64,000 nucleotides of DNA. It comes from Orbicella franksi (Eukaryota). Shown here piece by piece: positions 1-64,000 of the stretch. The position numbers and the translations under genes are program-made. Positions within the stretch are counted from its first letter, which is position 1. Every line of letters begins with the position of its first letter. The notes below the pieces were generated by a model. It was given only the letters and a program-made list of their open reading frames with translations. It had not been told where the DNA came from and ran no database searches. The stretch is from the NCBI GenBank assembly GCA_964199315.1, contig OZ116698.1:15624001-15688000 (forward strand), in the 5' to 3' direction.

Positions 1-3000
1 AAGTGAGAGTCAATGAAGAGGAATGATGTTCCAAATATGCTGAAGGACACAGCCAAAGCTCCCTGTAGCGAGAGGAAAACACATCTCAACACAATCTGTA
101 AACATACTATAATTTTTGCTATATACTTAAACCTTGTAGTTTTGCTGTTGGTGAGTTTTGTGTAACTATTGTAAACATACAGAGACAAATAGCAGAAACA
201 AATATTTTCTCCATTTTCCAAAAAAAAAGTATGCAGATCACTAAGCATGGATTTACAAAGACAAAAATAAACAGTCATGCCAATTTTACCTTGGTTTTAA
301 TCATATGACCCACTCTAGTAGATACACTATCTTCACTCACAGCTGCAATAAAAAGAAAAAAGAAAAATATTTACAATGTCGTATCTGCCTCAAGTTAAAT
401 GTCCCGATAAACCTCAGCCTCTTCGTTGGACTGGCCTTAATATGGGGCAGTACAACCACAACTGGTTGATTTTCAAAACAGGTCAATGAACTACATACAT
501 GTAGTATTGACCGATAAAAGAGTTGATTCATGCTGGCAGTAAGTTGTTTCTCTGATTGTGGTTCTTACAAAAAAAATCGGAGCTAAATTAATATCATCTG
601 ATAACATGACAATTTATTGTTGGCAGATACTGCCTCTGAAAGCTCAAATTGTAAATAGGTCCTCTGACTAAATTAATTTGTCTATAATGGAAATAGAGCT
701 AAACTTTTTTCATTACTTAAAGGAGTGGTCATGCAATTTTTTACTGGCATGACAGTACAGGGGCATTATAAAAGCTAAGGCAGTGTTATTAATCAGGAGA
801 AAATAATTTCCCAGAAATTGGTTAGCACATGCTATAAGCCAACAATATTTCAAAATGACTTATCCCAGTTCATTGCATTGTTGTGAATTTATAATTCTGA
901 GCGCCTGTTTTCTGTTCTTATGTTCAAAACACTTTTTGAAGACTTAAGCATCTCTTGTTTCCCTTCAGTTTCACAGTGTGTTCCTTTGCTTTAATCAAAT
1001 TTGAAGCAAATTAAGATGGTTAATTAAAACTCCCAGACTAAGAAGACAACACTTACGAGAACAAAACCAGACAAGTTCTCTCCTGATAAACAGTGCCAGG
1101 TGTAACAACCCAAAAGAACAGGAATACATCAGCACATGCGATGGACCAAGAGTTTCTTGAAGACGGATCTCCCACTCTTTTCTGTTGAAACAATTTTGAG
1201 ATTAAATTTTGAGGTTAAATTTTGATCCACAGTTGCATCTGGACATGTTGTAATAACTGGAAAAAACATGTAAATCTAGGCTGCGTTCCTTTGGGGTGAT
1301 CTGGATCAGGATCAGTGATCCAAGATCTGTCTGGATCATGGTGCATCAAAGAAAGCGATGAATCCATAACCAGAATGGATTCATCAGTTCTTTTGATGCA
1401 CCACGATCCAGACAGATCTTGGATGACTGATCCTGATCCAGATCGCCCCAAAGGAACGCACCCCTAGGCTCTTTTACGTTATGAATCAAATTTAACTTCT
1501 CTCAATTTATACTTTCCAGCTCACTCTGGAATATTTCATGAATTATGAAAATTAACACTCTTAGAAATTATAGTTTTTGCCAGTAAGTAAAGTGTAATTA
1601 GGGTTTCAAGACCCAAAGACCAGAGTCTACAAGACTTTTTAATGCCTAAATATTTCAAAATTAATGAAGCCACAGAGATTTAGGGAGGTAAGTTTGATTC
1701 CAGGATTCTGGCAAGATTGAAGGAAGTATTTTACACAGTATACCGTTCATAACTTACAACCACTCTTTATATTGCAGCAAACTGATGTTATTAGAAAACA
1801 ATAATATTTACCTTTGAGATGTACTCTCTTGGGAGCCAATAACATAGAGGTCTTGTAAGAAATCAGTTGAATCTGGTATTAAAAAATCTTCTAAGTAGAA
1901 TGGAACTTCCTGTTACAAAATGAAACAAAAGTTATTAAAATAATTAATAGAGGGATCAATACAGAGTACTACATTAAATGCTAACATAAGCTTTGCATTT
2001 CTTTAGAGTTATAGACACACAGCTTTCAATGTGTACATTCTCACAAAATGTTTGCTAAAGTTATATGAAGAGTGACCATTTTCAGTTATAGGAGGGCCAA
2101 AATCTTACCTTTTCTTCATGCATATTCCAGGTAGCAACAAAAATGCCAATTTGCCTGTCAGGGAAGTAACGCTCCATTTCCTCCTTTAAAAAGTTACCAC
2201 TCCTTGTCCGTGCTCTTCTTGCAGACACACGTGGAAGCAAGGTTGATGTAGAGAAACCAGACGCCTGTCCTGTTGATCTAAAAGACAAGTCTGTGTCTGA
2301 CGCATACGTTTCATCGTCAGTGACTACCTTCTCCAGTGCCCTGCTGAGCTGCCTTAAATCAGAAGTTGAATTATGTTGGAGATCATCTTGGATTCCTTCA
2401 GTCTGATACACACCTTGATTCTGATATACTGGTATACCTTGATTCTGATATATACCTTCATTTGGAGGTACACTGTCATACAAACCAGATGAATTTGTCA
2501 CAACACCTTGGTCATTAAGTTCACCAGTTTGCACTGATGGGATATCATTTTGGTTTCTTTCACTTGGATGCACAGATTCATACAACTCAGATGCATTAGT
2601 TCCAAGAGTTCTGTCATTAAGTTGACAAGGTAGGGTAGGTAAAGTCGAATTAGGGTCTCTTTGGATGGGCTTACGCTGATTTTTAGACTCTGCATCACTG
2701 TTGCTTATTGAATTTTCTTCGCTGTCGCTAACACTTGTCAAACTGTCATTTGAGGAAGATAATGTAACTTCATCCTCAGCAGGAGGTTCATCATACAATA
2801 CAGATGTCGTCTTCGAATTAGATTTAATGGGTGTTGAGCCTGTCTGTGTCGAGATGTCTGCTTGCTGCTGTTCTACCCTCAAAGGGTGAACAACATTCTT
2901 TTTCAACATCTTCTTACCCAAATCCTCGTTTTTCGCACTATTCTGGTAAGATTTAAAGTTTTTAAGAAGTTCCTTATTGGAACCTATATCTTTAAGAGGT

Positions 3001-3506
3001 TCAATACCCCTAAGATTACGATTAGCACCTCTATGCCCATCGCGAGGACTTCCAAAAGATTCACTGGAACCGATGCTGTCCAAACTACCTGTGCTCCCAC
3101 TGCGCTTCAGAGGCAACGGATCCAGCATCACATTCAGAACATGTTTACGACTTCTCCTTTCATCTTCTGAGCCAGATGGAGAAGTCCTTGGCGACTCGTA
3201 ACGACTTCTTTTGATGCCTTTCGAATTTAACGCCGCGACACGCGGATTCCCTTCCGCCGTTCCTGAATTCGAACGAGGAGAAGACGGAGGATGTGGCACA
3301 AATTTCACGTTTTGAGCATCTCCTTCTCTAACTAACAACGGTGTATCTTTTTTACTCTCAACAGCTCTATTCGACGACGAATCGAGTCGATTTCCGGCTG
3401 ATTGTGATCGCCTTTGCTGAAGAAGTTTAGGTCGGTCAAAGGACTGCTGCATAGCTGTCGTGCGAAGATTGTGGTTGAAAAACGAGTAATTCCCACCATC
3501 AGCCAT
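1..3506 (-). CDS. INPP5E: Inositol polyphosphate 5-phosphatase E (type IV, INPP5E-like); 5' part, 3' end lies left of the window
   Basis: In-phase GT-AG exons (minus): 3506-2109, 1909-1812, 1181-1057, 342-290, 62-<1. Translation after a long low-complexity N-terminus: IFVATWNMHEEK/EVPFYLEDFLIPDSTDFLQDLYVIGSQES/REWEIRLQETLGP...LFIRRELVWFCS/STRVGHMIKTK/GALAVSFSIFGTSFLFIDSH, collinear with the INPP5E catalytic domain as I recall it. Confidence 0.93.
1279..1463. mobile_element. 185-bp PIF/Harbinger-type (Tourist-like) MITE in INPP5E intron 2
   Basis: About 40-bp TIRs GGCTGCGTTCCTTTGGGGTGATCTGGATCAGGATCAGT / ACTGATCCTGATCCAGATCGCCCCAAAGGAACGCACCC; 3-bp TSD CTA at 1276-1278 and 1464-1466. Confidence 0.85.
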
Positions 3507-3921
3507 GATGATTCAATGTTACATGCATCTTATACTCCTTTTCGCTGAAGAATTTTTATAACAGGGGAAAAGAGCATGAATATTATATAAAAATTAAAAT
3601 CTGTTTTTCATCCGCCATATTGTTTATTCGCTATGGTGATCGATGGTGATCATAGGCTTTGCCAACTACATATCTGTGTGGGAGGAGTAGGTAAAGGTGA
3701 CCGAGGGGGTGAGTATTGAGCAGTTTTGGAATGCAATTTTGCCCAGGCTTCGAACACAACCTAAATGAACCCACAACACTTGTATGATGATACATAACAA
3801 TGTACCTTGATTGCGCAAGAAACAGAAATGTGTTACTTATCGGCCGTACCACGCACTACCTCTTCTACCACTCCCCTAAAAAAAATGCGTACCTCAGCAT
3901 GGGGTCGAGGCAAATGGCAAG
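3507..3921. promoter_or_regulatory. Putative bidirectional promoter INPP5E / SURF2
   Basis: Divergent start codons only 415 bp apart. Confidence 0.7.
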
Positions 3922-6900
3922 ATGGCGGACGGAAGGTCTCTGAAAAAGTTCCTGACAAAGCATCGTCATTTTGAACTTTACAAAGATGACCAGAACAGAG
4001 AAAAGGTATGCAAAGTGTTTTCAAAGATGAGTTTTAACATTTCTGTTAAATTCGGACTGACTTCTGATAGGTTTGCCATTTTCCTTCGCACGCTTGTGGG
4101 TATCAGCGACATGCGTTTGTTTGTTTAATTTCTAGCGTTTACTATTTCATTCTTAGCGAATGAGTGGTGCCATTGAACTTGTTATTAGACTTCCAGTATG
4201 CAGAAGTTGAGACAAGAATAATCATCATCTTCAAGATATGTAACTAAAGACTGAAGATAAATATTAAAGAGGGAACTTTTAACACGAAAGAGCGGATCAT
4301 GTGTGCTGAAGGCATCCGCAAGCGTCGAATGTCGATCGATAATAATAATACTACTAATAAAAAACTTTATTTAAGTGTCTTACAGCTTTAGATACATATG
4401 AGTTGGTGGACACTCTGCCAACTATCGACTAACTGTCTATCAGGTGTCAATCGAGGGTCTATCGAGATGTCAATCCAGTGTCAATCTAGTGTCAACCGAG
4501 TATCAATCGAGATATCGATTGATTTTCAATCAAGATGTCAATTGAGTGTTGATCAAGGGCATCGATTGACACCCAACGTCTGATGCCTTTGGTACACACA
4601 CTGCTCGGTTTCAGTGAGACGACAAGATAGCTGTGAAATACAAAAAAAAATCCTATTTAGTTATTCAGTGGGACATGATAGACTTTTCTAAGCTCCATGA
4701 CCATGTAGAGCAATTTGAAATTATAGCGCAGTTTGTCCAGAACTTACAAGTTGAACTGGCTCTTCACACTGTGAAGCTCAAACCACACTCATGGCTTTCA
4801 GCTTCACTGCTTTATACTTGTCATTTGCATCAGTTCTGATTTTGCTCAAAATGGATATCGATTCTTGCGTTTGTGGAATATTTTACACATTTTTGTGTTT
4901 TTTTCAGGATCGAGATGGTAAAATAGGCTATCTCCCAGATTTCACTTTTTTTTCTTCTTAACCTATTCAGCTAACACTAGTAATTCACTTCCATTCTATT
5001 GAAGGTAAAATAGGCGATCTCCCAGATTTCAATTTTTTTCTTCTTAACCTATTCAGCTAACACTAGTTATTCACTTCCATTCTATATTAGGTCAAATGTA
5101 AGTTAACTGGACATGAGTTACCTGCAAGACTCTCCGACCTTGAAAACTACATAAAGGGAAAAAAGTATCAACGATTGACGAAGGAAGTTCCAGATAAATC
5201 CCCTGGCTATGAAGAATACAAGGAATTCTTAGTACCAAGTGAAAAGAATAGGTAACTGATACATCAAAATGATTAACTGAGAACTTTTGTGAATTTTTTT
5301 GTTTCACCTTTGCATCAGTATCGTTGGTAATGTAACCTCAGTTTTAGAATAACAAGACAACTAAAGAATAACTTAAAACATGATTGCCAGTTCTTAGACC
5401 ATGTTTGTGTTTTAATGTTAAATTTTATGGTCACTTGAGCATAAAAAAAAGCTATGGGAATGCTGGCTGGAGACTATACAAATACATTAATTTATGTCTT
5501 TTATGTAAATAAATATAACTATGTAAACCTATTAACTTTTGCAATAAAATCTTAGAGAGAGAGAGAGAGAGAAACTGGAAAGTACACTGAGTCCTTTGTG
5601 TAGTAGTTGTTCTTGCTGTTGTTGTTGTTTGTACTCTGTGGTAGCTCCAGCTTCATGAGGAGCAAATGAAAAAAGCCTGCATGATGAACAACATTTTTGC
5701 TGCTCCTCAGAATAACACATCTGTTACGTACTGTTTCAATAGAGACTGCCTCTGTAAACCAAGGCCCTTGTATTTTTTACATTTCCTGAAGTAACTTGTT
5801 GAATTGTTCTCATACAACCTTACAGGAATCAGCTTTATTGCCAGTTGACCAAGAAAAACATTAACAATGCTCCTCATCACATTCAAAGACATGTCATGGG
5901 AAAGCGCTTCAGCAGAGCTCTGGAGAAACGTAAGGCATAACTTTTGCTTTTGTCAAGGAAATTTTGATTTTCAAAATGTCAAGCAATGTTAAGTGAATTT
6001 TGCTTGTGTTAGATCATGAGAAACTAAACATGGAAGCTGAGGAAGCTGATGAAGACATGTGGGTGCCCTCAGATCTGGAATCAGAATCGGAACTTGAGGA
6101 GGAAGAAGAGAGCGAGAAAAAAGAGGAAGATGAAGATGATTCTGGAGGAGAATTCTCATCAGAAGGTACATAGACTTGCTGAAAGTTCTTTCCAATATCA
6201 TTTTCCCATTTGTTTTGGTCGTCTTTGCGTTCGAGATTTCATCGCTTATAACTCCTCAGAGTTGCCTAAGAGGACATTCCTTCCTTGTCATTGTTACAGC
6301 TGTTACTGTTTTGGTGTCGTCTTTATTCTACCGTTACTTGCCCATTTGTTTCTTTTGAAAATTATGATGATTACGAGAAGCTCAAAATTATACCTGAGTT
6401 CTAAGACGTACAAGAAGCTCACCTATAGTCTCTTATGTATCACACACATCCTACTTTCGCGGACATCACTGATCCCCGCAGTATGCATGACGCGTGCCAC
6501 ACCTGAACATAGTAAATACAAGTCTCTCCGTAACTCATTAGTTAGAGTTCATGGATTCCAATCCAAGCTCGTGACATCTTCATCAATATTATTTTTCTGT
6601 AGGAGAGGCTTGTGTTCTTTTTCCCTTGGCTTGCATTTCTGAGCGAGGGCAGACATGGACGAGTGATTTTGCACTGAGCAAGCGAGCAGATGTGGGGGGG
6701 GGGGGAGGGGAGAGGGGAAGGGGATGTGCCCCTTTTTTCAAGTTCTTCTTTAGATGTTGCTGATGCTAATGCTTAGGCGCTAGTGAAACCAGCCCGGAGG
6801 AAATGACGATGGAAAGGAATACAACGTGGACAATTCCTGTGTTTTCAAGTTTGGCTCTCCGATCCGCTGAATCTTTTGAAATGATGGAAAGCTATGAAAT

Positions 6901-8329
6901 TCTTGGAAGAAACTGCATTCTTTTATTAGAATTCATAAAGATTAGGGAGAATTCTTGGACTCGTATAGTTTTGAACAAATTCCCTCGCATGAAACGTATT
7001 TGAACGTAGTTTCTAATTTATGCAGTTCTTTTCGTAAAATGCGTGGTCAAATGTGAGTTATGCCATAACAGATTGTAAGGGTTTTGATTTGGTTTCTGAC
7101 TTTACCGGGGGCAACCGACGACGGTTTTCTCTCAAATGCTTTAAAACGCTTTTAACGCCATGTGGAGTGCTTTTGACGCTCTGTAGCTTAATTTTAGGCT
7201 GCGCTATGAAATTTTTATCTGTTTGGTTATTCTGGGGGAACTTTAGTCCTCTCGAATGCATTAAGGCTTATTTTGTCCATTTCCCGAAAAACTTAGGTCC
7301 TCTTGCCTTTCCGAGAATCAGAGCTGACCTTTTTGTGGTGGCCAAAGCGACAATTTTATCACTCCGAAAACAACAGGCGGTAAATTTTTGATATCACGGA
7401 AGTTCCAGGTTACAATTGTAAGAAAATCGGAGAGGATTAAAACCTTTCAAACACATAATTTACCGAAACGATCCCTTAGGTGCCCCCGACTTAAGAGTAC
7501 TAGCAAAGAGCGATTGAGCAAGTCGACAATTTGAGATTTTAAAGGTTCTCTCTGCTTCTCGCAAACATGATTTGATTGATTCTCTGTTTTGTGATCAGAT
7601 GAAGAGGATCCATATGAAAGAAAAGAAGATGGCTTAAAAAGGACGCTCAAGGTAAAGAACGATCCTTCATGAACTTAAAGTTTCAGTTAGCCCTTTTCAA
7701 TTACTCAATTGTCAAGAACCTTAGACTAACCTTATCTGTCTTACTTGGTCTAACTTACGCGACATGAGTGTAGTAACCGAGTGTGGAGAGCACACCCTTA
7801 TACCCTTCCCTCCTTCTTCAATTAGCGCCTGGTTCTCAGGTTAATTGATACCTGTTCTCTGATTATCGTATTCCGCAAATTCGAGCGGATGTGAAAAGAA
7901 GAAGCACACCACACGGGTTACAAAATTTTCTTTTTACAAGATATTGGATAGGAATATTTGAGTACTGTGAGAGACTCGAAGTGTGATAGGCGGGACGAGA
8001 CGCTGGGGATTCTCTCCTCATCCTCATCCGAGAATCTTAAGTAAGCGTATAACGAATGCGTGCTAATCTAGATTTTCAAGTCCAATCGTTACGCGGGCAG
8101 TGTCGTTGCTCGATCAATTAAGTTATTTTTATTTTATTGAAATCGTAAACTTTCAAGTCTTATTATGTTATTTCTCACTGATGTTTATTGCTACATCTCT
8201 CACCAACAGAAAACAAACGAGACTAAAGCGACGAAAAAAGTAAAAGCAAGTGCTAGTCCAAAATTAATAAAGCAAAAGGACATCAAACAGCCCAAGAAAA
8301 CCAAAGCAAAGAAATCCAGCAAGACATAG
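3922..8329 (+). CDS. SURF2: Surfeit locus protein 2, about 224 aa, 6 exons
   Basis: Exons 3922-4005, 5091-5251, 5826-5929, 6013-6165, 7599-7651, 8210-8329 splice in phase (675 nt). KFLTKHRHFELY, VKCKLTGHELPARL..YIKGKKYQRL, NQLYCQLTKKNINNAPHHIQRHVMGKRFSRAL, acidic MWVP segment and Lys-rich tail match the SURF2 family. Last two exons are less certain. Confidence 0.88.
4444..4555. repeat. Degenerate ~11-bp minisatellite (GTGTCAATCGA-like)
   Basis: About 10 imperfect tandem units in SURF2 intron 1. Confidence 0.7.
4916..5090 (+). repeat. Tandem duplication (~87-bp unit, 2 copies) of the SURF2 intron 1 acceptor region
   Basis: GGTAAAATAGGC..CTCCCAGATTTCA..CTTAACCTATTCAGCTAACACTAGT.ATTCACTTCCATTCTAT occurs starting at 4916 and 5004. 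Confidence 0.85.
7240..7490 (+). repeat. Dispersed repeat fragment, second copy at ~29200-29425
   Basis: Shared blocks ATTTCCCGAAAA, CTCCGAAAACA, AAATTTTTGATAT, AAGTTCCAGGTTA.AATTGTAAGAAAATCGGAG in both places. Confidence 0.7.
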
Positions 8330-8832
8330 CCTGATAATGGCTACTGCTCGGCCTCTGTTCAAAGTCTGCCTCCTTTTGAAGAGAGACCGAGTTGTGCATC
8401 ATTCATTTCACACTACATCCGGGAGATTACAGAGATTACTTCAACTCTTTCAAGGCTTTTCATAGGGCTAGAAATGGATTGACAGGATTGTGTCACGCAA
8501 ACGTCTGCCATGTGAAAGAGGGATACAAATTTTGAAGAGACGATGTGTTGCAAAAACAAGTAGGAAATTCGCCCGTGATAAACGACTACCACAGCATACA
8601 GAGTCGGAAATCTAGGAGAATGATTATCCCATCCACAAGCCTCTTCCAACTATCATTTTTTTAAAAATATATTTAAGGTTAAACGTTGTCACGCATTATT
8701 ACAGATCGAGACAGCATCCACTTTTTTCCCCGTGGGTCCGCTGAAGAACAATTCACGAAACATCTGAATGTTGTCACGAGCCATCAGGACGCGAAAACGC
8801 GATAAATTGTACGAGTGCCCTGTGTTCAGTAA

Positions 8833-8908
8833 CCTGATTCTCCGGTCTAGGTCGCTCGCGGAGAGAGAGTGCGTGGCTGCGGGTGACCTGGACCGCCTGA
8901 GAATCAGG
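8833..8908. repeat. Small palindromic element / mini-MITE between SURF2 and ASPM 3' ends
   Basis: CCTGATTCTC/GAGAATCAGG (10 bp) and CGGTCTAGGTC/GACCTGGACCG (11 bp) nested inverted repeats. Confidence 0.6.
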
Positions 8909-9777
8909 CTACGTGTTCACAAAATTTTCCTAGACCACTGGGAATCTTTCTCTTAGATCATTCCCTCGTGATAACATGTGTTTCTTCATGCAAAGACATC
9001 GACTGAGAAACGTGGAAAAGTTCCTCGTACATGAGAAATGTGTGAAGAAAAGAGGCTCTTGCATGAAACAAACACTGGATGAAGAAGATTTGAGAATTTA
9101 GGATGAGGAAGTTGACTGAGAAAATAAACGATGAATCAAATCTTAATCCTGCTGATGTCGATTTACTCTTGTTCAATGTACATGTATTTACAGAAACATG
9201 ACAAGTAGAACTAACTGTGAACAATACTCAAAGCATGCGAGTGAGTGGAATCGACTTTTGAAGCTCTAAATGGTAACTAACCACGTTAAATGCAAAATAC
9301 TACTTGTCAGAAATATCCTTGAAATTATGTTTCCGTCTTCCTTTTCTTAGGGAAGCTTGTTCTATTTACGCTATATCCGTGGTAACGAATTGTTCTTTTC
9401 ACTATTTCGAATTTCAAACTAACAAACAAACGTCTATAAAACTTATATAAAATATATAAGACAAGGAAGAGTGCAGAAGCGGCCTATACTTAAGTGTGCG
9501 TTTTGTTAAAGATTGTTATGTCCCTAAAACGTTTAAAGCGAATAGAACAAAAATTTTGTAAACCTTATTACAAGTTATTCCGCTGTTCACGGCATGAAAT
9601 ACCTCACCGTTCATCATTTACGAATGTGAAGAACAACCTTTTCCTCGACATGAAGAAAACTGTCACAAAACACACTATACAACGGTATAAAAGTATTTGA
9701 CTAAAAATCTGTAAAAGTCGATAAAAAGTTCAAAACTCTCGACAGAGAGAGCGTTAAGGCTATAAGAATGTTTCTTT

Positions 9778-12700
9778 TCACTGGTCGTGCCCAACAAGAC
9801 CCAGTCCTCGCACGAGCAGTCGCACAGCTTCCAAAGGATCCTGAACCATGTCCAAACGTCGTTGCCACTTGAGCGAGTTGGATTTCCTCGCCTTATAAGG
9901 CGTGGCCTTGCATGGCGTGGGTGGCGCTAACTGACTTATGGTATTGTCTGATTTGGATTTTATCATGTTTCGCTTCGTTTCCAGTCTGTGGTTTCGTTCA
10001 GCTATGTTGTGTACGCTTTTGATGTCCTCCACGATCTTTTTCATGTTGAGAATTTCACGTGCGATGGAAGAGTCCCGGCATAACAATACAAGAAGACAGC
10101 AAGTCTTGGAGAAAATAACACTTTTGTCTCTGAAATTCGCCAGGAGCTCTACCAAGGTGTCGATGGCATCCGGTTCCTCGTAAACGGCTCGATAAACGGA
10201 TGGGTACTAGAGAAGAAAGAAAGAAATGAATCTTTGAAACTTTTCGCGGGTTCCTGTGGGTTCGTAAAAGATGAATCCAATGGAACCGACAGATACCGCT
10301 CACATATCATGGTTCACATCCGTCAATACGCATTCTAGGTCTTGAACGAGCTACTTCACGATTAGCGCATCTTAAAAAGTATAAAAATTTCGCAAGTTCG
10401 TCGATTATAATCCGTGTTAATCTTCTCTATCCTTAACCATCCGTGTTCCTATATGGTTTATTGTTGTGCCCGATCGTTGCATCGAGTGATTTCCTTGACC
10501 GCTAAACAATCCAAAAGAGCGACAACTAGTATTTCATGTATTCCACGGTAGCTTCAGGAAATATGAACCATCTTCGTGCTCAGTGCATGCTTGTATATTT
10601 TGCCTTTATCAATGAATACACTACTGTTTGGAGACAAAAAAGTCTTTAAATATTGAAAACGAAGGCTCAGTTAGTATCTTCAACAGAAGAACGGAATGAA
10701 AATAATCGAAATCCAGCTCACCTTTCCAACGTTAAAGAGGATTGATATGGAGTACTTGATGACCTCCAAGTGCGGTAAACTGCGGTTACACTTCTTAATA
10801 ACTTTGAAGATTACAGGCAGCGCGCCATCTTTTACTACCTGTTGACAACACACCTCTGATAGACGAGTGACGACCTCTGCGGGGAGACAAAAAAGCAACT
10901 AAATATTGTTTTGTTGTGCGTTGCAAATTGCATATGATTTGAGGAAAAGATGCATACCGTTATGTTCCGAGAGTAAAGACCCCCATTTCTTTCTGATTTA
11001 GCAACCTGTTCCTAACACTACTTTAGAAGGGTCACAACCTTTTTAGGGGGAGGAGTCACTATTGTCTGGTAGCTAATAATGAGGGCCGATCCGTCTTAAT
11101 AATTTAATGACAATGTTTTCAGTATATCGAGGACATCATTTCCACGGTCTTTCAAAGTGTAGATCACGAAAAAAATGTGGTCGATGTGTTTATTTAAAGG
11201 CTCTTTCTGTGTGGGGGGTCCTCCATAGAATAGACATCTAAACAACAATTTAGCGGTTGAATCAAACTGCTCATTTCCTCTTTTCTCGTGTGGCCAGGAA
11301 ACCCACTAAAACGTGCAATATTCGAGTCAGAAAGGCAGTGTGGTTCAATGGACTCGTCTAGTCTAAACTTACCCAGATTAACAAGCGCTCCAACTATTCT
11401 ACTGATGTTCTTACACTGCAACAGAAAGTCCAGAGCAGATCTGGTGCGGTTACAAAGCTTCATAGGTTCAGTTGCTGCAGCATTGGCCGACTTGATGCGC
11501 TTGCGCGCTCTTTTAACCTTGAGAGAGGACACCTCACATCTGACTCGGTAACCGCGCCAAAAGGCCTGGTGATACCAACGAAAGACATAAGTCATCGATG
11601 AGTAGTAACAAAAATTTGTCGAGGAAAAGTTGAGTGTTAAATATTTTTCGTATTCTAGCTTATTACAATGAGCTATTCAATGTTGTATTCAAAATGTTTG
11701 CCAGATACCAAAAGAGCCCGGGGTATCCAATCGATCAAATCGATAATCGATGACAATCGATATCAATCAATACCAAAGATTCGTGTGGTTATCGATTGGT
11801 ATCGATCTTCAATAACCATCGATAGATAAACTGATATCGATTGGAATCGATTGGTTGCAGATTGAAGGAATCTGCGCATAAGTATCCCATCTTTGTACGC
11901 AGTAATTGTAAACACATTTCATTTTAATCCTTTGAACGTTAACAGGAGAGCAAGACTCTTTTCTTTCTCTTCAACGTCCCGTCCACAGGTATTCGTCTTC
12001 TTTTGACAACTCAAAAGTTTGTTCCCGTCCTTGCCTTGCCTGGTTAACAACTTTAAACGCGTTTCCGCGTTCTCCCCCCTTCTTGTCAGAAACACTTCAC
12101 GGACGTTCACCTCAAAACGGCAAGGATGATAGCCTTTGGCGATGCACCTTATTCAGTAAAGCCTCTTGCCGGACTTCTTGCGTAGACATATATAATGACA
12201 CGGAAAGGCAATGACGGGCAAGTGGGTAATTCGAGTACACGTGCAACGGGGTATATTCTTCGCGTTGAGAAGACTGGGTCGGAATTATTTTACCAATTTC
12301 GTCCCCTGGGCTTCCTAAAAATGGCGGATGATCGGACAGGTTCGAGGTTGCTGTGCCAATCGATAAGCAATGGATGAACAGTTTTTGTGTGGTTATCGAT
12401 TGATCATTCATTGACCTATAGTAATCGATACCAATTAACTAACTTTATCGATTGATATCGATTGATCGATTGGTTTTTCGATTATCGATTTCCATCGATT
12501 GCATACCCCGGGAAAAGATAGGCCGCAATGTTTCAACAACATTAACACCAAGCCTGTTTTCGAACCTGAATTCGTAGTGCAGATTCCTGTAGTTTTCTCA
12601 AGAGCTTCCTAGCCATGACTCCCCTGAAAAGGGCCTGGATCTTAGCTGCTCTTTTGTGCTTCGTCTCCAGTTTCTTTCGCGTTGCTCTTTGTAAGACAAT

Positions 12701-15700
12701 AACAGCAGAGCGAAGCCTGGTAAACCGCTGACGTTCAAGAACACTGCGCCACCAATACTAAGGAGAAAAGAAAGAAAATTTTGAGACCACTGTCCTTACT
12801 TAACAAATATGGCAGCAATACTATACTGTCCTAATTATACGTCGATTACCTTTATGAACGCTTTGAAACATTGTCGGCGTAAACTTAGTAATCGTTGGAT
12901 AAAGTTTAGGCTAACTTTGAAAACTAACCACATTGTAGAGAAACAACAACACAACCTGAGCAATTTAACATGTGACAGTTTCGTACTCGACAATGATTGG
13001 CTCAAATAACTGGTAGTGCAGTAAGCTCTATCTCTTTATTCTGCATTCGGTAAAATGTTGCGCGTTACTGTTGGCCCTCGTTAACTAAGAAAAGATAAAT
13101 TGAGGTCTGTCGGGGGTTGACATAGGAACAAGAATGCACCGCCTCCTAGACAAATCAAATCAGGCGAAAAATTTTCTTAAAACGATTTCACAGTTTTGTG
13201 CCGGGGGACTTCTACCTGGATAAGGAGTACAGCATCCATTCGGGCTTTCGCCAAAGCCATCGCACGTGCTCGGCGGTAATATCGCTGAATTCTGATGACG
13301 TTCAAATGATGATGCACTGCTGATGCAAACTTGTTTAAGTGTACCAGGCGCTCCGCTCTCTGACGCTGAAAAAACAATGTTTAGTCTTGCTAGACACTAT
13401 CACCATGAGCAAATTCTATGAAGAATCCAGTAAGCGTTTAAAATATTAACCAAATGGCAAATAAAAGAGCGATGTAGTAACGAAGAAGTGGGCTTTTTAC
13501 AAAGCTATCCCATCATTTCTTCCATATTCATGGAAGGATGCCTTTTCCGAGGAGGAACCGAATTCTGAATACGCGGTTCATAGTACTACAGGTCTTAAGA
13601 CCCTCATTTCCTTTATTATGCTAGTTACAAAGGGCAAGAAAGCTTAACTAGTGTAAAAAGCAATGTCTTACTTCAATCCTTTTCCTGGTGATGAATCCCC
13701 TGACTGCCGCCTGTATGGTGCGCGCAGCACGTACGTCACTCGCGATTACACGCCCGCAGTGCCCGCGGTAAGCGGCCTGTAAGATAAAAGCAGCTTCCTT
13801 GAGATTGCGGTATTCCTCGCGAGCTCTTCTTCCTGCTACATTGCTTCGGAACCATCTCTGGATCAGAATCGCCGCTCTGATTTGACAAACAACACAGCGA
13901 GCCTTCCAGCCGCGATAACATGATTGAAGCTTAACAGCTGCGTGCTTAGACGCCAGAAATTCTTCCCTCATCTTCCGAGAGGCAAAGTTTGCTCGGACTT
14001 TTCTTTGCAGAAGGATTGTAGCGTGTTTGAATTCACGGTAATTCTTCTGACACCGTCGTGCCCTTGCCGTTGCTTGCAGTACGATCACCAGTTGTTTCGC
14101 ACGGCAGTAAGCCCGTCTTTGTATCATTGCTCTAACGTTGGTCTGGATAAGTATGGCAGCCTTTAGTTTCTTCACTTTACCTCTAGCTTTGCTCCCTCGG
14201 TAACAGCTCTGTGAATTAAAGGAAAAAACAAAGGCTACCTTTAGACAAGGTGTTCTACAAACCAGAACTTTGCGCAATCCATTTAGCTCCAGGGTTAAAG
14301 TTTGAACATTTGGAGACTTCGAATGAAACTACAAAGCATAAACTTTGTCCCCAGAAATCAAACTCGCTCACCGGACCTTTTCAGCACAAAATACAAGTAG
14401 CGTCCGGGAGCCCCAAGGGGCATCGAATCCTAATCTATGGTCACAACTGCTTAGCCCTAAAATGATATTGAAAACTAATAAAAACTTTTTTCTACACTTC
14501 TTACTGTTGATTACAGGAAGGGACGATACCTGAATTCTAGTTGCTGCCCATTGCATCAGTTGGCATCTCTGGCGGACCGCTTTCCCCAACATGTACGCTC
14601 GATACCGACCTTGAATGACGACCGCCGCCGAGCGTTTTCTAAGAAATTTCGTCCTTTGTCGACGCATGCGTACCATGGACTGAGCCAGCACTACGGTCTG
14701 TCTAACACGAAGATATGCCTGTCGCTGACAATGACGTCTAAAGTGGGACTGAATAAGGATTGTGGCATGTCTAAAACAGTGGTATTCTTCATTGATCTTC
14801 TTCATTGTCACTTGAGCTCTGTACCATTGTTGAATGGTAACAACTGCTTCTCGTTTTCTTACAAATCGCTTTCTTACTTGATTGCGACGAACCGTTGCTT
14901 GTAATCTGCACACGACTTCTCTTACACCAAGGAACATTCTCCGCGTAACTTTTCGTCGAAAGTTCGCCTGCATCCTGATAACAGCTCTAAGCTTGCGAAC
15001 GAACTTCTGCGCAGCGTACATGCGACACGCAGACTGCAAAGTAATGATGGCACCGCGGATCACGTGATACGCAAAGTAGGTTTCCTCCATGAGCCGAAAT
15101 CCACGGTAATACCGCTGAACTTTTAGTGCTGCTGCATGCCTTCTCTGATTCTCCTCCAACATCTCACGAACGCGCTGTCTTGCTTTGAAACCACGGAAGC
15201 GCGCCTGTATGACAGTGGCGCTTTTACGCATTGTCTGGTAACACTCGCGTTGTCGTTTGCAAAGCGTATTAGCTCTGTATCTCGTCTGTAATGCAGAGGC
15301 AGTTTTCTTCAGCTTATGGTAAGCCATGACCAACTTCCACATGCGCGCCACAGCCTGTATCTGAATGGCGGCTTTCCTAGTTCTTTCGTACTCACTTCTG
15401 GCCAAGGACATTTTCCAGTAGGACTGCAAAACAATGGTGGCGTTCTTCAAGCGCAAGAATTCTGTTCTTTGAACACGGGTCCTGATGCAAGCTCTGCGGT
15501 GTTGTTGGACGGTGATGGCTGCTGATCTGATTGCGTTGTACTGTCTTCGGCAACACCATGCTCTTATCTCGGTCTGCAACATAATGCAAGCCTTCCTCTG
15601 CGCCAGATAACTCTGTCTCGCCTCTTGCATCTCTCGCCTAGTTCGGAATCGCTGTTGAATGACTAAAGCGGCGACCCGAAGGTTCAGATAGACTCGTCGC

Positions 15701-18700
15701 GCAATATGCCGCCTCGCAGCTGCCTGGATAATTACTGCAGACGATTTCTGGGCGAGGTATTTGGAGCGACATGTGTAACCACGGAAGGCGGATTGGATTA
15801 TAAGAGTACAGGACTTCAGCGCATTGTAGTTCCGGGCTACTGCTCGGCCAAGAAGCCAGGCGCGGCATCGAAGTTGTAAGACAAGTACAGCTCTTTTAGT
15901 AGCTTCATACTGCTTCCACGCCAGAAACCCGCGAACACAAGCCTGAATCTTGACAGCGGCATTGCGCATCCTGCGCAGTCTCGCTCGTACAAGGTATCCT
16001 CTAACTGCCATCTGTAATGTAATAACGGCGCCTCTCATAAAGTGAAACACCAGCTGATCACGCTTACAAAGTATTGTCGCCCTAAACCTCCGCTGGATCA
16101 CCAGCGCTGAATTCTTCAAATTGGTGAATCTCCTTCGGTGTTGAAGCATGCGCGTTTGAGCTTGCACTTTGACGATAGCTCTCCTAATAGCGAGGTACTC
16201 CTTCCTTGCCTTTTGCATCTTACACGTCGCTTGGATCAGCCTCACTGCTCGAAGTCTTCTGGCCAATTTTCTGTCGAGCCAACCACGTACACAAGCCTGG
16301 AGACGAATGGCAGCACTTCTCAAAGCAAGGAAACGTTCCCGTTGTCTTCTAGAGTCGTGCATAGCTCTGTACCTCTGTTGAAGAACTATGGCTGCGTTCT
16401 TCATTTCTAGGTATCTCTTACGACAGAGGTAGCTACGCCCTGCCGCTTGTGCAACGATGCACGCCCCGCGTTGAACGTGGTAATGCACGTATTGACGCAT
16501 GCCAATCACGCGGGCACGGTACCGCCTCTGGAGCATAATAGTGGCTTTCTTGAGATCGTGAAAGTGTTTTCTCGCCAAATACCCACGAGCTAGCGCTTGA
16601 ACGCGAACGATGCACTTGCGGGAAATATTATAGGATTTTCTGGCGAGGTATCCTCGATAGGCCGCCTGGATTTTCTTGGTAGCCCGTAGACCTTCTACCC
16701 GTTTTCTTGCTTGATAACCACGAAAAGAAGATTGAATCTTTATGGCTGCTTGCTTCAGGTGTTTAAAATTGGAACGCTCCTGACGGGCAAGTAAGAGGGA
16801 ACGATAGTGAAGTTGTAGAACCATAGCAGCCTGCCTTAAAGATCGGTACTTCGTTTTGGCCACGTGGCTTCTGTAAGATGTTTGAATCAGCACCGCAGCG
16901 AAGTGCAGACGTTTAAGATCTTTCCTGACTTTCCAACCACGAACAGCAGACTGCAAGACAACAGCCGCCTTAAGAATGTTGTAGGACTGTCTCGCACGAT
17001 ACCCTCTGTAATGCGCCTGAATGCGCATGGCACACGAGCGTATCCGCTGGTACTGTGAAACGTGTGAACGAGTCAGCAAGACGGAGCGAAAGTGCTGCTG
17101 TATTACAATAGCTGAGTGCTTCATCTGACGGTATCTTTTCGTAGCAAAATACTGGCGGAACGAAGCTTGAATCATGATGGCCGATGTGTACTGTACAAGA
17201 AGGTGTTTGCGGACAATGTTTCCCCTGACTATGGCTTGAAGACGAACAATGGCAAGACGAATGCGTTGATAATCCATGTTCTGGTGACGGCCTTGCATCA
17301 GAGCGCGATAGCGAGTTTGGATGACGCTTGAAGCGTGTTTTAAAGCCAAGAACTTGTTTCTCGATAGACAACGGCGTGTGTGCGTTTGAAGGGTAACAGT
17401 GGCCTGTTTGACCCGCATTAAGTGCTTCCGGCATCTGTAACCTCTATAGCGCGATTGAATCATCACGATAGATAGTTTGGTCTGTTTAAACTTCTGCCGA
17501 GCAGTTTTTGTACGCAGCAACGCCCTGAATTTTCTCTGGATCGTCACAGTGGATGCTACAAGCTTGAGGTATCTTCTCTGAGCGACATTCTTTCTCACGA
17601 GCGACTGAATCAGTACAGCAGCTTCTCTTCTCTTTAAAAATGCGCTCCTCTGCAAGTAACATCTGACAAAAGATTGGATCTTGACACAAGCAGCCTTTTG
17701 AGTCTCATACTTGTGCCTTTGCTGCCGTCCAAGGAAAGCCGCTTTGAAGTAAGCCTGTAGTCTTCTCGTGGCGTTTTTCATAACAGCAAACCTTCTTTGT
17801 GCTTGACACATCCTAGTGTGAGCTTGTATCTTGATAGTCGCACGTTTCAGCAAAACGAATCTCGCACGGTTTTGCCATGCGCGCACGTGACTTTGGATTT
17901 TAATTGCCGCTCGAATTTGCCTTACGACGCGGCGATCACGTTTACCCCTGAAGAACGACTGTAGCGCAATCACACATTTCTTCAGCTGAAGATATCGTGC
18001 CCTTTCTCTTCTCCCTAACATCGTTGCTCCGTAGATTTGCTGAATTAGCAAAGTCGCCCTTTGAAGCCGCAAAAATCTCCTCCGTTCTTTGGCTCCTCTG
18101 GTGAAAGCTTGAATTTTAACACAAGCCGCGCGTTGCTCAACAAACCGTCTTCTTGCCACGTATCCTCTCCAAGCAGCCTGCACTATCGTCGCAGCTTGGT
18201 TTCTTTTTACGTGTCGTTTTTTCTGATTGGCCAAAACGATAGCCTGTAGTCGCACAACAGTTTGACGGAAGTTTCTGTACCAGTCCAGGACCTCTCGGCC
18301 TTTTCTAAAGGCCCGGTAGTGAGTCTGGATGCACCGAGCGGCTTGGTGACGATCGTGAAGTTGTTTGCGAAATAGGTGACCACGGTACACAGACTGAATG
18401 AGGACAGCGGATTTCCTTACGGCTTGAAATCTACGGTGTGCCATAGCGGATCTGGCTTGTGCCTGTAAAAGGAGGAATTATGAAGTTAAACGGTTACTAC
18501 CATGGGTACGACTTCGAAAACCCAAAAGACAATTTCACTCATGGAAATCTAAAGGAAAATAGTCTAGGTTTGATAAAATTACTACATATCAGCACTGAAG
18601 CTATAAAAGGAGCGTTATAATGAGTTACGCATGGACAAGAAAGATGATTTTTCTGTGAGTGATACAGATGTACTCAGAAAATGAAAGGCGACTTCTCTAT

Positions 18701-21700
18701 ATAGAAGCCAGCCTAACACGTTGTGGTTAGTGGTCCAGAAGCTCTACCACTGAGCTACAAAAGACTCGTGGTAGCTAACGCCATTAAACTAAGTTCATGT
18801 GAAAAACATGAAGGGAAAGTGTCTTAGAGAAAATAGCAAAAACTTGCTCTCCCTTCGTCTATTAACTTGATATTTGATCTTGGTGTTCTGTGCTGTACGA
18901 GCGAAGGTACTTATGAAACCTACTTAAGATTGAAAGGTAACTTTGTTTACAAGAAACTTGTGTCTTGCTCCAGTTTTACAGCATTAAGTAAAGCACTAAA
19001 AGAGTTACTACTACCGTAACACACAAGGTTTCGCTACAGTTGATATTCTTACCATTTCTTACCTGAATGAAAACTACTATCCGTGCAACGTTCTGTGAGA
19101 AAAAAAAGGAGTGGATACAACTGATTAAGGACGTTCGCGCGAAATGTTCTACCCGATAGATTTTCTTCAAACTTCTACCGGGGACAGATAATGGATTACT
19201 TATTTCAGAAATGAAAAAAAAAAACTGGAAAACTAGTCTGATTTTGAAATTTGACGCGCGTAAATTAGCCTGAGCTCCTGGGTTTTTAGCTCAAAATATC
19301 AAAGATGAATCAACGGAGACAAACTATCCTAGTAAAATTTTGTATAAGTGAATCCGTTGCGTTAATAATTGCAAACGTTTCCAACGTTTTCACAAAACTT
19401 AACCCTTTACATTATAAGAGATGTTTGAAACTTCAAACCGCCGCACAAATAAACGAAGAGCTAAAAAGAACGGAATTCGATGGTGCATTTTGCAAAAAAT
19501 TCAAACTTCTAAATCGATAGATTTTCTTCATTTTTTCGCTAAACGTAAGAAATCGGTGGAGAAAATGATCCATCAAAAGAAAAACTAGGGGTCACCGTAC
19601 GTCCAAATCCAGGCAAAGCTATAGCATCTGCCCTATCACTGTTCATTTTATTACTTAGCGCGCGCTCGTGGCGTGTGAATTAATAATGGTAATAGGACTG
19701 AGTGGAGTCCAATTCGGTCTGTAATCATACGAGTGATTAACAAACTCGGACGACCGCGAAGCGGGAGTCCGATTTGTTAATCACGAGTATGATTACGGAC
19801 TGAATTGGACGACGCGAAGCCCTGTTACCAATTAATCAAAACTATGACAAAATTCGAGAAACGAACAAACCATCGATTGAGCGCTGAACGAGTAAACGTC
19901 GTTATGAATGCTGAAAAACAGCAGTTTACTCAACAAAGTGTACCGCAACAGCGCGCGCAAAATGACGCGTACTGTCCAATTACAAGCATGACGCGTACAC
20001 TGTCCAGTTAATGCTCAAATCGGGCTGCTGATAGCCAATCACGTTCGAGAATTTCGTCATAGTTTTGATTAAGTTGTTAATCATTCAGGTAAGGTAAGCC
20101 CATCATGAATTGTAAAGGACACAACAAAATCATACTGGGTCATTTTTATGTCGGACAAAATAGCCTTTCAATCGGGGATAATTCCAAAAAAGGCGGAGAA
20201 ACAAGAAAGATGATTGATCTTGACACTAATATTTTTGACGTCACTGGGCAGTGTTCAGTGTTGTGAACGATCGAATTCAGATTCTAGTCCTTGGCAATCA
20301 ATTTAACCAAGGTAATTTTAAACATTGATTTAGCGTTCAGGAAATTATTAACTGATGTTGTCCTCGAAGCTTTTTTCTAAACCAAAGTTTTTCAATTTGA
20401 CGAACCTTTTTCCTCTCCAGTTGCCTTCTAAGTCGATGTCGTCTCCAGGCCATCTGAATGCAGCGCGCGGCCTTCGTTTCCTCGCGAAGATCTAACAAAC
20501 GCGCGCAGAGATACGCCACATAAGTAATAACAACCTGAAATGAACAAATCGCGTCTTGAGTTAGAGCGGCAAAAGCATGAACAGTTTTTATGAGCGGACG
20601 GACGGACGTCAAGAATCTTTGGAAAAGGATATGTAATGCTTTTATTTACCTTCTCGTCGGGAATTGTGTAAGACATGTCCGAGGCCTTTGTCATCAAGGG
20701 AACACCACCCAGTTCTTGTACCTGAGATAAACAGGTGAAGGAATAATGAGAACAATTCGATACGGGAGCGCGATGGCCTCACGGTTAATGCGCTCGTCTC
20801 CGGATCGAGCTGTCCGGGTTCGAGCCCTGGCCGGGGACATTGTGTTGTGTTCTTTGGCAAGACACTTTACTCTCACAGTGCCTCTCTCCACCCAGGTGTA
20901 TAAATGGGTACCGGCAAATTTAATGCTGTGGGTAGCCCTGCGATGGACTTCCCCTGCATCCCATTCAGGGGGGAGTAGAAATACTCCTAGTCGCTTCATG
21001 CTACAGAAACCGGAGATAAGCGCCGGCTTGATGAGCCTCTTGGTTCGTATGCAGACTTTACCTTTACCTTACCATTTGATACAGCCATGGAAAACACCAA
21101 CATGCACAAACTGTCTCTCACCTTCTCCGCCATTGTGCGGAAATTCTCGCGCTCGTTGTTTTTCAATTCCTCTAGAAGTACGTTCGTTCCAGAACCTGAA
21201 AGGAAGGGTAAGAGAACCTAATAATTAAGTGTTGTACAAAGTTTCAATATATGTCTTTAAGAACAGCTAGGAATACTGGAGAATACATTTTATCTCCGAG
21301 AATCGATTGTCTGATCTCATGGTTTTCGTTAACATAACGTTTTCTTATGGCTAACGGATAAGAATGAGAAACGCTACGGAATTCTTGTAAGGAATAATGG
21401 TAAATAACCGACGGCACTGCTGAAGGCATGAATATAACCTCGGATCAAGCTTGGATGAGAAATAAAACATGACAAAAGGACACTGTGATGTTTGGAGGCA
21501 ACTGTTGCTTTGGCTCACTTGCTAAGATTCGTCACTCTTTCTGAAGTCTTTTCGTGCCACAAATAAAATCGAAAATGGAATTTTGGAAATGATGCGCCTG
21601 CTTACCTGGGCTAAATGTCGCCGTCCACGATTTCACATTCATTCCTTCTTCCCCCTCGCTGTCACTCGTGTCGTGTACCCCCGGATTGCAGGTCAGACTT

Positions 21701-24700
21701 GTTTGTTCTTTGACAAGTGACCGGGGGAGTAGTGAAGGGTGATAATGGTGAAGTAGGTAGCAGAGTGCACGACCGTCCGAGAAGGAGACAGTGAAATTCT
21801 CGATCTGAAATGATAAAGGGATTCAAACAATGGTTAGACACTTGAAAGCAAGATAAGATATTATATTTCCCACCCATGGGTTTATCTACTTCTTTTCTCT
21901 TTTTTGCGTTCTCGGTTCTGGAATTCCAATGGTTTTTCTTTAGACGTGTTATTAAATGAATTCGCGTTCTTACCTTCAAACCGTACAGTCTGCAGACTAT
22001 CTTACACCATTTGAAGAGCAAGCGCAGCCGATCTGACTGGAAATACAGGTCTGACGAGTCACGGCGTTTCCCCGCGAAATCTGCATTGTCTCCGTCGGCC
22101 CAGTTGTCTGCAGCAGTTAACTGAACGCGGAGAAGCCTGGTACTCTCCAAGTGAGCTATTTCCTCCTTTAGCAGTTTTTCGCTAAGAAGCACATTGACCT
22201 GTGACAAGTTTGTGAAAGAAGTTGTATGGTCAATGACAAAGTTGACTGTTCAGTCTTCTTCTAGTCATCAAACGGCATCGCAATCAAGGCTTTTATAAAT
22301 TTATTCCTCAAGAAGGGAAAGCCGGGCGTGTAACTGAAAGATATTCGGAACTTTTTACAATTCTTTTTTAGGGCGCGCACAATACATTCGCCCTAACGCT
22401 TCTGGCACGAATGAGTCAGCCGTAATACCAAGTTACGTTTGAAACTTCTGCATCGTCATATCTTACCTGGAAATGAAAAATAATCTGCCACAGTAAAGCG
22501 AGTGTTTTCTCTCTGTGTCCATCCACAACATGGCGCGCGTCAATAACCCCACCTGATAAATAAGGTATAAACACTTACGTTACACACGGAAGGATAGTTG
22601 ATTTGCCGTACAAAGAGCACCTGTCCCGAACAAGGAGGGTGAGACACGCACGAAGGGGAAAATACGACGAACCCATGCGTCCTCAACCGCGCGTAAGTCG
22701 AGCTGAACGCTCGCGTGGGCGCATCGAAGACAGACAAGTGTACATTTATTGGGGCGAACTTTGAGATTATTGAAATGCGTAGCGCACTGCACTCCATACA
22801 CAGATGGAAGTATTTCTCGTTGATAAGAACCACTTATCTTACATTTAACTCCTCCGACAAGAACACCTCTTTCTTTCAACGCGTTTATGAAGACGTCGAC
22901 GTTGTGTATTTTCTGTAAGAGAAGAAATAGGAAGCGTCAGCTTAGTCTACACACATTGTAAGTAACACATTGTAACACGGAGACTTGTATTAACGAAATG
23001 AAGATCTCTTCCCTTTTCTGTGGCTTATCTCTCTCTCAGCTATAACACAACTCGACGGTTCATTCACCTGTAATCTGGAGATGGCTGGAACACGGAGACT
23101 TGCCGATAACTGCCAATCTTGAGTCAAAAGCTCCGCCACGCGCCTGCGCATTAAAACAGATTGCCTGGTCAGTATTCAGCTAAATGAACTTTGATATCAA
23201 AATAACGAATTGATTAAACTTTTGGCTTGCAGAATTTTAGACGTCCTCCATTCAAGTCACTTAGCGAGGACAAGTGAAAGTTAGGCCATAACATGTTATT
23301 TTCCCATCACATTTTGCGTCTTTTTAAACACTGGAGAACTGGAAGCATCTAAAGTGTCAGCCAAACCTAGAGAGTTAAAAAGGTAGAGGTAGGCACTCAC
23401 GTTAAGCGCAGACCATCTCGGAGATCTATGGCGATGTTCTTCACGGCATAATCAACCTCATCAATTGCTCTCTGAAGGGAAATAATATGAAAGGAGTGTT
23501 GCAGTCAAGTACTGTATCAGAGAGATCGAATAAAGTCCTGAATGTAAATGTTCCGTTTTTCAACATCAAAACTCAAGACCAGTGGAATGAGTTCCTTACC
23601 TGAGAATGCGTAACCGAGTACCCCAGAAAGCTCAAGTGCTTCGTAACGTCTCCTTCTCCTTTGAGGTACTCACGAGAGAACGTTAGTAGAAGACTGCGAC
23701 TTGACTACGAAATAAAATGAAACGTTGCGGTTCAACATCTCTATGAACTATGCAAGTAAACTTACATATAAACAAAAGTTCACGTTTCACAATCAGTCTA
23801 GGGTCTCGGATTGCCTGTTAAGCGGTTATGATTTTTGCAGTTCCACGAAAGTAACACCAATGAGATTTACTACATTGATCTCTGCGGTGTTGTAGTGGGA
23901 AAATAGCTCACTAAGCACTCCGGGAGATATCTTTTACTTACTACGTAGAAGTTTTAGAACACTTCTTCTCTTAATGCTCTCATTAGTATTGTCTACACGG
24001 GAGTTCGTACCCTCTTACCCGCGACAGTTTTCTCAAAATTTATTAATACCCAAACAGCTCAAAACGTGTTCATAAACTGGATTAGCTATGTTAGCACGAC
24101 TTCTAAAGAAAGTGTCCTCTCCTTTCACTAACTTTTTGGAACTTTGGACATTACTTTGCGTATAAACTTCACGTACAAACCTTGAAAGACGCATCTTTGT
24201 TGAAGAGGCATGGGTCGTGATCGATAAGCCGAGTCAACTTAGCGCGATCCAAGAACAACACCAACAAAAGAAACTTCTTTAGAGTAAACTTGCCCAGCTG
24301 TTCTACATAACCTGTGAGCAGGAGTTGAACGGTGAAAGTAGCTTAGGTATAATTTTTTCGTTTTATCAAAATCATTCGAGAAAATCCGTTCTGTTGCATT
24401 GTTTGTTTTAATTTTGTGATTAATTTCACAAGGTCGCACGTTTCCAGAGAGGCGCAGTAACCTGCCTTGGGAACACTGTCCTGTACGCCATGAAAGTACG
24501 CAATGAAAACTCTTAAACTGCATTATCCAATGATGCAGTTTTTAATAATGGTGTACATGTTTATGCTATGGGTAGTGCTCAATGAACTAGCGAAGAAGCA
24601 AGATTCCTGGCTGGAGGAGATTCTTTGGTGCAGTACTTTTCAGACGCATAACACTTTCAAATCCGCAGTAATGGCAAAGAAACAAGAAGACAACTTATCT

Positions 24701-36946: not shown

Positions 36947-39900
36947 TCAATGTGGCTCTTCACTCCATGACCATCTGTTGGGCTCGGAGGCCTTCTCCAC
37001 ATCTGGACAATACCCGTTAACACATTCCTCCTTTAACATGAGGACAGCTTCAGCCAGCTGCATGTAATCCTCCTTAATATTGTACACTTGAGCTGATACT
37101 CGGCACCACAAGGAGGCCTGCACACTGACAAAAGTAGCAACAACTTTGTACTTGTTGTAGACATCGCTAATCATCTTATGAGCTCCTTCACATGTTGCAC
37201 CATAGGCTACAGACATTTCACTTGGGATGCGGATGACTGCCATGCATGGAGCACGTATGGAGTCTGGGATGGGAAGTACCTCTGTGTCCCAAGCTTCTGC
37301 TAGCATTGTTGAAGCCCAAGATGCAAGTTGGCTGTTGTACTTTGTTATGGCGCTCTAGTCACAACAAAAAACAAATAAGATGAACTATACTTGATTCCAA
37401 CTACAGCAGGTAAGTCTTTACAAGTCTGGTGGTATGAGACCACTAGAGGAATTTCTGATTCCTGAGTAAGGGATGCTAGCCCATTGCAGGCCACCAACTC
37501 CCCTGCACTGCAAGAATGGGTAATTGTGAAGAACAGCTCCTGTAAAACTGTCAGTAACCTGTCAGTAGCCTGTTGGTAGCTTATAAGTAACCTGTTGGTA
37601 ACCTGTCCGCCACTGAACAGTTGACTGACAGTCGGTTTGCGATCTTTTCTTCATATCATTGTCATCATAGTCCTAGCTCTCCTCTGGGTCCAATCAGGGA
37701 GAATAGGGCCATACTTACCTAATAAAGTTTGCCTAGAGAGGCAACCCAAGACTGAAACGTCTTGTCCAAGAAAGTGACACCATCAGAACGACTCAGAATG
37801 ACACCAGCAGCAAAATCACTGCAACTCTCACTACCACAAAGCTACTTAGGATGAGCAGGTTGGCCACAACAAACACTTAACATCAGGCATGATAGCATAC
37901 AACACCCAATATCTTCAACTTCTTGTCAGAAATGACCAATTCCCTCTTTTGCCACTTGGCCATCAGATAATAAACATTAATCACAACTGTCAAACTGGGT
38001 CATTAAAATCAGGGTTTGATCTCATTCGCAGTTAACTTAAATATAATAAAAAATACTAAATACATTCTAAATACATCCTATTTCCTTGCAGTGAATGGAT
38101 TTCAAAGAGTGCTCAACTCTTGGAGGAGCATTGAATATTAACTGAAACCAGTTCAGGACTTCAGGAGTGATTCATCGTTTTATCGCTACAGTCCTGTTTC
38201 GTATGGTCAAAGAGTGACCACACTCATCAGGCAACATCATGTTGCCATGATGAGTGTGGTCACTGTTTGACCATACGAAACAGGACTGTAGCAATAAAAC
38301 GATGAATCACTCCTGAAGTCCTGAACTGGTTTCAATTAATAAGATTAAATACATATATAAATAGCAACAAAGTAATCTGGACTTGTAGTACATGCATGCA
38401 AAACCTTGCATTCAGAAGTAAGCTCAAAAAATAGTTGTTGAATCTTATTAGTTTTGATTTTGCACCAACTTAATATTATCATTCTGAACTAATTGTAACA
38501 CTTTAAAATTCATTTATTACTGTCACTGAAAGATTAGAAAACAACAAAACCAAAATCATATACTACATTATTGATGAATACATAAGCCATGCACCCACCA
38601 TGCCACCAATTTCTTGATAGAACTTGAGAGCAGTTGCAGCTGAAGTGTAAGGTGTGTGATCAATAGTACCTTGCTGAAAGAACCTGTCCTGAAGGCTCTT
38701 GTCATGGCTCCATGACACAATTGATGGAACTATGATGTCATTGAATTTGGGGCTCACCCACAGTATGGCACAACCACGTGGAGCGAACAGCCATTTATGA
38801 AGATTTCCTAGTAAGTGGGCAAAAATGACTTAACATTATGAAAAAATTAATTGTGAACCGCTTGGAAATGGATTATAAACAACTTTCTTACTGAAAAGCT
38901 GGGTATTGACAAGAGAGTAACTACCCTTTATTACTGAACAGATATAAACATATTTTCATGATCAGACGATCACCAGGATGCTTGAATCAGCTTACAATGT
39001 TTGCAGGAGCACTATGTACAGGAAATTTAACAAACAAAAGTTGCTGTAATCTCACTCTTTTGCATTTGTACGGAGTGAAAAATCTATGAAACCTGTAGTT
39101 TTGGTCACTTTAGTCTGACATTTAAAGATCAAAGGATGTCATTTTATTTTACTCTTTCCAGTTGTAAGAAAATCCTTGTCTGTTGCCCTGGTTTTCTCTA
39201 CTCTAGCAATTACAAATGCATGATATAGCTTTACTTTGTTAATGAAATAATTTTAAAATTGTACATTATAGTTAATAAACTGTATCTTAATTAACTGAAC
39301 CTGCTGTTAGTGAGCTTTAATCTATAAAAAGGCAAGTCGACCACACAGCAATGTTTCAGCCCGAAAATTTTACTTGAGGGCCAAATTGGCCCCTGAAGAT
39401 CTTTTTTAGGGGCCAATTTTTTCGGAAAGGGGCCAATAAATTGAAAGCTACAGAAGGAAAAAATGCATCAGGGTACCAAGAAAAAAAACCAGCTTATTAG
39501 GATCTATGATAAAATTTAATAGTAAGTGCTTTTTGAAGTGTTTCTACTCTATAAACTTTCTTTTGAATCAGATACCAGTCTGAAGGATCGGTGTATTACA
39601 AGAGAACAATCCTTAGGCATACCTGACCTAGTCAATGATTAAGGGTTTGCAATGCATTATAGGACGTTTTTTAACACGGTCAGCCATTTGGAAGTTTTAC
39701 GATGTGAGAGAATCAACACACCAAAACAAAAGGACGGATTGGCTTCTTTTTAGTGCAGAGTGCACTATTGGGATGGTTTTGGGGGTTGCCTGCCGCTAAG
39801 GAACTAAGGCACTATGGCGCTATGGCGCTATGGCCCTATGGCGCTAATGTGTAAACTTTAATGTTTGTTTAATTAATTAATTTCAATTAATTAATTAGTC

Positions 39901-42900
39901 TAGAGGCAAGGAAGTAGTGGGAGTAGGGTGGGAAAGGTACATGTGTACTTTACGTAAAACACATTCCATCGCCGTCGCTTAACTTTGAACATCGCAAAGC
40001 TATATATTTGTTTCAGGTAACCCCTTGCTCTCCTTGTGGTACCATTCTCCTTAGAACAAAACTAATTTGCCCTAAACACATGCGTAGATTAGTTAGGGTT
40101 CGTGGCTTCTGTATTAGGTGAAGGATACATTGCATACGGAATCACGCACAAATGTTGAGTGGTTTTCCTTATGGTAGAGCTCAACATGTAAGACGTATGC
40201 GTTCTAGCATTGTTAGTGTTATACACTATCTTTACACGCAGTATTTTATATATCGTTTCATGTGACCAAGGACGGCAGTTATTTTTCAGGTAGCGCCAAT
40301 TGTCCCTTTTTATTGCAAACGTGAAACGTTACTGTGGCTGCGTAGCTTTTAGAATTACACACAGGTCGGTTCAACAAATATCATCTGCTGTTTTCAATCT
40401 ACAATAGTGTGCTTGTCAGGGTTCAAATGTATTGCTTCTCCTTAGCGACTTGTTTATTTCTTGCCTTAATTGTGTCTGTAAGAGAGACCAAAAAGTTCTC
40501 AAGTTAGTGGCTTTAATACTCCGCAAATTGTGAATTTGTAACAAAAGAAACCAGGAAAATGCTCAAATATTGCTGCAGACGCCGTGGCACCTAATGAAAG
40601 CGCAAATTAATTTAAGCAGTCTTTGAGACTCATTCATATCGGCCAAGTAGCGCTGTTTATCTTCAATACTTTTCGTTGAAACGCTTCTCAGCCATCAATA
40701 TCGTTGTGTGTTAATTTTGAATTGTTTTATTGTTAACAACAAAGGTGGCAACAGAAAAAGAAAGTGGTATTTCGTGGCTATCTGATAATTAAATTAGTTC
40801 TTGTTCATTGGTAAAAATTTGCATTTTTAGCAAAACATCATCTCTGTTCCGTTTCTTCATCACTACATCAGATATTTAACTTTCTTTCATTTATCTCCAA
40901 AAAACAAGGACATCTTCCGTATGTTTTGGAGAAAACAGGGGTTTCATATTACATGGCTTTGCAAGGAAAACAAAAGTATCAAGTTACAAAGTTGGCGTGA
41001 AGAGCTAAATTGTCATGTTTGCTGCTTCAGCGTATTGTTGAATTTAAAATGAACGAAAATCAACTTAAAGCACCAGTAGTAATTAATTTGTGCATAATGT
41101 TTGGACCTTGAATGAAAATACAACCTTGAAACATACACACTGCGAAGGGGAAAAGCCGTAGCAGACTACCAAGGTAGACACAAACCGGAAGTGAACCGAA
41201 CAGGGGTGAGTACTTATGGGACTACTGTACCAGAGCTATCAATTGCGCTCTGCACTATCTGAGATTGTCTCACTAGTCTTATGTTGAATGTTTTAGAATG
41301 TTGAACGTTTTTCAATATGATTTCTAGAAGGACATTATGTGTGACAAAATAACCGTTGTTGATCATCAACACACAGAAATGTAGTCGGCATTATGGGAAC
41401 TAAACCAGAATTTTTGGTTGCCAAGGATGAAACGTTAGTTGCATTGGTGACCGATACTGTCGCAATTTCAAGCCCTGGGATGGCTTTTAAAATACTATGC
41501 CTGTGTTAAGCCTGCAGCCTTGTAAAAAGAAAGGGCCAAATTGTCCCTTTTTTCGTTTTTCTGGGGGCCATCTCTGATTCCAATGCGGGATTCCTGCAAT
41601 GGTGTGGTTTGGCGGAAACACCGCACAGTTAAATGAAAGCTTCAAAATTTTGTCAAGATTGTTGGCTAGGAATATCATGGAGATTATAGCCACACAACGA
41701 TGAGTTATTCCCTCTATATAGTGTGTCTGCAGGAAAATATGGTACTTCTGTTCATTACAATAAAACAAGTCCAATTATTATAGTGGAATACAACTTATGC
41801 GATTCCCTGCAGATGCATTTCATGGAGAAAAAATGATCACTAAACAAACAAAATGAACAATAGCAAACTCAACTAATGAATCTGATAAAAATTGTTTAAC
41901 TTACCAACAAAGAAGTCTGCCCCAAGCTTGTTAAGATCCAAAGGAATTTGTCCAGGAGCATGGGCACCATCAACCAACACCAAAACATTATGCTTATGGC
42001 AGACCTCAGTAAGCTTCTTAACTGGAAGCTTCAATGCGCTAATACTAGTAATTGAATCTACGATTGCCAGCTTTACATTTGGGTTTTCCTGTAAAACTTT
42101 CTCATAGTGTTGGACAACCTCAGTAGCATGGTACTTAACAGACCCAGTCATGTCTGACGTTGGAAATGTAATATTAAGGACCAGTAATTTGGCTTTCTTC
42201 TCTCGGCAGATCTCCTGTGCTGTCATCTGGACAGAACCATAAGTTTGATTTGTTATAAGAATGCCATCACCCTCATTAAAATCAATACACTTGAGAACTG
42301 TGTTGATACCAGATGTTGCATTAGCAACAAACACCATGTCTTTGACATCTGCTCCAACAAACTTGGCTGTAGCTTCTAGAGATGAGTTCCACAGATTCTG
42401 CACCTTGTATCTGAACCAAGCATCTGGACATTTTTCCATCTCTTCCTGGGTATTAAAGGAAGAATTTGCGACAAACTGAAATTAATTAATTATGCCATAA
42501 AATTCAATCTATAAAATTGATAAATAAGGGAAGGGTGGCCATGGAATGCCAGGAAGAACGCTCAAGTCTGCTCGCTACATTATTCTTAGGGGTAAAACAA
42601 CTAAAAGCATGTGATGTAAGGCCAGCCCAAAGAGAACAGATGACCACTGACTCTCACTAGGCAAAAAACTGTCACACTGCTAACAACAGTGAAGTGGCCA
42701 ATAAAGACTTCAAGCTGATGAAAACATGAATACTGTTAACATTCAAATTCTTACAGAAAAACACTAACTGCACTTAACATCAGCACTTTGTCTTCATAGT
42801 TAACTAGGTCAAATTGCATTTGACTGCGTTAATTACCTGAAATTGCCATCGAGCCTCCATAACTCTCTTAGGAACAGTACCAAATGATCCATGGTTAGTC

Positions 42901-44502
42901 ACTATGACACCATTATCAAGCATAAACTTGCTCTTTTTCATATTTTTGCCATACATAGCTTGCCTGTAGTCTGGGCCAAATATGAAAGTGAACACCGCAC
43001 TGACTGACTTGATCACTGCTGCCCACCACACAAACACAACAAATGTTCCAAGTTGACAAAGCCTAGAGTGAAAAATACAAAAGTCAGTGTTTCTATAAGA
43101 AATTATATGCACTACAAGAACTCAGTTTAAGCTCAATATATATAGAAATATCTCCATACAACAAGATACCCACATCACAGACATACTTTAAAGGGGCTAG
43201 GTCATGCTATTTTAGGTAATTTTGTTTAATTTTGTTAATTATGAGTTCTAAATGTCAAATTGGCAGAGCAAAAGTCTTTCATTTGCAAAATCATGGCCAC
43301 ATAACAACTGAGAATGATTTTCCAGCTGTGTAAATGACATTTTGATATAAACTGATATAAATTTGAAAAAAGGTGGGCCGATGTTTTTCAAATTTACCCA
43401 AATGCAATCCATTTTAATCCTCTCCAGTTTTGCCCATCCATGTCCCTTCTAGGCTTTTCTGTGTTTTGCTCGAGATCTTCTATAGTTTTGAGCTGTTTTT
43501 GTGATATTTTAGTTAATTCTATGACCATTTGATCAGTGCTGAAATTGCCTAAAATTGCGTGACCTAGTCCTTTTAAAGTGGCTTTCATCACAAGCTTTAT
43601 TTGAGAACATTTTCTGAAGGAAATAGTCAATTTTCACCTTGCACCTCATTGTGTAAACACTTTGGAAAGAAGCACTAAGGATTCGTGTTTCTCTAGATGC
43701 ATTTCTCCATGTCCTTTGAAAATTCCTGTTTAATATTATGTGATATAAATGATTCAACTCAACAATGCAATCAAGCATGATGACTATTCCCTAATTATAC
43801 TAATAATCGATTGCATTCATTTGTTGGTATGATGCCAAATATGATAAAAAAAAAAAACTACGATTTTAACAGAAAGGCCACCACCAAGGTGGCTGTTTTG
43901 TTGCTAAAAATCATGTGCTTATTGGAAAATGACCATGGCCATTCAAGGTGTTTTGAAGGTGGTTGAGGTTCACCCAAGGGTTTCCAAAGATACCCAGAAC
44001 CTTTATAAAGATTTCCAATCTTCTGAAGATTTTCCAACGTCATTTGAGGTTTTACAAATATTTTTGGAATATTCCGAAGATGGGCCCTGCAGCCAGTCTA
44101 TTTTTTAAGAGTATCAAAAGCAAGTAATGTAATCACATGATATTCTTGTGCAATTTTGAAAAAAAAATAAGCACTTTTAAATTTTTCTAAGACTACAATC
44201 TACTCTCCGCCTTATCCCGTTGAATAATTTACCCTACGTGGTTGTTTATTCCAAGTAGCAATTGAAATCATACATGTGTCACTGTATACCTCCACATATC
44301 AGCCGTTTTACATAGGATTTCAATAAGCTCCAAGTCGGGGCCATAGTTCCAAGTTGGTCTCCTATTACCAACTATATCGGGTCTGACTGATTTCCTTCAA
44401 CCAAGGAGCAACTCAACTTCGATCTTTAGACATTACATTAAAAGTTGTGCCACAGTACCTTCTGATACGGCTTCCTTGCAACGAATCAACGTCCATGTCC
44501 AT
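36947..44502 (-). CDS. Class-V PLP-dependent C-S lyase (hercynylcysteine sulfoxide lyase Egt2 / L-cysteine desulfhydrase / isopenicillin-N epimerase-like), about 475 aa, 5 exons
   Basis: In-phase exons (minus): 44502-44459, 43062-42837, 42445-41905, 38807-38599, 37354-36947 (1428 nt). Motifs NHGSFG, FVANATSGINTV, LVDGAHAPGQ, GNLHKWLFAPRG (PLP lysine), QGTIDHT, WCRVSAQVYN. Exon 1 is supported only by phase match and a good donor. Confidence 0.88.
37548..37613. repeat. Degenerate 11-bp minisatellite (CTGTCAGTAAC-like)
   Basis: About 6 imperfect tandem units in lyase intron 4. Confidence 0.6.
38136..38341. repeat. 206-bp foldback (102-bp arms, 3 substitutions + 1 indel, centre 38238)
   Basis: Direct comparison of 38136-38237 with the reverse complement of 38239-38341. 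Confidence 0.95.
38181..38237 (-). ncRNA. Type I hammerhead ribozyme (minimal, Penelope-like-element type)
   Basis: Minus strand: stem I UGUUGC, core CUGAUGA, 9-bp stem II GUGUGGUCA-CUCUU-UGACCAUAC, GAAA, stem III ACA-GGAC-UGU, cleavage triplet GUA (cut between 38187 and 38186), stem I' GCGAUA. Confidence 0.85.
43192..43572. mobile_element. 381-bp TTAA-flanked MITE (Kolobok/piggyBac-type target) in lyase intron 1
   Basis: TIRs AGGGGCTAGGTCATGCTATTTTAGGTAATTT / AAATTGCCTAAAATTGCGTGACCTAGTCCTT; TTAA at 43188-43191 and 43573-43576. Confidence 0.8.
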
Positions 44503-45031
44503 TACGACAAGTCATAAAACTTGAAACACAACTACAACTTTTCTCATACGAGTTTCCAAATTTTGGACCGAATTCCGAATTAATTAGCTCTCAAGCTGAA
44601 TCAGAATACAAAATTTGCAAGTGTGGATGAACACTTAATTAAGTTAAGAGTGATCTATACAAGAACATATTTCGTCAATTCTTTCGATCATCTGTGAAGT
44701 CAGAAGATCACCGCATCACCGAACAAATTTCATCGATCCCAGATTCCCCAGACCCAGAAGCGTCATTCTAATATCCCATAATGCATTTCAAGCGACACTT
44801 TCGGAGTGCGTCATTTCGCTCGGGCTGTTCGTTTCCTCGGTGTTTTAGATTTCTTCCCAGGTATAAAATCGTTCGAATCCTTCTTATTTTTTGCCCATCT
44901 ATAAGTCAGTTCAATATGATTCGAAAGCACACAGAGGCCTTTACAAGGCTGCGTGGTTTTCGTCCCCGTGGAAAGCTATATATCCAACTATTTTCGTTTC
45001 GCTCTTTCTTGTCAAGGCGTCAATTCACATT
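44503..45031. promoter_or_regulatory. Putative bidirectional promoter, PLP lyase / DDX39B
   Basis: Divergent start codons 529 bp apart (depends on the lyase exon 1 call). Confidence 0.6.
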
Positions 45032-50213
<5,182 letters not shown>

Positions 50214-50454
50214 AAAAGTGTAGCTACAGAGCATCCTTGATAACTGTTTTGTGTACGCCAAGAACGAAGACTATCCTGAGAAAAAATTATGTACTCTCTT
50301 CTCCAGTCACTTTTAAATACATTCTAGGAGAGATATCAAGACATCATTCTTGCTAGGATGGAGGCATTTTATTCACCAATTTGTATAAGCATACCACTTG
50401 TTTTTGAGTTCTTAATATTGTTTATCAATGTGTGTATTTTTACCGATTATGTGA

Positions 50455-50460
50455 AATAAA
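50455..50460 (+). terminator. Polyadenylation signal of DDX39B
   Basis: AATAAA 240 nt after the stop, followed by GT/T-rich sequence. Confidence 0.6.
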
Positions 50461-51122
50461 GTTGTACCTAAGTGTATGCTGTGTTGTTTAAAAAATGTAA
50501 GGAATGGGAGGAGATACCTAGTTAAAATTGGATGGAACATGTTCAAAAAATAATAATCTTATCTGATGTGGGGTCAAATGTGTACAAATTTACCTGAACA
50601 GCAGAACCGAAATTAGCCTCTTCTTTCTAAGGGGTATTTAAGACACCATTCGTTGAGATTTCGGTGTGAAAATAAAATCGTCACTGAAAATTGCAATGCC
50701 AACAATAAGCTGCATCAAATGAAATTATTGTTTCGTGAGAGGCAATTTCATGTTGATGGTGGCTTCAAGGTTTTATATAGTTGAACAAACGAAATAAAAG
50801 ATGAACACAAACAATGCACCTAGCCTTATGGATGAAAGAGGTGTCAAATTAATAAGACTGAAAGTAGAGGTTTAAGTGTTGAGGCCAACCGTGAGACAAA
50901 CAATCTTTATTTAAAAGTTGTAACGTGATGATTTGACTGCTATTTCCCCCTAGCGCTGGTGCAGTTGCCATCATTCTAAGGGTGTGTGTAAATACAAGAA
51001 GTGGATAATGATAACACGGACACCTAATGCTATGAGGCCAATCTAGATCATCAAGGCAGTTTGACGGCATTTATTTCCCGGGGTTTTTGTTTGTCTTTAT
51101 CCCGATCGTCCATAGCAACACT

Positions 51123-51380
51123 TAAGCAAACTTGTGTGCTGGTGAGGACGGCCGGATATAAGCATAAGGGTAATGTTAAAACCTCGCGTTCTTCTTGTGC
51201 TTACGCTTATGTCACTGTTGTGTCCACTGGGAATGTGCAGAAGCATGAACATAAGGGAAATACTTTCAGCCAATCAGCGAGCATTACGCTTTTGCCAAAC
51301 AATCATCTCTTTGCTAAACACAAGCATAAGAAGAACGCTAATGCTTACGTCGCTGCCGTCCCCGCTAGCGTGTAAGCCCG
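51123..51380. mobile_element. Degenerate MITE-like element
   Basis: Imperfect TIRs GCTGGTGAGGACGGC..TAAGCAT / ATGCTTAC..GCCGTCCCCGCTAGC. Confidence 0.4.
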
Positions 51381-51803
51381 GGCGTGTAAGCTTCTTATAC
51401 CTGTGCTTTTGCTTGCGTTGCAAGTGACGACGGCTTTTATGAGCGGAGACACTTTGATGATGCCAAGGTTTAACTCGGTGAAATATGGTAAGCACTCGAT
51501 CAGATATCTAGGACCCAAATTGTGGTCAAAATTACTAAAGAGCATAAGAGAGGCCACATCTCTCAACACTTTTAAGACGAACATCAGAAATCTCAACAAT
51601 CTTGATGCATTACTGGATGATGGCTGCAGAGGCTGTCCGCTCTGCTCTTCCTAAAGAATTTTTTAAGTAGGTATTATTGTGATGTGAAGTTTATATGAAA
51701 TAATTCATATATGAACTGCGGTTGTAGATGAAAGTGAAGAATGATCATCGCAGTTAATTTTCCAATTTAAGCAATTGGAAAGAAGAAGCCTGAAAAAAAA
51801 TCA

Positions 51804-51876
51804 GGGCTTCAACGAGATTCGAACCCGTGACCTCCGCGATACCGGTGCGATGCTCTACCAACTGAGCTATGAAACC
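51804..51876 (-). tRNA. tRNA-like sequence (anticodon position GGT), repeat-borne, probably not a decoding tRNA
   Basis: 73 nt, cloverleaf: GGTTTCA/TGAAGCC acceptor, GCTCAGTTGGTAGAGC D arm, ACGGG-TTCGAAT-CTCGT T arm; C at position 33 and A31-C39 mismatch. Confidence 0.55.
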
Positions 51877-52056
51877 ACACATTGGGAGCGAGGTCAATTA
51901 GTTGAGTTCATATCTTCCCGTGAGGAGTGAAATGATGTGAAGTTTATATGAAATAATTCACATATGAACTGCGGTTGTAGATGAAAGTGAAGAATGATCA
52001 TCGCAGTTAATTTTCCAATTTAAGCAATTGGAAAGAAGAAGCCTGAAAAAAAATCA

Positions 52057-52129
52057 GGGCTTCAACGAGATTCGAACCCGTGACCTCCGCGATACCGGTG
52101 CGATGCTCTACCAACTGAGCTATGAAACC
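52057..52129 (-). tRNA. tRNA-like sequence, second identical copy
   Basis: Same as 51804-51876, shifted by 253 bp. Confidence 0.55.
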
Positions 52130-52426
52130 ACACATTGGGAGCGAGGTCAATTAGTTGAGTTCATATCTTCCCGTGAGGAGTGAAATGATGTGAAGTTTAT
52201 ATGAAATAATTCACATATGAACTGCGGTTGTAGATGAAAGTGAAGAATGATCATCGCAGTTAATTTTCCAATTTAAGCAAGCAATTGGAAAATTAACTGC
52301 GATGATCATTCTTCACTTTCATCTACAACCGCAGTTCATATGTGAATTATTTCATATAAACTTCACATCATTTCACTCCTCACGGGAAGATATGAACTCA
52401 ACTAATTGACCTCGCTCCCAATGTGT

Positions 52427-52499
52427 GGCTTCATAGCTCAGTTGGTAGAGCATCGCACCGGCATCGCGGAGGTCACGGGTTCGAATCTCGTTGAAGCCC
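52427..52499 (+). tRNA. tRNA-like sequence, inverted copy (anticodon position GGC)
   Basis: Perfect GGCTTCA/TGAAGCC acceptor stem, A and B boxes, followed by a T7 run (Pol III terminator-like). Confidence 0.55.
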
Positions 52500-52771
52500 T
52501 GATTTTTTTCAGGCTTCTTCTTTCCAATTGCTTAAATTGGAAAATTAACTGCGATGATCATTCTTCCCTTCCTTCCCTTACTTTTAGGTATTATTGTATT
52601 ATAAAATCCACTGTACATAGTCTCATAACATATTTAAACTTGGATTTAAATTTTACTATTGTAAATAGCTATACGTTTTTTTTTTTTAACTTAACTCGCT
52701 TTTGTTATGTCCCCGTATTAGTAGGGGAGTTTTTCCCCAGCTAGGTGGTTGATGACATTCTTAATAAAGTT

Positions 52772-52772
<1 letters not shown>

Positions 52773-52860
<88 letters not shown>
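52773..52860 (+). repeat. (CTAT)22 microsatellite / LINE tail
   Basis: Perfect 4-bp repeat, 88 nt. Confidence 0.95.
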
Positions 52861-53151
52861 AACAAACAGTTGTGTCCTGTCGTAAACTTGTCGTAAACAC
52901 CCTTTCATTCAAAATTTACACAACTAAATGAATCTGACTGAGACCACGAGCATTTTGACTCCTTTCTAATAGGAGATAAGTCGCCAGGAAAATATGTGAT
53001 AGAGTCTAATAGGGTCTCCTCGCCTCCAGGATTTCGCGCGGCCATTTTTTTCTCGCGGTTTTCTTTCGCGTCACGCACGAAGGACTAAGCGAAAGAGGGA
53101 CTACTGGTAGTCTAATAGGTCAAGGGAGTAAAGAAAAGGCCGGGTAAAGAG

Positions 53152-53303
53152 TAGCCTGCTTAACCAGGCGTATAAAGGGGAGGGGGTGAGGGAGGAGGAA
53201 GAGAATTTCCCTCCCTCCTCCCCCCAACTCCTCCGTTTTCTTTCCCCGAATTCTCGTCCTCGTCCCCTACCTGCTCCCCTTTATAGGCCTACTACGCAGG
53301 CTA
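53152..53303. mobile_element. ~150-bp TA-flanked MITE
   Basis: TAGCCTGC..AGGC.TATAAAGGGGA / TCCCCTTTATAGGCCT..GCAGGCTA. Confidence 0.7.
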
Positions 53304-53464
53304 CAATCTTGGACATAATAAATGGAACATTTGGACCACCGCTCCCCCCATTTCAATGATGCCAAAATGGCGCGTTTTTGCTCCCTCGCGCCTTCATCAT
53401 TGCTTTGAAGCGGGGGGGGGGGGGGATGGGGGATAATTGTTCCATTCTTTTCTGTCCAAGATTG
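53304..53464. mobile_element. ~160-bp TA-flanked MITE immediately upstream of FPGS
   Basis: TACAATCTTGGACA / TGTCCAAGATTGTA termini. Confidence 0.7.
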
Positions 53465-53576
53465 TAGGTAAAGAGAGTCTGCCAAGGTAGTCCCAGGCTT
53501 CCCTCGTTATTTGCTTGCGCAAGACGTGAACACGTGAAGAGAAGCTGCCTTGAGTCGGGAACGTTTGTTGATTTTC

Positions 53577-56500
53577 ATGGTGACGATTCTGAAATCCATG
53601 GTTTCTCGTCGCTTTACCTCTGCGGTTCACCTATCGGCAGAAATCATGCAACAGAGAAGCTACGAAGTAAGAAAAACATGTACATTTGTTGCTTCTGGGC
53701 TTGCAAAGCAAGGAATCGTTGTACAACAAGCTAAAATAGCTGGTTTTTGTGTTTGAACTTCAACCATGCTTACAACATAGAAGTTATACATCCCTATTTC
53801 AACTGCATGTGCTTCCTTTTTGTAGGAAGCAGTGAAGAAACTCAACTCACTTCAAACTAATGCTCAAGTCTTGGAGCAGATTCGCCGCAGCAGGGGCCGA
53901 CTTGCCCAAAACAACTTGCCAGAAATGAGGGCCTTCACAGAACGAGCTGGAGTGAAAGTAAAGCAGTTTTCTTTTAATTTGTTAATACGGGAAGAGAATC
54001 TGCTCTTAGATAAACCATTTTGAATTTATTTATTTTTATTCCATTTTATTCTCCTTTTACCTCAATAGAAGCACTGCTAACTCGCACTTGACCTGAGTTA
54101 TTCACTCTTGGTTTCACGTGACGTTATTTTACTTTCGTGACAAATTTTGGCGGGTTCGTCGTTGTTTACAAATATATCCCACCCGAGGCTTACAGTTGTT
54201 TGCGTGCAAACACGATCAACACGATGCGGTTCAGTTGATCCAAAAAATAACACGCAAATTTTGTGATACGTGCCTAAATACAGCTACTTACTTACAACTT
54301 TGTTCTACGAAATGTTTCGTATAACTGGTCATGTGAATTGCAAAAGCTATCGACAGACGCAACACAACTAAACAATAAATAATTTTGCTCTGCAGATGGA
54401 GGATCTGGATAAACTGTCGATTATCCATATCAGTGGCACAAAGGGAAAGGTAAACTGTACACCTTTACTTTGTGCATGTTATTCACTGGGTCAGTTCTTA
54501 AACAGCAATTTACTTATTAAGGGGTTTTTTTCTGTTAGGGCTCAACTTGTGCATTCTGTGAAAGTATACTACGGCATAAAGGCTTCAAGACAGGGTTTTA
54601 TAGGTACAGTGAAAATTTATTGATCGTAATGATATTGCCACTCATTATACATCTATCAGTGTCGATCCTGGAGGGGGGGGGGGGGGGAGGGGTGAGCTAT
54701 CCACAGGCAATTGATTGTGAGTTCTGACCCCTGGGTAGGGATTTTGACCGTGCACAATGTCCCCAGGATACGGAATTGGACACTATCATCATGCATCTTG
54801 AAGGACCAAGAGAGTCTGGTAATGAACTATCTGCAGCCTCTTGTAAATATCCAGAAGTCACCAGATCAGGTAGTGAGGCTTCTGTTCAGATCATGGTGGA
54901 AATCATGTTGAAAGTAGTCAAAGAAGGGTTAGAGAAGTTATTTTTCATCCTTTATACAGGCAATCTATACTTTAAGTCTATACTTGTGTATATTAAAGGA
55001 AAGAGCTTTTGCTTGGTAAATTTTCTGGGTCAATAATTCTCTGCATGTTTACATATTCACGAGTTTCTTTGCCCCAGGATGTAGAATTTTGATACTTCTA
55101 CCAATCATGTTGCCCCAGGAGTAGAGATTTTGACGGTTTTTTTTTTTTCCAGAAAAGGTCAAAATCCCTTCCCTTTGTCTTCTCTCCCCTCAGACGTAGC
55201 ATTGATATTTGCATTAGCTTAAGTATAATTTGTCAAGGTTACTTAAGACTTTCAGGGGTGCCTTCTGGGAAAATCTTTCTGTGTGCACTGTTTTAAAGAA
55301 ACCTGGGTAAACTCTACATCATTGTAAAGCTAATAAACTGTAGAATCCAAAAATAACAATATATTTTGCCAGTTTTGTTTTGGTAGGCGAGTGCAAGCCT
55401 TTAAACGCAAAAATGACCGTACTTGCTAAACTGAATTACCAGCCGTTGTGTTGCCGCGGACATCCAAACTAGCTGGACTATATCACTCAGGAGATGATGG
55501 GCTATGAAAGAGTGTGGGGCTTTTTTGATATTTCTATTGTTGCTTAGAAAATCTCTTTTAAAATTCAACAATAGAAAATTTTCTGACTGCTGTTACTCAA
55601 TGGGACGTCACAACAAAAATATTTGGATTTTTGTAAAAGCCTCACACGCTTTGGTGCGCTAATGTCTGATGAACGTTTTGGTTAAGTTTAGTTAAAATCC
55701 AATAAATCTATATACCCTATTAATTAATTTGAATTGAGGTAATTCACTCAAAAGTAAACCTTGAGTTTTTGGCCTCAAAAGAAATTCACAGTTTTTGCAC
55801 CTCACTGAAATGGTTGTCAATGCGGCCATGCTGCCAAGCAATGAAACGCAACATAGAACTCCCCAGCAAGTTTCATGGCAAAAGAAGGCTACAGGAACAC
55901 TTCCTAGGAAAGGTGCATTGTTTATATTTATAGGAAATAATACATTAGGATAGGCGAAGTTTGTCGTGAAACATCCAGCAGCTTATCAACCTAATCAGCC
56001 GATAAATGGAAAAGAAGGAAAAGGGAAAAAGAGAAATGATTGCGGAATAACCTTTGAATAGGCCTCCTTGGTGAGCCAAGCCGATTGTGGATATTAATTT
56101 TGACTTAAGCACACACATTAAAACTAAAAACGTGATTCATCGGCCTGTTTGTTGCACTAGAATATGGAAAATTTCTCTTCGAAGCAGAGGATAGGAACTG
56201 AAAAGGCTGCCAGGTCAGATATCTGCGATTGACTTTGCCAGTAATTCCACGGCAATCTCATTGTGTGCCAAAAGAGGGCAACGATGAAATTTTCTTTGAT
56301 TTGCACTTGTGTTCAAATTTGGGAACACGAATCACCTAACAATGTATCGCTTAAGAGACAAATATTATATAGTCAACAAAAACGTAGATATCTGTGTTAA
56401 AAATTACAAGACACAAGGGATAAACAAAAGAAGCAAAATAAGAGGAAAAAGGTATGAGCCCGTGGTTGAGATTGCTGCGAAAATTGTTATTGCTCAACTC

Positions 56501-59500
56501 AGTGGTCGACACATTCTAATTGGCTTATCACAGTTTACAGATTGTTTGACTTGTTTTTAAAAATCGCCTTTTTGTGGTTATCTCATTTACGTTTTATTTT
56601 CTTAAAATAATTTTTTAAAGAAAATTTAGATTAAGTAGTAGTTGTGAATTTTGTGTGAAAAAATTAATTTGCACAAAATCGGCCCTTGAAGGTCTACAGT
56701 AACCTTAAGTGAGGATGTTACAAAATGAAGTTGTGGAGCTTGAGGAATGTAGAGAGAGTGCAGACATTCTTAGCACTTAAAAAAGTTTTAAGTAAGGTGT
56801 CTGTCTTAAAGAGGGAACCAGCTCATTATCTCTGCATTACAGTGATGTCTGCCTTGAGAGAGTTGATTTTAGTCATTTAATGGTCACTATTTGGTGTCCT
56901 ACATGTGTACATGTTCTTCTCCTGTTAAGCTCGCCACATTTGATGGAGGTCAGGGAGAGAATTAGAATCAATGGAAAACCATTACCCAAGGACAAGTTTG
57001 CAGAATATTTTTTTGACTGCTGGGATAACCTCTTAAATAATGGTGATGTAAGTAATCAAAGGAATTTATTAAATGTGTTTTTGTGTTGTGCAATATGACT
57101 TGTGTTTGTAACACCTATTTTAATGGTAACATTTTTACTAACATTACTTGTATGGGTCCATTTTTTCTGCTGTCTTCTTATTTTATCTCTAAGGAGAAAA
57201 TTGTCTACAGCCTGTTGCCACTAAATCCAAGCCATGGTGTATATTACCAAGTGAACAATGATTTTGTCTCTTGTGCTACATTGAATTATTGTTAATGGGT
57301 CTTAATTTAGAGAGGTTATTGAAAAACTGTGATTGGCTAATAGTCAGGGCCAGATCATTGCATGTCCATGGGCATATGCGTACTTGCTTCAATATATATG
57401 TTTAACCATAATTGGTTTAATACGTACTCATTGATCTTGTAGGAGGACGGGAAGAGTAGCATGCCAGCGTACTTCAGATTTTTGACCTTGATGTCTTTCC
57501 ATGTGTTTCTTCAAGAGAAGGTAAGCTCAATAAATCTCTGAGTAAATGAGTGAATCAGTAAGAGAGGTAGGGAGTAGGGAGGTAGCTGAGGTAGCGAGTG
57601 AATTAACTTATTCCTGATAAATATTAACTATAGCAAATTTATTTTATGTTAGCAATGTTCTCTAATAATACACATTTTGTTGACAATGTTCCTTTTTTGT
57701 GAATAGATAGTGTACAATTCACAGTAGATAAGTAATTTCAATACTATTGAACATAGTCAATGTTAACAATGTGTGAAATTAAAATGTTGAGTTGATTTTA
57801 AGGACATGTTAGCTGGTGTTTACTGTATACTGAATTGGTGGCTTGGTGAGGCAATGCTAACACATACGATATCGTGATTATTTCATGCCTTAATAGGTTT
57901 TAAAAAGTCAGTTGTTAAGAAAGCTTAATTGAATGTTTTTATTGAGTCATTCTGAGGTATCCTGAAAGTAGCAACCATGGCTGGACAAAATTTTGAGTTT
58001 GTTTGCTTTTCCTTAGAATTTTTATCGCACAAATTTACTTTTATCAGTTTTTGTTCACCTGCCTCTAGGTTGATGTTGTTATTCTTGAGGTCGGAATTGG
58101 AGGTGCTTATGATTCCACCAATATCATCAGGTATGTGGATTGTTTAAGATGGTTTCTGGCTTTGCGCTGAACATTCAAGCAACAAAGGCAAAAAAAAAAG
58201 GAACCAAAAAAACCTTGTAGCATGGTTAACATTTTTAATACAGACACTTAAGAAGACCTTATCAAGACTTATAATAAGCTCTCAAGCTGACCCTGCAAGA
58301 GAAAATTTAACTTGAAGTTATCCAATATTTAATATAAACAGATATTTCACCTCAGTTCAAAACACAATGACACGTGCTTTAAGCATTCTTTCTAGGTTTG
58401 ACTTAAACTTTCTCAAGAACGCTTGAGGATTTAATCGTCAGGTTACTTAGAGAAATCAGTTAAAGTGAGATGTTTCAAATAGTGTTCAGAAAGTTAAAGT
58501 GCTCTGAGTGCCCTTTTTGCTCAAACTTTGAGCAGACTCTGTCTTAATCTTTCTGTTTTCATTTGTCAAGGGTGAAGTTCAGAAAGATGGTTTGGTTTTG
58601 AATACTTCATCTGTCTATCCCAGTCTGTGTGGGTTGATTCTCCTTACTTATATTCATTCATTTTTTATATATACTGTAGCACTTGTTGGAGAGGAAGTGA
58701 TCATAACAGTTCCTGTTGGTGATTAGTTTCAATTTTCTTACAGCCCTCACATATTTAAATTACATTTTATCTAATAGTTGATATTTTGAGATCAGTAACA
58801 TTGTACTCAAAATAAGTTGGTTATTAGTAATATTTTCTATAAAAGTGTAATATGGCACATGAAATTTATCTTTTCAAGGAAACCTGTTGCTTGTGGAGTG
58901 ACATCTCTTGGTATGGACCATATCAGCACACTCGGTGGGACATTGGAGAGTATTGCCTGGCAGAAAGCTGGTATATTCAAGGTACTGACTGATGCTCAGA
59001 TATCAAGGGTGATACTTTGTATCTGAATGGATAATAACTATACTAGTAGTAATCAGAAATTATGAGAGTACGTTCGATGCCCTCACTTTAACATATATAC
59101 CTTAAATAAATGAACTCACTAGCTGACTTTCAACCTTTGTCTATTGCTAAAATCAACATTTTTCAACAGCAACTGAGGTTTTAAAGTCAGATATGCATAG
59201 TGTCAAAGTCCATGCTAGTGAAGATGTCACGATTTGTTTGCATTCTTTGAAAGCAAAAACTAACTCATGCTCAGGTTACTAAGGGCTGTTCATTTCAGCA
59301 GCTGTTATTTACTTAAAAGGTTTTGAGTCCTTGTGTATGTTCTGAACTTATACAGATGTGAAAGATGAAAGTTTCAGCTGTTTTCTACCCTAGGAAAAAG
59401 CTTTTTTAAAGCCCCTTGTAATGAATCTTAAACTGGTAGTACAGAAAACAGCATTATAATGCCCCATAAGAAGGACCTTCTAAAGATGCATTATGGCATT

Positions 59501-62500
59501 GGTGACCTGTATTTAATTATATGTTGCATCATTTTGCGAAGACTTGAGGCCTGGATACATGGTGCAACATTGCACGCAACAATTTCAGGGGTGGATACAC
59601 CATGTAATTTAGCCATTGCACGCAATATTGCACTGTGTATCTGGGCCTTTACTACATAATTGTTGATTAATTTTTACTATAATGGATTAAATGTAAATGT
59701 TTTCTTGTTTTTAGCCAGGGGTTCCTGCCTTTTCTGTTCCACAGCCAGAAAATGCCATGAATGTTGTAGCTAACAGAGCAAAAGAATTGAAGGTAACTTT
59801 AAAAATTAATGATCTGGGAATTTATAGTTTATTTTGTGCCAATTTTTTTCAGTAAGAAAACAGGATCTCTGTAATATTTCTGCAGATTCCTCTTCATGTT
59901 GTTCCATCATTAGAGCAGTATCCAGGAAAACTACCAGGTATTTATTATGATTTAAAGCTTGAAATAGATGAAACCTGATGCGTAGTTTGATTTTGAACTA
60001 CCTGTAGCTGGTAATTTAGAACAAGAATGGATAGTATTTTGATAGTTTACAAAAGCGTGAAGAATGCATAACTATCATATTTGAAAACTCTTGCTAGTTC
60101 TCTCTCTGTCTCCTAACCTTTACCTGTGGTCCTTTAAGAAGATATTGTCTCAGTCAGCCTAGAATTGATGTGTCTTTCACAGATCTCGGCTTGGAAGGAG
60201 AGCATCAGTTATTGAATGCATCACTGGCACTTCAACTTTGTAGTACTTGGCTACGAAGGACACAGAGGAAAGAAAAAGATACGGAAGGTTTGTTGCATTT
60301 CCTTTAATTATTATCAGTGTCCTAAATAGAGCTAACCAGGCACATGTATGTGAAGGCTGCTAGTAGTTGCGCTGCTTTGGATGTAACATCGCTTGTTTGA
60401 AGAACTATTTTTTTTACGCAATGGGAGGACTGGCCCCATGTCTGACCCCCAACTTTGAGGGCCAGGGTTTTCTGTTAGGGTGGCCTTCCCTGAGCCACTT
60501 TCTGGCCCATTCCCCCTAGGGGGTCAAGGCAGAAAGTGAAGTGAGGCCCCCAGTCAAGGAGGGATTATTAGGATCTTGTAGTTTATTATTGGGAACTCAA
60601 TCTGATAGCTGTTTCCTGATTGAAAAAGATGGCAATATTGTACCATGAAATTGATTATGAATCTTCACTTTTTATCTTTTAGTAGAGGAAAATGGAACAA
60701 TCACAACCGAGTCACCTAGTGAAGACCCATCTGCAGATGAACCTTCAGCAAAAAAAGCAAAGTTAGAGGTTCCTGTAGCTCAAACATTTGAAGTTTCTGA
60801 AGTTTTTAGAAATGGTAAGGATACTTTTTCATAGTGACCTAGTGAAAGTCCCTAAGTAGTGAGTGTTAGTTTTTAGAGCATTTATTCATTGAAACAATGA
60901 AAAATATTGATTCTTTATTTTCCATTTCCACTTTTTTAAATGTTCAAGGTTTGAAGAATACCAGATGGTGTGGACGAAATCAGGTGATTGTAAGACCACA
61001 AGTTTCATTCTACCTGGATGGTGCACACACCCCAAAGAGTATGGAGGTACACAAATTTTTGGGTAGCTATTAACTAGAATGGTGACACATTGCTTGGAAA
61101 TACTTAATTGTAACATATTTGTACCTTACAGCTCTCTTTTGATAGACTTCATGGTCTAATGGCTCTGTTGTTGTGGCTAGTTCAAGTTATTGTAACCAAG
61201 AGCCAAGATACCGTAAATGTCCGTGTATAAACCGCATCCGTAGATAAGCTGCACCCCCAATTTGGAAGCGCAGATTTTGGAAAAAAAATAAAAATAAAGT
61301 TTGAAGTTCCAGTAGAGTTGTATTGCTATAAACAAACAAGGACAAAGAATCAAGCTTTCAAACACCGACATAGAAGTTGTTGCCATCTTTCACATTTATC
61401 AAGTCTAAAGAAAGCGAAATTTCATTTGTCGTACCTTCTTTTTCATTTGAATTTACGACATCTTAAACTTAAAATGCTGTTCTGATCCGATTTTTCAAGA
61501 TTATCACTTTGAAACATGCCATAAAGTTGAAATTCCTTTGCCATTGAAACAAAATGACAAGTGCTTAGTAGCCAAGCTTTAAGTGTGGGGAGGAGTCTGG
61601 GACACGGCCTGAGCTTCGTCTGGGCATCATAACAGAAAAGCATGCAGGTAACTTAGCAACGACCAAAGATGCACTCAATATCAATTGGATAGATCTAAAC
61701 TGGGGACTGGGTCGAGTAAACTATAAATAAAAGCATGGTTTACATCATCGCAGTTCAAAACATGGAGAAATTTACTTTCGACTCAGCTGTTTGGGGATAC
61801 CACGTCTGTAAAGATGTTTGGAAACCTGCAATAGGCGAAAAACTTCATGCAGAACAGGAGCTTGATAATGCAGTCGACAAATTTGCCGTGAAGGTGGTCA
61901 AAAACAACAAAGCAGTTGGCCAGTTACCTTGTGAGTACTTACGAATTTTGTGGTATTTTATTGCACATGGTGGAAAGATATGCGTGGAAGTGACTGGCTG
62001 TAGACGTCACTGCAAACAGCTGTGCAGAGGAATGGAGATTCCTTGTAGATTGGTGTTTAGTTGTTTGAGTAAAGTGAAAATTAATCGCTTGAAAGAACTC
62101 TTGGGGAGCAAGATTCACCAATAAAAACTCAAAGACACAAACTGCTCCTTTAGGAGCCACTACTCATGAAAAAGTCAATGAACAACAGCAACACGCTCTC
62201 AGTTTCTTTTATGTTTATTTCTTGACATCTTAAGATGTTTTATGAATATTAATTAAGTTTTTGACAACTCCAAACACAGATGTATCTGTAGATAAGCCGC
62301 ACGCTCGATTTTTGGCTTCAATTTTGTGAAAAAAAGTGTGGCTTATACATGGATGTTTAAGGTATATTTGAGCCCAGCCATGGCCAGGTTCACAGTGTCA
62401 TGTAATTGGACAAGACTCTTACCCTAAAATGATTTACATTTAATAACTCACTGCTTTGACTTTTGTCAACTGAAACTTAATTTATGTCCATTTTTCTTTC

Positions 62501-63950
62501 CAGGCTTGTGCAAAGTGGTTTAAAAAAAGAGCAGATGAAGAAAAGGAAAAAGAAAGGTAATGCTTGGAAAATATTATATAGTATCGGACAGAAGTAACCT
62601 ACCTAGTAAGTTACCGTACCGTAAATTCAAAACTTAGTATTGTTTTTGCAAGTACAGAATCTATTAATGGCATTTCTTAATGCTGACTACCAGTGTCAGT
62701 CTTATAAACAGAGAAAAACATCGATCTTGTCTTCCTTGCAAAGTTAAACTTGGTTCAAAAGGTCAATATTTATTATTAATAATGAAGATCATGTGAAAAA
62801 TTCATCTAAATTTGGTCCAGTGCCAACAGTCCAATTCTATGTAAGCTAACATGTTAAAGACATCAATGAATCTGGAATATATAATGACTGGTGTTTAAAA
62901 TGGTGGAACATTATTAATCAACATTCAGTTTTTTGCTTACTGCTGCCTAATTTCTCTATTCTCAAACAGTGGCAGTGTTGCTCGTGTGTTGCTATTCAAC
63001 TTGACTGGCGATCGGGATCCTAATAGGCTTCTTAAACCAATTATGGTATGTGTTAGCTTCTTATTGACTCCAGTGTGAAGCAGGGAAAGAAATGTTTCAT
63101 TATCACTTTCATCTCAGCTAAAAGTATATATCATCTCAGATATGGCAGGTCTCTGTGCTTCCCCAAATCAGCAAATGTTTTTACAGGCTGAGATGCCACA
63201 CACCCAACCTCCAAATTAAACTAGAGGACCAGGGTCTTCTCAGTCAGGATTAATCTAACCCAGTGTCCTAAAAGAGATGGACTATGGTGATGAAACACCC
63301 AAAAGTATTGTTTCTAAACTGTACTGTGTTATTGAGATGAAGGTAATTAATGCCAGGACAAACTTAAAGTAGTTTTAAACTACAGTGAATTTGGAAAGTT
63401 TACATCTTCTATTCAATGGAGCCACCTATTTAAATACTGTGCCATTAATATAATTATTCAGCAACTCTGGTGTTTCATGTGACTGAAAATACTGCTTCCA
63501 GTGTTGCAATCAATGATAGACATTCTCAAAGTTTCTTTGCAATCTGATCTGTTTTTTTTTTTTTTTGTTCTGAATTTTTGGTGGCTTTTGTCTACCTTCA
63601 TCAGAGTTGCAATGGTTATTGGTCAGGCTATAAACCCATTTGCTCTTGTTTATCGATTTTTTAAATCAATGGCAAGTAAGCGTGAGGGAGACTGTTTATC
63701 TTTTATTTCACTCCAACAAAGCACTGTACACTACATTACTACTACACTTCATTGTAAGTAAACTTGAAAGTAGAGACCTGTTAATCAACTGAAACTAAAG
63801 CAAGTACATATAAGCAGGGTTGTTTTATTTTCCACAATACAATTTTATGCTCACATTATTTACAATATTTCTTATTTCAGAGGTGTAACTTTGACCATGC
63901 AGTTTTCTGTCCCAATGCTATTAACGAGAACCCGAAAAGCATTGATTCAG
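53577..63950 (+). CDS. FPGS: Folylpolyglutamate synthase, at least 16 exons, continues beyond the right edge
   Basis: In-phase exons 53577-53666, 53826-53957, 54396-54449, 54539-54603, 56930-57047, 57443-57520, 58069-58130, 58879-58981, 59715-59792, 59886-59937, 60183-60287, 60683-60814, 60949-61046, 62504-62556, 62970-63045, 63881-63950. Motifs [83 protein letters not shown]. Confidence 0.95.
61211..62362. mobile_element. 1152-bp Tc2/pogo-type TIR element (no transposase) in FPGS intron 13
   Basis: TIRs CCGTAAATGTCCGTGTATAAACCGCA / TGTGGCTTATACATGGATGTTTAAGG; TA on both flanks (61209-61210, 62363-62364); subterminal GTAGATAAGC.GCAC near both ends. Confidence 0.8.
61735..62124 (+). CDS. Stand-alone HIRAN-domain ORF (129 aa) carried by the TIR element; possibly decaying
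   Basis: [55 protein letters not shown] fits the HIRAN pattern (V-x-G..Y, E-x-x-N-x-x-D-x-x-A-V-x-V, G-x-L-P); judged by eye. Confidence 0.6.
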   Translation: MVYIIAVQNMEKFTFDSAVWGYHVCKDVWKPAIGEKLHAEQELDNAVDKFAVKVVKNNKAVGQLPCEYLRILWYFIAHGGKICVEVTGCRRHCKQLCRGMEIPCRLVFSCLSKVKINRLKELLGSKIHQ

Positions 63951-64000
63951 GTACTTATTATTTTCACAGGTCTCGTGTTCCTTATAACTTAACATGCTTT

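Follow-up and report, generated by a model that had tools for sequence, protein, structure and literature searches.

A near-perfect inverted repeat with a hammerhead ribozyme motif inside an intron of a coral gene raises the question of whether the host uses the structure as a ribozyme device or whether a mobile element left it behind. The locus lies in a 64,000-nt stretch of Orbicella franksi contig OZ116698.1 (the window; all positions refer to it), where a first-pass annotation had noticed a ribozyme enclosed in a foldback and proposed, among other options, a self-silenced ribozyme or a conditional cleavage switch. We found that the foldback is an ordinary old insertion scar rather than a purpose-built ribozyme switch, and that it very probably dates from one event, in which a Penelope-like element (PLE) of the Hydra clade retrotransposed into an intron at an AT-rich, (TA)n-like site.

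The inverted repeat is real, as had been claimed: two arms of 94 nt each (38136-38229 and 38248-38341) are 97% complementary and make up a foldback of 206 bases. With one gap the pairing extends inward to 38236/38240, leaving a 3-nt loop (TCA, 38237-38239) at the centre of a head-to-head junction, and a contig from the independent RNA library X1 spans both this centre (38207-38257) and the left boundary. The arms differ by three substitutions and one indel, an extra A at 38247.

On the minus strand, the left arm carries a type I hammerhead motif of the PLE kind with an intact core (38181-38236), recognized by its motif, by a structural descriptor and by compensatory stems in related families. 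Read from 38236 to 38181, it consists of UGUUGC, CUGAUGA, GUGUGGUCA-CUCUU-UGACCAUAC, GAAA, CAGGACUG, UA and GCGAUA, with a stem I of 6 bp (including two G.U pairs), a stem II of 9 bp (including one G.U pair) and a short stem III. All the type I elements that had been reported for this strand are present, namely CUGAUGA, GAAA and GUA; helices I, II and III follow each other as in type I, and the GUA triplet puts the predicted cleavage site between 38187 and 38186. Corroborating this assignment, our custom structural descriptor matched exactly once in the 64-kb window and not at all in 200 Markov simulations of it. The hammerhead had also been called complete, which holds for the core elements but not for the distal stem Ib (AUUCGUUG/CGAYGAAU) that family copies possess; the window copy lacks it, and its arms begin 6-8 nt too late for the 5' strand of this stem. 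Rfam returned no hammerhead match for the whole window at gathering score, and the proposed search with hammerhead models at E<=10, over stretches of 381 nt and 71 nt in the foldback region, gave no match either. For one family copy, Rfam gave Hammerhead_3 at a sub-threshold 15.4 bits (gathering score 48.5). The window hairpin drew noise from miRNA and snoRNA models, all of it below threshold (one miRNA model scored 39 bits where its gathering score is 70), and such unrelated miRNA matches are as expected for any long hairpin.

The hammerhead of the plus arm (38240-38296) reads CAUGAUGA, which bears out the extra A noted earlier, and this 1-nt insertion in the core disables it, judging by sequence. 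The further claim that only one copy is intact stands insofar as the extra A occurs in the plus arm only, but the 'intact' arm has two substitutions of its own relative to the subfamily. Besides the extra A, a G at 38183 and the loop-II C/G distinguish this locus from other copies. The single intact core is ordinary mutational decay.

The foldback sits in the last coding intron of a host gene transcribed from the minus strand (37355-38598, 1244 nt, GT..AG), and its splice joint, 37354->38599, is supported by 15 raw polyA reads (X23) and by contigs of X1 and X10. The last coding exon (36947-37354, minus strand) includes the ORF stop codon at 36947-36949. The upstream exon (38599-38808, minus strand), delimited by exon depth, contig ends and translation, encodes a GNLHKW stretch that is presumed from its sequence to be the PLP-lysine region of the enzyme; the assignment of the gene to the class-V PLP-dependent enzymes was made on the neighbouring exon 42439-41873. 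PDB searches with the two small host exons found nothing. The splice joints thus agree with the earlier placement of the hammerhead on the sense strand of an intron in a PLP enzyme gene. This orientation is unremarkable, since any inverted pair has one arm that is sense to the host transcript.

What the arms belong to became clear from the rest of the genome. BLAST with the arm gave at least 89 matches, and the hammerhead core pattern has 128 exact matches in the 497-Mb genome and none for the reversed control. The left arm corresponds to an extremely 5'-truncated, minus-oriented copy of a PLE 3' end (38136-38239, ~104 nt) that is 91-96% identical to the 3' ends of other genomic PLE copies; the plus-oriented 5'-truncated partner occupies 38240-38345, with the final 4 nt uncertain. 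Hence, the motif is of the PLE hammerhead kind, as had been suspected. In longer copies the hammerhead sequence lies ~80 nt past the stop codon of an ORF with reverse transcriptase (RT) and GIY-YIG parts. A genome-wide search for tandem or PLE-linked copies had been proposed; the PLE-linked copies were there, but no tandem pairs occurred among the first 100 core matches.

Those first 100 of the 128 core matches comprise 31 head-to-head and 2 tail-to-tail pairs, at spacings from 55 nt to 4754 nt. The long pairs are perfect palindromes, with arms of 1351 nt at 100% identity in L026 and 1736 nt at 100% in L027, and the full-length pair L056 has arms of ~2443 nt at 99-100%; the ORFs of the long pairs read outward, toward the hammerhead. 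These results lend no support to a conditional cleavage switch or deliberate self-silencing device at the window locus, because head-to-head pairs (31 versus 0 tandem among these matches) are the standard insertion form of the family. Many similar mini-foldbacks lie within (TA)n tracts elsewhere in the genome.

The insertion is larger than the foldback, because a one-sided tail of ~59 nt (38077-38135, minus strand) that follows the 3' end of the minus copy belongs to it. This tail is homologous to the ~63 nt with which the element itself begins at its 5' end, and arm plus tail (query 2-170) are ~88-91% identical to the tailed copies L026, L002, L004, L008 and L015. In L056, likewise, the tail occupies 889-954 and reads as the reverse complement of the element's 5' start (3393-3458). 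Flanks of (TA)n occur in L026, L027, L002, L004, L056 and others, and every pair examined, the window copy included, combines such flanks with a tail on one side only. A direct repeat, TAAATACAT, borders the window insertion at 38068-38076 and again at 38346-38354, the right copy being followed by ATATA; it may be a target-site duplication, but the AT-rich, (TA)n-like nature of the target makes this uncertain.

At least six hammerhead types occur in related PLE families of the genome, all with an invariant core. Their stem I variants include UGUUGC/GCAAUA, ACUGCA/UGCAGU and AAUCCC/GGGAU, and their stem II variants GUGUGGUCA/UGACCAUAC, GGCC/GGCC, GUGG/CCAC and GUGC/GCAC. On these comparisons the putative helices are supported, as stems I and II change compensatorily among the families; homologous copies with covarying stems, whose lack had been named, together with a lack of cleavage, as grounds for dismissing the ribozyme, exist in the related PLE families.

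The element was placed by its ORF. Among 15 members, the Pfam GIY-YIG model matched 6, short of the Pfam cut-off (best E 9.8e-4), and RVT_1 matched one (E 9.3e-6); homologues of the ORF carry precomputed PF01541 and PF00078 annotations. The closest are proteins of the stony coral Oculina patagonica, at 90-92% identity, and the RNA runs in which the locus occurs likewise carry a coral label. YRDD and the motif A-like FDVCEFYPSI are invariant in the ORF alignment. PDB sequence and profile searches with the ORF gave nothing useful.

The published marks of the Hydra clade are RWK, DKT rather than DKG, a CxCX5C linker, CxxC and CxH around E and N, no CCHH, a length below 3 kb, a (TA)n target, a canonical hammerhead and cnidarian hosts. 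In our alignment A1 we found RMRWK (W40), D121 K122 T123, C567-x-C569-x5-C575, C664-xx-C667, E670, N684 and C693-x-H695, with no conserved Cys between positions 588 and 657 (the GIY-YIG core). The family therefore resembles the clade in RWK, DKT, the CxCX5C linker, CxxC/CxH around E and N and the lack of CCHH, as well as in its single ORF with RT and C-terminal GIY-YIG (PMC8557442), its length of ~2.44 kb, its (TA)n insertion, its canonical 3' hammerhead, its stony coral host and its inverted 5'-truncated partner copy with a one-sided tail. By these diagnostic motifs, rather than by phylogeny, the family belongs to the Hydra clade, and the idea of an unrecognised PLE or retrozyme family is not supported.

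It was already known that PLEs can have inverted 5'-truncated copies and a tail on a single side, and that hammerheads lie close to their 3' ends (Craig, Yushenova, Rodriguez and Arkhipova 2021, PMC8557442). In comparison with Hydra-clade elements, all that the window retains is the tail and the final ~100 nt of each of two copies, none of it coding. The tail measures ~60-63 nt in the copies studied here, against a published 30-40 bp (PMC8557442), and can be recognized as the 5' start of the element itself. The family also differs from the clade in that the pairs among the first 100 core matches are inverted only, with no tandem (pLTR-type) pairs.

PLE hammerheads have been described in which helix II is long, helix III is small and palindromic, and the monomer is inactive (Cervera and de la Pena 2014, PMC4209133); the one minimal hammerhead of PLE type assayed in vitro, from Schistosoma mansoni, had no detectable monomer activity (PMC4209133). 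The window motif resembles these minimal ribozymes in its CUGAUGA...GAAA...UH core, its 9-bp helix II and its location in a PLE terminal repeat (PMC4209133), and in a short helix III whose near-palindromic loop is suited to dimer formation. It differs in helix I, which in this family has two parts (6 bp, an internal loop and 8 bp), the distal one being lost from the window copy. Type I hammerhead motifs number more than 6000 in Acropora millepora (Cervera and de la Pena 2020, PMC7229834; Li et al. 2026 preprint). Retrozymes consist of hammerhead-bearing direct repeats, 150-450 bp in size and arrayed in tandem, from which unit-length or circular RNA is released (PMC7229834; Li et al. 2026 preprint). 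The window locus is like animal non-LTR retrozymes in being a short non-coding hammerhead sequence, PLE-derived or PLE-mobilised, of a kind abundant in stony corals, whereas its two copies are inverted, one core looks functional and there is no sign of an RNA circle. We rejected a non-LTR retrozyme, as the copies are inverted rather than tandem and no same-strand neighbours occur among the first 100 core matches.

We propose that in this family target-primed reverse transcription would usually give two 5'-truncated PLE copies joined head to head, probably through a template switch or snap-back, and that one copy of the pair would gain a ~60-nt tail corresponding to the start of the element's own 5' end. 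At the window, truncation would have been extreme, so that each arm kept only the last ~100 nt of the element. Since this stretch includes the 3' hammerhead, the ribozyme would be a passenger of the element and not a host device. After insertion the arms would have decayed neutrally, as the four differences between them suggest, by three substitutions and the indel that would disable the plus-arm ribozyme.

We found that the predicted minimum free energy of 38070-38350, which folds into a hairpin of ~101 bp, is -192.6 kcal/mol and that the ribozyme fold is worth -19 kcal/mol. Because the hairpin far outweighs the ribozyme fold, the window ribozyme is predicted to be sequestered; the earlier suggestion that the antisense arm is transcribed first and pairs with the ribozyme agrees with the model. 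The hairpin would form during transcription of the pre-mRNA and lock the minus-arm ribozyme, which would therefore probably give no cleavage. Most likely, it never cleaves.

The same hairpin could instead have been exapted, as a conditional self-cleaving switch on the host pre-mRNA or as a Dicer/ADAR substrate yielding small RNAs directed at the PLE family. Its ~101 nearly perfect base pairs on the sense strand of an expressed gene would suit such a use, as would the identity of its arms to the 3' ends of family copies, by which any siRNAs would have targets, and RNA-library contigs of other samples also contain the insertion, or at minimum its tail and left boundary. Yet the arm differences are uncompensated (three mismatches and a bulge), the core of one copy is broken and the distal stem I is missing from the other, and mini-foldbacks like this one are commonplace in (TA)n tracts. 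The polyA RNA-seq, in which intron coverage is almost nil and contigs break at the repeat, gave no reads or ends over the foldback. The PLE-type hammerhead that was assayed in vitro showed no detectable activity as a monomer (PMC4209133), and each strand has one sense copy, so no dimer can form on one transcript, because the inverted pair puts the second ribozyme on the opposite strand. We consider exaptation very unlikely. Also unlikely is a spliced-out hairpin that is diced into small RNAs silencing the PLE family in trans, whether as an accidental or as a domesticated 'trap' locus.

Two other readings deny the retrotransposition itself. Perfect kilobase palindromes such as L026, L027 and L056 are a known type of artefact, arising from chimeric long reads or assembly collapse, and de Bruijn contigs do break at the foldback. 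However, the window arms have diverged (96%), which is not expected of an artefact, the X1 contig from an independent library crosses the centre and the left boundary, and the same one-sided tail and (TA)n context recur in every pair, an architecture documented for PLEs (PMC8557442); the prospect of an artefact is very slim. We give next to no credence to a foldback or MITE-type DNA transposon with a hammerhead-like sequence in its terminal inverted repeats by chance. Inverted pairs at many spacings (0.06-4.7 kb) superficially look like an autonomous element with its deletion derivatives, but the interior is itself palindromic and carries two outward RT/GIY-YIG ORFs instead of a transposase. 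Copies agree in their outer ends and differ at the inner junction, and the ends are asymmetric owing to the one-sided tail, with (TA)n flanks and no defined target-site duplication. The palindromic RT/GIY-YIG interiors led us to reject a terminal-inverted-repeat reading of the plus/minus pairs.

As the scar of a Hydra-clade PLE, the window foldback adds another decayed fragment to a coral genome whose wealth of PLE hammerheads was already known. Annotators of the Orbicella franksi genome should treat its hammerhead foldbacks as marks of PLE insertion and not as host ribozyme devices. The family-wide picture, with insertions that are almost always inverted pairs, a tail that is the element's own 5' start and a hot spot for junctions at the ribozyme domain's base, may interest work on how PLEs integrate and on what their hammerheads do.

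Two smaller observations concern this junction. In several families, helix I is preceded, 8-10 nt upstream, by TCATTC or TCAGTC. We set aside an Inr/TATA-like promoter at the hot spot, as in subfamilies A and C the conservation of TCATTC/TCAGTC is no proof of a promoter, because the same sequence doubles as the 5' strand of stem Ib. The arms of mini-foldbacks recurrently have the hammerhead domain's 5' base as their precise starting point. Such mini-foldbacks may mark discrete, hammerhead-headed PLE RNA species, which, if true, would make the role of PLE hammerheads testable.

The foldback at 38136-38341 consists of two 94-nt arms (38136-38229 and 38248-38341) that are 97% complementary; with one gap allowed, pairing reaches 38236/38240 and leaves a loop of 3 nt. 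Read on the minus strand, the left arm carries at 38236-38181 a hammerhead motif (UGUUGC CUGAUGA GUGUGGUCA-CUCUU-UGACCAUAC GAAA CAGGACUG UA GCGAUA) of type I, in which helix I has 6 bp and helix II 9 bp, helix III is short and the cleavage triplet is GUA; cleavage is predicted between 38187 and 38186. In the right arm, the plus-strand copy reads CAUGAUGA, i.e. one extra A in the core, in agreement with the first-pass annotation that only one copy is intact. Using our own structural descriptor (core plus helices I, II and III of at least 5, 4 and 2 bp, respectively), we found only this site in the 64-kb window and no match in 200 first-order Markov simulations. Hence, the hammerhead motif is not a chance match. 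The search with Rfam hammerhead models that the first-pass annotation had proposed found no hammerhead family in the window, either at the gathering score or at E ≤ 10, and a copy of the window's Penelope-like element (PLE) family with full flanks matched only Hammerhead_3 (15.4 bits); the Rfam models miss the hammerheads of this family.

The foldback arm is a repeat, matched at least 89 times across the 497-Mb genome, and exact genome matches to the hammerhead core pattern number 128 (reversed control, 0). Among the first 100 core-pattern matches listed, neighbours formed 31 head-to-head pairs, spaced 55 to 4754 nt, two tail-to-tail pairs and no same-strand pairs. Of the tandem or PLE-linked copies of the arm for which the first-pass annotation had proposed a search, the PLE-linked ones were found and tandem pairs were absent from these 100. 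The long inverted pairs are perfect palindromes, with arms of 1351 nt (L026, 100% complementary), 1736 nt (L027, 100% complementary) and ~2443 nt (L056, 99-100% complementary, 16 nt between arms). The long pairs carry one ORF per arm, reading outward; in long copies the stop codon is followed by ~80 nt to the hammerhead and then ~45 nt to the element end, and this 3' end abuts a (TA)n microsatellite. Such pairs form a continuous series, and the window foldback, which keeps ~100 nt per arm, marks its short end.

Of 15 members, 6 gave weak GIY-YIG matches towards the C-terminus of the element ORF (629-707 aa), and one gave an RVT_1 match. Aligning the ORFs of 15 family members and homologues, we found invariant FDVCEFYPSI and YRDD (RT motifs A and C), RMRWK and DKT, C-x-C-x5-C immediately ahead of the GIY...YIG block, and CxxC ... 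E ... N ... CxH on its C-terminal side; no cysteine is conserved within the GIY-YIG core in these 15 sequences. The Hydra clade is described as having RWK, DKG changed to DKT, CxCX5C and CxxC/CxH without CCHH, in elements of <3 kb with (TA)n targets and canonical hammerheads, whose hosts are mostly cnidarians, one stony coral included (Craig et al. 2021, PMC8557442), and the features of the window's family fit this defining list exactly. The suspected link of the hammerhead to a PLE therefore holds, as copies carry an RT/GIY-YIG ORF with Hydra-clade motifs. Among database proteins, the closest are 90-92% identical and come from the stony coral Oculina patagonica; the RNA runs that contain the locus are labelled coral.

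PLE insertions are strongly 5'-truncated, are described with an adjacent inverted copy and often have a short tail at one end only (Craig et al. 2021, PMC8557442), a description that fits every pair examined as well as the window. Here, a 59-nt tail (38077-38135) continues the minus-oriented arm past the inverted repeat, and this copy with its tail (query 2-170) is ~88-91% identical to tailed copies elsewhere in the genome; the plus-oriented arm ends at the unit boundary without a tail. In the full-length pair L056 (G000:C3:18783000-18790000), the tail (889-954) is reverse-complementary to the opening ~63 nt of the other arm (3393-3458). Thus, what follows the element's 3' end as a tail is its own 5' start. 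The untailed L056 arm stops where the unit does, with the element sequence ATAT beside the (TA)n target, and the shorter arm starts inside the self-complementary octamer GAGCGCTC. In the window, the 9-bp TAAATACAT flanking 38077-38345 is a possible target duplication, uncertain because the context is AT-rich.

The first-pass annotation had tied its reading to homologous copies with covarying stems, and we found these in related PLE families of the genome, which have the same hammerhead core with wholly different, compensating helices I and II. Hence, the ribozyme is a conserved feature of the elements. In the window's family, helix I has two parts, 6 bp and 8 bp separated by an internal loop (L026 4834-4915; L056 5738-5822). 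The distal helix Ib of family copies is AUUCGUUG/CGAYGAAU, and one G.U pair becomes G-C between subfamilies, which fits this pairing. The window arms start 6-8 nt too late for the 5' strand of helix Ib, so the ribozyme that had been called complete has a genuine type I core but is a truncated version. Relative to the subfamily, the extra A is private to the plus arm, and two A-to-G changes are private to the minus arm; one of these makes a helix I U-A pair into U.G. The arms differ by 3 substitutions and 1 indel in ~101 nt, none compensated, which suggests neutral decay over a time on a scale of millions of years.

Of the 31 head-to-head pairs, 7, spaced 55-96 nt, have arms that begin within a few nt of the 5' base of the whole hammerhead domain; in several, the arm start coincides exactly with (A)TTCGTTG, where helix Ib begins. 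The junction hot-spot sites are L058 476-505, L059 477-506, L060 506-533, L063 488-516, L018 1561-1590, L006 1561-1582 and L002 1595-1624. This hot spot may reflect transcription starting there, which would give a discrete RNA 5' end, an exonuclease halted by the folded ribozyme, or a favoured position for template switching. In subfamilies A and C, many mini-foldbacks have both arms beginning 0-3 nt from the 5' base of the domain, and the foldback centres of L061 and L004 have stuttered short repeats. Beside a subfamily-C foldback, L006 (G000:C8:3764086-3767227, both strands) also holds a mini-foldback of a second, unrelated PLE family, with the hammerhead ACUGU CUGAUGA GUGC-GUAA-GCAC GAAA and a junction ~6-8 nt upstream of it.

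The host gene has a minus-strand exon (42439-41873) encoding a class-V aminotransferase-fold domain of a PLP enzyme (Pfam Aminotran_5, 8e-21), with PDB matches at residues 63-232 to class-V aminotransferase/cysteine desulfurase and Egt2 C-S lyase. The splice joint 37354->38599 is supported by RNA-seq: 15 raw polyA reads of run X23 show it, and so do contigs of X1 and X10. Its intron borders read CT..AC on the plus strand (minus strand, GT..AG). Therefore, the foldback lies in intron 37355-38598, the last coding intron, and the minus strand is sense; the sense-strand intronic position agrees with the first-pass annotation. PolyA RNA-seq depth over this intron is essentially zero. A contig of X1, an independent library, crosses the foldback centre (38207-38257), which argues against an assembly artefact. 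An X1 contig skips 40 nt within the left arm (38166-38207, CT between), either by contig collapse at the repeat or from a deletion allele in the X1 sample. On the opposite strand, just past the 3' end of the gene at lower coordinates, is an ORF with a C-type lectin domain (33637-34050, plus strand; Pfam Lectin_C, 2.5e-16), and 51804-52499 has three tRNA matches (54-57 bits) within 700 nt on both strands, two of them identical.

For PLE-type hammerheads with a small palindromic helix III, dimers are thought to be the active form, and monomer cleavage was not detectable for the one such motif, from Schistosoma mansoni, assayed in vitro (PMC4209133). A transcript of an inverted pair has one sense ribozyme copy only. 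For the foldback RNA as a whole, the fold is a ~101-bp hairpin whose minimum free energy is -192.6 kcal/mol (z = -26), versus -19 kcal/mol for the ribozyme fold alone. The antisense arm is transcribed before the ribozyme, whose 5' end lies beside the loop, so the hairpin can zip up while the ribozyme emerges. Self-silencing, as first proposed, is thus thermodynamically sound, but it comes inevitably with this form of insertion, and one arm of any inverted pair is sense to its host gene. The special functional readings of the foldback ribozyme, such as a conditional switch, are unsupported; the window foldback is a fresh instance of an already described kind.

The (TA)n microsatellites of the genome are littered with PLE debris. 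At L044 (~238-300; G000:C11:10583500-10584300), a ~60-nt hammerhead-only insertion of another PLE family lies directly in (TA)n, a few tens of bases from an isolated antisense subfamily-A tail. L033 (2500-6500; G000:C11:14153000-14161000) is a complex tandem array with a period of 1.24-1.5 kb; it includes 3' ends of subfamily-B PLEs whose cores are mutated (CUGAUGG), together with partial inverted copies.
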